Below, in pieces: positions 1 to 64,000 of a stretch of 64,000 nucleotides of DNA. A model generated the notes under the pieces. The model made no database searches. It worked only from the letters and a program-made list of their open reading frames with translations, and was not told the origin of the DNA. Both the position numbers and the translations under genes were made by a program. The stretch's first letter is position 1. Each line of letters begins with the position of its first letter. The DNA lies in the IMG/VR virus record IMGVR_UViG_3300034072_000926, positions 372,001 to 436,000 of that record, one strand, 5' to 3'.

Positions 1-375
1 GTCAGCCTTTGCCTGTGCGCTCTGTTGGCGACGCTCCTGCCAGGTCGGCTTGGGCTTTTGCTTTGCAGGAATAGGAACCAGATCCAACAAGCCGTCATCA
101 TCGCGACTGAACAGCTTGTATTCGCCGACACGACGATCCATCAGCATTTGATGGAGGGCTTCATGACGGAGAGCGATCATCTTCGACTCGTCGCTCATTT
201 CCTCGACCATCTCTCGAATGTTGACCGGGATCGAAATCGCCGACAACGTGATTGACATTGCGGGCTTGTAATAGTCAGTGAGGGCAAGGATCCGACCGAT
301 CCGATCGTTTATTTTCGGATCCTTGAGCATTGCTTCCACTTGGGCGTCCATGGCCTTGTTGAATTCCTCGCTCAT
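1..375 (-). CDS. hypothetical protein (runs off window start)
   Basis: ATG at 375 overlaps the upstream stop (TAATG); open frame MSEEFNKAMDAQ... to window edge. Confidence 0.7.
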   Translation of the reverse strand, partial: MSEEFNKAMDAQVEAMLKDPKINDRIGRILALTDYYKPAMSITLSAISIPVNIREMVEEMSDESKMIALRHEALHQMLMDRRVGEYKLFSRDDDGLLDLVPIPAKQKPKPTWQERRQQSAQAKAD

Positions 376-638
376 TAGCACGACTCCCTCTGTTCGAATT
401 GGATATAGTCCGCAGCATCGTAGAGGCCGAGGCGATTGAGCACCGCACGGGCATCAGCGAGCTGTTCATCCAGTGGGCGCTGCGTCTGTGCATATGCGGG
501 AATGGACTTCAGATCTTCGAAGATCGAGAACGCCTTGTTTTCCGTGCCGAAAAGCGCACGAGCGACCATTCGATCCTTCGCTTGTGCGATGGCTTCGTCC
601 TTGGATCCTGCTTCGTAGCTGCTGGGTGCGGTCTGCAT
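375..638 (-). CDS. hypothetical protein
   Basis: ORF directly after cassette SD GGAGATCGAAA. Confidence 0.8.
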   Translation of the reverse strand: MQTAPSSYEAGSKDEAIAQAKDRMVARALFGTENKAFSIFEDLKSIPAYAQTQRPLDEQLADARAVLNRLGLYDAADYIQFEQRESC

Positions 639-697
639 TTTCGATCTCCGTTTATTGCCTACTCACCTGTTTTAACAGATTACTGGGTAGGGTCAAC
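639..697 (-). promoter_or_regulatory. repeated early promoter/RBS unit
   Basis: GTTGAC...TGTTAAAACAGGTGAG...GGAGATCGAAA-ATG. Confidence 0.8.
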
Positions 698-901
698 CAG
701 AATTTCACATTCTTTTGGCAAAACAAGGAATGTCTCTCCCTGATATTCGCCCTCGGTGATCCTTATGTAGAAATACCGCGTATCGTATTCTTCGCCATCC
801 CAGAAGTAGCCATCGAATACTGCATTGGCTTCGACTGCACCGGTCCAAGGAGTAGAAAACGTGGCGCGCAGTTTGTCGCCCTTTTTGAGTTCATTCTGCA
901 T
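680..901 (-). CDS. hypothetical protein
   Basis: GAGGAGG SD before MQNELKKGDK; start re-called from ORF track. Confidence 0.7.
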   Translation of the reverse strand: MQNELKKGDKLRATFSTPWTGAVEANAVFDGYFWDGEEYDTRYFYIRITEGEYQGETFLVLPKECEILVDPTQ

Positions 902-911
902 CACTGCCTCC

Positions 912-1100
912 TCAATATTCGACATGGAGTTCGACACTCTGCAGACTTCCCTTGATGTCATAGATGACATCAGTGACAGTGAAATATCCCTCAGGGGTTC
1001 TGATGCGTTCGCCGACACGAGGAACATGACAGCTCTGATACTGCGCGATTTCCGTCCAGCAGCTATACCGTTCCCGGTAGACAGTGATTGTCAGTTCCAT
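912..1100 (-). CDS. hypothetical protein
   Basis: ATG after AGGAGATCGAAC; MELTITVYRE... Confidence 0.75.
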   Translation of the reverse strand: MELTITVYRERYSCWTEIAQYQSCHVPRVGERIRTPEGYFTVTDVIYDIKGSLQSVELHVEY

Positions 1101-1156
1101 GTTCGATCTCCTGTTTCTGTTGTCCACAGTTTAGCAGGATAGGTGAACAAGTCAAC
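1101..1156 (-). promoter_or_regulatory. repeated early promoter/RBS unit
   Basis: GTTGACTTGTTCACCTATCCTGCTAAACT...AACAGGAGATCGAAC. Confidence 0.85.
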
Positions 1157-1160
1157 CAAT

Positions 1161-1191
1161 AAAAAAGGGAAGTGTTTCCACTTCCCTTTTT
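1161..1191. terminator. intrinsic terminator (possibly bidirectional)
   Basis: AAAAAAGGGAAGTG-TTTC-CACTTCCCTTTTT perfect stem with A/T tails. Confidence 0.85.
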
Positions 1192-1368
1192 GATCTTTCA
1201 TCAGCTTCACGGCATTATCCCGTCTTCAGCACCCTTATCCGAGCCGTGTTAACTTCCTTGAGTATGCAATGATATCATAACAACGGAACACTCAAGGTTT
1301 GCAGCTGATGCTTCCTAGCCCATGATCTGCGGACTACAAAAGGAGCCGGGGGCACCGAATCTGTTTCT
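1161..1368 (-). ncRNA. candidate structured small RNA (~200 nt)
   Basis: own TTGACT-N16-TAAGTT promoter (to 1398) and terminator; no ORF; nested stems CATCAGCT/AGCTGATG, CCTTGAGT/ACTCAAGG, CACGGC/GCCGTG. Confidence 0.6.
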
Positions 1369-1402
1369 AGAACTTAACTCCTAACCATAAAGAGTCAAGC
1401 TA

Positions 1403-1846
1403 TTATTTTGCGGATTTCAACAATTCCTCAAGGGAGATACGCTCCACAAACCGTGCGCTAGGCATGTGGAAGAGAATCTGGGTTTCGCCCTTCTTCGTCT
1501 TCTTGCCGTTGACCTCGTAGATGCTCAGAGCCATCGAATCATTTGCACGATCGGCCAAGACCTTCAAGTCCTCGATGGACTGTCTTGGGAACCATTCAAA
1601 GACCTGGGCCATTGATTCAAAACCGAAATACCATTCCCGGCGATCCCGATGAACCCATTCGTATGTGGCCTTCTTGCCCTTACCCTTGCCTTCCCACCAG
1701 TCCTTGAGCAGCGGATCCAGTTCCGGACCAACGTGAACAGTAGGAGGAACATCTCCGCGCTCGATAGCCGCTTCGCTGATCTTGAACCCAAAGCCCCGGC
1801 TGTAAATGCCTTCGTCCTTGTTGTTCTCGAACCGGAAAATGAGCAT
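1403..1846 (-). CDS. hypothetical phage protein
   Basis: 147-aa ORF after cassette SD. Confidence 0.8.
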   Translation of the reverse strand: MLIFRFENNKDEGIYSRGFGFKISEAAIERGDVPPTVHVGPELDPLLKDWWEGKGKGKKATYEWVHRDRREWYFGFESMAQVFEWFPRQSIEDLKVLADRANDSMALSIYEVNGKKTKKGETQILFHMPSARFVERISLEELLKSAK

Positions 1847-1901
1847 TTCGATCTCCTCTTGCTTACCTGTTCATTTTAGCAGAATAGGTGAGCAAATCAA
1901 C
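1847..1901 (-). promoter_or_regulatory. repeated early promoter/RBS unit
   Basis: TTGATT..CTCACCTATTCTGCTAAAAT...AGGAGATCGAA. Confidence 0.8.
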
Positions 1902-2214
1902 CGATCTTTTTCAGTTTCAGAGCATTGATCTTGTCGGCCTCGATGCAGCCGACCCTGATCGAGAAGACGTCACTGTTCTCATATACCGCCAAGGTGAGCG
2001 AGGCATCACCGTTAACCCAAAGCTCAGTTTCTGAGGGTTGGAATACTTCCTTGAGAGAAAAGCCGAACGTGGCGAGGATATTTGCGCGATCCTCCCACTT
2101 TGCTTGATTTGACGAGTAGCAGATCTTGTCGCCGGTCATAGGAAGCGACCACGCATTCCGGCCTATGTTGCTGAGCCCGTCAAATGCTTTGCGAAGCTTG
2201 GTCATGTTGGACAT
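1897..2214 (-). CDS. hypothetical protein
   Basis: ORF after cassette SD. Confidence 0.75.
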   Translation of the reverse strand: MSNMTKLRKAFDGLSNIGRNAWSLPMTGDKICYSSNQAKWEDRANILATFGFSLKEVFQPSETELWVNGDASLTLAVYENSDVFSIRVGCIEADKINALKLKKIG

Positions 2215-2268
2215 ATCGATCTCCTCTGTTTACCAAATCGGTGTAGCAGATATGGTGATAACGTCAAC
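2215..2268 (-). promoter_or_regulatory. repeated early promoter/RBS unit
   Basis: TTGACG..TCACC..TGCTACAC...AGGAGATCGAT. Confidence 0.75.
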
Positions 2269-2508
2269 CTATTTTGCACCAAATGGTCGAGGGAAACCGA
2301 GAATCTGCTCGATAGCAATGTCGAGGTATTTGCTTGCTTCGCGCAAGCTCATGTTCATCTTTGACAGGTCAGTTTCCGACGGAAGATGAATCTCAGGAAG
2401 ACCTACCTTATACGCGAGAAGCCGCGCAGCATCTTCATCAAGACCTTGAAACGCCCCGGCATCCTTATGCAGCTGGATTATGGCATTGGCCGTCTCTTGA
2501 ATGTTCAT
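2269..2508 (-). CDS. hypothetical protein
   Basis: TAATG coupling with upstream ORF; MNIQETANA... Confidence 0.7.
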   Translation of the reverse strand: MNIQETANAIIQLHKDAGAFQGLDEDAARLLAYKVGLPEIHLPSETDLSKMNMSLREASKYLDIAIEQILGFPRPFGAK

Positions 2509-2669
2509 TACTTGGACACCTTGTTGCAATTGCCGAACGGAGCGCAGTAGGGTTCGCCGTCATCGCCGGTTGCGTAGACAATTCCTTCAACGACCTCATC
2601 GACGAAAGCGGCGACGATCACACCGGGCTGAATCTCCATCAATACTTCGTCACCGACATAGAGCTGCAT
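2508..2669 (-). CDS. small hypothetical protein (53 aa, below ORF-track cutoff)
   Basis: MQLYVGDEVLMEIQPG...KVSK* after cassette SD. Confidence 0.75.
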   Translation of the reverse strand: MQLYVGDEVLMEIQPGVIVAAFVDEVVEGIVYATGDDGEPYCAPFGNCNKVSK

Positions 2670-2728
2670 GTTCGATCTCCTTTTGCTGCCTACTCACCTG
2701 TTTTAGCACAAGTAAGTAGGCAGTCAAC
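2670..2728 (-). promoter_or_regulatory. repeated early promoter/RBS unit
   Basis: TTGACT...TGCTAAAACAGGTGAGTAGGCAGCAAAAGGAGATCGAAC. Confidence 0.85.
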
Positions 2729-2733
2729 CTCTT

Positions 2734-3546
2734 TTAGGCGTCCAGCTTCTTTGCTGCAATGCGCTGGGACAGCTTATTGTCGACCTTGACCATAACGTCC
2801 TTGTAGGGTGCCATGATCCGCACTTCCTTGCCCTCAAATGTGGTCACCGACACGCCACCCGAAGGGAAGTAGCGCGAGACTGTTCCGAACGCAATACCGG
2901 CGCCCGTCATGCACTGGCTGCTGTATTCCTTGTGCGTGAACATCACAGTATCGCCGACCTCGACCGTCTGACCGAGTTGGTCGACGAACTTCTTGACATT
3001 CGCCATCACTGCTTCGCGTTCGGCCGCTGCCTGACCCTTTGCCTTCTTCGTGAACTTCAGTTCGGTTGGACCATCATAGTCGAGCAGGACAGTAAGGGCA
3101 GCATATCCGCCCAGTTTCTTGCTAACATCGGTGCCATCGTCGAGGATGAACCGATATTCCGGATTCTGGTAGCTGCTGGCTTCCAATTGACCGCCAATGC
3201 ACTGGCAGTCAACAACCATTTTCTTGTACGAATCCCACATCTGGTAGTGATGAATTACAGGAGTGTCGCAGTCGACCTTCTTGTATTGATTAACAAAGCC
3301 GCCCTTCTGGTCATCTTCGTTTGTCATTTCGCTGAATTCGAGACGTTTGCGCTTGAATGCAGCGAGATTGAATCGGATGATCGAACCATTTCGCGCCCCT
3401 CCGTCGATCCGAATTGCGAAGGGCTTCTCACCAAGCTGGTAGGGCTCCAGCTTCTTGATCATCTCCATCTGTATTTCTTTCGAAGCAAGCAGATCAACCC
3501 AGCGCCCGTCGAAGAAAGTCCGCAGTTCAATTTCGGTGTAGGTCAT
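2734..3546 (-). CDS. hypothetical protein with C-terminal KOW/SH3-like barrel; paralog of 29756..30556
   Basis: FVDQLGQTVEVGDTV...FGTVSRY resembles FFDRLDQEVNIGDLV...VGVVKGY. Confidence 0.75.
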   Translation of the reverse strand: MTYTEIELRTFFDGRWVDLLASKEIQMEMIKKLEPYQLGEKPFAIRIDGGARNGSIIRFNLAAFKRKRLEFSEMTNEDDQKGGFVNQYKKVDCDTPVIHHYQMWDSYKKMVVDCQCIGGQLEASSYQNPEYRFILDDGTDVSKKLGGYAALTVLLDYDGPTELKFTKKAKGQAAAEREAVMANVKKFVDQLGQTVEVGDTVMFTHKEYSSQCMTGAGIAFGTVSRYFPSGGVSVTTFEGKEVRIMAPYKDVMVKVDNKLSQRIAAKKLDA

Positions 3547-3628
3547 GTTTCGATCTCCGTATTGTTTGCTTCTGTTGTCCTCAACTTAGCAGAAATAGGT
3601 GAAGCGTCAACCGCTTATTCACCTATTT
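3547..3628 (-). promoter_or_regulatory. repeated early promoter/RBS unit with dyad AATAGGTGAA/TTCACCTATT around -35
   Basis: boxes flank GTTGAC in inverted orientation. Confidence 0.85.
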
Positions 3629-4145
3629 TGTGAAAATCCTTGACCTCCCCTGCGCGACGTTCCGCTGCGGTCGTCCGTCGCCAGCCCAGTTCCTTCATCT
3701 TCGCAGTCTGTTCCTTGCCGCGCAAGTAGGCAAACTGGTTCCGCTCCTTGTCGAGTTCCCGCTGACGCTCTACGGCGTTCTTGTGCGCGAGGCTGTCTGC
3801 GTCGTGAGCCATATTCAGCGTGGCCGAGAAGCTGTTCTCATAGGCTACTGCGCCGTAGTGCCAGTTGGTCGAGAAGGTGTGGCCATCGGGGTGCATCAGC
3901 TTGTCGCCGTAGTTGACGTGACTGCCGTCCGGCGTAATGCGGTCATGTTTGTCGACGGGGCGGAAACCCAACGCGATAGCGCGGTCGTGCATACGATGCA
4001 GCATATTGGAACCGCCGTGCCCGCCGCGCTTATAGAATCTCGCAGAAGCCGGATAGACCATCTTGCCCTCATGGAAATGAGCTTCCTGGAAATCGACGTT
4101 CTGGCCGCTTCCGAGGATCTTCTTTGCGAGCTTCTGAAATTCCAT
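3615..4145 (-). CDS. hypothetical protein
   Basis: 176-aa ORF after cassette SD. Confidence 0.8.
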   Translation of the reverse strand: MEFQKLAKKILGSGQNVDFQEAHFHEGKMVYPASARFYKRGGHGGSNMLHRMHDRAIALGFRPVDKHDRITPDGSHVNYGDKLMHPDGHTFSTNWHYGAVAYENSFSATLNMAHDADSLAHKNAVERQRELDKERNQFAYLRGKEQTAKMKELGWRRTTAAERRAGEVKDFHKIGE

Positions 4146-4204
4146 GTTCGATCTCCGTTTGCTGTCTACTCACCTGTTTTAACACAAACAGGTGAGCAAT
4201 CAAC
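4146..4204 (-). promoter_or_regulatory. repeated early promoter/RBS unit
   Basis: TTGATTGCTCACCTGTTT..TGTTAAAACAGGTGAG inverted repeat across -10. Confidence 0.85.
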
Positions 4205-4206
4205 CA

Positions 4207-4533
4207 CTAAATGATCATTCGGGCAATTTCTTCCAGCTTCTGCCGGTCGCGGGTGAAGGAGATCATATCGTAGCCGCGCTTGGGATCGGTCACCGCGTAG
4301 CAGGCCTTGGCTTGCATCTGCGACTTGGGAATCGATCCGATTTCGATCCAAGCAAGCGTTTCCTGATGCTGGACCTGGACGACCGCGAAGGACTGCTCCT
4401 CGTAGGCGTTACGGCGGATGACCATTCGCAGCTTGCGACCCTTGTAGGAGAAGTGCTGCTTCATATACCAGGATTGCGACTGGTTGTAAAAGTTGGCCTG
4501 GTCGAGTGCCTTGAACGAGGAACGTGCTACCAT
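4207..4533 (-). CDS. hypothetical protein
   Basis: MVARSSFK... start after GGAGATCGAAA. Confidence 0.8.
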   Translation of the reverse strand: MVARSSFKALDQANFYNQSQSWYMKQHFSYKGRKLRMVIRRNAYEEQSFAVVQVQHQETLAWIEIGSIPKSQMQAKACYAVTDPKRGYDMISFTRDRQKLEEIARMII

Positions 4534-4593
4534 TTTCGATCTCCATGTTTGCTTTGTTGTCCTCAACTTAGCAGAATAGGTGAAAGTGTCAAC
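4534..4593 (-). promoter_or_regulatory. repeated early promoter/RBS unit
   Basis: TTGACACTTTCACCTATTCTGCTAAGTT. Confidence 0.85.
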
Positions 4594-4597
4594 CAGT

Positions 4598-4690
4598 TTA
4601 TACGATAAAAACAACAAATAGCACGATTGCGAAAACCGCGCTACTCATTACCAGACCAACGAGTCCGTTAGCATTTGTGCCCTTACTCAC
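4598..4690 (-). CDS. small membrane peptide (30 aa)
   Basis: GTG overlapping upstream gene end; hydrophobic AVFAIVLFVVFIV. Confidence 0.45.
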   Translation of the reverse strand: MSKGTNANGLVGLVMSSAVFAIVLFVVFIV

Positions 4691-5273
4691 CCTCTGCCTC
4701 CCGTAGCACCACAACACGGATATATTTACCCGTCGGATGCGCCCCCTGGGTGTAGGTGCCCTCAATGACGCGGAAACCCAGCTGTTCCATGTCGTGTTCG
4801 TCGAGGCGGGAAACATTCTTCCACCCTGCGCGGATCATTTCCGACTTGATATCGGCGAGACGGTTTGCGATGAATACCTTACCATTTCGGTCAGCATATC
4901 GCACCGGCCAATCCTCGAGCGCTTTTTTGACGCCGGCGATGAGCTTGAGGGTGCGCTCATTTTCGTCGACGATTTCGCGAGCTTTCCGACCCATATTTCG
5001 GAAGGCATTCGGATTCTCGCGGAAGAAATCTGCGACCGCCTGATTTTCGGCGATGATTTTCTCGGTTTCGCGCTGCTGGTGCTTGGCGAACAATTCATTT
5101 GCCAATTCTAAGTTAACGGGCGTTAACCCATTTGGGTAGACGGCCTTGAACCGCTGGAGGAGGAATTCAGGGTTAACATTGTAAAAAGGAGCAACTTCGG
5201 CTGCGACCTCCTCCGGAGTGCCTCCCTTGCGGAGTTCCTGGATAAAGTCGTCGAACGCTTCTGCCTTGCTCAT
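4683..5273 (-). CDS. hypothetical protein
   Basis: MSKAEAFDDF... after AGGAGATCGAAG. Confidence 0.8.
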   Translation of the reverse strand: MSKAEAFDDFIQELRKGGTPEEVAAEVAPFYNVNPEFLLQRFKAVYPNGLTPVNLELANELFAKHQQRETEKIIAENQAVADFFRENPNAFRNMGRKAREIVDENERTLKLIAGVKKALEDWPVRYADRNGKVFIANRLADIKSEMIRAGWKNVSRLDEHDMEQLGFRVIEGTYTQGAHPTGKYIRVVVLREAEGE

Positions 5274-5334
5274 CTTCGATCTCCTGCGCTGCATTTCGTG
5301 TCACCACTTTAGCAGAACAGGAGACTGAGTCAAC
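5274..5334 (-). promoter_or_regulatory. repeated early promoter/RBS unit (near-identical to 14263..14323)
   Basis: shared GCTGCATTTCGTGTCACCACTTTAGCAGAACAGGAGA. Confidence 0.85.
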
Positions 5335-5545
5335 CAGTTTTCTGGTAGTCTGTGGATTTTCCATCCAGGATCTTGATCGTATCCCTATCTTGTAGGCCAC
5401 GATTGGCCATGGCGCTGACCTCGTCGGCTAGCCGACGTTCTGATCCGGGACCGTCCGGGACAAAGCGGCAATCAATGTTGCCGCTTCCGTTATTGAGGAT
5501 GACCCAAGTTCCATTGTCCTTGTCCATTAGTAGAACAATTCCCAA
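5330..5545 (-). CDS. hypothetical protein
   Basis: ORF coupled to upstream gene. Confidence 0.6.
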   Translation of the reverse strand: MGIVLLMDKDNGTWVILNNGSGNIDCRFVPDGPGSERRLADEVSAMANRGLQDRDTIKILDGKSTDYQKTG

Positions 5546-5922
5546 TCGCTAGCCAGTTCGGCATAGAAGGCCGCCTCAAAGCGCGCCATGTTGTTGGACA
5601 TGAAGGACGTCGACTGATTGGTGAACCGAGCCTTGTCGATTGCGGTCTTGACGATGAAGTTGTAGAGCCGGGTAACAGCTTCTTCCTCAGTCTCGGGCAG
5701 TTCTTCGCCGGCATGGCTGGCGCGCTTGTCTTCCCATCCCTGGATGCTTGCGAGGTAATAGCCGGCGACCTGCTTCTGTGCGGCCGCCTTCATGGCATCT
5801 TCGCCCCAGATGAAAGCGTGGACGGGATTCTGAGCCAGCTCTTCCTTGAACTTGTCGAGTTCACGATCGGCCTGTGCAACGATGCTCTCGAACTTCTTTT
5901 TGATCTGCTGCATGGTGGGCAT
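5527..5922 (-). CDS. hypothetical protein
   Basis: MPTMQQIKKKF... after cassette SD. Confidence 0.8.
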   Translation of the reverse strand: MPTMQQIKKKFESIVAQADRELDKFKEELAQNPVHAFIWGEDAMKAAAQKQVAGYYLASIQGWEDKRASHAGEELPETEEEAVTRLYNFIVKTAIDKARFTNQSTSFMSNNMARFEAAFYAELASDWELFY

Positions 5923-5982
5923 ATTCGATCTCCTGTTTGCTTCTGTTGTTCTCAACATAGCAGAACAGGAGATCATGTCAAC
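5923..5982 (-). promoter_or_regulatory. repeated early promoter/RBS unit; spacer is exact complement of SD
   Basis: TTGACATGATCTCCTGTTCTGCTATGTT...AACAGGAGATCGAAT. Confidence 0.85.
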
Positions 5983-5989
5983 CAGTTTC

Positions 5990-6496
5990 TTACTTGGTTG
6001 CCTTAGCAGCCCAAGATTGCGACATGCCGTAGATATCACCCAATGCGCGCTGCGACATCTTGCCACCGGAGGCTTTGACGATATCGGCAATCTGCTTCAC
6101 AGCATCGATGGGCTTGATCCGACCACATGCCGGCTTCGACGTCTTCAGTGTTGCAAGCGCGTCAATGTCGGCCTGCGTGATAACATTCGAGCGAAGAAGC
6201 TGCTCGAGAATGTTGGACGAAATGACCTTGACCTTTGCTGAAGTCTTAGCAGGCTTCATAGCCTGCTTCATCTTATGATGATCGCCTTTGGCTCGGATAG
6301 TAACACCGGCCAGAGCAAGATTATCACGTACCTGCTTCGGAGAAACCTTGTAAGTCTCTGCGAGATCTCGCAGAGACTCGCCACTCTGATATCGACGCTG
6401 CGCTTCTCCATCGAAAATGGCCTTACCGAGAAGACCGGGAATGGTGAGGTTCTTGAAAGCTGCGATAGTCATAAAATCACAAGTCCTTTGTTGCAC
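5990..6496 (-). CDS. helix-turn-helix DNA-binding protein
   Basis: YQSGESLRDLAETYKVSPKQVRDNL HTH; second HTH-like MSQRALGDIYGMSQSW. Confidence 0.65.
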   Translation of the reverse strand: MQQRTCDFMTIAAFKNLTIPGLLGKAIFDGEAQRRYQSGESLRDLAETYKVSPKQVRDNLALAGVTIRAKGDHHKMKQAMKPAKTSAKVKVISSNILEQLLRSNVITQADIDALATLKTSKPACGRIKPIDAVKQIADIVKASGGKMSQRALGDIYGMSQSWAAKATK

Positions 6497-6612
6497 TAAA
6501 GCATTTTGCTTTTAGTGTTTGTTTGTTTGTGCATTGCTGCGTTTGTTTAACTGCCCTTTAAGAGCACGTTACCTATTCTATATACGGGAATAGGTAACGC
6601 CGCGTCAACCTA

Positions 6613-7104
6613 TTAAAAAGGTTCGACACAGAAATTTGGCACGAAAAGAACAAGGCTCGGAAGGTCTGCAAATCCGAGTGGTTTGCCCTTGAAGCGAACA
6701 GGAATACAGTTCTCAGGAATTTGCGATTTGCTGTAGCTGTCAAGCCGAGCATAGGTTCCATGTTGGCCGACTTTGAGGGGCTCTTCCCCGACCCTGACAT
6801 TACGCTTGATACGAAGCTTTGTCCCGACCTTGAATGCCTTTGGATGCTGCTCAGAGAGCAGCGCACGGGTGGCCTCCCACGTGTTCAAAGTCTTCAGGGC
6901 GTCCTGCATTGCCGCAAGCTCGTCCTCAAACTCTTTGATCTCCTCAGGGGAGAAAGGACCAGGGTGTTCGCTATTGCAGAGCAATATCAGCTCACATGTC
7001 TTGATCGACGATGTGAACGATTCGCGATAACGCTCATAGTCGCGAAGGGAGGTCGCAATGCCTCCCTCCATGAAATTCTCGATGACCGTTTTGTAGAGTC
7101 TCAT
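6613..7104 (-). CDS. hypothetical protein
   Basis: ATGA overlap with upstream ORF. Confidence 0.75.
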   Translation of the reverse strand: MRLYKTVIENFMEGGIATSLRDYERYRESFTSSIKTCELILLCNSEHPGPFSPEEIKEFEDELAAMQDALKTLNTWEATRALLSEQHPKAFKVGTKLRIKRNVRVGEEPLKVGQHGTYARLDSYSKSQIPENCIPVRFKGKPLGFADLPSLVLFVPNFCVEPF

Positions 7105-7307
7105 CGAAATGCAGCCCGTCCCAGCTTATAGAGAATGAACAGACCGACCAGCGTAGGAAGGATGATCATGCCCGCCGATGTCAGGACATAGAGGGTTGCG
7201 CCGACCACCCAGAGGATGAACAGAAGGATTTTCACAGCCATTGCACCCACTGCTAGGATGCAGCAAATGATGATCAGGAACAGTAGACAACCCAACATTT
7301 CATTCAT
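7101..7307 (-). CDS. small membrane protein
   Basis: highly hydrophobic 68 aa; GGAGG SD. Confidence 0.7.
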   Translation of the reverse strand: MNEMLGCLLFLIIICCILAVGAMAVKILLFILWVVGATLYVLTSAGMIILPTLVGLFILYKLGRAAFR

Positions 7308-7465
7308 TCTTCGATCCTCCAGATCACGACCTTGTCGAACATTGCCGACTTTGCGGAGATCACACTGGCCCGCTTGATGGGGTCAGTGGCCTCTTCCGTA
7401 GTTATCTCGAACGGGTGTTCCTTACGGTGACGCCCGTTCTTGGTCGTGATGATCAGCTTTGCCAT
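7304..7465 (-). CDS. small hypothetical protein (53 aa)
   Basis: MAKLIITTKNGRH...IEE*, coupled to neighbours at both ends. Confidence 0.65.
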   Translation of the reverse strand: MAKLIITTKNGRHRKEHPFEITTEEATDPIKRASVISAKSAMFDKVVIWRIEE

Positions 7466-7794
7466 TAGGCGCTGACCGAGCCGGCGAGCAGCGAAGCGTT
7501 GGTTGCTTCGGTGAAGCGCGCCAGGGTGAACCAGCCATACTTGCCGGGGATCAGCGCAACCTTGGCGCCCGGTTCCGGCAGATGGTCAGCGATTGCGCTG
7601 GGCAGGCCGATCCGACGACCCGAACCCTTGACGCTCAGGTTCTTGAGCAGCTGGTCGTCCGAGAGGTTGGCATCGCTGGTGCGTTCGGTGAACCGGATCA
7701 TGACGCGACCTTCCTTGACGGTCACGCGAGCCTTGGTGTTCTGGCCGATCTTTTCCGACGTCGTAGCTGAATTGAAATTCACAGTCTTATACAT
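7465..7794 (-). CDS. 'KYGWF' paralog family protein 1
   Basis: RVTVKEGRVMIRFTER...GKYGWF shared with 48260 and 51082 ORFs; AAGGAGA SD. Confidence 0.8.
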   Translation of the reverse strand: MYKTVNFNSATTSEKIGQNTKARVTVKEGRVMIRFTERTSDANLSDDQLLKNLSVKGSGRRIGLPSAIADHLPEPGAKVALIPGKYGWFTLARFTEATNASLLAGSVSA

Positions 7795-7939
7795 GAGTAT
7801 CTCCTTGTTCTCTTCGGAGCACCATTGCCCCGCTTCATACTCTGAAACTAGCACCAGGTTTAGAACTGTCAACCAGGTTTTTCATATTAGGAAGTAAATC
7901 TATTAGAAAATGACCAGTATCGAGATAGGTTTGTTACTC

Positions 7940-7984
7940 AAAAGAAAAGATGGTTTGCGGTCATCGCAAACCATCTTTTCTTTG
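7940..7984. terminator. bidirectional intrinsic terminator
   Basis: AAAAGAAAAGATGGTTTGCG-GTCAT-CGCAAACCATCTTTTCTTTT. Confidence 0.85.
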
Positions 7985-7995
7985 AAATGGAATGT

Positions 7996-8331
7996 TTAGG
8001 CAACGAGTCCGTAGGTCTCGCGCTCTTCACGTTCATCTGCGGTCATCATCTTCCCCAGCGCGTGGAGGTAGCCGAAGCGAGCAGCCTGACGCCATGCGCC
8101 GTTCTCGTCGCCCTTCATTGCGAACAGCTTGACCGCATCGCTGTTGGTCAGATCATTGTCTTCGCTGTCGAGACCGTTGCCGTTGAAAACTGCGAAGAAA
8201 TCGCTCTCGATGGGCTGGCATACGGTGACCAGAACTTCGTCGCCGCAATAGATTTGGATGAGATGTTCGCAATCGAAAGTTGCAGTCGTCAGCGCATAGT
8301 TGCGACGTGCGATCTCGTTTTCGATGGACAT
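7996..8331 (-). CDS. hypothetical protein
   Basis: AACAGGAG SD and TTGAC promoter at 8332-8393. Confidence 0.75.
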   Translation of the reverse strand: MSIENEIARRNYALTTATFDCEHLIQIYCGDEVLVTVCQPIESDFFAVFNGNGLDSEDNDLTNSDAVKLFAMKGDENGAWRQAARFGYLHALGKMMTADEREERETYGLVA

Positions 8332-8400
8332 TTGGAAACTCCTGTTTGTGTCTTTGTATCACCTAAATAGAGTAGATCTAGGTGAGGGTCAACATCTTTT

Positions 8401-8634
8401 TCAGAACTTTTTCAGGATTTTATCCATCTCTGCGATCTTTGCCTTGAGGTCATCAAGGAGGGCTTGATTGCGACGGTCCACTTCTTCCCGCTCCTTCCCG
8501 AATACCGGCATCTGCACGATGATAGCGAGCTCGGACTTAGTGACCATTTTGACGAACTCGTTCCGCAACGAGAGCGCCATCTTCTGGTTCAGCTTGTCGC
8601 GGTTATCCCACCACTGTTTGACGGGGACTGTCAT
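8401..8634 (-). CDS. hypothetical protein
   Basis: ATGA overlap. Confidence 0.7.
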   Translation of the reverse strand: MTVPVKQWWDNRDKLNQKMALSLRNEFVKMVTKSELAIIVQMPVFGKEREEVDRRNQALLDDLKAKIAEMDKILKKF

Positions 8635-8999
8635 CCCCTCACCGCCGCTGCATCGGCTTTTGCGGGATTGGCCTTTGCTTCTTCGGCCCAGCCAACATAG
8701 GCTTCGTAGACACGCACCACTAGCGCATCACATGCCTGCGTGAGGGTAAGCTGACGGGACTCGAAGCCGAGAACTTCCTGGACGAACATGCCGACCACTT
8801 CGTCCTTCATTGCCAACCAGGCATCAGAGGTGCGCGTCGTGTTCGGCGAAATCGTCTTTGCCAGTTCGTGTGCCGGCGTCGAGACCTGCTGAACCAGCAG
8901 AATTGCGAGACTGCCGAGACCACGGAATTCAGTTCCGCCGCGAACCAGCTGACGAACCGCATAGTCCTTGGCCCAAAGCCTTGCTTCGTTGATATCCAT
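8631..8999 (-). CDS. hypothetical protein
   Basis: after cassette SD. Confidence 0.8.
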   Translation of the reverse strand: MDINEARLWAKDYAVRQLVRGGTEFRGLGSLAILLVQQVSTPAHELAKTISPNTTRTSDAWLAMKDEVVGMFVQEVLGFESRQLTLTQACDALVVRVYEAYVGWAEEAKANPAKADAAAVRG

Positions 9000-9056
9000 G
9001 TTCGATCTCCTTATTGCCTATGTGCCTATTTTAGCACATAGGTGGATAGAGTCAAC
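9000..9056 (-). promoter_or_regulatory. repeated early promoter/RBS unit
   Basis: TTGACTCTATCCACCTATGTGCTAAAAT...AAGGAGATCGAAC. Confidence 0.85.
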
Positions 9057-10964
9057 CTAATATTTCCGGCCCCGCATACGAGAGTATTCCATCTTCCGCT
9101 GCTCTTGTTCAGCTTGTTCGCGATCCGCCATATATTTGCGGAGAACCGCCTTCGAGTCGGCCTTGACCTTCTCGGCCTTCATAGCTTCTGCACGTGCCTT
9201 TTCATCCGCTATGGCTTTTTTCCGAATCTTGTTGTTTAGATTAAGCAAAAACAGCTGGGCTTCGGTTTGAGTTTCGAACCGGTGCATTTCATCTTCGGTT
9301 CGGACTATGAATTGTCCGAGATTATTTTCTTTGTTGTAGCCGGACTTTGGACCCGCAATCTTCAACTGATTACAGATATCCTGGATAAGATCCTCGAATG
9401 ACTCGTAATCACAGAGGCCATAGACTTTGACCTTCCATTCATTGTTAATGAGCATGATCAACTCAATCTCATCCTGTCCACCAATGACTTGGTAAATGTC
9501 TTCATTGAGACTAAAATCGCTATAAACGATTTCCTGACAGAAGTGATTGACTTGGTCAAAGACATCCTGCCATGTTTCTCCTCTCAGACAAAGGATATTT
9601 GATTGAGCAGTCGGCTCATAGGCATCCTCGAGGTATCGTTCCTTCATCTTATTCATTTTGCGCTCATAGCGATCCTCGGCGAGAAACATATCTCGCAAGG
9701 ATTCTATGTCGTCATTCTCTTGTTCCTTATTCTCAAGAGGAACAATCTCAGCCTTCTTTGTTGGTGGTGCAAGCAAACTCTGTGCCACAACATCATCGGC
9801 CTGTAACTGGCGTAGATGACGCATTGAAGCGGGCATATAGTTCTCAGGCTTCGTCCACCATTCGGGCGCTGGCAATGCCTCGGCCAACGGTCCGTTAGGA
9901 TTGAGGAAGAATGCTTTGCCTTCGCTCATCCAGTAATGGTCGTTCATTTCCCGCTGCTGTTCAACAGTCCAGAAATTGTTCGAGACAGCCGGAGGACCCT
10001 CGGCTTCCAACTGACGAGCAACGCGCTGTTCGCTTGTCTGAATGAGGACCAGGTTCTTCTCGATAGCTTCCTGATTTGCTGCATAGTCGTTCAACTGGGC
10101 TTCGAGGCGCTGTTGCCTGATGGCTTCCCGATTGGCAATGATCCACCAAATTTTGCTCGCCGTGATCATGAGGCCGTCTCGACCCAAGTTGATATCCTGA
10201 TGGTGCTGGAAGACGGCGGGGAGACTTGCTTTCACTTCGTTTGCTGTCGGATAGAAGTTCCTCAGTTCATAGAACAGTTTCAAACCCTTTTCAGTCAACC
10301 ACCAACGTGGCGAACCCTTCTCCCAAGTGTGGCCATTCGATATAAGCCCTTGCTTGGTCAGGTTATCAATTATGGACTTGTGATATCCGCTTATGCCAAT
10401 TGAGTGAATCCTGTTCGGATTCAAGCATAGGTTGGGTTGCTTTGACTCTTGGATTCCTCGAACTGCACCCTCAATTTCATTGAGCTCGGCGACATTTATG
10501 GAATACTTCTCTGCCAGTTTGTCCTTGAAATCATAGACCTGACGATTAAACTCGGAAATGGTCAGACGTGCCGACTTACCAGTGCTTGCTGTGTAGCAGG
10601 TATGAAGATGGGCTTGGAGGTGCTGTCCCTTGTCAGTCAGGAAATAATATCCGAACTGTTCAAAGACGATATTCTTCCTCATGAGGGTTTTGATACCCTC
10701 ATGATGTTGATCTGGCCAAAGTGGATCAGGACGGTGCGCAAGCCTCATACCTGAGAATTGCTTGTGAGATGCGCCGGAACCGTCAGGATCGATAAGTGTG
10801 ATCTCTTCGGCCTGACGGATCATCATGCAGCTATACTGAGTGATACCTCGACCTTCAAGCGTCGCAACTGCCTTCGGGTATTTCATTCCTCGGATAAGAT
10901 CATGAAGTTCCATTGAGCTTTCCCGAAGGTCCCTTTCTAAGGCTTGTGCGGCTCCAAATATCAT
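9057..10964 (-). CDS. large hypothetical protein, possible winged-helix repeats
   Basis: 635 aa; two 'LT.KG' wing motifs (YFLTDKG, WWLTEKG); upstream TAAATA. Confidence 0.7.
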   Translation of the reverse strand: MIFGAAQALERDLRESSMELHDLIRGMKYPKAVATLEGRGITQYSCMMIRQAEEITLIDPDGSGASHKQFSGMRLAHRPDPLWPDQHHEGIKTLMRKNIVFEQFGYYFLTDKGQHLQAHLHTCYTASTGKSARLTISEFNRQVYDFKDKLAEKYSINVAELNEIEGAVRGIQESKQPNLCLNPNRIHSIGISGYHKSIIDNLTKQGLISNGHTWEKGSPRWWLTEKGLKLFYELRNFYPTANEVKASLPAVFQHHQDINLGRDGLMITASKIWWIIANREAIRQQRLEAQLNDYAANQEAIEKNLVLIQTSEQRVARQLEAEGPPAVSNNFWTVEQQREMNDHYWMSEGKAFFLNPNGPLAEALPAPEWWTKPENYMPASMRHLRQLQADDVVAQSLLAPPTKKAEIVPLENKEQENDDIESLRDMFLAEDRYERKMNKMKERYLEDAYEPTAQSNILCLRGETWQDVFDQVNHFCQEIVYSDFSLNEDIYQVIGGQDEIELIMLINNEWKVKVYGLCDYESFEDLIQDICNQLKIAGPKSGYNKENNLGQFIVRTEDEMHRFETQTEAQLFLLNLNNKIRKKAIADEKARAEAMKAEKVKADSKAVLRKYMADREQAEQEQRKMEYSRMRGRKY

Positions 10965-10994
10965 ACCGCAACACTACACCTATTTAGGTGAACG

Positions 10995-11657
10995 TCAAGC
11001 GAAGAACACAAGGTCCAAGCGCGGAACCAAATCTTCCTGTCCAATTCCACGAATGAGCTGTAGAACTTTGTCCTCGACACCCTTGTATTTGGCATGGAGA
11101 ACACTGACGACTTTCTCACCAGTTACAGGTGCCTCGGTGAGACGAACAATAGACGCCTCAGGAAACTCGCAGACGCCCGCTCGACATAGGCTCCATGCTG
11201 CACTAAGCAGGGCGCAAGTGTGTTCCTCATAGTTCTCATAGACGCTCTTAAGCCCTATACGACTACCGTCATCAGCAAGATAGCTGAGCACTCGCTTACC
11301 TTGTTTGCTGAACTTCTGCCAATCGAGTCTATCTTCTGGCAAGCTCGCAATAATCTGCTCAGCAACCGGCCCAAGTCGTCCCTCAAAGACAACATGATCG
11401 GGAGCAAGACCACGACGTAGGATGCAACGGATGAACTCGTTAACGTCCAGGGTATTCTGCTCGACATGCAGATCGTCAATGAGGATCGCGGCAACAACCA
11501 AGCTATCGGCGGTGCTCTCCCGATCCAGATATTCCTTCATGACAGTCAGAGATTCGTCCTGTTCATCAGAGAAGATGGAGTCAGCGTAGATGTGCGCAAA
11601 CTCAACAAACATCTCCGGGCGAGGGAGGTTAGGATTATCGGGAAGATGACTGCCCAC
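10995..11657 (-). CDS. HUP-fold-like protein resembling the SCO2522 family
   Basis: VEFAHIY, ILIDD, TCALLSAAW, SVL..KY..VE motifs (recalled similarity). Confidence 0.5.
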   Translation of the reverse strand: MGSHLPDNPNLPRPEMFVEFAHIYADSIFSDEQDESLTVMKEYLDRESTADSLVVAAILIDDLHVEQNTLDVNEFIRCILRRGLAPDHVVFEGRLGPVAEQIIASLPEDRLDWQKFSKQGKRVLSYLADDGSRIGLKSVYENYEEHTCALLSAAWSLCRAGVCEFPEASIVRLTEAPVTGEKVVSVLHAKYKGVEDKVLQLIRGIGQEDLVPRLDLVFFA

Positions 11658-11705
11658 TTAGATCTCCTGTTTCTTGTCCTCTCGATAACAGGAACGGTGA
11701 ACAAG

Positions 11706-12008
11706 TCAACCAGTTTGTTTGGATTGGCAAAACTCACGAATAAACTGAGACCAACGAAGCTTGAACAGCATTGCATCGTCCTTCGATTTTATCCAATAAG
11801 TTCGCCAAGGCTGATGGTGCCCTATGCCCAACCAAGTCCAGCTATGGTTGAGGTTTTCGGAACCCCAGGCAACGATTTCATCATGAAGACCACGACGATC
11901 ATCCTCATGCGAATATCGATTGGATCGGATGCTATAGGTCTTAATGAATTGGATCTTAAATCCAAACCATTGTTCGGTATCAGCTTGAGGAGGGCAAGGA
12001 CCAACCAT
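11706..12008 (-). CDS. 'DAMLFKL.W' family protein
   Basis: C-terminal WIKSKDDAMLFKLRW. Confidence 0.75.
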   Translation of the reverse strand: MVGPCPPQADTEQWFGFKIQFIKTYSIRSNRYSHEDDRRGLHDEIVAWGSENLNHSWTWLGIGHHQPWRTYWIKSKDDAMLFKLRWSQFIREFCQSKQTG

Positions 12009-12301
12009 CAGAAGCGAAAGTCCAGCTTGACCGTGCTATCAGACCAGGCTAGTTTGAACAACATTGCGTCTTGTTTGTCCTTGATGAACACGGGAATTGA
12101 TACACCGCTTGGGACACTTCTCGCGAGTGCCCATTTGCCCTTAACATTCTCCTTGAGCCAGGTCAAGATAGCAGAGTTGTCTATCTTAACAGACATTAGC
12201 TTATTAGTGTCATAGTAATAACCCCCTGGCATACGAAAGGTGTACCATTCCAAACAGCTCATCGTCCAGACAACAGGATTGCTCACAGGGCTCCTCCCCA
12301 C
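12008..12301 (-). CDS. 'DAMLFKL.W' family protein
   Basis: FIKDKQDAMLFKLAW. Confidence 0.75.
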   Translation of the reverse strand: MGRSPVSNPVVWTMSCLEWYTFRMPGGYYYDTNKLMSVKIDNSAILTWLKENVKGKWALARSVPSGVSIPVFIKDKQDAMLFKLAWSDSTVKLDFRF

Positions 12302-12546
12302 GCGAGCTTGAACAGCATCGCATCTTCGTCTTCTTCAATGTAGAAGAATACCGCTGCGCTTTGGTCAGCCCTAAACGTCCATCTGCCACGAGTCATTTCG
12401 CCACACCAACGTCCGGCGTTCCCGCCATTGGGACTTACTATCCGAAAGGTGTGCCAGTCTCTAAAGCCCAAGGTGCTCTTATTGCTGACTGGTCTGTTTC
12501 GCTCGAGGAGTTGGACGATAGGTCCGATAGGGCTAGGCTGACTCAT
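12283..12546 (-). CDS. 'DAMLFKL.W' family protein
   Basis: YIEEDEDAMLFKLAW. Confidence 0.75.
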   Translation of the reverse strand: MSQPSPIGPIVQLLERNRPVSNKSTLGFRDWHTFRIVSPNGGNAGRWCGEMTRGRWTFRADQSAAVFFYIEEDEDAMLFKLAWGGAL

Positions 12547-12593
12547 TCACCTCGAGTAGCATAACCCTTTCCCCGTTTCAAAAGAAAAGCGAA

Positions 12594-12968
12594 TTACAGA
12601 GCGCCATGCTCCCATGCTTCGATTGCGGGCAGCGGCGAACCCCGACGATTGAATTCGGCCTTGTGAGCTTGCTGCTCGATCCGGGCCGCATTTTCGCGTT
12701 CCCATGCTTCGGCGGCGCGACGGTCCTGTTCGCTGTAATAATGCGACCAGTTGCGGTATTCGATACCGTCGCGCTCACTGTTGCGCTTGAGAAGGGCAGC
12801 TTCGCGCTCCTCTTCCTCCTTGAAGGCGGCTTCATAGTTGTTCATGAAGAACACTTGAGCCTCTGGCGTGCGCGGGCAGGCCGACCGAGTGCCGTAGAGT
12901 CCCTTGGCGAGGTCGGAAATGATGTCCTGGACTTCGTGGATGTTTTCCAGAGTGTAAACGTGCGTCAT
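12594..12968 (-). CDS. hypothetical protein
   Basis: after cassette SD. Confidence 0.8.
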   Translation of the reverse strand: MTHVYTLENIHEVQDIISDLAKGLYGTRSACPRTPEAQVFFMNNYEAAFKEEEEREAALLKRNSERDGIEYRNWSHYYSEQDRRAAEAWERENAARIEQQAHKAEFNRRGSPLPAIEAWEHGAL

Positions 12969-13028
12969 TTCCGATCTCCTCGTTGCTGCCTACTCACCTG
13001 TTTTAGCACTCTGGAAAACAAAGTCAAC
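12969..13028 (-). promoter_or_regulatory. repeated early promoter/RBS unit
   Basis: TGCTAAAACAGGTGAGTAGGCAGCAACGAGGAGATCGG. Confidence 0.85.
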
Positions 13029-13061
13029 CAGGTTTTTGCTGGTTGACGATTTTGTTGTCTG

Positions 13062-13421
13062 TTAGAGCTTTTCCTCCCAGCGTTTGATCTCAGCTTCGAT
13101 GCGAGCTTTCTCGCTGTAGAGTTCCTTGAGACGATGCTGGGCAATGAGGAAGTTCTTCCGCTTGTAGAACGCATCGGCGAATTCGGTGCCGAACATATCC
13201 TCGAGGGTGTTGATACCCTGTGCATCACATTGGGCCTCGCCCAACGTCGTGTATGCGTTGAACTCGAACGCGGTCATTTGCTCGGCACGGTCGAAGACCC
13301 CGAAGAGACTCTGGACCTCACGGACCGGAATGCTTGACAGGGTTTTGCTGTAACGCATCTCCTTGACCGTGTTCTCGTCATCAGTGAGGACGATCATGTC
13401 CATGTTGCGCGGTTCGATCAT
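13062..13421 (-). CDS. hypothetical protein
   Basis: AAGGAGA SD before MIEPRNMD. Confidence 0.75.
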   Translation of the reverse strand: MIEPRNMDMIVLTDDENTVKEMRYSKTLSSIPVREVQSLFGVFDRAEQMTAFEFNAYTTLGEAQCDAQGINTLEDMFGTEFADAFYKRKNFLIAQHRLKELYSEKARIEAEIKRWEEKL

Positions 13422-13434
13422 TTGCTTTTCTCCT

Positions 13435-13878
13435 TCAGCGGCGAGGGGTGCGGATACCGGTGAAATAACCAGTGGAAACCTTGCAATTCTGGTAGGGTTG
13501 CGATGGACGATGGTATCCGAGGTCAGTTGCCTCACGCGCATCATAGTAGGACCGGCGCTCTGACCACCCTTCACGGGCTTCCGCGATTGCATCGACCTTA
13601 CTGGCGAGACGTCTCGATTCTCCATTGGTCAGTCGACCATCCCTCATTGCAAAGCTGACCTCGCGGCGGAGAATTTTGCAGTTCTCCATGATGAACGCAA
13701 CGTCTTCGTAATCGCGCGGCGGCGCTTCCTCGTCGGATGGTCCGCGAGTCATTGCCCATTCTGCAGCTTTGTTTCGTTGTTCCTTCGAACCGAATGAATG
13801 TGCCCGATTGGTGTTTCCTCCTCCACAAGCCACAAGGCCGACCGAGAGGGCCATAGCGAGGATAATGTGATTCTTCAT
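13435..13878 (-). CDS. putative lipoprotein
   Basis: signal peptide with LVAC lipobox; AGGAGATCGA SD. Confidence 0.75.
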   Translation of the reverse strand: MKNHIILAMALSVGLVACGGGNTNRAHSFGSKEQRNKAAEWAMTRGPSDEEAPPRDYEDVAFIMENCKILRREVSFAMRDGRLTNGESRRLASKVDAIAEAREGWSERRSYYDAREATDLGYHRPSQPYQNCKVSTGYFTGIRTPRR

Positions 13879-13890
13879 TGATCGATCTCC

Positions 13891-14262
13891 TTAGGCCGCG
13901 AGGACCATCTTAACATCAAAATCCAAGGGTGCCCGATTGCTGTCAGTCATGCGCTCGTTGACGATGAAACCGGGGCTGCAGGGGCACGACGAGCAACCCG
14001 CATAGGTCGAGAAGCGCAGCTTGCCCTTAAACTCCGGGAAAGCGTCCTCGATCATCTTGCGCGCTGCATTGATCTGCTGGCGGAAAGAGAGTTCGCCGAA
14101 CACGCTCTGGTCGATGTTGATGTAGAGGCGCGATGCCTTGTCCCAGTCGCGCATCGTATAGCGGCGATCATATGCGGTCTTGCTGGTCGACCAGTGTCGA
14201 CGGGCGCGCTGCGAGAGAGTTGCGTTGAACGTTCCGAACTTCGTTTCGCAAACCTGGCACAT
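13891..14262 (-). CDS. hypothetical phage protein with Cys motif
   Basis: MCQVC and AGCSSCPCSPGF. Confidence 0.8.
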   Translation of the reverse strand: MCQVCETKFGTFNATLSQRARRHWSTSKTAYDRRYTMRDWDKASRLYINIDQSVFGELSFRQQINAARKMIEDAFPEFKGKLRFSTYAGCSSCPCSPGFIVNERMTDSNRAPLDFDVKMVLAA

Positions 14263-14323
14263 ACTCGATCTCCTTTGCTGCATTTCGTGTCACCACTTTA
14301 GCAGAACAGGAGATCAAGTCAAC
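14263..14323 (-). promoter_or_regulatory. repeated early promoter/RBS unit
   Basis: TTGACTTGATCTCCTGTTCTGCTAAAGT...AAGGAGATCGAG. Confidence 0.85.
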
Positions 14324-14329
14324 CACTTT

Positions 14330-16039
14330 TTATGCGCTTGCAGTCTCCAGGAGGTAATTCAAATACTTTTGGCAAAAGTCCTCAACTGTATCATCGGGGT
14401 GCCATCCCAAGGAATAAGAAAAGTTTGCGAAGCCGATGTTGCAGTCTCTGATCTTAATACCAGTGTTCTTGAAGAACGTGATATTTGCCTGCCAGATAAT
14501 CCGACTTAGTTCCATCTCAATATTGGCCGGAACTTTTGCACGAGTTTGCAAGTTGACAAAGGGAAGGATGTAGGGAACCCGTCCCCTCGTTTTATCGGGA
14601 AGGATTACTGAAAGCCCGCCATGTTTCGAACCGACAATGAAGTCTCTCAGGTCGACCACATCGTAATATTCAGTGCCCGCATAGTCGGCGAAGTCGCTGA
14701 GGATAACCTGTCCCTTAATCTTCACACTAGGTGGGAGATTGTTGCGGACTGCATTGATCGTTTCGCCCGTCACGGTATCGTCCTCGACCAACAGATATTC
14801 ACCCTCAGGGATCTTATCAAACTGGTCTGCGAGTTCCTCTGCCCCAGGACGCGCTGCACGATAGAGGGGCTTGTATTGGGGGCCGTAGGGCGTGAAATAG
14901 CGGGTCGAATCAATCCGATAAGTGCCTGAGAAGAAGGGATCCAATGAGATTGTCTTCTGATCGCCGATGACCTTTTTGGCCTCGCTAATCTGTTTCGTAA
15001 CGTCCAGGAGGTGGACTTTGTTCTTCATGCCCGAGAGCTTGAATAGTTGGGCAAATCCAAGGCGAATCGCATTTTGGAGAGCGAGGCGACGACGATCAAG
15101 AACCTCTTTGCTCTCGAAATACCGCTCCCAATGACCGACAGTCATGTCCTCTTCGTTACGGATCAAGTAGGGGAGTTCGCCCGTATCGGTCTTTCCGATG
15201 CCCTCGAAGTATTCGCGCACCTTCGGATCTAGGTGATCCAAGTTGCCTTCTCGAACAGCTTTGCTCGAAATATTCGAGCGCTCGACCATGACGGTATGAC
15301 CTGGGAGAGCTGCACTGAAGCCAGCATTGTCGCTGCCATGCACGTAGAATATTTGAACGGGGCCACTGTATTGTTTCAAGAAGCGACGATAAATGTCCGT
15401 GAAGTTGATCTCCGCAGGCATGTAGCGAGCAGCCCAAGGATCGCAAGATAACCAATCACTGTCCTGGACTGCCAGTTCGACCATCGCACACCGATCCGCT
15501 GCACTGATTGCAGCCGTGCCGTTATACTTCTTGCTCACATAACTATCATGTCCGGGGCAGAAATAACCAGCTACGACGGAGAAACCTTTATCTTCCAATT
15601 GTTTGCGAGCGTTTTCCATCATTGCAATGTGGCCGTTATGGATAGGGGCCATCCCGCCAGTTGTGAACAAGACTGCAACATTGCGGGTATTGTGATCAAT
15701 CTCATTGTAATTGGAAACAAGCTTATGATCTGACACACATGAGAAATCAGTGTCAAAGAGGAGATAGTCCTCTACCAGTTTCTCGAGCCCGTCATCGAAG
15801 AAGCCAGCATCGTAGAGCGCTTCGGTTGTCCGGGTTTTATTGTAGAGTGCATTGTAATAGGGATCAGAGAGAGCCTTCCACGCATAGCGGACGTCTGCGG
15901 AGAAATCCTCAGATTTACGACGATGATTGCCGTGCATACCGCAGGTCACAAAATCTGAACCCCGAGGGACTTCTAGGATGTCGTAGAGGTCACCTTCGGG
16001 ACGGTGCATCTCAATGCCACATGCGTAGGTGTCGACCAT
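14330..16039 (-). CDS. NMN/NaMN adenylyltransferase-like (HxGH) domain fused to a type I PRTase-like domain, with J-domain-like N-terminus
   Basis: TGGMAPIHNGH, HDSYVSKK, HGSDNA, ISSKAVR; YLLVEDDTVTGET PRPP loop; DLYDILEV...AWKALSDP. Confidence 0.7.
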   Translation of the reverse strand: MVDTYACGIEMHRPEGDLYDILEVPRGSDFVTCGMHGNHRRKSEDFSADVRYAWKALSDPYYNALYNKTRTTEALYDAGFFDDGLEKLVEDYLLFDTDFSCVSDHKLVSNYNEIDHNTRNVAVLFTTGGMAPIHNGHIAMMENARKQLEDKGFSVVAGYFCPGHDSYVSKKYNGTAAISAADRCAMVELAVQDSDWLSCDPWAARYMPAEINFTDIYRRFLKQYSGPVQIFYVHGSDNAGFSAALPGHTVMVERSNISSKAVREGNLDHLDPKVREYFEGIGKTDTGELPYLIRNEEDMTVGHWERYFESKEVLDRRRLALQNAIRLGFAQLFKLSGMKNKVHLLDVTKQISEAKKVIGDQKTISLDPFFSGTYRIDSTRYFTPYGPQYKPLYRAARPGAEELADQFDKIPEGEYLLVEDDTVTGETINAVRNNLPPSVKIKGQVILSDFADYAGTEYYDVVDLRDFIVGSKHGGLSVILPDKTRGRVPYILPFVNLQTRAKVPANIEMELSRIIWQANITFFKNTGIKIRDCNIGFANFSYSLGWHPDDTVEDFCQKYLNYLLETASA

Positions 16040-16049
16040 TGTGGATCCC

Positions 16050-16220
16050 TTACTTGGCGGCTTTTGCGGCTTCAGCTTTCCAGCCGGCGATCCATTTCAC
16101 GCCGCCTGCAGATTCCCCATAGGGATTCGCATCCACATCCAGACCAGCGCGGAAAGCCTTACGACCTTCTTCGGTCGAGGGACAAAAATTGATGGGCAAT
16201 TCCCAGATGGGCTTCGGCAT
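16050..16220 (-). CDS. Rmf/CrpP-like small protein (56 aa)
   Basis: EEGRKAFRAG...NPY...WIAGW; own promoter/SD at 16221-16274. Confidence 0.65.
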   Translation of the reverse strand: MPKPIWELPINFCPSTEEGRKAFRAGLDVDANPYGESAGGVKWIAGWKAEAAKAAK

Positions 16221-16263
16221 AACTAATCTCCTGTTGTCTTATCACCACTTTACAGGAAATAGG

Positions 16264-16446
16264 TTAGTTGTCAAGCTCTTCGCCGCACTCTTTCTGGCAC
16301 TTGCATTCACACGCCTCGGAGATCGTAGGCGCGAGCAATAATCCAACAAAGAGGAACCAGCCCCAGCCGCCCGACCCGTTATAGGCCAGGACAGTGGCTG
16401 CTAGGATGCAGAATGTGATGGGCAAGAATGCAAGGAAACGTGTCAT
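16264..16446 (-). CDS. small membrane protein
   Basis: GWGWFLFVGLLL TM hairpin; leaderless-type promoter. Confidence 0.7.
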   Translation of the reverse strand: MTRFLAFLPITFCILAATVLAYNGSGGWGWFLFVGLLLAPTISEACECKCQKECGEELDN

Positions 16447-16478
16447 AACCTCTTTGTAGCAGGTTATGACACGCCTTG

Positions 16479-16724
16479 TCAGTAATCTTTCAGCGCCTTC
16501 ATCATCAGCTCATAGACGCGAGCCTGCGGCGAATCGGGATAGGCCAGGTTGACTGCCATCCCGCACCGGCCGGTCGTATGACACAGGGCCGACCACATTG
16601 CGGTGTGAAGCATCTGCTGCCCAACACTCTGATCCTCAGCCGACGGCGAGAATGCTTCTCCGCCGCGATTCAGCCGGGCATAGAGGTTGGTCAGTTCCTC
16701 ACGCTCTTCCTTTGTCAGGCTCAT
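16479..16724 (-). CDS. hypothetical protein
   Basis: ATGA overlap. Confidence 0.7.
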   Translation of the reverse strand: MSLTKEEREELTNLYARLNRGGEAFSPSAEDQSVGQQMLHTAMWSALCHTTGRCGMAVNLAYPDSPQARVYELMMKALKDY

Positions 16725-17035
16725 TTTTCATCCCCTGGAATCTTGAAGCAGAGTTGACTCTGAACCCCGTCCTTTTCCCGCATACGAGGCACGACCGAGA
16801 CATTGTTGCCGTAATACTTGGTCATGAGGTATTGACAGCCGGTCGTAACGTCACGGAAAGTCGTGACGGAGATCACGCCTGGATCGATTTCGTTGAAAGC
16901 AATGACATGCACGGCTTTCGGCCACTTCGAATAGCCTTCAGCCGTCGAAGCCACCGACTGTTGGGTTTCTCGAATCGGAGCACCACAACCGGCCAGCAGC
17001 GCGATTCCCATAAGGGTGACGATTGAACGCTTCAT
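16721..17035 (-). CDS. lipoprotein (DUF6440-like)
   Basis: LLAGC lipobox; DVTTGCQYL motif. Confidence 0.65.
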   Translation of the reverse strand: MKRSIVTLMGIALLAGCGAPIRETQQSVASTAEGYSKWPKAVHVIAFNEIDPGVISVTTFRDVTTGCQYLMTKYYGNNVSVVPRMREKDGVQSQLCFKIPGDEK

Positions 17036-17268
17036 AATTTCCTCCACACTGTCTCACCTTTGCGTGTGAGCTCAAAGTTCATTCCGGGTTTATCGCTCGA
17101 GGTGGACCAATGGATCAGTCCTGCGTCAAATAACCGGTCCACCCTTCGAGCAAACACTGGACCCCAGCGGCGAACATAGAATCCTGTCCGAGGCTTAATG
17201 CGCCGGAAGAATTCCATATCCTTACTGCTGATCATCACAGGATCTTCGTGCCGTCGGCGTAGGTCCAA
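17032..17268 (-). CDS. hypothetical winged-helix-like protein
   Basis: LFDAGLI...FELTRKGE. Confidence 0.55.
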   Translation of the reverse strand: MDLRRRHEDPVMISSKDMEFFRRIKPRTGFYVRRWGPVFARRVDRLFDAGLIHWSTSSDKPGMNFELTRKGETVWRKL

Positions 17269-17510
17269 AGCGAACCCAGCTTTTCCTTCATCTCCATGAT
17301 CCGCAAGGACTGTTCGTTCGAGAAACCCTTGCCCCGCACATCATAGAGGTTCTCGCCGTCGAGCAGGTCGCAGAATGCGTTGATGAGTTCCTGAACCGAA
17401 ATGTCAGTGCCACCGGCAGCGGTCAGGATTTCGGCCCGGTTCGCCATGCTGTCGGCGATCTTGATATCGAGGCCGTAGGTTTCGTTCCGGGCGTCCAAAT
17501 AGTTGCTCAT
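17235..17510 (-). CDS. hypothetical protein
   Basis: after cassette unit 17511-17569. Confidence 0.8.
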   Translation of the reverse strand: MSNYLDARNETYGLDIKIADSMANRAEILTAAGGTDISVQELINAFCDLLDGENLYDVRGKGFSNEQSLRIMEMKEKLGSLWTYADGTKIL

Positions 17511-17576
17511 CTTTCGATCTCCTTTGTTCGCCTATGTCACACTGATAGCATGAATAGGTGAACAATCAAGTCCTTT

Positions 17577-18017
17577 TTAACCTAATTCGACGATCAGTGC
17601 GAATCTTTCCCGTCCCTCAGGAAACTCAGCGAGAACCATAGGCGCCCACCAGTCCTCAGTATCGCTGAAGCTGTATTTCTGCGATGCCGAAGTATCGACG
17701 TCCTTGCTCTCAGGGTTCCGGAGACGCTCTTTGAGAACACGCTCGAGAAGTGTGTCCACATACCCGATCGCAAAGTCGTCGATCTTGTCGAGGTGCTCAA
17801 TGTCGAAGATGGCTGAATAGCTGCGACTGTGGAGAACATGCCCCCATCCATCGTCGTCATTGTCGCGAATCTCGAGACTTTCTGAGACGTCGAGGATTGG
17901 ATAGCAGCCGAACACTTCAAGGAACTTGGCCTTGATCGCTGCACCGATATTCTCCTCAATGTCCTCGAACATTGGCTTCTCGCCGAAGTGATGGCCGCCG
18001 TGTCGATCACGCCACAT
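17577..18017 (-). CDS. hypothetical acidic protein
   Basis: 146-aa ORF in operon. Confidence 0.7.
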   Translation of the reverse strand: MWRDRHGGHHFGEKPMFEDIEENIGAAIKAKFLEVFGCYPILDVSESLEIRDNDDDGWGHVLHSRSYSAIFDIEHLDKIDDFAIGYVDTLLERVLKERLRNPESKDVDTSASQKYSFSDTEDWWAPMVLAEFPEGRERFALIVELG

Positions 18018-18207
18018 CGAGTTTGCCCTTATACCAGGACCAGATTGCAGGGTCGATTTCGTTCATAGTTCCCATGAACTTGCGGACAGCCTGTTTGGCT
18101 TCGACTTCGGGAACCAGTCCGTCATTGCCCATTGCTGCTGCATAGGCACGACTGTAGACATCGGCGATCATCTTCTGCACTTCGATCTTCGTTTCAAAGG
18201 AACCCAT
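18007..18207 (-). CDS. hypothetical protein
   Basis: after cassette unit 18208-18263. Confidence 0.75.
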   Translation of the reverse strand: MGSFETKIEVQKMIADVYSRAYAAAMGNDGLVPEVEAKQAVRKFMGTMNEIDPAIWSWYKGKLDVA

Positions 18208-18284
18208 GTTCGATCTCCTGTTTCTGTTATCTACGGTTTAGCAGATATGGGAATGGAGTCAACCATTTAGGTGACTCCAAATCC

Positions 18285-18449
18285 TTAAACGATGATTTCG
18301 ACGATACCGGTGCAGACTTCGATCTCAACATCCTTGGCATTGCCGGTTTGGTCACTGTCGGTCCAGAGGACGCCCACGGGCTGGTCCAGCTGGTGCTCCG
18401 GGATGGAGTTCATCCTATCCCGGAGTTCACGGTTGGTGAGGTAGCTCAC
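18285..18449 (-). CDS. hypothetical protein
   Basis: GTGA overlap with upstream ORF. Confidence 0.55.
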   Translation of the reverse strand: MSYLTNRELRDRMNSIPEHQLDQPVGVLWTDSDQTGNAKDVEIEVCTGIVEIIV

Positions 18450-18634
18450 CGGTTCGAGATGTCGTCGACTGCGACATAGCTGGGGTTGCTGAGCATCGCC
18501 TGGCACTGGTATGCCTTGTGCCCGTCGGCGCGACATTCCCGATAGAGGGAATAGTTCCAGAGCGCGCTGGCGATCATCAGGAGCGGCACGATAATGAACA
18601 TGCCGCCGACGAAGATGAAAAGAAGCTTCCGCAT
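18446..18634 (-). CDS. small membrane protein
   Basis: N-terminal TM; GGGAGGG SD. Confidence 0.7.
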   Translation of the reverse strand: MRKLLFIFVGGMFIIVPLLMIASALWNYSLYRECRADGHKAYQCQAMLSNPSYVAVDDISNR

Positions 18635-18645
18635 TGTGCCCTCCC

Positions 18646-18975
18646 TTAGTGGCGAGTGTTGAGCTGACCGCGCGACATGGCGGAGTAATACTGAGAGGGC
18701 ATTGCCGACTTCAGCGTCGGAGCAAATGCAGCCTGGTAATTGTTGCCCATCAGCTCGTAACCCTTGATCAGCTTCTCACGGAGCAGATCATGCGGCATGC
18801 CGTTGATTTCGGTCTTGAAGCTGAGCTTGCCGTTCCGACGACCCCAGAAGCGAACCATCGTATTGCCGACCTTCGCAATGCCCCAGACCTTATCATTCTG
18901 GGCTGCGCCGCCGCGGCGACCACGGGCACCTGCTTCATAGTAGTGGGCTGCTGCGAGAATCTCTACCTGTGCCAT
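18646..18975 (-). CDS. WGR-domain-like protein
   Basis: DKVWGI...VRFWGRR...KLIKGY. Confidence 0.65.
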   Translation of the reverse strand: MAQVEILAAAHYYEAGARGRRGGAAQNDKVWGIAKVGNTMVRFWGRRNGKLSFKTEINGMPHDLLREKLIKGYELMGNNYQAAFAPTLKSAMPSQYYSAMSRGQLNTRH

Positions 18976-19053
18976 GTTCGATCTCCTGTATGTTGTTCCG
19001 ATAAAACAATCATAGCAGAAATAGGCGAAGCGTCAACCGCTTTTTCACCTATT
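18976..19053 (-). promoter_or_regulatory. repeated early promoter/RBS unit with dyad around -35
   Basis: near-identical to the 3585-3628 segment. Confidence 0.85.
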
Positions 19054-19425
19054 TTACCTGAAATTTGCCCGGATATTTGCGATCAGCTTGTCTGCTTCAG
19101 TTGTCGCTTTCGGGAGCGGAGTGCTAACAGTCGGCTTCTCGCTTTCTGTCATGTCTACAACGTGATAGGAGCGATCATACGCCTTAGCGGCTTTAATAGC
19201 CGCTTTGAGGGTCGGCCAATAGCCGCGCTGCTGCGAGTGCCACCAGCGATTCACCACAACTTCGCGCGGGCCGGTGAACGACATTCCCTTGTGACAGGAA
19301 ACAACATCAAACTTGCCCTCAGCAAGCATCTGGATCTCCGTCCAGTAAGTCTCAAATCCGGAGATCTTATCAACTACAAGGCGCTTGTAATCGTTGCGCG
19401 AAAGAGGCTTATTGTGGTTGCGCAT
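19054..19425 (-). CDS. hypothetical protein
   Basis: after cassette unit 19426-19485. Confidence 0.8.
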   Translation of the reverse strand: MRNHNKPLSRNDYKRLVVDKISGFETYWTEIQMLAEGKFDVVSCHKGMSFTGPREVVVNRWWHSQQRGYWPTLKAAIKAAKAYDRSYHVVDMTESEKPTVSTPLPKATTEADKLIANIRANFR

Positions 19426-19492
19426 ATTCCGATCTCCGTGTTGTTCCGATAAACAGACACTAGCAGGAAATAGGAACCATGCAACCAGTTTT

Positions 19493-19909
19493 TCACCTGT
19501 TTTCGAGTCTGTTTAGAATTGCATCCCAATCACATTCGGGATCGAATCCGGCCTTGTCGTCGAGGAGGATGCTGAAGTAGAACTTGCTCTCGAAATTACC
19601 TGACGCGGTATTTTCGATTTCTGGATTCTCGTTGAAATAATCGACCTTGATCCCATGATGGGCGAGGAAGTCGATGATGGCCTTGTATTCCTCCGGGTGA
19701 CACGACGACCAGAGGATCAGTCGATAATCCGAGTCCTCAGAGATATAACGAAGCGTAGTGATTGCGCTCGGATGGGTGAACGTATAGCCGCCCTGTTCAT
19801 AGTTGGAGCGGAACACCACCCCATGCAGATCGACCGCCCAATAGATTATTGGTTCATTGCGCTCTTCTGCATTACGGAGTGCTCGCTCGATGCCCTTCAG
19901 AATGCTCAC
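19493..19909 (-). CDS. HAD-superfamily phosphatase-like protein
   Basis: WAVDLHGVV, LILWSS, LLDDKAG. Confidence 0.75.
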   Translation of the reverse strand: MSILKGIERALRNAEERNEPIIYWAVDLHGVVFRSNYEQGGYTFTHPSAITTLRYISEDSDYRLILWSSCHPEEYKAIIDFLAHHGIKVDYFNENPEIENTASGNFESKFYFSILLDDKAGFDPECDWDAILNRLENR

Positions 19910-19917
19910 GTGACCCC

Positions 19918-20238
19918 TCAGAAAGCCTTGATTGCGGATTCGGCAGTGGGATGGGCCTTATAGAAGGCTGCATATTCTGCCGGTTGATTGTCATGTCCCT
20001 TGCGGGAAAAGTCGGTGATGCCGAACCGCTTCATGACCTCTTCGACCTTCCGAAGCTTCTCATCCTCGGCAACTTCGTAGGCCTTGAATTCTTCCTCGGT
20101 CGCGAGGGAGTAGATGCCGTTGCCGATTGGGGCCTTCCAAGCACCGACCCAGACTTCGCCGTTTTCCTCGATGGCAACCTGGACGCGGTAATAGTTTTCG
20201 ACCTTGTTGTCGGTCTTCAAATACACCATGCGTTCCAT
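19918..20238 (-). CDS. hypothetical protein
   Basis: after cassette unit 20239-20295. Confidence 0.8.
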   Translation of the reverse strand: MERMVYLKTDNKVENYYRVQVAIEENGEVWVGAWKAPIGNGIYSLATEEEFKAYEVAEDEKLRKVEEVMKRFGITDFSRKGHDNQPAEYAAFYKAHPTAESAIKAF

Positions 20239-20290
20239 GTTCGATCTCCCTTGTTCCGATAAAACGACCATAGCAGAAACAGGTGAGCAG

Positions 20291-20560
20291 TCAACCTGTT
20301 TGTAGGGCGAGGAATCGTTTTCTGGCTTCCTTCATCAGGCCGGCCATGAATGGCGAACTCTTACCCAACAATTCGTCATAGGCTGCATCATCGAAGGGTT
20401 CCCAACCCTCAGGAATATCGTAGGGCTTCCCGCCGAGCGCCAAATCGAAACGTCGAAGGTCTGCCTGAGTCTTGGTCTTGACCTGCTCGCCATTGTTCTC
20501 ATTGACGATGGTAAGCAGAGACCAAAACTCAAGGTCGGACATTTCGTGGAACTTAGGCAA
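20291..20560 (-). CDS. hypothetical protein
   Basis: coupled ORF. Confidence 0.65.
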   Translation of the reverse strand: MPKFHEMSDLEFWSLLTIVNENNGEQVKTKTQADLRRFDLALGGKPYDIPEGWEPFDDAAYDELLGKSSPFMAGLMKEARKRFLALQTG

Positions 20561-20831
20561 AGGTCAACCCCTTGCTAAATGCCGATCCGTAGAAATCGGT
20601 AGCAATGTAGCGCTCGAGGAAGGTCTGGATCTCAAAGTCCTGATTGACCATCGAGTTATGTGCATCTTCGCACGACTTGGGCGGTTTCAGGCCAACCCAA
20701 CGACCGCCTTTCACTGCCTTGTAGCGGCAACCATTGGTTACCTGATTGGTCCAGATTTTCTTGCGGAAGTTCCAGACCAAGTGACCACCGACGAAATCGG
20801 GGTTCGGCTTTACAATAATATAATTATCCAC
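20553..20831 (-). CDS. hypothetical protein
   Basis: GTG after AGGAGATCGAAC (unit 20832-20886). Confidence 0.75.
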   Translation of the reverse strand: MDNYIIVKPNPDFVGGHLVWNFRKKIWTNQVTNGCRYKAVKGGRWVGLKPPKSCEDAHNSMVNQDFEIQTFLERYIATDFYGSAFSKGLTFA

Positions 20832-20892
20832 GTTCGATCTCCTGTTGTGTTGTGTCCACAATAACAGAATAGGTGAGTTAGTCAACCGCTTT

Positions 20893-21096
20893 TTAGCGGG
20901 AAAACCCTTCCTTGATCGACTTGATCTTGATCCCTTTGCAGAGGCGACGAATTTCGGTCGGGGTGGTGTTACGCGCCTGCACAAAGTTCTGGCGGGCTTC
21001 GAAAACTTCGATACCTGCATCCTTGAGCGCACCCGAGACTGCGGCACGATCACCTGCATCCCAATTGTTGAGAATGATTTCTAGGCTACGCTTCAT
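20893..21096 (-). CDS. hypothetical protein
   Basis: after cassette unit 21097-21152. Confidence 0.75.
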   Translation of the reverse strand: MKRSLEIILNNWDAGDRAAVSGALKDAGIEVFEARQNFVQARNTTPTEIRRLCKGIKIKSIKEGFSR

Positions 21097-21139
21097 TGTC
21101 GATCTCCTCTTGTTCACCTGTCCATAATAACAGGACTGG

Positions 21140-21412
21140 TTGACATGTCAACCAGTTTCTTTACTCAATATTGCTTTCGAGCAAAGTGAGAAAGCCAAGA
21201 TTCGTGAGCAACAAAAGCGAGAAAACGGCTGGAAAATGTCGGAAGATGCTAAAAAACGTTCGCTCGAAACACGTATGGCTAGAATAGCTACAGGCGAGAT
21301 AAAAGCCTATTCCGAAAGTGCTTTAAGGAAGTTAGTCGAAAGTAGAAAAGGTTCCAAACGAGTTTATAGACCCGATGGAACCTTTTATTATTCGAAGGAT
21401 ACTGGAGTCTAA
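21140..21412 (+). pseudogene. homing-endonuclease C-terminal (NUMOD3-like) remnant
   Basis: KMSEDAKKR, YSESALRKL..SRKG repeats; no nuclease domain, no SD, opposite strand, AT-richer. Confidence 0.5.
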
Positions 21413-21753
21413 GAGCACCAGTAGCTTTCCGAGGCCACCGAGCAAGCGAAGGGCGTTCCTTCAGCTTCCTGAGTATAGCCGCCGAACCGAGCATTGCGGA
21501 CCCACTTGTAACCTTCCCGAGCCGGCGGAAGATCTTCGAACTTGGTGCCCTCCGGCATGTTCATCGGGCTGACCTTGCGGTCAATGTCGATGCAGGAAAT
21601 GTTGTAGAACTTGCCCTCAGCATACTTCTCCCAACGCTGGAAGGTCTTCACGTTCGTGAACTCCCGAGTGCGCTCGATCATGCGCGACGGCGTCGAATAG
21701 TGGGCGGTGATCTTTTCGACGGTTTCGGGATTTTCGATCTTCGTCAGTTCCAT
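21409..21753 (-). CDS. hypothetical phage protein
   Basis: C-terminal TPFACSVASESYW; cassette unit 21754-21813. Confidence 0.8.
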   Translation of the reverse strand: MELTKIENPETVEKITAHYSTPSRMIERTREFTNVKTFQRWEKYAEGKFYNISCIDIDRKVSPMNMPEGTKFEDLPPAREGYKWVRNARFGGYTQEAEGTPFACSVASESYWCS

Positions 21754-21834
21754 GTTCGATCTCCTGTTTGCTTCTGTTGTCCTCACAATAGCAGAAAGAG
21801 GTGAAGCGTCAACAGGAGATTTCACCTATTATGA

Positions 21835-22134
21835 CTAAGCGGCCTCTTTTTCGATCCACTCCTCTTTGAGGATCAGAACCGGCTCACCTTGCCGGCCGCC
21901 ATCGAGCATCCGGCAAAAGCCGAAGTTGCCCATCCAGTGCCATCCGCGACCACATTCGGTGCAATGGCTCTGCTCGACCGAATCACAGGACCAGATGTCC
22001 GGTCCGATGCACCCGCAGGGAAGCTGCCAGGTCGTCGGAATGCGCTTCCATTCAGTCTCGGTAGTTGTGGTCAATGTGATGACCATCCGCTCCTGAGTGA
22101 CGTTCGACGGGAATAGTTCGTAACCCTTCTTCAT
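21835..22134 (-). CDS. hypothetical Cys-rich protein
   Basis: CGC, CTECG; ATGA overlap. Confidence 0.65.
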   Translation of the reverse strand: MKKGYELFPSNVTQERMVITLTTTTETEWKRIPTTWQLPCGCIGPDIWSCDSVEQSHCTECGRGWHWMGNFGFCRMLDGGRQGEPVLILKEEWIEKEAA

Positions 22135-22502
22135 GCCTTCTCCTCCTCCTGTCTCACATATTCCTTCCAGGGATCCTCGAACATTGCCGCCGGGCAAATG
22201 TCATCCTCCCCGTATTTGCAACTGAAGCGACTGCCTTCGTGACCTAACGGAGGATCGTCATCGAGCCCGTAACAATGGCGCATGTGGACACCATAATGAT
22301 CATCGCCGCGCTTAAGACGTTTGTCTGCTGTCAGTCGAGCATCGGCTGCACGAACTGCATCCCTGAGCTCCATCTGAATATTGACCATTGCAGTCTTGAT
22401 CCGAATCGCTGCATCACGCTGTTCGCGCAAAGCATCAACACCCTCACCGATCGTAATGGCACCCGTAGCCACCTGCAGATCACGGAGAAGATCGCTGCAC
22501 AT
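22131..22502 (-). CDS. hypothetical protein
   Basis: TAATG coupling; HC...CKYGEDDICP. Confidence 0.7.
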   Translation of the reverse strand: MCSDLLRDLQVATGAITIGEGVDALREQRDAAIRIKTAMVNIQMELRDAVRAADARLTADKRLKRGDDHYGVHMRHCYGLDDDPPLGHEGSRFSCKYGEDDICPAAMFEDPWKEYVRQEEEKA

Positions 22503-23053
22503 TAGCGGGACCCTCCATCCTGATATGCCTTGTAGCGGCGCTCGAATTCGTCCATATCGTCGCGATGGATGCGAATGCTGTGGTAATCGCCTGTATCGAG
22601 ATCGCGGATCTGACCGCTGTATCCACGCCCGTTGTTGAAGCGCAAGCCCTCGCCGAGATTGGGATAACCCTCGAGCCGTCCGTCGATATAGCGAGAGCCG
22701 TATTGGCATTGCTGACGGAGACGTGTCCGACAAAAGTCGCCGAAGCTGCTGAACCCACCGTCATTGTAGAGGGGATGGACGATGTTGCAGAGGATGGCCA
22801 TACCTTCCTCGCTTTCATTGGTGTCGATGGTTTCGCCGGTCGCTTCGACAATCTTCGCCTCAACGAGGATTGGAACGAATTCTGCGAGAATCCAGGACTG
22901 ATTGAAGCCTGGCTTGGGATCACGTGCCGAGACATACGCTTCGATCTCGCCCTCGCCATGTTTGCGGGTCGATTCGAAGACGATGGAGTTGTTGAATTCG
23001 CTGAGGACGACCGAGACTGGATCGCCATTGTAAATGACTTGAACGGTTTTCAT
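22502..23053 (-). CDS. hypothetical protein
   Basis: after cassette unit 23054-23108. Confidence 0.8.
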   Translation of the reverse strand: MKTVQVIYNGDPVSVVLSEFNNSIVFESTRKHGEGEIEAYVSARDPKPGFNQSWILAEFVPILVEAKIVEATGETIDTNESEEGMAILCNIVHPLYNDGGFSSFGDFCRTRLRQQCQYGSRYIDGRLEGYPNLGEGLRFNNGRGYSGQIRDLDTGDYHSIRIHRDDMDEFERRYKAYQDGGSR

Positions 23054-23108
23054 GTTCGATCTCCTGTTGTTATGTGCCTATGATAGCAGAACAGGAGACC
23101 GTGTCAAC

Positions 23109-23471
23109 CTATTTCTCGAACACGATATTGATTGCTTTGTTGTAACTGGTTTGGAAGTCGAAGTTGTCCGGATCAGCCAGCTTGTCTGCTTCGACCAACT
23201 TCATAACCGCCTTCTTTGTTGCTTCTATCGAGAAACGCCAGTCGAGCGTCTTGATCACACGCTTGGGAAAACGATCAGAGAACTCGATGACGCGCATCTG
23301 TTTGCCATCATGCTTGAGGTGGAGTTCATGGTAGCGATCGTTGAAGGGAACGCGGAGACGATATTCCTTCTGATCCTCAATGGTTTCAAGGATCTCGACC
23401 TTCGGAATACCCGACTGGAAGAGACCATTCCAGGTATCGTAGGGAAGCTTGAGGAGTTCAGGGTTGTTCAC
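23109..23471 (-). CDS. hypothetical protein
   Basis: GTGA overlap. Confidence 0.7.
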   Translation of the reverse strand: MNNPELLKLPYDTWNGLFQSGIPKVEILETIEDQKEYRLRVPFNDRYHELHLKHDGKQMRVIEFSDRFPKRVIKTLDWRFSIEATKKAVMKLVEADKLADPDNFDFQTSYNKAINIVFEK

Positions 23472-23752
23472 GAATCTTCTCCAGCTGCATCAAAGCCCTG
23501 ACGGAATGCCCCAAAGCGCCCCTTCCATTCGTCCCGCATTGGAACGCCGTCCATATGAAACTGGACGCCCGCATCATAGCCTTCGCGGTATTCATCCTGC
23601 TCACGTTCCCAGCCCTTGATATCATCCTCCAGGGCATCAATGTCACTCTGGTAGTTGTTGATATCCTCTTCCGAGAGGTCACCGACCATGATCGCGAATT
23701 GCTTCTCTTCGATCTCCTCGCGGGCTTGTGCGATGGATTGATAATGGATCAC
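23468..23752 (-). CDS. hypothetical protein
   Basis: YREGYDAG...FRQGF motif. Confidence 0.7.
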   Translation of the reverse strand: MIHYQSIAQAREEIEEKQFAIMVGDLSEEDINNYQSDIDALEDDIKGWEREQDEYREGYDAGVQFHMDGVPMRDEWKGRFGAFRQGFDAAGEDS

Positions 23753-23985
23753 AGTTCGTCCTTCCGCTCGTAAAGCCAGCCCATAATGAGCTCAATATCG
23801 ATTGCACGAAATGCTTCCATTTCCAAGCAATTCTTGAGGTAGGAGAGGAAGCGAACTTCGTCATCCATGATCTGCGGCATACGCTTCAGCGCCCAGAGGA
23901 TGCTGTTAGCCTTCCATTCCTTCAGGAAACCTATGCCGAAAGAATTGGAATAGTTCTTGAAGTCCTGAACCAACTGGCCGTCCAT
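23749..23985 (-). CDS. hypothetical protein
   Basis: GGAGG SD. Confidence 0.7.
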   Translation of the reverse strand: MDGQLVQDFKNYSNSFGIGFLKEWKANSILWALKRMPQIMDDEVRFLSYLKNCLEMEAFRAIDIELIMGWLYERKDEL

Positions 23986-23986
23986 A

Positions 23987-24193
23987 TTAACCTCCCTGGC
24001 TCATCATTCGGATGTAAGCAGGATCGAACTGCTCGACCGGTTCAGTCCGAACGGGACGGACACTTGCGATGGTCGCCCAGCTGTTCGAGACCCGACGGAC
24101 TTCGGTCACGGGATCCTGATCATCGGCAATGGTGATCCGGCTCAGACCACTTGCGTCTGCGTATCCCTTCGGCCAATATTCAACGATCTGCAT
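23987..24193 (-). CDS. hypothetical protein
   Basis: after cassette unit 24194-24247. Confidence 0.75.
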   Translation of the reverse strand: MQIVEYWPKGYADASGLSRITIADDQDPVTEVRRVSNSWATIASVRPVRTEPVEQFDPAYIRMMSQGG

Positions 24194-24243
24194 GTTCGAT
24201 CTCCTGCTATTGTGTCTCCACTTTAGCAGAATAGGTGAGCTTG

Positions 24244-24645
24244 TCAAGCCTGTTTGTGATATTTCATCCAGGTTTTACGCTGTTGCGCTGACATACTCGT
24301 GATGCGACTTTCTGGGACATTTATGAGCTTCTCACGATCAAGGCTCTTCAGGATCACGTATTTCTCACCATCCCATTTACCAAGCGCCCATTTGCGATTG
24401 TTCTGCACTGGCACATTGGTCAGGCAATGAATTTTGCCGTGACTGGAAAAGTTCCAGTGGTCGCTAATCCTGAGACTACCGAGAGGGGTAGTATCCCAAT
24501 CCTTTTCACCGGCGTTGAGATTGTAATAGGAATGGCTGTAGGGAGACTTGCACTTCTTATCCCACGACATGATCTCCGCAACCAATTCAGCTGGCATATG
24601 CCAGGGAATGTTGTTCTCATGCACGACTTGTTTGGGATTGCTCAA
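24244..24645 (-). CDS. hypothetical phage protein
   Basis: KSPYS.SYY...LRISDHWNF motif; TTG start after CAGGAGA; promoter 24646-24698. Confidence 0.75.
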   Translation of the reverse strand: MSNPKQVVHENNIPWHMPAELVAEIMSWDKKCKSPYSHSYYNLNAGEKDWDTTPLGSLRISDHWNFSSHGKIHCLTNVPVQNNRKWALGKWDGEKYVILKSLDREKLINVPESRITSMSAQQRKTWMKYHKQA

Positions 24646-24837
24646 CTGTAGTCTCCTGTAATTTCACCTATTTTAGCAAGACAGGTGAGCTTGTCAACCA
24701 CATAAAGGCGAAGCCGGAAAGTTTCCCTTCCGGCTCCCATCCAACGTCGGGCAGATATATCGTTTCACCGTCGCCTTATCCCAGTAGCTTCATCTTACAA
24801 GCCATTGGTCTGGAATACCTATCTGTTATGACCAGTC

Positions 24838-25020
24838 TTATTTGCTGTCAAGCAATTTCTTATTTTCTACTCGGATAAAAACATCTCGTTCTTTCTGAGC
24901 CTTTCGACGATTCGCCTGGTATTGTTGTTCATCCTTCGAATATTTTACGGGAAAGCCCTTGATAAGATCAGGACTCTGTGCCCAATATGAACCACGATCA
25001 TAACCGCCACGAACCCACAT
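24838..25020 (-). CDS. hypothetical protein
   Basis: after cassette unit 25021-25075. Confidence 0.7.
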   Translation of the reverse strand: MWVRGGYDRGSYWAQSPDLIKGFPVKYSKDEQQYQANRRKAQKERDVFIRVENKKLLDSK

Positions 25021-25080
25021 AATCGATCTCCTGTTGTTACATCTCTACCATATAGAAAACAGGTGAGATATCAACCCTCA

Positions 25081-26286
25081 TTAAAAGGAAAATGCACAAC
25101 CCAACTGCTCGAGGACTTCTTCGGCTTCATCGAAGTCCATGTCGAACTCGTCGACCAGAAGGAACAACGTGGGTTGCTTGCCCTGCAATTGTGCGCGGAT
25201 CTTGTCCAGCTTGGTCGTCGGAGCAGCTACCTTAGGGGCCGGGGCAACCAAGCTCTTACGGGCTTCTACGATGCGCTGGACAGCTTCATCGCTAACAAAG
25301 GCACCGTGGACGCGCCGCAGGTTGCTGCCCTCCATGAGCAGCATGTCACCCTTGCCTAGGAGGTTCTCTGCACCTTCTTCGCCGATAATCGTCCGGCTGT
25401 CGAAATTGCTTGCAACTCGGAAGCTAATCCGAGTGGGGAGGTTCGCCTTGAGAACACCCGTCACAACGTCCACAGACGGCCGCTGAGTAGCCATAATAAG
25501 ATGGATGCCCGCTGCTCGCGCTTTCTGTGCAATGCGCTGCACAAGCCCTTCAAGGGCTTTGCCGGCCATCGAGATCAGATCAGCAAATTCATCAATGACC
25601 ACAACAATGTAGGGCAGCTTGTTGGCGTGCTTTTCATTGTAGTTCGCAATGTTGCGAACCTTTGCATCGCTGAGCAGTCGGTAACGATCCTCCATGGTCT
25701 GGACAATCTCACCCAGTGCCTCAATGGCTTCCTTGGGATCGGTAATCGTCGGGCGCAGCAAATGCGGGATGCCATCATATATGGACAGTTCCAGCATCTT
25801 CGGATCGATAAAGAGGAACTTGCATTCCTCTGCCGAAAACTTGGAAAGCAGGCTGAGGATCATGCTGTTCACGCCCACGCTCTTGCCCGATCCGGTGGTG
25901 CCCGCGACGAGCAAGTGGGGCATGGTAGCGAGGTCGCTCACGACGGCCTCCCCAGTGATTGCACGACCGAGGATGATGGGCAATGCCGCGTTGCTCTTCT
26001 GGAACTCCGGGGCAACCAAGAGGTCATCGAAGGAGATCATCTGGCGGTTCTCATTGGGAACCTCGACCGACATTGTGTTGCTTCCCTGCGTGGGAAGGAT
26101 ACGAATGCCCTGCACGCCAATGCAGCGCGCAATATCGTTGGTCAGACCGATGACCTTATTGGAACGGACACCGCGCTCCAATTCGATTTCGTAGGTGGAA
26201 ACCAGCGGGCCGCTCTTGACCGAAACGACTTCGACTTTGAAGCCGAAATCTTCGAAAGCTTGTTCCAGTGCAACGGTGCGGTTCAT
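25081..26286 (-). CDS. ftsK: FtsK/SpoIIIE DNA translocase motor domain only
   Basis: PHLLVAGTTGSGKS, IDPKMLEL, VVVIDEFADL, RAAGIHLIMATQRPSVDV, GAENLLGKGDML; no N-terminal TM. Confidence 0.9.
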   Translation of the reverse strand: MNRTVALEQAFEDFGFKVEVVSVKSGPLVSTYEIELERGVRSNKVIGLTNDIARCIGVQGIRILPTQGSNTMSVEVPNENRQMISFDDLLVAPEFQKSNAALPIILGRAITGEAVVSDLATMPHLLVAGTTGSGKSVGVNSMILSLLSKFSAEECKFLFIDPKMLELSIYDGIPHLLRPTITDPKEAIEALGEIVQTMEDRYRLLSDAKVRNIANYNEKHANKLPYIVVVIDEFADLISMAGKALEGLVQRIAQKARAAGIHLIMATQRPSVDVVTGVLKANLPTRISFRVASNFDSRTIIGEEGAENLLGKGDMLLMEGSNLRRVHGAFVSDEAVQRIVEARKSLVAPAPKVAAPTTKLDKIRAQLQGKQPTLFLLVDEFDMDFDEAEEVLEQLGCAFSF

Positions 26287-26340
26287 CTTCGATCTCCTGT
26301 TTGTTGTCCTCGTTTTAGCAGGAAACAGGTGAACGTCAAC
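26287..26340 (-). promoter_or_regulatory. repeated early promoter/RBS unit
   Basis: TTGACGTTCACCTGTTTCCTGCTAAAAC...AACAGGAGATCGAAG. Confidence 0.85.
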
Positions 26341-26343
26341 CGA

Positions 26344-26493
26344 TTATTTGTTGGGATTCTCGATCACGCAGATCTTGTCGCCGTTCATCACGCAACCAAT
26401 CTCTTTGAATTCCTGGGAGACCGCATTGCCGACAAAGGACACGATAGTCATGATTGCCAGCGCGATGCCGACCCACATAAGACCCTTTTCCAT
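26344..26493 (-). CDS. Flp/Fap pilin-like peptide (49 aa, not in ORF track)
   Basis: MEKGLMWVGIALAIMTIVSFVGNAVSQEFKEIG; AAGGAGG SD; TTGACA promoter. Confidence 0.65.
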   Translation of the reverse strand: MEKGLMWVGIALAIMTIVSFVGNAVSQEFKEIGCVMNGDKICVIENPNK

Positions 26494-26549
26494 CGTGTCC
26501 TCCTTTCCTTGACTCTTGCGAGCTTAACACAGGAACGACACTTGTCAAG

Positions 26550-26906
26550 TCAGTCCTCGGATGCATCTCCAAAATACTGATCCTCGATGCTCTGGTTAGC
26601 ATCTTTGCAGTAGAGACGCCGGGCTTTAGCCATCTGTTCCCACGCGGGCCAGGTCAGACTAAGCTCAAGGAAATCGCCTAGTCCGTCTTTATCCGTTGTG
26701 CTTCGAGTCATAATGTGATGCTCGTCACACTCGATGACCTTCATGTCGTGATTAGGACCAGAGAAGCCGGCCTCACGCCATAGCTGACCAACAGCTGGCT
26801 CAACCTCAGGTGCCCGATGCCATTGCCACAAGCGGATCGGTACGCGCCAGAACTTCCATGCCATCCCGGCTCCGGCTACAATTGCACCTGTGGAAATCAG
26901 AGGCAT
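26550..26906 (-). CDS. hypothetical protein
   Basis: coupled ORF. Confidence 0.65.
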   Translation of the reverse strand: MPLISTGAIVAGAGMAWKFWRVPIRLWQWHRAPEVEPAVGQLWREAGFSGPNHDMKVIECDEHHIMTRSTTDKDGLGDFLELSLTWPAWEQMAKARRLYCKDANQSIEDQYFGDASED

Positions 26907-27070
26907 TAGTCGATGATGTCACAGCCGTGGATCAGACCGACAATAATCAGTGCGACCAACGTCGGCATTGCGACCCAGAGCCATGCAAAGTCCGGAATGA
27001 CTGCGAACTTGAGGATCATGAGGACGAACGAAATGAACAGTCCAGCAACAAAGATAAAGAGTTCACCCAT
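26906..27070 (-). CDS. small two-TM membrane protein (54 aa)
   Basis: MILKFAVIPDFAWLWVAMP; TAATG coupling at both ends. Confidence 0.7.
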   Translation of the reverse strand: MGELFIFVAGLFISFVLMILKFAVIPDFAWLWVAMPTLVALIIVGLIHGCDIID

Positions 27071-27855
27071 TAGTTAACCTTTTCGAATACGATATCTGTG
27101 CGGATGATGATCTTCTCGCTGTTCCAAGGCTTTTCAACAGCCTTGACATACGGAGCGCCATCATGGAGTAGTCGATGATCGAACAGCAAGGCTGATCCGG
27201 CCATCGGCTTGTTAGAGAACAGGACTTCATCATCGTTGCCGACGCGGTCCCAATCACTGAAATCCATGTCGGACATTGCGAATCCGGCCTGTGGATCTTT
27301 GAGGAAACGAGTAGCACCACTTTCGTTGCTCGTCAAGTAAATCACAAGACTCATCAGCGTTCGCTGGGTTTCCGTCTTCGCATAGGTGCCATCGTAATGG
27401 GCGACCAAGAGGCTTTCGTCCTCATAGCGAATGAAGCGCATCAACGGGTTAACGCCGATGGGACGCCATAGTTCGTGACCATCATGGTCAGTCGGCGTGA
27501 ACGGATTGCAGACTCGAACCTCCGGCAACAGTGGCTTTATCCGGCGCCACAGAACATCTGCGAGTCCCTCGTTGTAGTTGGACAGCCGATAGTTGCCGAT
27601 TTTGTCGTAGAGCTTGTTTGCGTAGCCGTCCGTGCCAACGGCCTGCCAAGCATTCTGTCGCAGACCTTGGAGCAGGACGCTGATGATGCCGGCTGGAATG
27701 AGATTGTCGATGGTGATTGCCTCGTGACCATCGCCGATGTCATGTGTCTCGTGCCTCCAGATCGGAGCGCAGAGATAGTTGCCGCCGAAATGACTACCCG
27801 AAATGATCTTGTTCGAATAGTCTGAATATTCGAAGGAGTTGACGAAGCCGCTCAT
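27070..27855 (-). CDS. 2OG-Fe(II) oxygenase (prolyl-hydroxylase-like)
   Basis: RFIRY..AHYDG, LVIYL, GATRF, LLFDHRLLHDG, KIIIRTD. Confidence 0.85.
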   Translation of the reverse strand: MSGFVNSFEYSDYSNKIISGSHFGGNYLCAPIWRHETHDIGDGHEAITIDNLIPAGIISVLLQGLRQNAWQAVGTDGYANKLYDKIGNYRLSNYNEGLADVLWRRIKPLLPEVRVCNPFTPTDHDGHELWRPIGVNPLMRFIRYEDESLLVAHYDGTYAKTETQRTLMSLVIYLTSNESGATRFLKDPQAGFAMSDMDFSDWDRVGNDDEVLFSNKPMAGSALLFDHRLLHDGAPYVKAVEKPWNSEKIIIRTDIVFEKVN

Positions 27856-28028
27856 CGGTCGCTCAGTTTCCCGATCGGACTCGTCATACCACAGAGGCGG
27901 AGCCATCCTGCATGATTGCGTCGACGTTCTGCATCCTGGGCTTCCAGCTGCTCGCGCTTTTTCTCTGCCCAGTAGCGATCGTTCTCCGTGAGGTCCAGCC
28001 CACGCCGGCCGTCATTGTGGTAGGTCAT
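27852..28028 (-). CDS. small hypothetical protein
   Basis: ATGA overlaps at both ends. Confidence 0.55.
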   Translation of the reverse strand: MTYHNDGRRGLDLTENDRYWAEKKREQLEAQDAERRRNHAGWLRLCGMTSPIGKLSDR

Positions 28029-29032
28029 TCTGCGGGCCTCCATGCTGGATTGTCCCAACCATCTTTAACACCACTTTGGAGAATGTCAAGATGGACTGCG
28101 GGCGACCGGCCCAGATATTTGTGGGCATTGTAGCGGTGCATCCGCTCCAGATTGTCGCGATATTCGTCATATTGCGCACGATCCTCAGCGGTGCCATAAT
28201 CGGAGACCATGCCGTCCACAAATGCAGCGCACAGGTCGCTCCACTTGGTATGCGTGAAGATCTCCACGAAATCGTAGGGCGCACCGAAGACGACCTCATC
28301 CGTGGTCGCGTCGAACATGTCGCCTGTTGGTGCGCGAGTGAGAACCTCTTCCGGAACCCCGAGGAAACGACCGACCTCGTAGACTTCCGATTTGAACAGG
28401 TCGCTGATCAGCTGGAGATCGACCATGCCGTCAGAAGCTTTGCCGAAATAGCCGAGGTAGCCACCCTCGCTGAGATTGGTCGTGCCGATGACCAGACCGG
28501 GCATTCCCTGTGCTGCGAGAACGCTGGTCACATAATAGTAGACTGGAGTCCGAGCGTAGCTGGTGATCTGACCACGACACCAGTCCGCTTTGTCCTCATT
28601 GGGTGCACCGAGACCGCTGAACAGTTCCACGTCCTGTATGATCTGCTTTGTGATCAGACTCATGTTGATTTCGTAGAACTTAACACCGAACGTCCGGCAG
28701 ACCTGCTCCGCGAGATTAGCTGCGTCGTCCTGTCCCGTTACGCCGTGATTCTCACGATCTGGCAGGGTGATGGCAACAATACGTTCGATCGGACTGTCCT
28801 CTGCCCGGCTGGCCATTTCGACCAGACCCAGGACCACCGCACTGTCGATGCCACCGGAGATCGCAACCACTGCGCTCTTGAGGCCGGCTTGTCGGTAATA
28901 GGCGTTGAGCAGCTTGATCTTTTCCTCGACCACCGTCTCAACATTGAACCCACGTTCCTGTCGGACATGAGCGAGAGCCTGTCGGAGCGGCGCACTGAGG
29001 ACCATGTTGGTCGAGTGGTTGCGGATTTCCAT
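28025..29032 (-). CDS. nadE: NH3-dependent NAD+ synthetase
   Basis: AISGGIDSAV, GTTNLSE, GYFGKASDG, LISDLFKSEV; no glutaminase domain. Confidence 0.88.
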   Translation of the reverse strand: MEIRNHSTNMVLSAPLRQALAHVRQERGFNVETVVEEKIKLLNAYYRQAGLKSAVVAISGGIDSAVVLGLVEMASRAEDSPIERIVAITLPDRENHGVTGQDDAANLAEQVCRTFGVKFYEINMSLITKQIIQDVELFSGLGAPNEDKADWCRGQITSYARTPVYYYVTSVLAAQGMPGLVIGTTNLSEGGYLGYFGKASDGMVDLQLISDLFKSEVYEVGRFLGVPEEVLTRAPTGDMFDATTDEVVFGAPYDFVEIFTHTKWSDLCAAFVDGMVSDYGTAEDRAQYDEYRDNLERMHRYNAHKYLGRSPAVHLDILQSGVKDGWDNPAWRPAE

Positions 29033-29044
29033 GCTGGTTGCCCC

Positions 29045-29218
29045 TTACTTGCTCTCGTAGCGACGGATTGCAGCTTCGGCGCGGGCTTTGCTAACATAGC
29101 CCCAACCGTTGTTGGCCGGGCTGTTGAAGCCGGAAAAACCACACCGGATATACCAGCGACCGTGCTTTTCCTCGACCGCATCTGCTTCATTAGCGCGGGT
29201 AATGTGGTTGTAAAACAT
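29045..29218 (-). CDS. hypothetical protein
   Basis: after cassette unit 29219-29278; GFNSPANN motif. Confidence 0.75.
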   Translation of the reverse strand: MFYNHITRANEADAVEEKHGRWYIRCGFSGFNSPANNGWGYVSKARAEAAIRRYESK

Positions 29219-29282
29219 GCTCGATCTCCTGTTTGCTTCTGTTGTTTTCACACTAGCAGCAAACAGGAGGGAGTCAACCTGT

Positions 29283-29645
29283 TTATTCGGAACACCAGCT
29301 TATTAACATCAAAGTCTTAATTTGCTTCAAATGCTCTTTCGTTACCTTAATTTCTGGCGCATAATGATTCCAGCCGTCACCGCCAACGCCGCCGACACCT
29401 CCGCCAATCCGCACCATCGATCGATCTCCTAGCATCTTTAGCAAATCGATGTCATTAACCACCCCTAAAGTATTGCTTTCGAAATTATTTCCTTTGCTCT
29501 CATATTTTACGGGAATCACGCTGCTAACCAATAAACGTCGGTTATTGCTATATCTGATCGATATACCGTAATGGTCACGCAGCAGCTTGTTAATAACCCG
29601 GAGACCGGCATTATCAATAATTCGGGCTTCAATGCGCTTATCCAT
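29283..29645 (-). CDS. hypothetical protein (AT-rich)
   Basis: after cassette unit 29646-29711. Confidence 0.7.
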   Translation of the reverse strand: MDKRIEARIIDNAGLRVINKLLRDHYGISIRYSNNRRLLVSSVIPVKYESKGNNFESNTLGVVNDIDLLKMLGDRSMVRIGGGVGGVGGDGWNHYAPEIKVTKEHLKQIKTLMLISWCSE

Positions 29646-29755
29646 TTTTCGATCTCCAGTTTGCTTTATTGCCTATAAAAAGACAATAGCACAAACTGGA
29701 TTTCGTGCAACCAAAAAGTCACCAAAACTCAATAAAAACGGAAAGATTTTGATGT

Positions 29756-30556
29756 TTATCGGGAGCCTGAGAGCTTCATCATGAGCGCCGTGTCCTTCAG
29801 GGTCATGGGCATTTTCATGATCTTCTGGGTCGAGTTTTCCTCAAGCGGAATGCGGAGCATTTCGCCATCACCACAAGCTTCAACCAATACCCGGATCTCA
29901 TCCGCGTAACCCTTGACTACACCTACATCGAGACCCTCGCCATAGAGCTTCGCAACGACCACAAGGTCGCCAATGTTGACTTCCTGATCGAGTCGATCAA
30001 AGAACGTCAATGGACGAACGTCCTCATTGAATGCGTAGACTTCACCACCCTGGTAATCGATCAGGATGGAAACAGAATCGTCCACACCACTAGCCATATA
30101 GCCGGGATAGATCGTGCCGTCCATCATGCGAATCGGAGTAGATCCTGAAAAGGAATACCACCGCAAATAGCGAGGCGCACGAGTATAAGCGTATTTCTTA
30201 GACTTGTTATAGGTTTCCCACGAGGAAAGGTGATAGTTGGTATTTTGAATGGTGACTTCGTTGACCAAGAAACGCCAACCAGTATGGTCTTTGTCATTTG
30301 TCGTGGCACGGAATATCGAACCCTTGTTGATCCCCCGATTGAGTTTCAGCCACACAAAGGGCTTCTTAACCTCTGCGATAAGGAGATCGATATTTGCTTC
30401 GCGCTCGGCCAGCTTCTTCAGATCACCCGCAGTAAGGGGATTATTGTTTGATAACGTGGAGGGGATAACGTCGTCATCGAAAGCGAATACGCTAGTGGAT
30501 TTGAGCTTGATTTCTTTCATATAGGTGGGATAATAGGCTACCCCACCTATAGTCAA
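29756..30556 (-). CDS. hypothetical protein, paralog of 2734..3546
   Basis: RGINKGSIFR vs GGARNGSIIR; KOW-like C-terminus. Confidence 0.75.
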   Translation of the reverse strand: MTIGGVAYYPTYMKEIKLKSTSVFAFDDDVIPSTLSNNNPLTAGDLKKLAEREANIDLLIAEVKKPFVWLKLNRGINKGSIFRATTNDKDHTGWRFLVNEVTIQNTNYHLSSWETYNKSKKYAYTRAPRYLRWYSFSGSTPIRMMDGTIYPGYMASGVDDSVSILIDYQGGEVYAFNEDVRPLTFFDRLDQEVNIGDLVVVAKLYGEGLDVGVVKGYADEIRVLVEACGDGEMLRIPLEENSTQKIMKMPMTLKDTALMMKLSGSR

Positions 30557-30564
30557 TATTCACA

Positions 30565-31233
30565 TCATTTGGGTTCGAGACGGAAGTCCGGATCGCCAAA
30601 TTCGTTGTAGAAATGAATGCCCCAGGTATCCAGCTCACTCTCAGGAATGAGCTCAAATGACTTCTTAGAGTCAACATAGCGATGATAGGAAGGACGACCA
30701 TCGGCATTAAAGTCAGTGCGCTTCTTAAACGCTATCCGACTGATTTCTGTATTGGCTCTTGCCTTTCGAGCCTCGAGGATCCGTGCCTTTGCCGGTTCAA
30801 GATCAGTTCCTGGTTCGACATAGAATCCATAATGAAGACCCTCTCGACAACCCTCCGGTTGCCAATAGACCATTTCATATTTAGGAGGCCAAGGCAATCC
30901 CGCTTCTAACCTTTCAGCCTTCATCTTCGCAACTTCAAGGTGTCGCTCGACACGATGCTCAGGAAGCTGGAAGTTATATCGTTTGGCAACCTTGATAGCT
31001 GCGCCATAGTTGGCGTAACTTCCAAAGGAGGTCACGGACATAGCCTCGTTGACTTCCCGGTCCTCTTGGCTGATCCCGTGTGGGTCGACTTTCGCTCGAT
31101 GCGCGTAATATTCTGGCCAGGTCATCGGTGGCAGCTTTTCGGGCTGCGACTTCGCGAGCGATTCGTTCTCGCCCTTTGATGGTTTTGGCTTTGCGGGCTT
31201 TCCGCTTGAGTCGTTCGGGTTCTCTTTCGTCAT
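30565..31233 (-). CDS. hypothetical protein (start uncertain)
   Basis: 222-aa ORF; may start at MTWPEYY. Confidence 0.65.
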   Translation of the reverse strand: MTKENPNDSSGKPAKPKPSKGENESLAKSQPEKLPPMTWPEYYAHRAKVDPHGISQEDREVNEAMSVTSFGSYANYGAAIKVAKRYNFQLPEHRVERHLEVAKMKAERLEAGLPWPPKYEMVYWQPEGCREGLHYGFYVEPGTDLEPAKARILEARKARANTEISRIAFKKRTDFNADGRPSYHRYVDSKKSFELIPESELDTWGIHFYNEFGDPDFRLEPK

Positions 31234-31597
31234 ACCATTTCATAACTTTTGGGTTAATATCTGTCAAGCCGAGATACTTGCGAGCCCGGCCATCCTTCTC
31301 GATCGCTGACTCTAGGAACTCAAGAGGCATGACTGTGAAGAAGAATCTCTTGTCCGAGTTGTAGAACGCGAGAACTTTACCCTTAGACGTATCAAGAAGC
31401 CACCATGTCTTAGTCAGCGATTTACGTCCAATGAATCCCTTCCCACTTGTTATGAGGTCCGGTAGGGCTTTCCATTCTTCATGAGAGATTACAAAATTAT
31501 ATCGCTGGAAGATTCGTTCGTTAAAATGCCGCCATGCTGATTTAGAGGTCCATCCTTTACCGGGCATAACCCCACTCATCATAAGAGTTTGCTTCAA
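30974..31597 (-). CDS. hypothetical protein
   Basis: HFNERIFQRY motif; overlaps next ORF. Confidence 0.6.
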   Translation of the reverse strand: MKQTLMMSGVMPGKGWTSKSAWRHFNERIFQRYNFVISHEEWKALPDLITSGKGFIGRKSLTKTWWLLDTSKGKVLAFYNSDKRFFFTVMPLEFLESAIEKDGRARKYLGLTDINPKVMKWYDEREPERLKRKARKAKTIKGRERIAREVAARKAATDDLARILRASSESRPTRDQPRGPGSQRGYVRDLLWKLRQLWRSYQGCQTI

Positions 31598-31958
31598 CGC
31601 AGGAACGATCCTGATCGAGTTGCCATCCCTTTACGGGGAGAATGAAGCCATAGTGGGGAGAAGCTGTTCGATCGTCAATTCGATAACGAGTAGCATTGGA
31701 AGGAAAGAAGTCCCAGAACTTCAAGGATCGCTCTTCGCCGTGGAACCGACAGATCAAATCGGCCAACATGAGGAAGCTGCGGGCATTTTGCCCCGAGACG
31801 CCCCTGTGACGCTCTCTGAGCTGATACGCATAGTCTGCGTAGGGCGTGGGCGCCCGACCGATCATTGCGTTCTTATAGGCCGTCTCTGCTGCTTCGAAGG
31901 ATGGCGAATCCCATCCACTCCGAGGCATTGCATCTTCTATGTATTTTTGCGAAGTCAT
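31557..31958 (-). CDS. hypothetical protein
   Basis: GAGGA SD. Confidence 0.7.
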   Translation of the reverse strand: MTSQKYIEDAMPRSGWDSPSFEAAETAYKNAMIGRAPTPYADYAYQLRERHRGVSGQNARSFLMLADLICRFHGEERSLKFWDFFPSNATRYRIDDRTASPHYGFILPVKGWQLDQDRSCVEANSYDEWGYAR

Positions 31959-32084
31959 GCAGTCCTCAAGTCTGGTATCACAACTCCATATAGGACAAAT
32001 ACACCAAGGACAAGAGTAAGAATAGACCCAATCATACCGAACTCCTAAAGTGACAAATTACCACCTATCCTGTAAACTGGCAGG

Positions 32085-32648
32085 ATGTCTAAGTGGGAAT
32101 ATGTTCTGTTCGATCTGGAGTGCAACGGGTTCAAGCCAGATAAGATTTGGGTCATCTGTATGATTGACCTAATCACCCGTGAGCGCAAGAGCTTCGTTGG
32201 TATGGAAGCCATAGCAGAAGCTATCATGATCTTGCAAGACGCAAAGTTACTCGTCGGCCACAATATCAAGACCTTCGACGTTAGGGTGATTGAGAAGATC
32301 ATGGAGGGCGCAGTGTCGTTTGACCGCGATCGTGTTCTCGATACACTCTATTTGAGCAAGGCGCTTGTGAAGATGGACAATCATCGCCTCGAGGCATGGG
32401 GCGAGATCCTAGGCGTGCCAAAACTTGATACGCCGTTTGGATGGTTCAAGTTTGATCCACGTATGGTTCCCTATTGCGAACGCGACGTGGATCTAAACCT
32501 TGAGGTGTTCTTGGCTCTTTGGGCCCTAATGGAACAGAGACACGGTCAGAAAATACCACCTAAGTGGAAGATGTTGACCGAGTTTAAGGAATCAGTTGCG
32601 GCTCATCAATCCCAAGCCGCCGGAGATCTTGCCGTCCTTAAGGGTTAA
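32085..32648 (+). CDS. DnaQ-like 3'-5' exonuclease (family A polymerase proofreading-type, standalone)
   Basis: FDLECNG, GHNIKTFD, DTLYLSK, YCERDVDL. Confidence 0.85.
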   Translation: MSKWEYVLFDLECNGFKPDKIWVICMIDLITRERKSFVGMEAIAEAIMILQDAKLLVGHNIKTFDVRVIEKIMEGAVSFDRDRVLDTLYLSKALVKMDNHRLEAWGEILGVPKLDTPFGWFKFDPRMVPYCERDVDLNLEVFLALWALMEQRHGQKIPPKWKMLTEFKESVAAHQSQAAGDLAVLKG

Positions 32649-33002
32649 ATCCTGCAGACGGGCAGGTCGCCACGAATTGTGCTGATATGCTCCGTCGTAG
32701 ACCATCAGGACGAGTTGCCATCCGAACATACTGCGGCGAGGAGCAAAGCAGATAGGAAGTTCTCCAGCCTCTTTGGGTTCAAGCAGAGTGGACAGGCTCA
32801 TCGTGCTCAGATGCTCGAGAGTCACATTGTGCCAGTTCTTCCCAATCTCAACCCATTTACTCGGAGACATGAAGAAGGTTTTGTATTCTTCGACCTTCTT
32901 CTCAGCCTGAAGGATGATGACCGGATCCTTGAACCAGCGAGACTTGAGGGCGAAACGATACCGACCAGTGTGAGTGGAACGATAGTTAGAACCTTCAGAC
33001 AT
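32592..33002 (-). CDS. hypothetical protein
   Basis: ORF in operon. Confidence 0.65.
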   Translation of the reverse strand: MSEGSNYRSTHTGRYRFALKSRWFKDPVIILQAEKKVEEYKTFFMSPSKWVEIGKNWHNVTLEHLSTMSLSTLLEPKEAGELPICFAPRRSMFGWQLVLMVYDGAYQHNSWRPARLQDLTLKDGKISGGLGLMSRN

Positions 33003-33378
33003 TGTCGTCTGCCAGTGTCAACATTGCAGCGCGCTGCTCTTCGGTCAGATTGTGATCCTTGACGAGAGTGTTGAGACGATCCCAGATGTTTCGCTGGATC
33101 TCGTAAACGCTCTGAACGAACCGTCCGCCCTCCTTCAGAACGATAGATTCCCACCACATGAAATCGGTCACGGTGAGTTCCAGACGATATTCCTTCTCGA
33201 CCTTGTTCCCAACTGTGGTCGGGACACTGATGCTCTTGAAGCTCTTGGCCACATCGTCAGGGACGATCTTGACCAGTTCACGGTAAAATTCCATGAACTG
33301 CTGGTGTTCCTCAGTCTCCTTCTGGCGAGCACCGGTGATGATGGCAATGAGGGACTTAAAAGCATTGAAGGGAATCAT
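32995..33378 (-). CDS. hypothetical protein
   Basis: ATGA overlap. Confidence 0.7.
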   Translation of the reverse strand: MIPFNAFKSLIAIITGARQKETEEHQQFMEFYRELVKIVPDDVAKSFKSISVPTTVGNKVEKEYRLELTVTDFMWWESIVLKEGGRFVQSVYEIQRNIWDRLNTLVKDHNLTEEQRAAMLTLADDNV

Positions 33379-33971
33379 TCAACAATCTCCACAATGGCGC
33401 GCTTCTTACGAGGGCCAAGTTCGTGTCTACCAAGTTCGAGGGGCTTATCCCAACCGTTCTTGCGAGCCTGAGCCACAGACGGGAAGAAACCCAAGTCCAC
33501 CATGAGGTGAGCCATTAGGGTCTTGTTCTGCGCCTGCATGTCCGCGATGCTGATACGGTCGGCTTTGCGCTGGGGATCGCCGTTGCTGTCAATATCCCAC
33601 CAGCCTATCTTCTCACCACGTTTGATGCCCTCGCGAGCCTGTAGCTTGACTTGACCGAGCCAATCTTCTTTGGTTCGAGGCTCTCCGGATTGGAACCAAC
33701 CCCAAAAACCCCAGTCATCATCGCGGATAACCTCGAAGGTCTTGTCGCCGAATGTGAACTGACCGCGCAATGGCATAAAGTCGCCATCTTCCACGATAGT
33801 TTCATCCACACCTGGATCGGGAACAATCACACCGTGGGACTCGTGAATCTCATGGACCTTCGTCTCAATGAGATGACCCATCCACCACACTTCTTCCTCT
33901 TCAAGACGAAGGGTCTTGAATTCAACGAAGCCGGGCTGAATAGCCGTGCCGGAAGGGAATAGAACTTTCAT
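33375..33971 (-). CDS. protein with C-terminal S4-like RNA-binding motif
   Basis: LMVDLGFFPSVAQARKNGW resembles the TyrRS C-terminal S4 motif. Confidence 0.6.
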   Translation of the reverse strand: MKVLFPSGTAIQPGFVEFKTLRLEEEEVWWMGHLIETKVHEIHESHGVIVPDPGVDETIVEDGDFMPLRGQFTFGDKTFEVIRDDDWGFWGWFQSGEPRTKEDWLGQVKLQAREGIKRGEKIGWWDIDSNGDPQRKADRISIADMQAQNKTLMAHLMVDLGFFPSVAQARKNGWDKPLELGRHELGPRKKRAIVEIVE

Positions 33972-34010
33972 ATGTCTGCCCTATAGTTAAGCAGGTGAGA
34001 TGTCAACCGA

Positions 34011-34379
34011 TTAAATCCAGGGCTTGAGACCCTTAAGGATGTCTTCACGATCCTTTGGATCAATAGGTCCGATGCCAAGTGCGGTAATCATCGGGCGAGG
34101 GAAGACAGTCTTCCCTGCATCCTTAATAAGAGCCACACCATATTTGTCCTTGTAGAGACGACTCAGCTTGTGGAGGGTTTCTTCATCGGCAACGAGACAA
34201 ACCTTGGCTACTATGCCAGAGTCCCGATAAGCCTTGACAACATCTGGGAAGCGATCCAAAGCGTCAAAGACAGCCTCAGTGTAGGCGTGCCCGATCTGAG
34301 CACCCATCTTGCCACGATTGCCCTTGGACTCCTGAACAGCTTCCTTGCTCACAATACAGTAGAGTTTAAGTTCAGACAT
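34011..34379 (-). CDS. pth2: peptidyl-tRNA hydrolase, Pth2 type
   Basis: GKMGAQIGHA, KVCL, IKDAGKT, TALGIGP. Confidence 0.88.
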   Translation of the reverse strand: MSELKLYCIVSKEAVQESKGNRGKMGAQIGHAYTEAVFDALDRFPDVVKAYRDSGIVAKVCLVADEETLHKLSRLYKDKYGVALIKDAGKTVFPRPMITALGIGPIDPKDREDILKGLKPWI

Positions 34380-34674
34380 TCTCTAATTTCCATACCATTG
34401 CTGCTGCTCGACCGTTATCTCTAGCCAGCACATAAATGGTGGTATAGAAGATAGCTTCGTTGGTTGCCTTCATGATACGGCCGAGTTTCGAGTCTCCTTG
34501 GCGAATAATATCCGCTTCGGGAAAAATCCCAAAAGTTGCTAAGAAATCATCGAGACTTCCTTGAATAGCAAGCTCATGAGTATCCGAAAACGTGAATCCC
34601 TGACTATTATTGGTGAGAGATTTCACATAATCGCGCTTCTTTTCGGCACGATCTTCAAGTTCTGATAGTGTCAT
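34372..34674 (-). CDS. hypothetical protein with C-terminal AMVWKL tag
   Basis: leaderless promoter TTGATT..TATAGT-AAGGC-ATG. Confidence 0.7.
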   Translation of the reverse strand: MTLSELEDRAEKKRDYVKSLTNNSQGFTFSDTHELAIQGSLDDFLATFGIFPEADIIRQGDSKLGRIMKATNEAIFYTTIYVLARDNGRAAAMVWKLENV

Positions 34675-34705
34675 GCCTTACTATAGCGCAAGGTAGAACA
34701 GTTAA

Positions 34706-34861
34706 TCAATTTTTAAGGAAGGCACAAGCTATCTTGCAACAGGAGCCACACTTGACTGCGCAGCCGAGGATCGAATATGCTTCATGAGGGCTTTTGGCGC
34801 CTGCTGCCTTAGCCTTTGCGAGTTTCGTTTCGTTGATATTATTGCAGGAACAAACGATCAT
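34706..34861 (-). CDS. bfd: bacterioferritin-associated ferredoxin-like [2Fe-2S] protein (51 aa)
   Basis: MIVCSCNNIN...LGCAVKCGSC; GAGGTGA SD. Confidence 0.8.
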   Translation of the reverse strand: MIVCSCNNINETKLAKAKAAGAKSPHEAYSILGCAVKCGSCCKIACAFLKN

Positions 34862-34902
34862 ATTCACCTCATCTCATATTTACATGAAATGAAAGGTGGT
34901 TG

Positions 34903-35190
34903 TCAAGCCAAGGTAAGGCGCAAAAGAACAGCTGATTGAACACCGTGCTTCTTCGCGTGATAGAACACCTGCCCGTCACGCTCGAACTGTTCGATGAGTG
35001 CGTGGTATTCACTCTCAAAGCGTTGCCAAGACCTATTGCCCGGATCGCCGAAACCAGTCATGTAGTCATGTGCAAGAGTCCACGTCTCTCGCATATTGCG
35101 ATCGGTTGCACGATGTCCCATTTTGATATGATACATCTTAAGAGCTTCGAATGATGCCTTCATTCGTTCCCGTAGATCGTCAATAGTCAT
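34903..35190 (-). CDS. hypothetical protein, tandem paralog
   Basis: VFYHAKKHGVQSAVLLRL. Confidence 0.75.
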   Translation of the reverse strand: MTIDDLRERMKASFEALKMYHIKMGHRATDRNMRETWTLAHDYMTGFGDPGNRSWQRFESEYHALIEQFERDGQVFYHAKKHGVQSAVLLRLTLA

Positions 35191-35455
35191 TGGAAAGCTT
35201 CAACAGCATAGCTGATTGCAACCCATGCTTCTTTGCATGATAGAAGACGTCTCCGGCACGAACAAGTCGTGTCGCAATGTCTCGATACTGGGCGGTAATA
35301 TTTGGCGACTTTACAACAACCTTCTTGCAAAAGGCATAATGCTCACGCATTGATTTATTGCGTACGCCATTTGGAGGATTCATCGACTCACGATAAGCGG
35401 AATACTCAGCAAAGACCCTCTTGAGGTCCTCACGTAGATCATTCAGGGTCGTCAT
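35180..35455 (-). CDS. hypothetical protein, tandem paralog
   Basis: VFYHAKKHGLQSAMLLKL. Confidence 0.75.
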   Translation of the reverse strand: MTTLNDLREDLKRVFAEYSAYRESMNPPNGVRNKSMREHYAFCKKVVVKSPNITAQYRDIATRLVRAGDVFYHAKKHGLQSAMLLKLSNDY

Positions 35456-35739
35456 AGTTTGCCAGTCATCCTTAGACGCTTGGCACGACGATAGGCCCAG
35501 GAACGAAACTTCTTCAGCTTTGCATCACGAGCAATCCAGTTCTTAGTCAGTCGGACCTTCTCACGATCATACGGGAAGGTTGCCTGCTTCACTCTCTCAT
35601 ATTCTTCCTTAGAAGGGAAGGCGCAGCTATAACGACCGTGGGGACGACGTTCCTCGACAATCTTCCAGAACCGCCGGAGATAGTCCTGTCGATTCCACCG
35701 AATTAAAGTCTGAGCAATCGAAAGCGGTGTAAGCGTCAC
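35452..35739 (-). CDS. hypothetical basic protein
   Basis: ORF in operon. Confidence 0.65.
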   Translation of the reverse strand: MTLTPLSIAQTLIRWNRQDYLRRFWKIVEERRPHGRYSCAFPSKEEYERVKQATFPYDREKVRLTKNWIARDAKLKKFRSWAYRRAKRLRMTGKL

Positions 35740-35743
35740 AGAT

Positions 35744-35953
35744 TTATCCGTCTAATTTATGGGCCAATACATCAGCTTGTTCAGCCAGATTGAGCGCACC
35801 GAACTTTGTCCATAGCGCGGCCTTCTGAAGCGAGTCAACACCTTTTTGACCCATCTTCTCAAGTTCAGACATGGGAAGATTGCGAATGCTCGCAATGATC
35901 ACGCCTTCACTATCAAGGGTCAAATCGATCGTTATGACGGGTTTATCGCTCAC
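35744..35953 (-). CDS. hypothetical protein
   Basis: GTGA overlap. Confidence 0.65.
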   Translation of the reverse strand: MSDKPVITIDLTLDSEGVIIASIRNLPMSELEKMGQKGVDSLQKAALWTKFGALNLAEQADVLAHKLDG

Positions 35954-36219
35954 TTCTTATCCTTCGCTCTAGCCTGCCTGTCAGACTTCACAGCCTGCAC
36001 TATAGCGTGATAGAGGAACTTCTCCAAGCCTGCACGTGGCGCATCCTTGAAGCCGTCTCGGATGGCCCTCTTTACCTCATCTGGAATACCATCCTCACCG
36101 AATTTTGCACCCTTGGATACCCAGGCCGCATACTCGATCTGAGCAATCGCAACATCAAGGAGATCAGCGTCTGGCTTATCTTGGAAGCCTTCGAGCAAAG
36201 GATGGTCGCGATATTCCAT
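35950..36219 (-). CDS. hypothetical protein
   Basis: TAATG coupling. Confidence 0.7.
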   Translation of the reverse strand: MEYRDHPLLEGFQDKPDADLLDVAIAQIEYAAWVSKGAKFGEDGIPDEVKRAIRDGFKDAPRAGLEKFLYHAIVQAVKSDRQARAKDKK

Positions 36220-36431
36220 TACCGAGCCTTATTCTTGAGCATCGTTTCGAGGAACTGGATCTTCAGCTTCGGAGCGCGAGCCGGCGTAGCCATCTTGGGC
36301 TTGCTGGAGACCACCGGACGGATGCGAGCAGTCATCCCGGTCGCGTAAGCGTCTTCCATCAACTGGGCGCGCTCTGCTGCGGTCATCGGGGCCAGGGTTG
36401 CTGCGGCTGCTGCAATCACGATCGAAAACAT
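36219..36431 (-). CDS. hypothetical protein
   Basis: AAGGAGA SD before MFSIVIAAAAA. Confidence 0.65.
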   Translation of the reverse strand: MFSIVIAAAAATLAPMTAAERAQLMEDAYATGMTARIRPVVSSKPKMATPARAPKLKIQFLETMLKNKAR

Positions 36432-36502
36432 CTGTATCTCCTTGTTGTCTTGCAACCTGGTATATAGGTTTTCAACAAGGAGTCAACACCTAATCTCCTG
36501 AA

Positions 36503-36727
36503 TCACGCATAGATGGTTTCGCTGACCGTCCAGTCGTTTTCGTTGCACCACTGTTCTGCCTCAGCAAGATCACCTGCCTTGTAGAGATAGTCGTAATTGT
36601 CGTCCTTGAGACCATAGCGGAGATTCTCAAGTGAATCGTCCTCCTCCATGATGTCCTCAAATACGTTTGAGAACAGGACGAATACCGCGCCGTCACAATC
36701 GACAAGGGTCGCAGGTTTATCCGACAT
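36503..36727 (-). CDS. hypothetical acidic protein
   Basis: GAGGAG SD. Confidence 0.7.
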   Translation of the reverse strand: MSDKPATLVDCDGAVFVLFSNVFEDIMEEDDSLENLRYGLKDDNYDYLYKAGDLAEAEQWCNENDWTVSETIYA

Positions 36728-37226
36728 TCACGTTCTCCTCAAAGAACTGGTTCGCGTCCTCGACATAGCGGAAAGCATAGAGGATGCCATTTGCGGCGCG
36801 CCAGGTGTATCGATGTTCGCTTATCACTTCACTCGGTATCATATCGAAATGCGGAATGAACACACAATACCAAGTTGATGCCGAACCTGAACGAGTCGTG
36901 ACCATACGTTCGGCCCACTTCGGAAGTGAAGCATTTCGCTTCAGATAATCCGACACGCATTCACCATGGTGAACGTCGTCCGTTGACAGATTGTCGAGAA
37001 CTTCCATACGCTCGATTTCAGACTGGACGACGCGCTTGGTAATCTCGAGAGCATTTGGATTAGAATGCTCGAGGAACTTCAGCGCAACGGTGTCGGAATT
37101 GTAGGGATAGAGTTGAATTCGACGCTGACGATGCAAACGAATGAGCTGAATCGGAGCATCAAAGGAAAGATGATATGCGCCTGACCATTTCGATTTGGCT
37201 TTTACGCGCTTGTTCAGAAGAATCAT
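36717..37226 (-). CDS. hypothetical protein
   Basis: ATGA overlap; C-terminal YAFRYVEDANQFF. Confidence 0.65.
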   Translation of the reverse strand: MILLNKRVKAKSKWSGAYHLSFDAPIQLIRLHRQRRIQLYPYNSDTVALKFLEHSNPNALEITKRVVQSEIERMEVLDNLSTDDVHHGECVSDYLKRNASLPKWAERMVTTRSGSASTWYCVFIPHFDMIPSEVISEHRYTWRAANGILYAFRYVEDANQFFEENVNVG

Positions 37227-37858
37227 ACCAACTCCCAATCAGAATCCTTAACATCCAGGCGAGCCGAGAACTTCTCGATCATCACGCTAACATCCTGGAA
37301 CAACTGCTCGTCACCATCCTTCAGACCGGGCAGCACATCAGCCTTTTCCTGCACCCACTTGCGGGCAAAACCGGGGTCATTGGCAACAATGCTGGGCATG
37401 TTGGACTTGATGTCGGCGAGCTTGACAGTCTGCCGCTCCGGCGTTGCCCGCCAGGCATGCTCCTTGTCAATGTCCTTCCGAACCTTGCGATTCCCGTCGG
37501 ACAGCTGACTCACGTCAGTTACCTCGTAGACACCGGTCACAATCTGGCTCGCGACATCATCGCCAAACCTCTTGCCGAACGCCTCACGGATATCACCGAG
37601 TCCCTTGTGGGTATCCTCAACCACGTCATGCAACAGCGCAACAGCAATCGTCACGGAATCGTTGTGCTTGGACAACGACACCATCTTTGCAACTTGGATA
37701 GGATGAACCTCATAGTGGGCACCACTATACTTGCGACGCTGGCCTCCCAGCTCAGGGTCAGGCTTCAGCGCATGATTGCGATGTGCGTCGATCATGAACT
37801 CCATCGCAAAAATCACGATGGAATCCTGCATCACGTCATATGTGGTCTCGTTTGTCAT
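37223..37858 (-). CDS. RelA/SpoT-type HD hydrolase (small alarmone hydrolase/Mesh1-like)
   Basis: AH..Q.RK.SG..Y..HP..VA, ALLHDVVEDT, VKLADIKSN. Confidence 0.85.
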   Translation of the reverse strand: MTNETTYDVMQDSIVIFAMEFMIDAHRNHALKPDPELGGQRRKYSGAHYEVHPIQVAKMVSLSKHNDSVTIAVALLHDVVEDTHKGLGDIREAFGKRFGDDVASQIVTGVYEVTDVSQLSDGNRKVRKDIDKEHAWRATPERQTVKLADIKSNMPSIVANDPGFARKWVQEKADVLPGLKDGDEQLFQDVSVMIEKFSARLDVKDSDWELV

Positions 37859-37899
37859 GCTCTGTGCATAACATAGGTGACCTGTTTGTCAACCAAAAG

Positions 37900-38346
37900 T
37901 TATCCGACGATTTTCAGGAAATGGTCATTCCATGTCAACTTGAACCAAGCTGCGGTGCTCTTGTCAAACAATCGTATAATAATGACATGCTGCGATATCA
38001 CGGGAGCCTTTGCTCCTAAAGCGACAAGATACGAATCCTTGAACTCAACCTCTCGTTTGTCGACTTTAACCTCAAAGAGAATGTTCATCCCATTAAGCCA
38101 AGCAATCGAGGGATGCTTCTTTGCCGCGACTAACCGAGCCCTGTCCCAGCCCTCGGGATTTGTTTCAAGACTTCTGATACGACGCAACTCCTCAGAAGCA
38201 TCGGCTAGCGGCATATTGAGATACTTTGCCTTCTTAAGGAAGTCTCTCTCGAGTTTTTCGATCTTAACTTTGGGCGGTGGTTTGACGACCGACGAATCTA
38301 GGGCGAGAGCAAATTCTATCATTAGCGCCTCCAAGACACGACACAA
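37900..38346 (-). CDS. hypothetical protein with C-terminal AAWFKLTW tag
   Basis: IRLFDKSTAAWFKLTW. Confidence 0.65.
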   Translation of the reverse strand: MCRVLEALMIEFALALDSSVVKPPPKVKIEKLERDFLKKAKYLNMPLADASEELRRIRSLETNPEGWDRARLVAAKKHPSIAWLNGMNILFEVKVDKREVEFKDSYLVALGAKAPVISQHVIIIRLFDKSTAAWFKLTWNDHFLKIVG

Positions 38347-38446
38347 ATCCTTCCAGAGAAGCTTATCTGTGCGCTTTGAGTCAAGGTCATCTTCCTTAAA
38401 TACAGCGTTGCCAGTCTAGAGTCAAGCTGGTAAGATCGGAGGCATA

Positions 38447-39007
38447 GTGAAGAAGCTCGTCCTTGCAGCTTGTTTGTTTCTGACTGGATGCGCTACCGCA
38501 TCACGCGATACCTATCCTATTCGTTCCGCCACTGAAGAGATGCTCATCAGCGAAGCCGCAGAAGATGCAGCTCGTCAGATAATCATCACGATTCCCAAGG
38601 GACGACGCTGCTATCTTGATACCACAAACTTCGAGGGACTCGATGGTCGTTATGCAGTCTCGGCCGTGCGACAGAAGCTCTTAGAGCAAGGAATCGCACT
38701 TATGGAAACAAGGTTAGAAGCTGACACAATCATTGAGATAAGGACTGGCGTTCTCTCCATCGACAGCATCGGCAAGAGCATCATGATCCCCGCCATTCCA
38801 ATTGGACAGATCATCCCTCAGATCACCACACCACTATCCTATAACCAGTGGTCGCGTCGCCGAGACGAGGGTATCGCCAAGATCAGTGCCTTTGCGTATG
38901 ACAAGAAGACTGGAACCCTCTTGAGCGTAGCTGAGTCTGTTATTGGCAGGTCACATCGTCGCCGAATTAACGGACAACAGGTCGTCGTCTCTAAACAAGC
39001 GAACTGA
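38447..39007 (+). CDS. lipoprotein (DUF6655-like)
   Basis: LFLTGC lipobox; RSATEEMLISEA; GGAGG SD. Confidence 0.7.
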   Translation: MKKLVLAACLFLTGCATASRDTYPIRSATEEMLISEAAEDAARQIIITIPKGRRCYLDTTNFEGLDGRYAVSAVRQKLLEQGIALMETRLEADTIIEIRTGVLSIDSIGKSIMIPAIPIGQIIPQITTPLSYNQWSRRRDEGIAKISAFAYDKKTGTLLSVAESVIGRSHRRRINGQQVVVSKQAN

Positions 39008-39659
39008 CGATCTTCTCCGGATCAGAGGTCAAAATCGTCCTCTCCAGATCCAAATTAGCCTTAGCATGTTTCACCAGTCGTTTTGCCTGGTGGGTATAGA
39101 ACATGAGTGCTGGATCAATTGTGGAAAGGAACTTGAGCCTATTCTCCACATAGACGTCCTTGCCGTAGATACTATATTCGCGCCAGATGTTCTTGGCATA
39201 TTCCAAATAATGATGGTCAGGGCACAGAAAGATGTGCATATCCGCATCGCTCATCATCTTGTAGATCAGCGATGCATCAGCATCCGGCTTATGGTTTGCG
39301 GTCATTCGAATGAGACTGGCGACCAGATTGCTCTTTGCAACGATCTTCTGATAAATCCCGCTTGCCTTGCTATATACCTCCCATTGCTGGGCCGACATTT
39401 CCTCATTGTCCTTGCGCATAACATAATAGACAACGTCATGATAGAACAGTGCAAACTTGACCAGAACAGCATCTTCGCCGTTGCCATAATGACGATTCAC
39501 AAAACGGATGCACTCAGCAATGTGCTGGAATGTATGATAGAACCGTCCAGGCTCACTGTAAGCAGTGCGAAGACGGAAGAACTCTTTCAGAGACGGACGA
39601 ACACCCACGGCCAAGTGGATGGACACCCATTCCTTGAATAGAAACAAATCGTTCTTCAT
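38991..39659 (-). CDS. HD-superfamily phosphohydrolase (COG4339-like)
   Basis: YSEPGRFYHT..H, FYHDVVY, DNEEMSA, DADM, IWREY. Confidence 0.8.
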   Translation of the reverse strand: MKNDLFLFKEWVSIHLAVGVRPSLKEFFRLRTAYSEPGRFYHTFQHIAECIRFVNRHYGNGEDAVLVKFALFYHDVVYYVMRKDNEEMSAQQWEVYSKASGIYQKIVAKSNLVASLIRMTANHKPDADASLIYKMMSDADMHIFLCPDHHYLEYAKNIWREYSIYGKDVYVENRLKFLSTIDPALMFYTHQAKRLVKHAKANLDLERTILTSDPEKIVSSLV

Positions 39660-39684
39660 ACGTCCTCTCTACCACTATACAGGA

Positions 39685-40053
39685 TTATTGCTTCAAATCA
39701 ACAGGAGTTATTTCCTTTGGAGCATCCGGACGAGTCTCGCCGATGCTCTTCAGCTTTTCGTCCTGTTCTTTCTGTAGTTCTGCCTCTCGTTGCGCAGCAT
39801 TCATGTCCATCAGGTCATTGCATTCGCCCCTCGTGAACACGCCATCGGCTTTAGATTTCAGAATGAAGATCCTGAAATTGGGATGGGTTTCATAGAAGGA
39901 CTCGAACAGACTGTAGCAGGAATCTGAGGCACGTTCGTTGTCACGATGGTGGTTCATGTAATAGGGAAAGCCTACCCCAAAACCCACTATCACTGCACAA
40001 CATGAAGCGAACAGTAAAGCTGATGATCGATTAGACAATCTCTTCCTCCTCAA
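39685..40053 (-). CDS. membrane-anchored hypothetical protein
   Basis: N-terminal TM. Confidence 0.65.
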   Translation of the reverse strand: MRRKRLSNRSSALLFASCCAVIVGFGVGFPYYMNHHRDNERASDSCYSLFESFYETHPNFRIFILKSKADGVFTRGECNDLMDMNAAQREAELQKEQDEKLKSIGETRPDAPKEITPVDLKQ

Positions 40054-41668
40054 TCAACACGCCTGCTCGAATCCTCAAAATGTTGATGCAGTTCTCAAGA
40101 CCATACGCCTCAATGAATGCACCGAACCGAGGACCATCACTGGATCCCAACAGGCACTCGTATAGCGCCTGGAACCAAGAACGCAAAGGTTCAAATCCAT
40201 GTGCCTTGCCAACCTCATATACCTGATACTGGTAATGATCAGCCGTCATGTTGGGCAGCATTGCCTCAAGGCGAGTAGCAAGGTCGATGAACGCATCAGC
40301 TTCCTGAACCGTTGGTTCCCGACATTCACGATCATACAGACCACGCTCAGTCGCGTAGCGGATGACCTTGTTGGCCTTGATGAGAACCTGCAACCGCTGC
40401 TGGAAGTCAAGTGGTCGAGACTGTTCGAGGTAGCTGACCAGCGTTTCAGCGTCCGAAGCCTGGCTGACCACGCTCAAGTTGAGCAATAGGCTATACGCCA
40501 CATCGACGATCGGTTCGGCGATCCCATTCTCAGTGAAGAACCACGCAGCATCGTTCGGAGTGAGCGGTCGCCCAAGCATCTTCAGATAGTCGTCTTCCAT
40601 CTTGGGAACAAGATCGATATGAATCGGCTTAGATGCAGTCGGCTTCTGGAACAGGAAGAGCATGAGCGATTCCTTAGAGCCATAGGACAACCAGTCCTCA
40701 ATCGAAAAGCCATTGCCCTTCGACTTGCTGATCTTCTTGCCCTCTGCGTCGAGGAAGAGTTCATAGGTCATGCCAACTGGAGGTGTCCCGCCGATTGCAC
40801 GACAGATCTTCCGAGAAGCCGTAACCGAATCAATGAGATCCTTGCCGGACATTTCGTAGTCCACATCAAAGTGAGCCCAGCGCATTGCCCAGTCCACCTT
40901 CCACTGAAGCTTGGAGCGACCATTACCCGTTGGGCTCGTCACCGCCGTGACATCATCCCTTCCGGTTTCCCACGTGAGCTGGCGCCCGGGGATCACCATT
41001 TCGCGCGAGACACCCTCATTGAGGAGTCGTCCCTCAAAAAGCGGCATGAATGGACTGTAGGTTGCGCGGCGCTCCTCACCCAGTGTGGGCAGCATCACGC
41101 CCTGAATGGCATCGTAATTGTCCCAGATGCGATCCAGCATTTCGTTGAACTTGCCCGACCGGTAATAGTCAGAGGAGCTCACGAAGGATACGCGACTCCG
41201 ATCCGGCGAGCTGCCGACCACCGAGCCATCGTAGGTCTTGAGAATGTCGTCAACAAACCGCACCAGACGATCGTTGTTAGCGCCCGCAAAGCTGCCTGCA
41301 TACTGGTCGGCATCGTTGGCCACGCACTCGTCCATTTCCGGATAAGGATTTGGAACCGTGCTCAGCGGCTTGCCCAGATAATCCTGCATCCACGCGGGCA
41401 TCCCATCAGGAACCTTCCGCATCGCGTCGTAGTCGTCGCTGAACATGATAAGTCGAGTCTGATACGCCTTGTCAGTCAGCGTATCAAATGCCTTCATAAC
41501 CCAAAGGGTGCGAACAACTTCTGCGAACGTGCCGATATGCGGCGCACCCGAGGGACCATAGCCGGTCTCGAACGTCACGACATCACCAGGCTTCTTCCCC
41601 TTCTTCTCAATATGCTTGAGAAGTGAACGGGCCTCTTGGAAGGGCCAGCTCTTTGCCTGAGTAGTCAC
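40031..41668 (-). CDS. lysS: lysine--tRNA ligase, class I
   Basis: SWPFQEA, FETGYGPSGAPHIGTFAEV, KLQWKVDW, EMSGKDL, KISKSKGNG, GPRFG; AAGGAGG SD before GTG. Confidence 0.92.
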   Translation of the reverse strand: MTTQAKSWPFQEARSLLKHIEKKGKKPGDVVTFETGYGPSGAPHIGTFAEVVRTLWVMKAFDTLTDKAYQTRLIMFSDDYDAMRKVPDGMPAWMQDYLGKPLSTVPNPYPEMDECVANDADQYAGSFAGANNDRLVRFVDDILKTYDGSVVGSSPDRSRVSFVSSSDYYRSGKFNEMLDRIWDNYDAIQGVMLPTLGEERRATYSPFMPLFEGRLLNEGVSREMVIPGRQLTWETGRDDVTAVTSPTGNGRSKLQWKVDWAMRWAHFDVDYEMSGKDLIDSVTASRKICRAIGGTPPVGMTYELFLDAEGKKISKSKGNGFSIEDWLSYGSKESLMLFLFQKPTASKPIHIDLVPKMEDDYLKMLGRPLTPNDAAWFFTENGIAEPIVDVAYSLLLNLSVVSQASDAETLVSYLEQSRPLDFQQRLQVLIKANKVIRYATERGLYDRECREPTVQEADAFIDLATRLEAMLPNMTADHYQYQVYEVGKAHGFEPLRSWFQALYECLLGSSDGPRFGAFIEAYGLENCINILRIRAGVLIEEEEIV

Positions 41669-41740
41669 GTATGCCTCCTTGAATACTATCAAGCTGCAAC
41701 GTATAGACAATCACACAGGTGTCAACCTATTTAGGAGGAC

Positions 41741-42193
41741 TCAAAGATATCGGCTATTCACACCACGGAATTTGAGACCTCGCATCCTACGAACTTTCAC
41801 AGTCTTCTTGAAAGCCATCATCTCTTTAACCGTATAGTTGATCTCAGGCCATTTGGCCATACGTCCATAGATATACTCACTTCGACGAGCAATGTGATTA
41901 CGGTAATATACCTCGGTGCGACTGAGATTATTAACATTCTTCTTGAAAATAAGAATGTTGTTATGACGGCGCTTCATAAACGCCGTATATTCTGTATCAG
42001 TTGGATTGAGCTGTCGTAGGCGTTGATTGCGATCACGAACAGTCGTTGCATGATAACGCTTCATCGACAGATAGCCTGCCATTTCTCCATTTAGACTGGA
42101 GATCTTAGCCCGTGCATGTTCCATCCCAGCTTCCTCATAGAGCTTGATGAAGAACTCAGGGTTGCTGTAGAGATGTTCAATCGTAGGTTTCAT
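41741..42193 (-). CDS. hypothetical basic protein
   Basis: TAATG coupling. Confidence 0.65.
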   Translation of the reverse strand: MKPTIEHLYSNPEFFIKLYEEAGMEHARAKISSLNGEMAGYLSMKRYHATTVRDRNQRLRQLNPTDTEYTAFMKRRHNNILIFKKNVNNLSRTEVYYRNHIARRSEYIYGRMAKWPEINYTVKEMMAFKKTVKVRRMRGLKFRGVNSRYL

Positions 42194-42489
42194 TACGCGA
42201 CCTTGGTGAGAATGCCGTAGATGTTCTTTATTGTCGTCCAGCCATTCACATGACCATGGTTATTTGAGATCTGAAACTGATCCCCGCGCACCGCAGAGAC
42301 AAGATGAAGGTATTGATTACCCCTGACCTTGCATAGCACAATGTCACCCTTTTGCGGGGGAGACGAGACAGGTGCAACGGTGCAAAGCTGTCCCGAGGAG
42401 ATCCTTCCAGTCATGGAGTTACCACGGGGACGAAACTCAATAGTCTCGCCAGCTTCTAGCTTCTTGATATATTGGGTAGCCCAGCTCAT
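42193..42489 (-). CDS. S24/S26 peptidase-like protein
   Basis: FRPRGNSMTGRI.SG, KGDIVL, YLHLV. Confidence 0.75.
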   Translation of the reverse strand: MSWATQYIKKLEAGETIEFRPRGNSMTGRISSGQLCTVAPVSSPPQKGDIVLCKVRGNQYLHLVSAVRGDQFQISNNHGHVNGWTTIKNIYGILTKVA

Positions 42490-42636
42490 AAGCCACGTTA
42501 CAGAGTGGCATTACCTGTAGTCAAGATGTTCCTGAAGGGCATTACGAATGCCACGCCGTATGACATCCTTTTTATTGCAGTTATCGAATCTATTACTGTA
42601 TAAAAAGGGTTAATAAAAACAGAACTGGAGAATGGT

Positions 42637-44100
42637 ATGCTGGCGCCAAAACAGCTAGACACGACCAAAGACCTTACAATGAAAGGCGGCAGAATCTATC
42701 TAGTCGATGGCGACGCGTCATCTGTAAGCCTAGGGTTCCGTGACCATCCCAATACTGGCTTTTACCGATCGAGTGATGGCTCCATGGGCTTTGCACAGAA
42801 CGGCGTTAGTCGTCTGCATATCAATCCCTTGGGTGTTATCTCAGGTGCGTTTTCCGGCTCTATAACAGGGTCTGCTGATACAGCAGTCAAGCTATCAAGT
42901 TCAAGGACTTTCTCACTCACAGGGGATGCAACAGCATCTGTGACTAGCGATTTGGCAACTGGTGTGAGTCTAGCCGTTACCTTGAAAGATATCGTTGGTT
43001 TAACACCTGGAACTTATAATTCCTTGACTGTTGATCAGAAAGGTCGCATTACTAGCGGCACTGTCATCAGTTTCACAAAGTCCCTTGTTGGACTTGGTAA
43101 TGCAGATAACACCTCAGATGCCCTAAAACCAATCAGCAATGCAACTCAGGCTGCACTGAACCTCAAGCTCAACAGTAGCGCATTCGTGCCTGTTGGCAAT
43201 ACGAGCGAAGTCATCTATAACAATGCCGGTGCTTGGGGATCGGCATCTAATTTGATGGTAGAGGGTGGCTATCTCAAACTCGCTGCCAGTCTTCCTACAA
43301 TTGCAACCAACGGTGTCATACTAGGTGCTAAGGATCATGCGGGTCGAACAATGCCTGCATGGGTCGACAGCAACGGTCTTGATATAACACCCCAGCCGCA
43401 TATTGGTAGGAATTGTGTAAGTCAATGGACTCCACAATTCGGCGCTACAACACTCAGCATATGGGGCATGTCAACCGCAACTGCAACTGGCACGGCAACT
43501 GCAAGAAGTCCAGCAAACACAAGTCTCCTTGCAAGCTTGCGTCGCACTGGCTTTGTGAGTGCAGGAACAAGCGGTAGCCTTTGTGGCTATCGTCAACCCA
43601 CTGCCCAATGGTGGAGGGGTAATGTCGCGGGCGCTGGTGGCTTCCATTATATCCACACCTTCGGCATCTCAGATGCTTCCACGTTGAGCACGGCTAAGAT
43701 GTTTGTGGGATTATCAGCTTCGACCGCGGCGCCCACCAACGTAGAGCCCAATACTCTAGTCAATAGTGTTGGACTTGGAAAGATGTCAACGTCCGCGAAC
43801 CTCTGCATCATCACAAACGATGCAACGACAGGCTTCACTCCAATTGATCTCGGAGTCAACTTCCCAGGGACCGTGGTAGGTGACATCTATACCTTGACCT
43901 TATTTGCTCCACCCAACGGTAGCTTTATCGGATATAAGGTCGAGAGAGTGACAACAGGTATGAGTGTATCGGGCACACTTACCACAGACCTACCGGTTAA
44001 CACCACATTCCTCACCTTACAGTCATGGCGAACAAATAGCACCATTTTGGCCGCCGCTGGACTGGACCTCATTAGTCTCTATATCGAAACTGATAATTGA
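42637..44100 (+). CDS. tail fibre / virion structural protein
   Basis: NTGFYR, PGTYNSLTVDQKGRITSG, VGLGNADNTSDALKPISNATQAAL; Gly/Thr/Ser-rich. Confidence 0.8.
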   Translation: MLAPKQLDTTKDLTMKGGRIYLVDGDASSVSLGFRDHPNTGFYRSSDGSMGFAQNGVSRLHINPLGVISGAFSGSITGSADTAVKLSSSRTFSLTGDATASVTSDLATGVSLAVTLKDIVGLTPGTYNSLTVDQKGRITSGTVISFTKSLVGLGNADNTSDALKPISNATQAALNLKLNSSAFVPVGNTSEVIYNNAGAWGSASNLMVEGGYLKLAASLPTIATNGVILGAKDHAGRTMPAWVDSNGLDITPQPHIGRNCVSQWTPQFGATTLSIWGMSTATATGTATARSPANTSLLASLRRTGFVSAGTSGSLCGYRQPTAQWWRGNVAGAGGFHYIHTFGISDASTLSTAKMFVGLSASTAAPTNVEPNTLVNSVGLGKMSTSANLCIITNDATTGFTPIDLGVNFPGTVVGDIYTLTLFAPPNGSFIGYKVERVTTGMSVSGTLTTDLPVNTTFLTLQSWRTNSTILAAAGLDLISLYIETDN

Positions 44101-44110
44101 CTCACCGGCG

Positions 44111-44187
44111 TAAGCCAAAGCCTTCCCCCGAATACAGGTAAAGGGGACTCTTCCGGTATTGAAGAGTCCCCTAGTTCGGGCGGCTTA
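44111..44187. terminator. long nested hairpin between convergent genes
   Basis: 12-bp AGGGGACTCTTC/GAAGAGTCCCCT stem plus CCCGAA/TTCGGG and TAAGCC/GGCTTA. Confidence 0.55.
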
Positions 44188-44219
44188 TTGGATTGGCTGT
44201 GGGGTTGGATGCGCGGCAG

Positions 44220-44555
44220 TTAGCTGTTCTTTTTCGTCCACTTATCCAGATATTTCGTCAGTTCGGGACTGGCCTTACCCGTTCCGAAAACTCGATTTAT
44301 TGCGAGTGCCTGTTGCAGATCCTGAGCGTTCATCGGCTGCGCGAACGGCTTGTTCTGTGACAGCTTGCGGAAACAGGCGTTCAGTGCGCCCTGTTCGGTC
44401 GTGAAGTCGATGCCGTTGAGCCAGCTCTTGTCCGGCTTCTCGCACAGGAATTCGTAGGTGTCGTCATCGTGATGGATGAGGCAGATCTTCATCTGGGTCA
44501 GGAAATCTGCGAAACGAGGATGGGTCAGGCTTTCAAGCTTCGTGAAGGACTTCAT
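44220..44555 (-). CDS. hypothetical protein
   Basis: AAGGAGA SD. Confidence 0.7.
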   Translation of the reverse strand: MKSFTKLESLTHPRFADFLTQMKICLIHHDDDTYEFLCEKPDKSWLNGIDFTTEQGALNACFRKLSQNKPFAQPMNAQDLQQALAINRVFGTGKASPELTKYLDKWTKKNS

Positions 44556-44564
44556 GGTATCTCC

Positions 44565-45074
44565 TTAAAAGGTATTGCGGTCCTTGTCGAAGGTAACTTC
44601 GCGGACATTCATTTGGACGAGAGTGTGGGCGCTCTGCGGCAATTCCTGCGTGTCGAAGGACACGTTGATGTTATCACGGAAAAGGAATCCGGGGCCGTGG
44701 TGAAGGGTAACGAATACCGGCGTCGTAGCAAGGGCCTGACATTCCGTCATCGTTGCATATTCGTTCGGGCATTCGTAGAGGATGGCATCGACCGTCATCT
44801 TCTCCATGAAGTCCTGGCTATTGTTCCGGACTTGAACGTCCATCGTGAACGCCGGATTGAACTGGCCGTTGTCACGTTGGATGTTGTCGATGGTGATGCT
44901 GTAGGAGGGGTCCAGACCAGTGACCGTATAGTCACTCTGCCAATCCTTGACCCACTGCACGGCGAGCCAGAGCCCCAAAGCGATCATGAACAAGCGGAAG
45001 AGTTTGAACTGAAACATCAGAGCGAAAATGGCACCGAAAATTACAAATCCGCTAATGCCTCCACTCTTCTGCAT
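44565..45074 (-). CDS. membrane-anchored hypothetical protein
   Basis: N-terminal TMs; cassette unit 45075-45130. Confidence 0.8.
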   Translation of the reverse strand: MQKSGGISGFVIFGAIFALMFQFKLFRLFMIALGLWLAVQWVKDWQSDYTVTGLDPSYSITIDNIQRDNGQFNPAFTMDVQVRNNSQDFMEKMTVDAILYECPNEYATMTECQALATTPVFVTLHHGPGFLFRDNINVSFDTQELPQSAHTLVQMNVREVTFDKDRNTF

Positions 45075-45138
45075 GTTCGATCTCCTTGTTGCCTAATCAC
45101 ACGGATAGCAGAAATAGGAGACAAGTCAACCAGAATTT

Positions 45139-46107
45139 TCAGATATATCGAAGACTGGATATAACGCTGAGATTCGTGAGCTGCCCGCCAAATACCGAAT
45201 AGGGAATTGCGAGGATACCCTTGTCTAAGAGTTCCTCCCAGCTATAGGGAACAACCTGCAAGTAGGAAACTTGCTGGTCACTGATGTAGAAATTGATCTG
45301 AAAATCTCGATGCAATTCCCGTTGCATATTCAACCGAGACGTGAGTATCTGGGAACCGTATGTCATGCAAGCAAAGCGTTCCTTCCGAAGAAGAAACTCA
45401 GCTTTGCGGAAATTCTCCTTATCATCTTCCCAAGTCAATGCCCGGAAGGTAGGAGTGTAGAGGGAAATGTCCTCACTGGGAACCATGCAGACTCCCATCA
45501 TCTTCTCAGAAATGAAGCTCTTAGAGAGGCTATGGAGGAAGATAGCCTGGCCGGTATCCCAGAGACTTTGGGTCAGCTCGTCCATGTCGAAATAGTTGTA
45601 GACGCCGTCGATGACGATGCGACGCTTCTTGTCATGTGCAAGCCATTGAAAGAGAGTTGCACGTTCGCCCATTGAGAGTGGTTCATTGCGCGGCTTGCTA
45701 GGATGACAGAAGAGCAGGAAGTCACCCTGGGGTATATTGGCCAGTGGGTAACTCCGATATGTCACTGTGAGCTGGAATGGATTCCGCTTTGCAAGTTGCA
45801 TATAGACCGGATAGACATCTTCCGGAATAACCCATAGCTTGGCGAAATTTGATTTCAGGAGAACTTCGAGAGAATGACGAACACCCTGAGAGATCAAGGT
45901 ATTAGGCTTGAGGTCACGGGATAGTTTCATTGCATCGAGCCAGAACTCAGCAAGGTGACAGCGGTATGAAACCTCAGGTAGATCATCGGGATGGAAGTTG
46001 CGCGGCTTGAGCCTGCTATTGCGTAGGCGAGACTCGGACAGATCGAGAATGTCCGGCTGTTCGGCGAGGATCTTCTCTTTTGCTTCGATGAAATTCTGAA
46101 GGTTCAC
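45139..46107 (-). CDS. PLP-dependent aminotransferase-like protein (class I/II)
   Basis: SQGVRHSL, PEDVYPVY, IVIDGVY, LHSLSKS. Confidence 0.7.
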   Translation of the reverse strand: MNLQNFIEAKEKILAEQPDILDLSESRLRNSRLKPRNFHPDDLPEVSYRCHLAEFWLDAMKLSRDLKPNTLISQGVRHSLEVLLKSNFAKLWVIPEDVYPVYMQLAKRNPFQLTVTYRSYPLANIPQGDFLLFCHPSKPRNEPLSMGERATLFQWLAHDKKRRIVIDGVYNYFDMDELTQSLWDTGQAIFLHSLSKSFISEKMMGVCMVPSEDISLYTPTFRALTWEDDKENFRKAEFLLRKERFACMTYGSQILTSRLNMQRELHRDFQINFYISDQQVSYLQVVPYSWEELLDKGILAIPYSVFGGQLTNLSVISSLRYI

Positions 46108-47375
46108 TTGATCGTAATCTCGCTCTTAGGGTCCTCGAGACTGGCGAGGACAGTTCCATCTTGCATGATATTCCAGCTTCGTGCAATGCCATTTTTCCTC
46201 TCCCAGAACATGCTGGGTTCGGTGTAGGCCGCAACACGCATTTTCTTGCCCTTGATTTCACCTTCAAAGAAGGGCGCACCCCAGGGAAGCTGACCTTTCT
46301 CCTCAAACGCAATGTTCTCCATTGCCTCAAGGACTACAGAGAGCGACACTTGATTCGCCTCGCTGTAGAGGTTTTCCTCATTGCCTGCGTAGACACTTTC
46401 GAAGGTGGTCGAAACGTAGAGCTCTTTGAAGCAGACTTCCTGAACACCAAGCTCTGCAGCCCATTCCAAATACTTCTCAACCTCAGCGGCCGAGTTGATT
46501 CCGCTCTTTTGTAGGACGCAGATGAGACGCGACGTGATCTTCGTCTTTTTGACTTGTTCGATCACTTCTTCGGTATTCGTGTCAAGACCCATGATGAATT
46601 GGTTGACCACCGGCTCATAGTGGTGACGCGAAATTGCTAGGACATTCAAGCCATTGGCATCATAGTCTATGACCATATCGGGACGCTTTGCAAGCATTAC
46701 ACCATTTGTAATCAGGACGGTCTTGAACATTGAACTGCCGACTAAGATTGCCTTGCAGATTTCAGGATGACTGGCTAGGGTAGGTTCCCCGCCACCTGTT
46801 ATGACGAACCGAGTTGCACCGCGATGATAGGCAGTTATCATCTTGCGGACGATGGAAGGACTGAACATTGCTTTCGAGTCCTGTTCAACCGAGACCGAAG
46901 CCTCACTGAAACAGAACTTGCATTTGGCCTGACATGCTTGACCGACTGGGAGCCAGCTAATCGAGCGAGGTTCGAGAGACTCGTAGGGTTTGAAGCCACC
47001 CTGGATAGCCATCGACATAGCGTAGATTGTCTCCACGTTATATGTCTCGCCATTCATGTAGATTGTCTCAACAGGGAAGCGATTGCCCTCGATGTAGCGA
47101 CCCAGCCCCGTGCCCGTTACATCATTGGTACGAACATCGTAGCCTTTAAGATCTCCCTGCATGATAATGATCTCATCACCAGGAATGTTGAGCTTCTCGA
47201 GGAGCCGTTCGGCCTTGGCAGTTCCGATGCCGAGTTCGTGATGTCGGAGGACAAATGTCGTTCCAGGATAGGAAGACTCGGGGATGGCAGACTTATCATA
47301 GGCGCGAGCATACTTGTCGTAGGCTTTCGCAAAGTTGCTCAGCAGCGTCACATGATAATAAAAGAACATCAGCAT
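46104..47375 (-). CDS. radical SAM protein with N-terminal extension
   Basis: CQAKCKFC, ITGGGEPTL, LITNG. Confidence 0.88.
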   Translation of the reverse strand: MLMFFYYHVTLLSNFAKAYDKYARAYDKSAIPESSYPGTTFVLRHHELGIGTAKAERLLEKLNIPGDEIIIMQGDLKGYDVRTNDVTGTGLGRYIEGNRFPVETIYMNGETYNVETIYAMSMAIQGGFKPYESLEPRSISWLPVGQACQAKCKFCFSEASVSVEQDSKAMFSPSIVRKMITAYHRGATRFVITGGGEPTLASHPEICKAILVGSSMFKTVLITNGVMLAKRPDMVIDYDANGLNVLAISRHHYEPVVNQFIMGLDTNTEEVIEQVKKTKITSRLICVLQKSGINSAAEVEKYLEWAAELGVQEVCFKELYVSTTFESVYAGNEENLYSEANQVSLSVVLEAMENIAFEEKGQLPWGAPFFEGEIKGKKMRVAAYTEPSMFWERKNGIARSWNIMQDGTVLASLEDPKSEITIK

Positions 47376-47427
47376 CCCTTAGGTTTCGCACCTGTTTAGC
47401 TGATGTAGGTGTTCCAGTCAAGCGCAA

Positions 47428-47466
47428 AGAAACCCGCCGGAGAGTGGGGGAACCCGGCGGGTTTCT
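47428..47466 (-). terminator. intrinsic terminator
   Basis: AGAAACCCGCCGG...CCGGCGGGTTTCT stem with T tail on minus. Confidence 0.75.
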
Positions 47467-47500
47467 ATCCTCTAGGGTTGCTGACTACAGACTCGCAGGC

Positions 47501-47668
47501 TTATTCGGCCTGGGACTCTTGCTCGGTCACCTCCTCAGGAGTCCCTAGGGAATCTGAGCTCTTCAGAAGTTGTTGCGCTTGCTGGATTGCCGATTGCTCA
47601 TCGTTGCTCGTGACAGTGAGTGTTGCACTGTTCGAGCCTTCGTTGATGTTGAACTGATACTTCGGCAT
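47501..47668 (-). CDS. small hypothetical protein (55 aa)
   Basis: MPKYQFNINEGSNS...QAE* after CAGGAGATCGAA. Confidence 0.75.
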   Translation of the reverse strand: MPKYQFNINEGSNSATLTVTSNDEQSAIQQAQQLLKSSDSLGTPEEVTEQESQAE

Positions 47669-47784
47669 TTCGATCTCCTGCTAACCTGTTGTGCTTTTGC
47701 ACCACAACAAATTGCGCTTGTGAGCACTTCCAGTCAAATGGAAGACAAAACAGGAGAGCTTAAGGAAACAACGCTCTATCCAGG

Positions 47785-48150
47785 TTAGATGAGAGTGAAG
47801 CTTAGACGCAGAATGGCATCATTGCCGGAGACCTTAACATCATGACCGATTTGAGCAGATGCAATCTTGTTCGAGAAGTCAAGCAATTGTGCAACCGAGA
47901 TGCCGTGACCACCGTCGCTGATTGCCACTTCACCAGTCGAGCCATCGATCATAATGGAATGCGAATCAGCGAGATCCAAGCCAGTCTGGCGACAGATCAT
48001 CTTGATGTGCTTTTCCTTGATCTCGTAGTTTTCCGACTCTTCGTCCTCGTTAGTGCGAGACCTATCGTCGGCTTCTGCCTGTGCTGCAATACGCTCAACT
48101 TCCTCGTCGGGCAAGCCTGCATGTCGCAGTAGAGTGCGGTAATCAGTCAT
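47785..48150 (-). CDS. hypothetical protein (possibly late)
   Basis: GGAGG SD; upstream ATAAGTA. Confidence 0.7.
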   Translation of the reverse strand: MTDYRTLLRHAGLPDEEVERIAAQAEADDRSRTNEDEESENYEIKEKHIKMICRQTGLDLADSHSIMIDGSTGEVAISDGGHGISVAQLLDFSNKIASAQIGHDVKVSGNDAILRLSFTLI

Positions 48151-48259
48151 GTATTCCTCCATTCACTATAATACTTATCAGTCGAACAAAGGATCTATAT
48201 CTTTCAGTCACAAGAATGGGCAGGATTGCTCCTGCCCATTAGCTTGCCGAATGCCTATG

Positions 48260-48628
48260 TTAGGCTTCCGTCTGCTCGGTCTGTGCCGGCGTTTCTTCCT
48301 TCGACGTCACGGACACTTCAGCGCCCTCGACGTTGTTCTCGGCGCCCGCGGCGGTCAGAGCGAACCAGCCATACTTGTCGGGGCGCAGGCCGAAGTTCGA
48401 CGCATCGGCGATCACGCTGTTGGCGCCCATCTTCTCGACCAGCGCGTCGGCGATTTCGACGGACAGGCCCTTGCTCTTGCTGCCCTTCAGTTCCACGAGA
48501 TGCGGCGACGCCTTGCGATCCGTCGGACGAACGAAGAGGACGCCGTCCTTGACCGCGACACGCAGCTTGGCGCCGCTGCGCCCGGAAATTGCCGAAGAAG
48601 CCTGGGTATTGAAATTCAGAACACGCAT
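48260..48628 (-). CDS. 'KYGWF' paralog family protein 2
   Basis: KLRVAVKDGVLFVRPTDR...DKYGWF; GC3-rich codons. Confidence 0.8.
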   Translation of the reverse strand: MRVLNFNTQASSAISGRSGAKLRVAVKDGVLFVRPTDRKASPHLVELKGSKSKGLSVEIADALVEKMGANSVIADASNFGLRPDKYGWFALTAAGAENNVEGAEVSVTSKEETPAQTEQTEA

Positions 48629-48792
48629 TATTCGATCTCCATCTTTACAGCACTACGACCATCCTGCGCTGTTAATTCCAACTTAATGGATTGGATCCAA
48701 ACGTCAATACCGAAAGTGACATTTTTCCACATTTTTAGAAAAATGCGACTAATCGTGGGAATGGCCCGAAGCGTCCTCCGGGCCATTCAAAG

Positions 48793-49140
48793 TTAACGGC
48801 AGCGACGGTCGATTGCGCGTCCTGCCAGAGCACCAGCACCGGCGCCTACGATAGTGCCAGTTGCACGATCGCCTTCGGTATCGATGGAGCGACCCAGCAG
48901 TCCGCCTGCTACTGCGCCGAGAATTGTGCCGGTGGTTCCACCACGGCAACGCTCGCCACGATAGCCATTGCGGTATGGACCACGGCGATCATAACGGTCA
49001 TAACCACGATAAGGACGATAGTCCCTGTAGTGACGGTCATAGCGATAGCCACGATCATGACGACCATGATCCCTTGCCTCAGCGGCAACAGGAGCCAGAA
49101 CCATCAGAGAGGCCATAAGACCAAGAATGAGCTTTTTCAT
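48793..49140 (-). CDS. secreted glycine-zipper 2TM protein
   Basis: signal peptide, R/Y/D-rich linker, GTILGAVAGGLLG...GTIVGAGAGALAGRAIDR. Confidence 0.85.
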   Translation of the reverse strand: MKKLILGLMASLMVLAPVAAEARDHGRHDRGYRYDRHYRDYRPYRGYDRYDRRGPYRNGYRGERCRGGTTGTILGAVAGGLLGRSIDTEGDRATGTIVGAGAGALAGRAIDRRCR

Positions 49141-49197
49141 AGAATTCTCCTTTCCTATATGTATCTAGCACAGATCGGCTTAACCTAACCTGTATAG

Positions 49198-49644
49198 TTA
49201 ATCCTTTTTCTTTTTCTTCTGCTCGTCGAACTGTTTATAGAACAAATAGGAATGCACGCCTGCGTCCATGATGTGCTGCTCAGTCGGCGAAAGGCTAACC
49301 GCGCCGTCCTTGAGTTCTTCGATACAGCTTTTGTCGTAATATGGAAGGGGAAGATCATGGCCACTGTAGATCTTGGGATTGCTTTCAATGTCCTCGAGAT
49401 CGTGGTCGAGGATCACAAAAGCTGTATAGACTTCATCATCGCCTGGATGACATACTGCCATGGCGATCTTGTTATGGCCACTTCGCATTTCGTTCGCGCC
49501 GTCAAGGACTTCGTTGAGAGCGTCCCGAAGAGCTGTTAGGCCCTGTCGTCCGCCAATCACGTAAGCGTTGTGGTGATACTTTTTCTGAGGGAAGATAGCG
49601 AGGATACGATTCTCAGATGCTTCGATGAATTCGTCACGGTCCAT
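49198..49644 (-). CDS. hypothetical protein
   Basis: AAGGTGA SD. Confidence 0.7.
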   Translation of the reverse strand: MDRDEFIEASENRILAIFPQKKYHHNAYVIGGRQGLTALRDALNEVLDGANEMRSGHNKIAMAVCHPGDDEVYTAFVILDHDLEDIESNPKIYSGHDLPLPYYDKSCIEELKDGAVSLSPTEQHIMDAGVHSYLFYKQFDEQKKKKKD

Positions 49645-49695
49645 ATATCACCTTTTAATATTGATTAGCTGTCCTGCTCTATGTATAACAAGGAC

Positions 49696-50012
49696 AGTAG
49701 GAAAGCAAATTGTGAGGACGAAATACCGCACAAAGAATTTTCCCACTAGACTAGCATCCCTGCTCAGTGGGCCCTAAATCGGTATGGGGATACAGACCGA
49801 CGTTGACCTGCCACCGTAAACGCACAGGGGCCTTTCGGGATTGAGCTATATCAATTCTCGGGTGTTGGATATCACCGCCCTATCCAGGTACGCCTACTAT
49901 CCAAGGGGCGAAGTTGGGGAAGAACTTCTAAATAAGTCCTGCGGGGCAATCCGCCGAGGTCAACGTAGCCTCAAGAGCCAGGAAACTTTCTAGTCAACTG
50001 TTTCCTGGCTCG
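49696..50012 (+). ncRNA. candidate large structured ncRNA (~300 nt)
   Basis: TTGATT-N17-TATAAC promoter at 49661-49689; no ORF; 10-bp ACGTTGACCT/AGGTCAACGT closing stem; many hairpins; 12-bp terminal hairpin. Confidence 0.6.
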
Positions 50013-50030
50013 CTTTGCCATAAATACACA

Positions 50031-50124
50031 TGACAGAGACGCCTAATTGGTATGGGCGCTTCCGCACTTCGGGCAGGCGTATCCAGTGGAAGAGTGTAGC
50101 GGGGTTCAAATCCCCGCCCTGTCA
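50031..50124 (+). tRNA. tRNA-like RNA with extended anticodon arm (isotype not assignable)
   Basis: acceptor TGACAGAG/CCCTGTCA, D-arm CGCCT-AATTGGTAT-GGGCG, T-arm CGGGG-TTCAAAT-CCCCG; no encoded CCA. Confidence 0.65.
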
Positions 50125-50125
50125 C

Positions 50126-50317
50126 TTACGAAGCGAAATCAGGATCGATCACGCGAGGATGATCCTTGGCAGACTCGAACCCCATCTGATAGGCCGGCGT
50201 CCCGCTTTTGTAGCGTTCCATCAGCTCAGTGTGACCTTCGCCATAGTAGCGAACTCCATCCTGCTGGCCGGTCTGATACTGGGCCTGATTGGTGTCGAAA
50301 GTCAAGCTCTTATACAT
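50126..50317 (-). CDS. hypothetical protein
   Basis: YQTGQQDG...AYQMGF; AAGGA SD. Confidence 0.65.
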   Translation of the reverse strand: MYKSLTFDTNQAQYQTGQQDGVRYYGEGHTELMERYKSGTPAYQMGFESAKDHPRVIDPDFAS

Positions 50318-50332
50318 GAGACGTCCTTCCCG

Positions 50333-50587
50333 TTATACTAGGCGGCGCACTGGATTACCGTCGCGATCAATACGCTCAATAATGCCATAGCAGAATAATT
50401 GCAACTGATCCCATTCCTCGCTTAGTGCGAGGGCACGGCTATATGCCATTTCAATGAGATCCGGGATCTTAACGAACCGAGGATCCGTCGACGGAAGGCT
50501 GAATTCCTTAACGATCTTGTCCTCGAGAAGAACCGTCACATTATGATCGCGATTGGAATGGCGCGGTACATTCATTCTCTGAAACAT
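50333..50587 (-). CDS. hypothetical protein
   Basis: AAAGGAG SD. Confidence 0.7.
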   Translation of the reverse strand: MFQRMNVPRHSNRDHNVTVLLEDKIVKEFSLPSTDPRFVKIPDLIEMAYSRALALSEEWDQLQLFCYGIIERIDRDGNPVRRLV

Positions 50588-50641
50588 CGTGGCTCCTTTC
50601 TTAACACTTATGACAAATACATAACAGGTGTTAAGAGAGCA

Positions 50642-50953
50642 TTAACGGACAGCGACCTCCTTCACCTCATATTCGATGTCATAGACGTTGTCGTAGCCGA
50701 CCTCTTCGAAATAGCCGCCATCGAGTTTCAGGATCTTCTTTATCCAGTCTATCCAGTTCGTCTGGTTCAGAACCGAGTTCTTCTCGACACTGTCGTAGCG
50801 AGCATCGTAGGCATGTCGTGCTGCCTTGACTTCTTCGTTGGCCGAAAACGCCCAGGACTTTGCGAGCATTTCGTCATCCGTCACAAACGGATACGATAGT
50901 TCTTCACCGCCGCTGTAATCACCATGGTCGAGTTTGCGAATTACGAGGAACAT
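50642..50953 (-). CDS. hypothetical protein
   Basis: after cassette unit 50954-51008. Confidence 0.8.
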   Translation of the reverse strand: MFLVIRKLDHGDYSGGEELSYPFVTDDEMLAKSWAFSANEEVKAARHAYDARYDSVEKNSVLNQTNWIDWIKKILKLDGGYFEEVGYDNVYDIEYEVKEVAVR

Positions 50954-51081
50954 TGTCGATCTCCTGTTTCTGTTAACCTGGTTATAAGCGGTTCAGATTA
51001 GGAGTCAAGAGGAGATTGACTAGATATGATTACGGCACCGACCGAAGCCAGCGCCGTAATAGATTCGGGAAGAATCGCTGT

Positions 51082-51375
51082 TTAAGCGATCTTGACCGAG
51101 GGACCGCGGCCCTGATGACCCGGAATGAGGGCGAACCAGCCATACTTGTCGGCGCGGACGCCGTAGGTGCCGGCGGGCATTTCGACGCCTTCGAGCTCGA
51201 TCTTGGCGCCGTTCAGCGGGACCAGGTGTTCGGCCGACTTGTCCAGGTTCACCGCCGATGCACGATGCGTCGGACGAATGAAGAGGGTTCCATCCTTGAT
51301 ATGAGCGCGGATCTTCTGTGCGCCGACAAAACGATCCTGCCCACGGGCAGCGGTGTTCAGAGTGAGAGTTGCCAT
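51082..51375 (-). CDS. 'KYGWF' paralog family protein 3
   Basis: KIRAHIKDGTLFIRPTHR...DKYGWF; AGGTAGATCGAAC SD. Confidence 0.8.
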   Translation of the reverse strand: MATLTLNTAARGQDRFVGAQKIRAHIKDGTLFIRPTHRASAVNLDKSAEHLVPLNGAKIELEGVEMPAGTYGVRADKYGWFALIPGHQGRGPSVKIA

Positions 51376-51659
51376 GTTCGATCTACCTTTGTTCACTGTT
51401 CGGTTATAGGTTGCGGGATTGCTACCTACTTGTGAACAGCGGAACTTGCCGTTCACAGCCTGAATATATGTGATAGAATTTTATTGTCAACAGCTTTTCG
51501 CACGTTTTCTGCGGTTTTGACTACTCTATAGGGTGTTGTCAAGCGAAAAATCAACGATTACTGCGGTTTTTGCACCTAAAATTTTTCACATTTTTCTTGC
51601 ACCATAGTATAGATGTAGTACGCTATCCAGTGTATTTCAATAGGTTGGAAGCAGGTTAA

Positions 51660-52037
51660 ATGACCAAACCTACCATGTCGGATCTGATGAAGTTGACGAC
51701 AGATGAAGAGATCGACGCACTCATTATCTGTCATGCCAAGCACTTTAATGTGGTGCAAATGAACCCTGGAGGGTTTGTAAGTGGTAGCCGAAACTACCTG
51801 CACCATAAAGCATACACGATAGAAGAAGCCCGCACAATGGCCAAAGATCTACATGAGGGCGATGAGAAACGTCGTCATATCGTGATCTATGCGGTCGCAG
51901 ATATTGGCTATGTGACTAATATGAGTCGCCCCGTCGAAACTTATCCGCTTTCCAAGCCCTTTATCAGCAAAGCCGCAAAGGCTAAAAAGGAACGCGAGGA
52001 ACGTTCCTTAGAGCGTCAGACAAAGCGTAAATCCTGA
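51660..52037 (+). CDS. hypothetical protein
   Basis: 125-aa ORF, divergent. Confidence 0.7.
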   Translation: MTKPTMSDLMKLTTDEEIDALIICHAKHFNVVQMNPGGFVSGSRNYLHHKAYTIEEARTMAKDLHEGDEKRRHIVIYAVADIGYVTNMSRPVETYPLSKPFISKAAKAKKEREERSLERQTKRKS

Positions 52038-52106
52038 GAGTAAGTCGCACTACTCGAGCGCAGTTAATTTGCTTGTAAGGCTGCGATAGAGCCCCTCTGA
52101 TAGCCC

Positions 52107-52469
52107 TTAGGGTAGGGTCAGCTTCTTAGCTGCCATGTAGTCTCTACGGTATTTCAACATCTTTTCTTTGGCTTCCTCAGTGAGTTCGTCACGCTCGCTC
52201 AGTTCCTTGCAGATATCAAGCTCTGCCTTGTATTTCTCATAGAGCGGAGTGAGGAACTCGTCATCAGCAGCCGGGCCGGTGTCCAGGGAAATTCCAGAGC
52301 TACGAATCACATCGTGCCAACGCAGCCCAACATACTCTTCACCCAAGAGGCCATTGTCCATAATGGCCTGGAATGCCTTGCTGAGACCCATGTCCGCGAT
52401 TGGACCCAGTTCCTTCAATGTAAACGCCTTATCTCCAATGAACATAAAGATATTATTGTCGAGGGCCAT
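52107..52469 (-). CDS. hypothetical protein
   Basis: AGGTGA SD. Confidence 0.7.
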   Translation of the reverse strand: MALDNNIFMFIGDKAFTLKELGPIADMGLSKAFQAIMDNGLLGEEYVGLRWHDVIRSSGISLDTGPAADDEFLTPLYEKYKAELDICKELSERDELTEEAKEKMLKYRRDYMAAKKLTLP

Positions 52470-52518
52470 GCTTCACCTAAATTGACTATAAGGTGATTAT
52501 GGACGTATCATACCCTTA

Positions 52519-52845
52519 ATGTCAAATAAGAACACAAGCATCTATGTTATTGGCCCACCAGAGGGGCCCTTCAAGATTGGTTACTCGGCTAGTCCTACTC
52601 ATCGTCTGTCCAGTTTACAGACAGGGACGACTGAATACCTTATGCTTCATTACAGTGAAGAGACAGAAACCGATAAGGCAAAGGTCATCGAGAAGATGAT
52701 CCATCGCACCCTTGCACATAAGAGGATTCGAGGGGAATGGTTCAAAGTCACCCTCGAGGAAGCGATCGCAGAGGTCAAGTTTGCATTCATAAGGTGGGAC
52801 GGTGAGGATGAGCTCACCGTCCGATTTAAGCGAAAGTTGATTTAG
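52519..52845 (+). CDS. GIY-YIG/T5orf172-family protein
   Basis: IYVI..FKIGYS..P..RL..LQTG, EKMIH, RGEWF. Confidence 0.85.
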   Translation: MSNKNTSIYVIGPPEGPFKIGYSASPTHRLSSLQTGTTEYLMLHYSEETETDKAKVIEKMIHRTLAHKRIRGEWFKVTLEEAIAEVKFAFIRWDGEDELTVRFKRKLI

Positions 52846-53078
52846 CTAACTACGAACCAAATCCCTAGAGAAACTATCCCAATCCTCACAGTATCGTAGA
52901 TGAAATCCACAATACGATATGGGATTTTGAAGTCGAAGGGTTCATAGCCGTTCTCTGAACGGTATTTTCGTAGCCGTCTATCTGCGATAATGCTTCCAGT
53001 CATCGCAAAAATGACAGCACCAATATAGAGTGTGATGGCAAAAGCCACTAGGACCTTTGCCATCACAATCCAAGTCAT
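52842..53078 (-). CDS. small membrane protein
   Basis: two hydrophobic segments. Confidence 0.65.
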   Translation of the reverse strand: MTWIVMAKVLVAFAITLYIGAVIFAMTGSIIADRRLRKYRSENGYEPFDFKIPYRIVDFIYDTVRIGIVSLGIWFVVS

Positions 53079-53527
53079 GCAGCGAGAACCTGGCGGACGA
53101 CCGCGCTGGCCTTGGCCTTGTCGAGCGAGGTGCCGAAAGTTGTGGACAGATGTGCCATGATGGCGCCCATCTGCTTCATGGTCTTCTCGGGCAGCGTCGC
53201 AGCAAAGGTCTCAGCTTCGCCACGGATGTCGTCCTCGCTTGCCATCTGCGGCAGCAGCGATTCCAGCATGGCCAGTTCGCGGATGCTCTGCTCATGATCG
53301 GGCTTCAGCGCCAGCGTGTCGTTGACCTGTTTGATCGACTTCTGGATTGCACGGAGCGCGTCCTCATCAGTGACCACAGCCGACGCAGGATCCTGCTTCA
53401 GCTTGACCACAGTTTCCTTCGCGTTCGCAGTGGCCAGTGCCTGAACCGCCTGGAACGAGCCGGCCAGCGGGTCGCGAGTCTTCCGCAGCTCGAGGGTTTT
53501 TGCGTTCAACGCGGCGAGAATACTCAC
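53075..53527 (-). CDS. GatB/YqeY domain protein
   Basis: ELAMLESLLPQMASEDDI, MKQMGAIM, ASAVVRQVL. Confidence 0.85.
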   Translation of the reverse strand: MSILAALNAKTLELRKTRDPLAGSFQAVQALATANAKETVVKLKQDPASAVVTDEDALRAIQKSIKQVNDTLALKPDHEQSIRELAMLESLLPQMASEDDIRGEAETFAATLPEKTMKQMGAIMAHLSTTFGTSLDKAKASAVVRQVLAA

Positions 53528-53958
53528 TTCGTGTCTCCTTCTTCGTATTCGATTGTGACCTTAACGTCCAAATCGCTATACAGGCTTTTGAGCCTATTGC
53601 AAGCATTTAGGACAGATTCTTTCTTCCTGAATTGCTTGGCTTGGTTCTGATCGTCAACGAGCTGCGGCAACCGCCGACCAGTGTATTGCTTCTCAATGAC
53701 GTTCTCGGGACGCGCTAAGGGCTTGCGATAGCTTGCAAGGGTGCCTTTGCGTTCATGTCGAGCATGTTGTCGTCCATAACGCCTTACTGAATTATAGGAA
53801 GATCCTCGACGTGGATCATAAGGCTGACGATCAGGTAATATCGAGACCTCAATCGTCTCAGCCATTTCACCCGAATAGAACCGATGCCCTACCTTGATAT
53901 AGAAGTAGGACCCCCTCGGTAGCTTCTCGTTGGCTTTAAGGCTATTGAGCTTTGACAT
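53524..53958 (-). CDS. hypothetical protein
   Basis: TTGACA promoter with very short leader. Confidence 0.7.
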   Translation of the reverse strand: MSKLNSLKANEKLPRGSYFYIKVGHRFYSGEMAETIEVSILPDRQPYDPRRGSSYNSVRRYGRQHARHERKGTLASYRKPLARPENVIEKQYTGRRLPQLVDDQNQAKQFRKKESVLNACNRLKSLYSDLDVKVTIEYEEGDTK

Positions 53959-53989
53959 ATGTCTCACTTATAGGGAGAAAGGCGTTCTG

Positions 53990-54289
53990 TCAATCGCCCC
54001 AGGTCAGTCGAGCCAACACATAGTCGCGATCACAATCGAGCCACACCCGGCACATCTTGATCAGTTCGGGATGATGGTAGAAGACTGGCTTCATCGAGTC
54101 CTCAAAATTATCATCATTGGCTGCTAGGAACTTGCCATATTGTGTGTTCAACATCCGCTTGTAGACTAACGGATGCCGGGCATAAACGATTGCAACCCTG
54201 AGCAAATCATCGCTCAGGGTCATAAAGTCAGCAAATGTTTTAGGGGTAGGAAGAGGACGTTCGCCGCTGGACCAACCGAAGGGATACAT
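53990..54289 (-). CDS. hypothetical protein with C-terminal VLARLTW tag
   Basis: DRDYVLARLTWGD. Confidence 0.7.
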   Translation of the reverse strand: MYPFGWSSGERPLPTPKTFADFMTLSDDLLRVAIVYARHPLVYKRMLNTQYGKFLAANDDNFEDSMKPVFYHHPELIKMCRVWLDCDRDYVLARLTWGD

Positions 54290-54302
54290 CCTCTCTCCTC
54301 TC

Positions 54303-56402
54303 TTAGTTGCCGAAGCCGATGCCAGACTTACGATAACCCGGCTTGACCTTCAGTTCGTCCTCAATAAGGTTGAGGATTTCGTTAGGGTCTTCCACGCCCA
54401 GGATCGTGACCTTCTTCATGACCGTCGAGAAGTCACCCGGTGCCAGGTTATCGAAACGCTCAATGCGCGTCGGAGCAGGCAGCTTGAAATACTTCTCAAA
54501 GAGCTTCGCGCTTTGTTCAGGACGCATGAAGTCAAACTTCATCTTGAAGGTGAACCTACGCAGCGAGGCAGGGTCCAGGTTGTCCATCAAGTTGGTCGTG
54601 ATAATGAAGGGCTGGTCGTGATTTTCCATCTGCGACAGCATTTCATTGACCTGGCTGATCTCCCAGCTCTGACGTGCCTTGGTGCGATCCTGAAGGAAGG
54701 AGTCGCCTTCGTCGATGATCAGGACCTTCTTGCCCTCACGCGCTTCCTTGAAAGCCTTCGCGATGTTCTTCTCGCACTCGCCGAGCCACATGCTCTGCAG
54801 GTCCGATGCGCGCTTGTAGAGCACTTGCTTGCCTAGGCGCTTTGCAAGGTAGCGACCATATTCGCTCTTACCCGTGCCAGGAGCACCGTAGAGGCAAAGC
54901 GAGAATGCCGGGTTAGCGGTCATCAGACGCTCAGTGAACTTATTGAGGTCCAAGTCAGTGTTTGCGCAAGACACATCGTAGGGAGTGTCCTTCATCTTCA
55001 CTTCATCGAACTTGCGAGTCTCACCGAAGTTCATCAGTCGGTCGAGGCTAACGATAACTTCAGAGATGTCATCGCCCTCAAGGCCGGCCATGCCGCTGAT
55101 CTTCATGGAGTTGTTGATCAGAGCAGGAACAATGTCAAAGGAGTTGCCGAAGCTTTCCACGAGTTCGTCGGACAGGTTGACGTTATACTTTGCTGCCGCA
55201 CGAGCCCACATTCCCTTGCGAGCTTCCTGAGGAGGAATTTCGAAGTGAATGTTATAGACCATTCGACGCAAGCAAGCCGAACCCATCGCGGTCACGCTGT
55301 TGGTGGTCCAGATGATGGGGATGGTAGTCGTCTCAATAATGCGGTTGATGAACGCCTTGGAGAACGACGCATTGTTGTCGACCTTGAACAAGTCTTCCAT
55401 TTCATCGAAAAGGATGACCGCCTTCGGATCTTTCTTGAACAGCTTCAGTGCCAGCTTGAGCGAGGTCAAACGCTGAGCACGACCCTTTTCAGCATCGTCG
55501 TTTTCCGAGATGTCGCCGACGATGTGGAGGTTCCAGTCGTTCTGCTTCGCCAGTGCAAGAGCCAGTTCGGTCTTACCCGTGCCCGGCAGGCCCCAGAACA
55601 TCACGTTCGTGCCCTTGTTCTTGGTTTCCAAGCTCGTGTTCACGATCCGAACAGTGCGGTCGATTTCCTTTGCGAGGTGCGGATAATTCTCCATTCCGAG
55701 CGTGGATTCCACGTTGCTGGGAAAGAGCTTCTCTTCGAGAGATTCGATGGAGAAGCTAGTGGCGCAGAGCGCTTCCTTGAGTTCCGCATTCACGTAGGGA
55801 AGGCGATTACCTTCGCTCTCAATAAGGACACCCGACTTGAAGAGGAAGCCCTTGACAATCTTCTCCATATCCTGCGAAGGGATACCGAGGAGAATGTTGT
55901 AGCGTTGGACCGGATCCTTCATGTCCATGTGGTGCCCAAACTTGTCGAACACATAATTGTATCCGTAGGGCAGGCTCTGACGCAGTCGAATTGCAAGGTC
56001 GAGAATGACCGCTTCGTGCTCGTTCAAATCCAGCAAGTCAGCTAGTGCAACCGAGTTCTCGAGCAGTTCGAAGGGTTCCAGGACCTCAGGGAAGAGTTCG
56101 GCCATACGAGCAGCAGCAGCCTGCATGTCGTCGATGGTCATATACTTCTTGAAGCTTGCGTAGCTCGCGAATTCTGCCTTCTCGGGCGAGAGCGTTGCCA
56201 TCCACTCGTTCCGACGAGTAGTGATGATCGTCCACCACTGATTCTCGTTCTCAGAACCATCCTCGAGGTTGCCGACATACATGAGATGCCGATCCATCGC
56301 CTGCTCGATAGCCGAGTCCTGATGGGTGTGGGCAGTCCACGCTCGAACGAGGTTGTAGATCATCTTGTTGTAAAAGCGATTATGCATCTGAGGTCCCAAC
56401 AT
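54303..56402 (-). CDS. AAA+ ATPase with two AAA modules
   Basis: GLPGTGKT/ILFDEMED and GAPGTGKS/LIIDEGDS, LDPASLRRF, C-terminal IGF. Confidence 0.88.
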   Translation of the reverse strand: MLGPQMHNRFYNKMIYNLVRAWTAHTHQDSAIEQAMDRHLMYVGNLEDGSENENQWWTIITTRRNEWMATLSPEKAEFASYASFKKYMTIDDMQAAAARMAELFPEVLEPFELLENSVALADLLDLNEHEAVILDLAIRLRQSLPYGYNYVFDKFGHHMDMKDPVQRYNILLGIPSQDMEKIVKGFLFKSGVLIESEGNRLPYVNAELKEALCATSFSIESLEEKLFPSNVESTLGMENYPHLAKEIDRTVRIVNTSLETKNKGTNVMFWGLPGTGKTELALALAKQNDWNLHIVGDISENDDAEKGRAQRLTSLKLALKLFKKDPKAVILFDEMEDLFKVDNNASFSKAFINRIIETTTIPIIWTTNSVTAMGSACLRRMVYNIHFEIPPQEARKGMWARAAAKYNVNLSDELVESFGNSFDIVPALINNSMKISGMAGLEGDDISEVIVSLDRLMNFGETRKFDEVKMKDTPYDVSCANTDLDLNKFTERLMTANPAFSLCLYGAPGTGKSEYGRYLAKRLGKQVLYKRASDLQSMWLGECEKNIAKAFKEAREGKKVLIIDEGDSFLQDRTKARQSWEISQVNEMLSQMENHDQPFIITTNLMDNLDPASLRRFTFKMKFDFMRPEQSAKLFEKYFKLPAPTRIERFDNLAPGDFSTVMKKVTILGVEDPNEILNLIEDELKVKPGYRKSGIGFGN

Positions 56403-56482
56403 TAAGTCGATCTATCTTCGGACCTTGTTCGCACCTTTTAGTTTGTGGTAGGTGCTGCGTCAAGCAGGAAAATCACCTGCCC

Positions 56483-56857
56483 TTAATAATCTTCTCGCCA
56501 TGCCAGTTTCGCCAAAACCATGTCGTAATGGTTCTCCATATAGCAGATGACCATTCGACGATTGGTATAAAATTCGATAAAGGATTCCGAGATGTCGATC
56601 AATTCCCAAGTCGATAGGGTTGTGTTCATATCACGACGACATTTGATATAACTGTAGATGTCTCTTTCGCACCAGTCATAGACAATTTCGTTACGACCGG
56701 CTTCGTAGACTAGAGCTTCCCGAACCAATTCAGGAAGTCTCTGGAAAGTGTCGAAGGGCCGGGAGATAGTGCCTGACCAGTCAACCATCTTGGCAACCAC
56801 TACCGGCCCTTCCACTTCAAAGTCTGCAAGCGAGGATCCTGGGGTTCCTTCGCCCAC
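56483..56857 (-). CDS. hypothetical protein with C-terminal VLAKLAW tag
   Basis: YMENHYDMVLAKLAW. Confidence 0.65.
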   Translation of the reverse strand: MGEGTPGSSLADFEVEGPVVVAKMVDWSGTISRPFDTFQRLPELVREALVYEAGRNEIVYDWCERDIYSYIKCRRDMNTTLSTWELIDISESFIEFYTNRRMVICYMENHYDMVLAKLAWREDY

Positions 56858-57600
56858 GTGTCGTTGAACTTGCCAATCGTCAAGTGCAGGTTCCAGTTCG
56901 AGGGAATATCGAATTCGTCCCGAATCTGCTTCAGCATAGGAGCCTGAACCACAATAAACCAGTGCAACGCCTTGCGGTCGCCAGTCGTATCGCCCGTGAA
57001 CCGAATGTCCGGCTCATAAGTGAACTCGATCTGCTGACCCTCATACTTGCCCCAAAGGGCATGACGCTCCTCACGAGGAACATCAATGAGGTCGTTGACG
57101 CCACGGGTAATCGTAATGTGCGGCACGTGGCTCGGAGCGAGAAGCCCCAGACCTTCGACGCCCGTCATGTTCAGCAGCTCTCGATCAACGAACCAGCGAT
57201 AATAGCTTGCAAGGTCCAGATCGACCGTTGCTACCGCCCAGTAGTGATACTGGTTACGGTAACGAGACATCTGCTCCAGCTTGTCGCGGAACTTGCCACC
57301 GCCCTTGCAAGCAAGCAAAGCCCGTGCAAGGAACCTGCAAGCCAGCTGCGCGTCGACTACATCGCCGGCCGCATAAGCGTCAAAGAGCGCGATACGCTGC
57401 TGAGCAACCACATCATCAGCCGTCGGCGTTACGCGGAACTGACTCAGGTCGAGGTCATCCATGACGAACTTGTAGAAGTCATAGGCAACTCGATCTTCGC
57501 GCTTCTTCAGCGTGGGATTGCGATAAGGCTCATAATGGATCACTCCCTGTCCAGTGAGCGAGCCCTTGGGCTTTGCAGTAAGGATGCGTCTCTGTTCCAT
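56800..57600 (-). CDS. 2H phosphoesterase-domain protein
   Basis: PHITI and LHLTIG HxT motifs. Confidence 0.7.
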   Translation of the reverse strand: MEQRRILTAKPKGSLTGQGVIHYEPYRNPTLKKREDRVAYDFYKFVMDDLDLSQFRVTPTADDVVAQQRIALFDAYAAGDVVDAQLACRFLARALLACKGGGKFRDKLEQMSRYRNQYHYWAVATVDLDLASYYRWFVDRELLNMTGVEGLGLLAPSHVPHITITRGVNDLIDVPREERHALWGKYEGQQIEFTYEPDIRFTGDTTGDRKALHWFIVVQAPMLKQIRDEFDIPSNWNLHLTIGKFNDTWAKEPQDPRLQTLKWKGR

Positions 57601-57637
57601 ATCACCTGTTTAGCAGGAAAGAAAGACTTGTCAAGCG

Positions 57638-57670
57638 AAAAGGGTGGAAGTTTCCTTCCACCCTTCCCTT
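57638..57670 (-). terminator. intrinsic terminator
   Basis: AAGGGTGGAAG-GAAA-CTTCCACCCTTTT on minus. Confidence 0.8.
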
Positions 57671-57737
57671 CCGTCAACCGTGAAGGAACTTAGGCTTGGA
57701 TGAAATTTGATTGATATTTGGGAAAGAGACTGGAAAG

Positions 57738-58094
57738 TTAGCTCTCGACAAATACCTTCTTAGTATGATTCCAATTATAGGTTCGACCGTTCATCCTTAG
57801 GCCAACCAAAGCGTCCAAATTTACGTTACGAAATGCACCCTTCTGCATTTCCTCCTGCGTCTTGCCCTTGTTGTGGGCCGCGCTAGGGTCCAGCTTCTGC
57901 ATGTCATATACAGTGAGGAGGTTGTGGTCGCTGGGCTTGTAAGCCTGGCCGACACCCTTGACGCCCTTGCTGACACCACGACGGCAATTCATTGTGCGGA
58001 TGCTGCCATCGCCGCGCTTCACGAAGTCGACGGTGAAGAGCTGACCACTGGCGGTCTTTTCCATAAACTGGTCGAGGGTCATTTCCTGTGCCAA
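57738..58094 (-). CDS. SH3/WYL-like beta-barrel phage protein
   Basis: FTVDFVKRGDGSIRTMNC...VYDM...FRNV. Confidence 0.7.
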   Translation of the reverse strand: MAQEMTLDQFMEKTASGQLFTVDFVKRGDGSIRTMNCRRGVSKGVKGVGQAYKPSDHNLLTVYDMQKLDPSAAHNKGKTQEEMQKGAFRNVNLDALVGLRMNGRTYNWNHTKKVFVES

Positions 58095-58168
58095 AGTGCA
58101 GTCTCCCTTTAGTTGATACATATCAATTAGCGGGAAAACTGCACTCTGTCAAGCCCGATCTAGAACTT

Positions 58169-58507
58169 TTATCGTTTTGCCGAAACTTTCTTCGGCTTGG
58201 TCTTCTTTGTGGGCATAGATATCCCACCATAGCCGATCCGTTTGACGCCTGCTCCTGCGCCACTGACGATCACGAGGTCATGATCGCAAGCTTTGAGCAT
58301 TGCACGGATGGTTGCAAGCTGCGGGAAGCGGGTCTCGCGATACAACCATTTGCTGGTCGTCTGAGGGGTGGGGCCACCACGCTCATGCACTCGCTTGAGG
58401 GACTGGCCACTGTTGAGCATGACTGCGATACAATCGTCTCTCAGGTCTTCCAGTTCAACCAGCGGCTGACGTGCGAGAACAAACGGTTTACCTTTTGCCT
58501 TTGCCAT
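58169..58507 (-). CDS. XRE-type HTH protein
   Basis: SGQSLKRVHERGGPTPQTTSKW...PQLATIRAML. Confidence 0.7.
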   Translation of the reverse strand: MAKAKGKPFVLARQPLVELEDLRDDCIAVMLNSGQSLKRVHERGGPTPQTTSKWLYRETRFPQLATIRAMLKACDHDLVIVSGAGAGVKRIGYGGISMPTKKTKPKKVSAKR

Positions 58508-58516
58508 GATATCTCC

Positions 58517-59821
58517 TTACAGTTTTGGCAATTCCCACTTGATCCGGATGCTGCGGATTGGCTTGCCCTTACGGAACGCCATAAATCCACGCATCAAGAC
58601 TTCGACTTTCTGTTCCCTAACAAGCGAACTCAATTCGAGCAGCTTCTCGCGAGTCACATAAGCGGGACTCTGAGCATCCAAGCCGATACCTGTGATGACC
58701 TGCCCCATGAAGGTATCAGCTGCATCCTTGTCAGCTTGGCTCATCACATAGTAACAGAACCCTATCACACTTGGCGGAGCAAGTCGCTTGCTCTTGTTGC
58801 CATGCTTGTAGGGAAACTGGCTTGCAAGATCGAGCATCTTGTCGGTCTTGGCTCGCTCATAGATCTCAGCGGCTGTCACACGATTCAAGTTGGCAAAGTT
58901 CTGCCCATCATTGCGCTCATATGCAATGAGGAAGCGAGTCAGTGCCGCGAGGGTTGTGGGCTGGGTGAACCCATCGACGCTCAGATGATCGTGGGCGCCA
59001 CGATTAGCCCCGGTATCCACTGTTCGCCGCGATGCGCGTTCCACGCCAAAAACAAAGAGAACCGGGATCGCCTTCTGTGTGTCCAAGACCGCGAGGCTGC
59101 GATGCTGACCATTGTTGACCAACCCTTCCTTGCTGATGATGATGGTTTCACCGTTGAAGTCCCAACGATCAGCATTGATGTCGCTGATGTATTGGTTCAG
59201 CTTTGCTTGCCGGACAGGACGATTCCCGTCATTGTGTTCCAACAAGACCGTTGCAAGTTCGGGAGTCATATCGACTTGGACGGTATGGACCCGTTTCTGG
59301 GAGAGTCTGACCTGTTCCTGATACCACGCTTTCGCATCGTCGATGTCTGTGAGGTCTGCATGAGCAGCCCGTTCAGAGGAGACATCTTCCTGGAAATGTG
59401 TAGCAGGGAAGTTGTGTTCGGGTTCTGCGCTCTCTTTCAAGCCCACAATGTCCACGAACGTTTCGCGAACCAAGTCTGGAAGTTCGCTTGTCACTTCGAT
59501 CTCATGTGTCTCAGGATGATAGACACCCTTGAGATGTTGGGCTGGCATTTCCCTGGACGCCGTCGTGAGACCAGTGAGATGATGTTCGCCCAGTGAGGTC
59601 GCATAAGCAAAATTGCCTCGGTTGCGGTCACTAAGTTTCACACCATCTTCGCCGATCTTGATCCGCAGTCGGCCATCGGACTGTTCGATCCGCGCATTTC
59701 GATCTGCTTCTGGGATTTGAGAAATGAATTCCTTGTGGACTCCCAGGCTCCACACAAGGCGCGGATTGGCCTTGGTTCCCATTCGTAGGCTAGATAGCCT
59801 CAAATCAATTGCTTGGTTCAT
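58517..59821 (-). CDS. ParB/Srx-fold (DGQHR-like) protein
   Basis: TPELA..LL..NDGNRPV, W.FNGETI, NGQHRSLA. Confidence 0.75.
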   Translation of the reverse strand: MNQAIDLRLSSLRMGTKANPRLVWSLGVHKEFISQIPEADRNARIEQSDGRLRIKIGEDGVKLSDRNRGNFAYATSLGEHHLTGLTTASREMPAQHLKGVYHPETHEIEVTSELPDLVRETFVDIVGLKESAEPEHNFPATHFQEDVSSERAAHADLTDIDDAKAWYQEQVRLSQKRVHTVQVDMTPELATVLLEHNDGNRPVRQAKLNQYISDINADRWDFNGETIIISKEGLVNNGQHRSLAVLDTQKAIPVLFVFGVERASRRTVDTGANRGAHDHLSVDGFTQPTTLAALTRFLIAYERNDGQNFANLNRVTAAEIYERAKTDKMLDLASQFPYKHGNKSKRLAPPSVIGFCYYVMSQADKDAADTFMGQVITGIGLDAQSPAYVTREKLLELSSLVREQKVEVLMRGFMAFRKGKPIRSIRIKWELPKL

Positions 59822-59824
59822 AGT

Positions 59825-60058
59825 TTACTCCGATCTAACTGTAGCGATGACTCGATCCATAAAAGCTTTCTCGACGGTCTGTTTGTCATTCGTAAATGCA
59901 CTAAGGGCCTCGATAAGTTTGGGGTTTATATCTGGATCGAAGAACATCTTTATGACAGTGCTGGCAAGGTATTGCTTGCTCATGCCAGTTCTCTTGGCTA
60001 CAAGATCGAGCGCACCACTCGCCTCTTTTGTTATTGAAACGCTTGTGGTTGTCGTCAT
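59825..60058 (-). CDS. ribbon-helix-helix protein
   Basis: TSVSITKEASGALDLVAKRTGMSKQYLAS. Confidence 0.7.
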   Translation of the reverse strand: MTTTTSVSITKEASGALDLVAKRTGMSKQYLASTVIKMFFDPDINPKLIEALSAFTNDKQTVEKAFMDRVIATVRSE

Positions 60059-60190
60059 ACTGACCTCATAAGGCTATAGGAATGCAGAAGAAGCCCGAAC
60101 GCCGAAGCGATCAGGCTACTACTTGCTTTTGTCGAGATGCGCGTATTGCGACCCACTGACATTCCTATCTCTCTACTGTCAGTGAGCTAA

Positions 60191-60231
60191 CTTATAGATT
60201 GCTTATAAGAAGTCAAGAACACACTTATAAG
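60191..60231 (-). promoter_or_regulatory. promoter with CTTATAAG palindromic operators
   Basis: CTTATA at 60191, 60202 and 60224 overlapping TTGACT-N16-TAAGTT. Confidence 0.6.
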
Positions 60232-60241
60232 CCGTTTATGG

Positions 60242-60682
60242 CTATGATATTTCACTCACAATGTCAGCCAGAATCTCATCTGCTAGAGCGAGAAGTTCAG
60301 CTTTTTGTACGAGTTGAAGCGCGATTGGTGCTCGACGATCCTGAGTCATCTTGAGTTCGAAGGAGCAAGTTCGGTAACTGAACAGGTCTTTTGCTTCAAT
60401 ATTTCCTAGATCGATCTGTTGCTGATTGTGGGAGAGTCTTTCCCTGCGGGCTTCAATGAGACTGTGGAACTTCTGTATGAACCACGGCCCCCCGCCATGC
60501 TTTATCATATTGTTGTCAGCGAAGAATCGTCCCTTGGGTTCACGTTTCGCAACCTCAAATGCAAGGAAGGGCGTTATTAGGACGATGTTCTTGGAATTTG
60601 TTTCGAAGCGACCAAACATCTTCGCATTTCGGAAGACCTTAGCGGAGTCAATTACATTAGGAACGAGTTCACTCATGTTCAC
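60242..60682 (-). CDS. hypothetical protein
   Basis: GAGGTGA SD. Confidence 0.7.
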   Translation of the reverse strand: MNMSELVPNVIDSAKVFRNAKMFGRFETNSKNIVLITPFLAFEVAKREPKGRFFADNNMIKHGGGPWFIQKFHSLIEARRERLSHNQQQIDLGNIEAKDLFSYRTCSFELKMTQDRRAPIALQLVQKAELLALADEILADIVSEIS

Positions 60683-60999
60683 CTCTCATAACAACGGGGA
60701 GGGCTTTGCAGCACCTCCCCGTCGGTAGCCCGCTTACTAGACAACTTGGGAACCAGGTCGGGTCGCTACAACCAGATCCTTTAGCCGTCTTTCCACACCG
60801 TCCGCCACGCACACCGTAAAGCCCTGTATGCCCCGCGAAATGTGCCCACCTTCCCTAGAAGGAAAGGCTCTCCCTCAGCAAACTACAGCCTGCAGAGTAG
60901 TGGAATTCGTAGAAAAAGCAAGACGTTTACGCCTATGCAACAAAATTTTTCTAGGTTAGTCAAGTCTTTAACCTAATATCATTATATTCAATGCAGTAG

Positions 61000-61299
61000 T
61001 TACATGAATGTGATGCGAATATAATGAGTAAAGTTTGCACAATGCTTGGATTCGTCGACTACGGGCCCGTAGATGGCCTCCAAGTAGGCAAAATTATAGG
61101 TCTGGTGCGCGTCCTTAACCGTTGACATTGTGAGCTCTCGAAGCTGCTGGCGATCCAGTTCAGGGTCGACTAACATGCGGAAAACTCGCTGTCCGTTATG
61201 GTTGGTGAAATTCGCGACTTTGACATAAACGCCCAGTTCGTTCGAGACGACCTGAGCGTATGTGTAATCAGCGGGGTAATCACGACAATCTAAGTGCAT
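61000..61299 (-). CDS. hypothetical protein
   Basis: GAGG SD; upstream ATAAGTA. Confidence 0.65.
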   Translation of the reverse strand: MHLDCRDYPADYTYAQVVSNELGVYVKVANFTNHNGQRVFRMLVDPELDRQQLRELTMSTVKDAHQTYNFAYLEAIYGPVVDESKHCANFTHYIRITFM

Positions 61300-61350
61300 A
61301 ATGAACCTCTAAGTAGGAAGGCTACTTCCTACTTATCAGTTGTTCAGCCC

Positions 61351-61839
61351 TCAGGATGCAAGGATCATAGCCTGGTAGCGGCCAGAGAAATCGTCCCAGC
61401 TCTTCATGCCGGTCGGGTTGAAGCTGATCCGCTGGAATGCAAGCAAGTGGCGCATCACTGCAACGGGAATCACGACCTCGAGGATCTTCCGCAAACCTTC
61501 CTCGGTCATCGTGTCCATATAATTGCGGTCTGCGAACATCTTGCGACATTCCTCAAAAGCTTCCTTGGACTTGTAGTCGCCGGTGAAGTTCTCCATCGAG
61601 TAGCGCAGAAGGGTATCAATTTTCGGATTCATGACCTCCTGATACTGCGGATTCAGGTGGGTCGGACCATCCGACTTGTCCTTCATGAGCGTGTGGAAAG
61701 CGATCACATCCTGCTGGAGACGGACCATAGTCGCATACTTGTTCAGACCGGCGGCCTTGGCAGCACCTTCAAGTGCGCCCATCGCTGCGCCGGCGATTGC
61801 AGCTTTGAAAATGTTCTTCAGAATTTCACGGCGGTTCAT
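61351..61839 (-). CDS. hypothetical protein with twin-arginine-like N-terminus
   Basis: MNRREILK; cassette unit 61840-61898. Confidence 0.75.
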   Translation of the reverse strand: MNRREILKNIFKAAIAGAAMGALEGAAKAAGLNKYATMVRLQQDVIAFHTLMKDKSDGPTHLNPQYQEVMNPKIDTLLRYSMENFTGDYKSKEAFEECRKMFADRNYMDTMTEEGLRKILEVVIPVAVMRHLLAFQRISFNPTGMKSWDDFSGRYQAMILAS

Positions 61840-61930
61840 GTTCGATCTCCTGTTTGTCTCTATGCCATATTCATAGCATCAAACAGGAGACACGCAACCT
61901 CTTTTTCACCTTTGTTGAAAGAAAGGTGAC

Positions 61931-63472
61931 TTATACGGCGTAACGAACCTCCGCTTCCCAGTTGCCAATACGCACACCGCCCTTCTTCACCTTGCTCATC
62001 TCATACGTTGCGAGAATGTCCTCGATAACCCCGTAGCGGGTGTTCAGAGCTCCGTCGATGAAGATCTCCTTATCGAGTTGCTTATTGACCAACTGCTGGA
62101 AGAGGACGTTCCCAGCAAGTCCATTCTTGATCTTCGGTTCCATCTCCTGGAACTTCTTGTGGTCAATACCCAGGTAGTCCCGAACCATAATGTTGATCGT
62201 GGAAACGACCTGCAAGGTGTGTTCGCGGCTGCAAAGACCACAGATCTTTGTGGTCTTGATGTTGAATACGTGACCACAATCCTCGTCTTCACAACGCTTC
62301 CAAACATTGGTGCGCTTCTCGTAGCTCTTAGCCGACAGTTCGCGTTCCTCACGTTCGAGGAGCAGACCCTTTGCAGCACGGGGCCATTCAATTGCTTCGA
62401 CCGGACCATGCTCCTTGATGTTGCCGGCAAAATCGAAAACATAGCCGAAACGCTCGCCTTCACACTTGCGGAGGACACGACCTACCATCTGCTGGTAAAA
62501 CGCAATGCTGCCGACCTTGCGGGTCAGGAAGCAGAACTTGGCCAGCTTCTCGTCAAAGCCTTCACACAGAGCGTTAACGCTGATCAGCACCTGCGTGATG
62601 CCCTCATGGAAACGCTTGAAGATGTCTTCCCGAACCACCGGGCTCTGACCCTGAACATAATCGACATCGCCAACATTGCCCTTGCCTGCCGTTACGACTT
62701 CGCACTTAATGCCCAGTGCAAGGAACTGCGCTTCCAGTTGCTTGGAGTGGTTCGTATCATCGGTAAACACGATAGTGCGCTTGTTCTCATGCGAGGCAGT
62801 TGCGAGCAGCCATGTCTTGCCAACATGGTCATCAGCGAGGCTGAGCTCTTCATATACGGGCTTCTTCAAGTCGCCTCGTTCGATGAGTTCGCTCATCGTT
62901 GCTGCAACGATCATCCGATCCCCATACCATTCTGCAAGGCTTTCGCCGGGCTTATCAGTGCCATCCCGATACGGAGTAGCGGTGAAGCCGACGACCTTAG
63001 CGTTGGGCCAGCGGTTGCGGATTGCTTGGAACTCCGACGAGGTTGCCTTGTGGGCTTCATCGAAGATGATCATTGTGGGTTCGAAGCTGGGATCGAAGTA
63101 GAGGTCGTTGGACAGACCGAGGGTGTTGGTCAACGTCTTCGGAAGCGTAACGAGCAAGTTACGCTTATAGTCGCATACCAGCTTGTGGGAAGCCTTGCCG
63201 ACCAAGTAGGTCTTGATCGAATCATGCAGGGCGCTCGACATAATCTGGAAGCCATGCTGCATGGTTGCAATCGTCTGTCCCAGGAGAACCTGCAAGTTAA
63301 CGATTGCAAGAACCCGACCGCCCCGCTTGATTTCCTCAGCCGCTACGTCTCCCATCACGACCGTCTTGCCGTATCCCGTAGGAGCAACGACAAGAACAGA
63401 AGGCTGTTGCTGCAAAATGTTAAACACTTGCGTTGTTACGTTGCGCTGTTCTTCACGAGGCTTGATGACCAT
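61931..63472 (-). CDS. SF2 DEAH-box helicase with C-terminal Zn ribbon
   Basis: APTGYGKT, DEAH, GFTATP, EGFD, QMVGRVLR, C....C..CGLC. Confidence 0.9.
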   Translation of the reverse strand: MVIKPREEQRNVTTQVFNILQQQPSVLVVAPTGYGKTVVMGDVAAEEIKRGGRVLAIVNLQVLLGQTIATMQHGFQIMSSALHDSIKTYLVGKASHKLVCDYKRNLLVTLPKTLTNTLGLSNDLYFDPSFEPTMIIFDEAHKATSSEFQAIRNRWPNAKVVGFTATPYRDGTDKPGESLAEWYGDRMIVAATMSELIERGDLKKPVYEELSLADDHVGKTWLLATASHENKRTIVFTDDTNHSKQLEAQFLALGIKCEVVTAGKGNVGDVDYVQGQSPVVREDIFKRFHEGITQVLISVNALCEGFDEKLAKFCFLTRKVGSIAFYQQMVGRVLRKCEGERFGYVFDFAGNIKEHGPVEAIEWPRAAKGLLLEREERELSAKSYEKRTNVWKRCEDEDCGHVFNIKTTKICGLCSREHTLQVVSTINIMVRDYLGIDHKKFQEMEPKIKNGLAGNVLFQQLVNKQLDKEIFIDGALNTRYGVIEDILATYEMSKVKKGGVRIGNWEAEVRYAV

Positions 63473-63766
63473 TTACATTCCCCAGTTAATTTACCGATCT
63501 CTTGTCCATTCTTATACATAGGTGGAACAAGCGAGTCAACCAGGTATTTCACCTTTTCTCGATCTAGTTGCTAGGTCGGTACGCCCTCCTCCTTACCGAC
63601 ACCGAGGTCCACGCTATTCACGCTTCTGCCCTCTGAAATCCAGCTCAGTGCTACTTGTCGGCCGCCGTTCACACCTCTGCTCTAGCATTGGTGAGCGTAT
63701 GGTGAATACAAAGGTGTGTCAACTCTAGATATGGGAATGGGCCGAAATTTCTTCCGGCCCAAAATC

Positions 63767-64000
63767 TTACTTGACTTTGCCGCCGCAACCGATGATACCA
63801 GCTTCGAGGCTCTTGATGTAGGCTTTCTGTTCCGCAATTGTCTGGCGCAACATAGCATTCTGCTGTTCTAGCTTCAGTCCACGTTCTGCCTTATCAATTG
63901 CAATCTCAGCCTTTGCGATTTCGACCGTGCAAAGAACTGGAATAGGCACGTCGTTCTGGACGACCTCTGTGTTCTCTGGCGGTTTAGGGATAGTCTCAAC
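63767..64000 (-). CDS. hypothetical protein (5' truncated by window; o-spanin-like?)
   Basis: open frame to edge; PIPVLC plus coiled coil ending IIGCG. Confidence 0.5.
   Translation of the reverse strand, partial: VETIPKPPENTEVVQNDVPIPVLCTVEIAKAEIAIDKAERGLKLEQQNAMLRQTIAEQKAYIKSLEAGIIGCGGKVK

What the first reader, a model, noticed from the sequence alone, without database searches (positions are those of the whole stretch)
50021..50124. tRNA mimic with normal D/T arms but a ~34-nt extended anticodon arm
Seen: canonical D-loop (AATTGGTA) and T-loop (TTCAAAT), and an acceptor helix with one A-C mismatch and no CCA. The anticodon region is CTTCCGCACTTCGGGCAGGCGTATCCAGTGGAAG, a long imperfect stem with no 7-nt loop. 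TAAATA lies 10 nt upstream. Inference: a non-decoding tRNA-like RNA (decoy for anticodon nucleases or tRNA-sensing defences, or a Y-RNA-like scaffold), an intron-containing tRNA, or a decaying tRNA.
Basis: partly seen in the sequence, partly recalled or inferred. Interest (0 to 1): 0.7.

Follow-up and report, generated by a model that had tools for sequence, protein, structure and literature searches.

The report
Megaphage tRNA-shaped RNA with oversized anticodon loop
A family of very large phages carries a conserved RNA that folds like a tRNA but has a 21-22-base loop with an invariant 16-base sequence where the anticodon should be, so it is most likely a working tRNA mimic and not a decoder, an intron-bearing tRNA or a dead gene.

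Summary
Window 50032-50124 (+) folds as a cloverleaf with normal D and T loops, a 7-bp acceptor stem with one A.C mismatch, no encoded CCA, and a 6-7-bp "anticodon" stem closing a 22-nt loop. The window lies in a 465-kb phage record that also has 58 ordinary tRNAs.

Six homologues turned up in related huge-phage contigs. Nine of the 22 stem pairs show compensatory changes. The A.C mismatch and the loop sequence GGGCAGGCGTA(T/A)CCAG never vary, although neighbouring proteins are only 27-88% identical. That excludes a decaying tRNA.

An intron-containing tRNA-Trp is unlikely. The would-be U33 is A in 4 of 7 members. After in-silico removal of the insert, ARAGORN accepts only 1 of 7. No splicing endonuclease or RtcB gene was found, and the T stem tolerates 1-nt indels.

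In all seven members the element sits directly behind a previously undescribed, covariation-supported structured RNA of about 320 nt with its own promoter-like motif. In two members the gap is only 8 nt, which implies one transcript.

Best reading: a non-decoding tRNA-scaffolded RNA, matured by tRNA-processing enzymes, whose invariant loop binds an unknown partner. Expression and partner are unproven. The phages also encode Ro60, which leaves a Y-RNA-like role possible.

The parts
50032..50124 (+). tRNA-shaped RNA of 93 nt: acceptor, D arm, extended anticodon-position arm, 7-nt variable loop, T arm and discriminator A. C50125 is also invariant in the family.
   Evidence: Sequence. Six of the seven family members fold into the cloverleaf as their minimum-energy structure. 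Seven-member alignment A9 has 9 covarying pairs. Model hits at E = 1e-20 to 1e-35.
50059..50092 (+). Anticodon-position arm: a 6-bp stem (50059-50064 with 50087-50092; C50065-G50086 can add a seventh pair) closing a 22-nt loop.
   Evidence: Four of the six stem pairs show compensatory changes across the family, and 100% of cells are paired. Loop length is 21-22 nt in all seven members.
50071..50086 (+). Invariant 16-nt loop core, GGGCAGGCGTA(T/A)CCAG. It is the most conserved part of the element and is proposed as the recognition module.
   Evidence: It is identical in all seven members apart from one T/A position, while the D loop, the T loop and every stem except the invariant D stem vary. 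It occurs only once in the phage genome, and no complement with fewer than 4 mismatches exists there.
50037..50037 (+). A6 of the invariant A.C mismatch with C50118 (position 6:67) in the acceptor stem.
   Evidence: Unpaired in 7 of 7 members, although pairs 2, 3 and 4 of the same helix covary freely.
50021..50026 (+). TAAATA box ending 5 nt before the element. It could be a weak promoter -10 element or an AU-rich processing site.
   Evidence: Present in 5 of 7 members and absent in L031 and L156. No conserved -35 element; that position falls in a covarying hairpin arm.
49696..50015 (+). Upstream structured non-coding RNA of about 320 nt. Its 3' domain has a GNRA-capped hairpin (49941-49954), a second hairpin (49956-49972) and a long hairpin (49975-50011) whose loop contains TAGTCAAC. 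That loop motif can pair with the invariant GACTAG at 49749. The 5' end given here is inferred from the promoter-like motif.
   Evidence: Indels between relatives are not multiples of three, so it is non-coding. 27 of 51 predicted pairs covary in five sequences, and 14 of 24 in seven sequences for the 3' domain. Many G.U pairs fix the strand as +. No Rfam family matches. It lies next to the tRNA-like element in all seven members.
49661..49689 (+). Promoter-like motif TTGATT, 17-nt spacer, TATAAC, in front of the upstream RNA.
   Evidence: The pattern TTG(A/C)nn-17-TATAA(C/G/A) is found at the same place in 6 of 6 members whose sequence was held. The consensus scan did not list it because the last base of the second hexamer is not T.

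Best explanation
The element is a functional, non-decoding tRNA mimic that belongs to a two-part RNA locus of a clade of huge phages (records of 277-465 kb).

Shown:
- The cloverleaf is kept by selection.
- The elbow-forming D and T loops are intact.
- In place of an anticodon loop there is a 21-22-nt loop carrying an invariant 16-nt sequence.
- An A.C mismatch at position 6:67, discriminator A and the following C never change.
- A second, larger structured RNA with its own promoter-like motif always lies immediately upstream on the same strand.

Inferred:
- Both RNAs are made as one transcript from the upstream promoter.
- RNase P cuts at the 5' end of the tRNA-shaped part. This frees the upstream RNA, which ends in its long hairpin, and releases the tRNA-shaped RNA.
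- The 3' end is trimmed and receives CCA from the phage's own CCA-adding enzyme.
- The tRNA fold gives stability and access to tRNA-handling proteins, while the invariant loop is the part that recognises a specific protein or RNA partner.
- It does not read codons.
- The partner is unknown.
For: Selection on the structure:
- Seven homologues, 94% of pair cells standard, 9 of 22 pairs with double changes, and no shuffle or slid register comes close.
- In the closest relative, nucleotide identity of the aligned stretch that includes short flanks is 93%, while neighbouring proteins are 27-88% identical.
- Strain contigs show no change in 49665-50146 but 8 changes in the next 140 nt of coding DNA.
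- A T-stem variant seen in another sample changes both strands together.

Not a decoder:
- ARAGORN default and intron modes fail.
- The would-be U33 is A in 4 of 7 members.
- After deleting the insert in silico, ARAGORN accepts only 1 of 7.
- The T stem has 1-nt indels in three members, and the variable loop is 6-8 nt.

tRNA-type processing is plausible:
- U at -1 in 6 of 7 members.
- The 3' flank after the discriminator A (C followed by a non-CA trailer) matches about half of the phage's 58 ordinary tRNAs.
- All four phage genomes that were searched, three of them carriers of the element, encode a PolyA_pol-family CCA-adding enzyme.

Co-transcription:
- The upstream RNA is adjacent in 7 of 7 members.
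- In L031 and L156 its last hairpin ends 8 nt before the tRNA-shaped part, with no room for a promoter.
- The U tracts after the hairpin are weak, and the terminator scan finds none.

The loop as effector:
- The 16-mer is more conserved than the D and T loops, which do change in L156 and L153.
Against: - No direct evidence of transcription, strand, ends, CCA addition or stability. RNA-library data were available only as unstranded contigs at low, even depth.
- Two RNA-labelled runs hold almost only this 426-nt stretch of the 4-kb region. That enrichment could equally mean that a relative shares only the conserved part.
- No partner was found. The loop has no conserved complement in the upstream RNA or in the phage genome, and none emerged among 80 bacterial loci.
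- TAAATA in 5 of 7 members could be a separate promoter.
- G001 has about 180 extra nt between the two RNAs.
- The invariance of the loop means its own fold cannot be tested by covariation.
Confidence: 0.55

Rival explanations
1. Y-RNA-like partner of the phage Ro60 protein. The tRNA-shaped RNA would bind, or be handed to, the phage-encoded Ro60/TROVE ring, as bacterial YrlA RNAs with tRNA-like domains do, and tether it to an effector such as a 3'-5' exonuclease.
For: TROVE genes are present in all four near-complete genomes that carry the element (G000, G001, G003, G004) and absent from the related G002, which lacks it. Bacterial and phage Y RNAs mimic tRNA D and T arms (PMC4201824). The conserved RNA next to the phage rsr gene has no obvious tRNA-like domain, so a tRNA-like partner could be encoded elsewhere.
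Against: The element lies 292 kb from rsr, whereas nearly all YrlA genes lie within 4 kb on the same strand (PMC4201824). It has no 5'/3' stem with the GNCGAA motif, and its ends sit in the acceptor stem, the opposite topology to YrlA. A better Y-RNA candidate with a CGAAG motif and a long 5'/3' stem sits about 1.3 kb upstream of rsr. The co-occurrence rests on five related genomes and is confounded by ancestry.
Confidence: 0.12
2. Decoy or false signal aimed at host systems that cut, sense or count tRNAs. Targets could be anticodon nucleases, toxins that act on tRNA ends, or sensors of uncharged tRNA such as T-box leaders, by analogy with the Bacillus cereus pseudo-tRNA tRNA-Other.
For: The element has an intact elbow and acceptor end, and an invariant CCA triplet at the 3' edge of the loop. 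Like tRNA-Other, it appears to be non-decoding and part of a larger RNA, in a genome that has a class I LysRS (PMC3399842).
Against: The loop resembles no anticodon loop: it lacks a 7-nt geometry and a conserved U33. Known phage countermeasures to anticodon nucleases, as I recall them, use near-normal tRNAs with loop substitutions. No host or defence system is known for these uncultured phages. Nothing here tests binding.
Confidence: 0.12
3. Pure processing and stability signal. The tRNA shape exists only to recruit RNase P, and so to define the 3' end of the upstream RNA as mascRNA does for MALAT1. The released tRNA-shaped piece would have no function of its own.
For: It is adjacent to the upstream RNA in 7 of 7 members, with 8-nt spacing in two of them. 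The best Rfam hit, though weak, is the mascRNA model (E = 0.07).
Against: RNase P needs only the acceptor-T stack. This does not explain a covarying anticodon-position stem, an invariant 16-nt loop or an invariant D arm.
Confidence: 0.1
4. Intron-containing tRNA-Trp(CCA). A 15-17-nt insert between positions 31 and 32 would be removed to give a decoding tRNA.
For: At a lowered threshold ARAGORN reads it this way. The G000 sequence with the insert deleted passes ARAGORN as tRNA-Trp. The CCA triplet is invariant.
Against: Position 33 is A in 4 of 7 members, and 6 of 7 deleted forms fail ARAGORN. No bulge-helix-bulge fold could be drawn by hand. No tRNA-intron endonuclease or RtcB is encoded in three genomes. 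The bacterial-type promoter-like motif and CCA enzyme point to a bacterial host, where, to my knowledge, only group I introns are known in tRNAs. The phage already has a normal tRNA-Trp(CCA), and no TrpRS is encoded. The insert is the most conserved part, which is unlike an intron.
Confidence: 0.04
5. Decaying tRNA pseudogene, or a leftover attachment-site copy of a host tRNA.
For: It has a mismatch in the acceptor stem, no CCA and no usable anticodon loop, and tRNA finders do not call it.
Against: There are seven homologues with compensatory changes in three helices, an invariant loop, and higher conservation than the flanking genes. Both halves of the cloverleaf are kept, and none of the ten neighbouring ORFs scanned matches an integrase family.
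Confidence: 0.02

Closest known systems
YrlA-type bacterial and phage Y RNAs (Ro60-associated tRNA mimics; PMC4201824)
   Same: A non-decoding RNA with tRNA-like D and T arms. It is found in phages that encode Ro60. It may be a substrate for RNase P and CCA addition, as Mycobacterium smegmatis YrlA is.
   Different: YrlA has its ends in a Ro60-binding stem at the anticodon position and a closed acceptor-like hairpin. It carries a GNCGAA motif and lies within a few kb of rsr. This element has normal tRNA topology, a closed large loop at the anticodon position and no such motif, and it lies 292 kb from rsr.
mascRNA / MALAT1 and MEN-beta tRNA-like 3' modules (Rfam RF01684)
   Same: A tRNA-like structure directly behind a longer non-coding RNA. 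RNase P cleavage would define the upstream RNA's 3' end and release a small tRNA-like RNA. It is the best, though sub-threshold, Rfam hit.
   Different: That family is eukaryotic and nuclear. mascRNA has a reduced D arm and a short anticodon-position stem. There is no sequence relationship (22 bits against a cut-off of 42.5). Here the loop sequence is the most conserved feature.
Bacillus cereus pseudo-tRNA tRNA-Other (PMC3399842)
   Same: A tRNA-shaped RNA that does not act in translation and is transcribed as part of a larger RNA. It carries a CCA triplet at the anticodon position, in a genome that has a class I LysRS.
   Different: tRNA-Other is a cellular gene beside a genomic island and is annotated with a Trp anticodon. 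The present element has a 21-22-nt loop and is phage-borne. No homology was tested or seen.
tmRNA tRNA-like domain
   Same: A tRNA mimic in which the anticodon arm is replaced by other RNA.
   Different: tmRNA lacks a full D arm, carries a tag reading frame and pseudoknots, and encodes or acquires CCA for alanylation. ARAGORN finds no tmRNA here. An apparent short frame running from the loop is not conserved in L031.
Engineered tRNA scaffolds for RNA expression (anticodon arm replaced by a cargo RNA)
   Same: The same architecture: an intact acceptor, D and T framework with a foreign sequence displayed on the anticodon stem. In the laboratory this gives stability and correct processing.
   Different: That is a laboratory design recalled from general knowledge. 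This would be a natural counterpart, with a 16-nt conserved cargo.

Membership tests
Canonical decoding tRNA | Cloverleaf with 7-bp acceptor, D, anticodon and T stems | tested here: met
   22 pairs, 94% of cells paired, 9 pairs with double changes. One invariant A.C mismatch at 6:67.
Canonical decoding tRNA | Seven-nucleotide anticodon loop with U33 and a purine at 37 | tested here: not met
   The loop is 21-22 nt in 7 of 7 members. The only 7-nt reading has A at position 33 in 4 of 7.
Canonical decoding tRNA | Elbow nucleotides (G18 G19 in the D loop, TTCRA in the T loop) | tested here: met
   GG and TTC(A/G)AAT are invariant in the seven-member alignment.
Canonical decoding tRNA | Recognised by tRNA finders or the Rfam tRNA clan at curated thresholds | tested here: not met
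   ARAGORN default and -i60 find nothing. The best clan hit is tRNA-Sec at 18.5 bits against a cut-off of 47.
Intron-containing tRNA (archaeal type) | Removing the insert restores a canonical anticodon loop in all members | tested here: not met
   ARAGORN accepts only 1 of 7 deleted forms. Position 33 is not conserved.
Intron-containing tRNA (archaeal type) | Splicing endonuclease and ligase available | tested here: not met
   PF01974 and RtcB are absent from G000, G001 and G003 while the control genomes give hits. The host's enzymes could not be examined.
Intron-containing tRNA (bacterial group I type) | Self-splicing intron of a few hundred nt in the anticodon loop | tested here: not met
   The insert is 15-17 nt and there is no Intron_gpI hit in the window. 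The same search method did find a group I intron elsewhere in G003.
YrlA / Y RNA | Genome encodes Ro60 (TROVE) | tested here: met
   TROVE is over the cut-off in G000, G001, G003 and G004.
YrlA / Y RNA | Encoded within about 4 kb of rsr on the same strand | tested here: not met
   rsr is at G000:129912-130856 and the element is at G000:422032-422124.
YrlA / Y RNA | A stem formed by the 5' and 3' ends that carries GNCGAAN0-1G, with the tRNA-like domain closed at the acceptor position | tested here: not met
   The ends are in the acceptor stem and the anticodon-position arm is closed. The motif is absent from the element. The GGCGAAG in the upstream RNA lies in a covarying hairpin and is not conserved.
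YrlA / Y RNA | Bound by Ro60 | not testable with these tools
   Needs immunoprecipitation or a gel-shift assay.
mascRNA-like 3' processing module | tRNA-like fold directly 3' of a longer non-coding RNA on one transcript | tested here: inconclusive
   Adjacent in 7 of 7 members and 8 nt apart in two. No stranded read data could be obtained to show one transcript.
mascRNA-like 3' processing module | Matches Rfam RF01684 at the gathering score | tested here: not met
   22 bits against 42.5, E = 0.07.
mascRNA-like 3' processing module | Cleaved by RNase P and RNase Z, with CCA added | not testable with these tools
   There is only indirect support: flanks resemble those of the phage's real tRNAs, and the phage encodes a CCA-adding enzyme.
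tmRNA | tRNA-like domain plus a tag reading frame, as detected by ARAGORN | tested here: not met
   No tmRNA in the window or the genome.

The most novel reading that the evidence does not exclude
A clade of huge phages may encode a previously undescribed two-RNA system. One part is a compact ribozyme-sized RNA of about 320 nt with a GNRA tetraloop and a likely loop-to-5'-end pairing. The other is a tRNA-scaffolded effector that displays an invariant 16-nt sequence. Both would come from one early transcript and be separated by host tRNA-processing enzymes. The tRNA-shaped RNA would then act as a sequence-specific adaptor or trap for a host or phage factor. That would make it a new class of viral tRNA mimic, unrelated to Y RNAs, tmRNA or the 3' tRNA-like structures of RNA viruses.
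Probability: 0.4. Interest if true: 0.78.

Novelty: new variant of a known kind. Interest (0 to 1): 0.64.

Why it matters
Huge phages carry large sets of tRNAs and translation genes, and why they do so is still debated. A tRNA-shaped RNA that is clearly kept by selection yet cannot decode shows that part of this "tRNA" repertoire has other uses.

It also offers a natural example of a tRNA scaffold displaying a conserved sequence. It exposes a neighbouring large structured RNA that is absent from Rfam, and it links both to phages that encode Ro60. Finding the partner of the 16-nt loop could reveal a new route by which phages manipulate host RNA metabolism or defences. The fold may also be useful as a naturally optimised RNA display scaffold.

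Tried and rejected
- GenBank phages: blastn of the 800-nt region found no match.
- First scans of viral contigs: the exact T-arm/acceptor pattern and the neighbouring 148-aa protein found nothing.
- G002, a relative found through the nearby AAA protein at 49% identity: no synteny beyond that gene and no model hit.
- Recent duplicate of one of the phage's own tRNAs: rejected. The best match is 52 of 76 identities.
- Loop pairing with the phage genome: every complement has at least 4 of 16 mismatches.
- Loop pairing with the upstream RNA: the best duplexes fall at different places in each of the seven members.
- Loop mimicking or targeting a conserved cellular RNA:
None of the 80 loci fetched placed the 16-mer in a tRNA-like context.
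  - One small cluster lies antisense in a conserved gene for a protein I take to be TrpB-like. By a rough hand estimate this is what codon usage would produce by chance.
- GNCGAA Ro60 motif: too frequent to be informative, and not conserved in the upstream RNA.
- A tmRNA-like short reading frame running from the loop to a stop in the variable loop: not conserved in L031.
- Bulge-helix-bulge intron fold: none could be drawn by hand.
- Protein coding by the + strand ORF 50030-50341: rejected, because of 1-nt indels among homologues.
- Expression: contigs from RNA libraries cover the locus at low, even depth and cannot show strand or ends.
- Neighbouring small proteins: most have no family match.

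Full report
**Setting.** The window is bases 372001-436000 of a 465,259-base virus record rated complete. ARAGORN finds 58 ordinary tRNA genes in that genome, mostly in arrays at the two ends of the record. They include a normal tRNA-Trp(CCA) and two tRNAs with a CUA anticodon. The window itself encodes a class I lysyl-tRNA synthetase, an FtsK-like ATPase, a radical SAM protein and other genes. The finding lies in a 481-base gap (49645-50125) between genes that all run on the minus strand.

**The observation.** On the plus strand, 50032-50124 reads as follows:
- a 7-bp acceptor stem with one A.C mismatch (A50037 with C50118);
- two spacer bases;
- a 4-bp D stem with loop AATTGGTAT;
- one spacer base;
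- a stem CTTCCG / TGGAAG enclosing 22 nt;
- a 7-nt variable loop;
- a 5-bp T stem with loop TTCAAAT;
- discriminator A, followed by CTT, so there is no encoded CCA.

TAAATA is at 50021-50026. It is a short perfect stem with a large loop.

Standard tools do not call the element:
- ARAGORN finds nothing by default or with introns allowed. Only at a lowered threshold does it report a tRNA-Trp(CCA) with a 17-nt insert between positions 31 and 32. That setting also produces 11-13 calls per 22 kb of ordinary phage DNA.
- Rfam gives nothing at curated thresholds. Its best weak hits are mascRNA (22 bits, E = 0.07) and tRNA-Sec (18.5 bits).

**Homologues.** Six were found.
- A nearby AAA-ATPase gene led to a 462-kb relative, G001. 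G001 has the element at 89% identity over the matched stretch and 93% in the direct two-sequence alignment.
- DNA patterns taken from the invariant parts found five more:
  - G003, 436 kb;
  - two metagenome contigs, L031 and L026;
  - two further viral contigs, L156 in a 417-kb record and L153 in a 277-kb record.
- A covariance model built from the first two sequences scores the others at E = 1e-20 to 1e-29.
- In the phage's own genome the next best hit is an ordinary tRNA-Glu at E = 5e-5.
- Gene order around the element is kept, although the neighbouring proteins are only 27-88% identical.

**Selection on the structure.** In the seven-sequence alignment:
- 94% of pair cells are standard pairs;
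- 9 of 22 pairs change on both sides (3 in the acceptor stem, 4 in the anticodon-position stem, 2 in the T stem);
- no shuffle out of 500 reaches the observed covariation score;
- sliding the partners by one to three columns destroys the signal.

The only non-pair is the A.C mismatch at 6:67, which is the same in all seven members.

Strain-level data agree. Two DNA runs have contigs with no change from 49665 to 50146 but eight changes in the next 140 bases of the neighbouring gene. A contig from another sample carries the G001-type T stem, with both strands changed together. This is not a decaying gene.

**What is conserved in the loop.** The loop reads CA, three or four variable bases, then GGGCAGGCGTA(T/A)CCAG. 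That 16-mer differs at one position across all seven members. By contrast, the D loop and T loop themselves change in L156 and L153. The most constrained part of the molecule is therefore the part that makes it unlike a tRNA.

**Is it a tRNA with an intron?** The reading that gives a Trp anticodon needs the 7-nt loop A-T-CCA-G-T.
- The T at position 33 is A in four members.
- With the insert deleted in silico, ARAGORN accepts only the window's own copy.
- The T stem has single-base deletions in three members, and the variable loop is 6-8 nt. Both would be unusual for a tRNA that must fit the ribosome.
- No tRNA-intron endonuclease or RtcB ligase is encoded in three genomes, while control genomes gave hits.
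- The promoter-like motif and the bacterial/eukaryotic-type CCA enzyme point to a bacterial host. To my knowledge, short protein-spliced tRNA introns are not known in bacteria.
- An intron would not be expected to be the most conserved segment.

I put this reading at about 4%.

**Context: a second RNA.** The roughly 370 bases upstream are also conserved, and their indels are not multiples of three. They fold into a structure with many compensatory changes: 27 of 51 predicted pairs in five sequences, and 14 of 24 pairs in seven sequences for the 3' domain.
- The 3' domain has a hairpin capped by a GNRA tetraloop (GCAA, GAAA, GTGA or GTAA), a second hairpin, and a long hairpin of about 13-16 bp whose loop contains the near-invariant TAGTCAAC.
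- The TAGTC of that loop is complementary to the invariant GACTAG near the 5' end, so a long-range pairing is possible. It cannot be tested because neither side varies.
- Frequent G.U pairs fix the strand as plus.
- A motif TTG(A/C)nn-17-TATAA(C/G/A) stands at the same distance upstream in all six members for which sequence was held.
- No Rfam family matches.
- This RNA precedes the tRNA-shaped element in 7 of 7 members. The gap is 18-21 nt in four, about 200 nt in G001, and only 8 nt in L031 and L156, which lack TAAATA.
- The U tracts behind the long hairpin are short, and the terminator scan reports nothing.

The simplest reading is one transcript carrying both RNAs.

**Processing.**
- U precedes the first base in 6 of 7 members.
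- The discriminator A and the following C are invariant.
- About half of the phage's real tRNAs lack an encoded CCA and have the same kind of 3' flank. One example is CAC followed by TTAC at a tRNA-Arg.
- All four phage genomes that were searched (G000, G001 and G003, which carry the element, and G002, which does not) encode a CCA-adding enzyme.
- G003 happens to encode CCA after the discriminator.

RNase P cleavage, 3' trimming and CCA addition are therefore plausible, but they are inferred and not shown.

**Ro60.**
- All four near-complete genomes that carry the element encode a TROVE (Ro60) protein. The related G002, which lacks the element, does not.
- Bacterial and phage Ro60 proteins bind Y RNAs, some of which mimic tRNA (PMC4201824, PMC12135203).
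- The element fails the defining features of YrlA. It is 292 kb from rsr. Its ends are in the acceptor stem and not in a Ro60-binding stem. It has no GNCGAA motif.
- A better candidate Y RNA lies about 1.3 kb upstream of rsr on the same strand. It is conserved in three phages and has a CGAAG motif and a long stem formed by its two ends.
- The GGCGAAG in the upstream RNA of the window sits in a hairpin arm that covaries away in other members. The motif is in any case common by chance.

I keep a Ro60 link as a 12% rival.

**Search for a partner of the loop.** All of these searches came back empty:
- no complement in the phage genome with fewer than four mismatches;
- no conserved pairing site in the upstream RNA;
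- scattered, taxonomically unrelated hits in bacterial genomes, none placing the 16-mer in a tRNA-like context among the 80 loci fetched;
- a small cluster of hits antisense in a conserved gene for a protein I take to be TrpB-like, which by a rough hand estimate is what codon usage alone would give.

**Expression.** Four wastewater metatranscriptome runs contain contigs over the locus at low depth, similar to the flanks. These contigs cannot show strand or ends, and the libraries may contain DNA.

Two runs labelled RNA hold about 0.06-0.07 of the sampled words of the 4-kb region but 0.57-0.64 of the words of the 426-base RNA locus. So nearly everything they share with the region is this locus. 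That fits a highly expressed RNA. It equally fits a relative that shares only the conserved part.

**Verdict.** The element is a real, conserved, tRNA-shaped RNA family restricted, so far, to a clade of huge phages. It is not in Rfam and was not found in GenBank phages. The most likely mechanism is a non-decoding tRNA scaffold that is co-transcribed with, and cut away from, a larger structured RNA, and that presents an invariant 16-nt loop to an unknown partner.

It works like known tRNA mimics (YrlA, mascRNA, the B. cereus pseudo-tRNA) but meets the membership criteria of none of them. I rate it a new variant of a known kind. Interest is moderate to high because the function is open, the selection is clear, and a second unknown RNA and a phage Ro60 come with it.

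Noticed in passing
window 49661-50015 (+): A structured non-coding RNA of about 320 nt that is absent from Rfam. It has a conserved promoter-like motif, a GNRA-capped hairpin, and a long terminal hairpin whose loop can pair with an invariant GACTAG near the 5' end. It is present upstream of the tRNA-shaped element in all seven family members.
   Followed up: partly
G000:C1:129912-130856 (-), outside the window; locus L019 4220-5992: The phage encodes a Ro60/TROVE protein with an open frame of about 590 aa. Its relatives G001, G003 and G004 do too. G002, which lacks the tRNA-shaped RNA, does not.
   Followed up: partly
L019 about 7200-7420 (-), with matching stretches in L020 and L021: A conserved non-coding stretch about 1.3 kb upstream of the Ro60 gene on the same strand. 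It has a CGAAG motif and complementary 5' and 3' segments, which makes it a plausible phage Y RNA. Rfam gives no hit.
   Followed up: partly
window 40031-41710 (-): A class I (archaeal-type) lysyl-tRNA synthetase gene, Pfam tRNA-synt_1f at E = 6e-88. No TrpRS or TyrRS was found in this phage.
   Followed up: no
window 53075-53527 (-): A YqeY-like protein (GatB-tail domain; PHROG 'tRNA amidotransferase'), 74-78% identical in relatives. It lies 3 kb from the RNA locus. As I recall, this domain binds tRNA, so it is a candidate tRNA-binding protein.
   Followed up: no
G000:C1 c222209-222282 and c441571-441647 (outside the window): Two tRNAs with a CUA anticodon (amber suppressors) among the 58 tRNA genes. 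They raise the question of TAG reassignment in part of the genome. No alternative code was applied here.
   Followed up: no
G000:C1 c5839-5911 and c4830-4938: Other odd entries in the tRNA array. One tRNA is called with a two-base anticodon. ARAGORN's intron mode also gives a poor 'tRNA-Ser(ACT)' with a 17-nt insert and a mismatched acceptor stem, which shares no sequence with the element studied.
   Followed up: no
L009 about 337-515 (G001:136236-136414): G001 has an insertion of about 180 nt between the upstream RNA's terminal hairpin and the tRNA-shaped element. The other six members do not have it.
   Followed up: no
L021 500-716 (-) in G003: A group I intron (Rfam Intron_gpI, 85 bits, E = 1e-20) lies a few kb from the Ro60 gene of G003.
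   Followed up: no
G000:C1:63778-64143 (-), outside the window: A phage-encoded CCA-adding enzyme (PolyA_pol family). It is conserved in all four searched genomes, which fits the finding that about half of the phage tRNA genes lack an encoded CCA.
   Followed up: no
window 48793-49140 (-): A small secreted or membrane protein with a signal-like N terminus, an Arg/Tyr/Asp-rich repeat region and a glycine-zipper domain. It lies two genes from the RNA locus.
   Followed up: no
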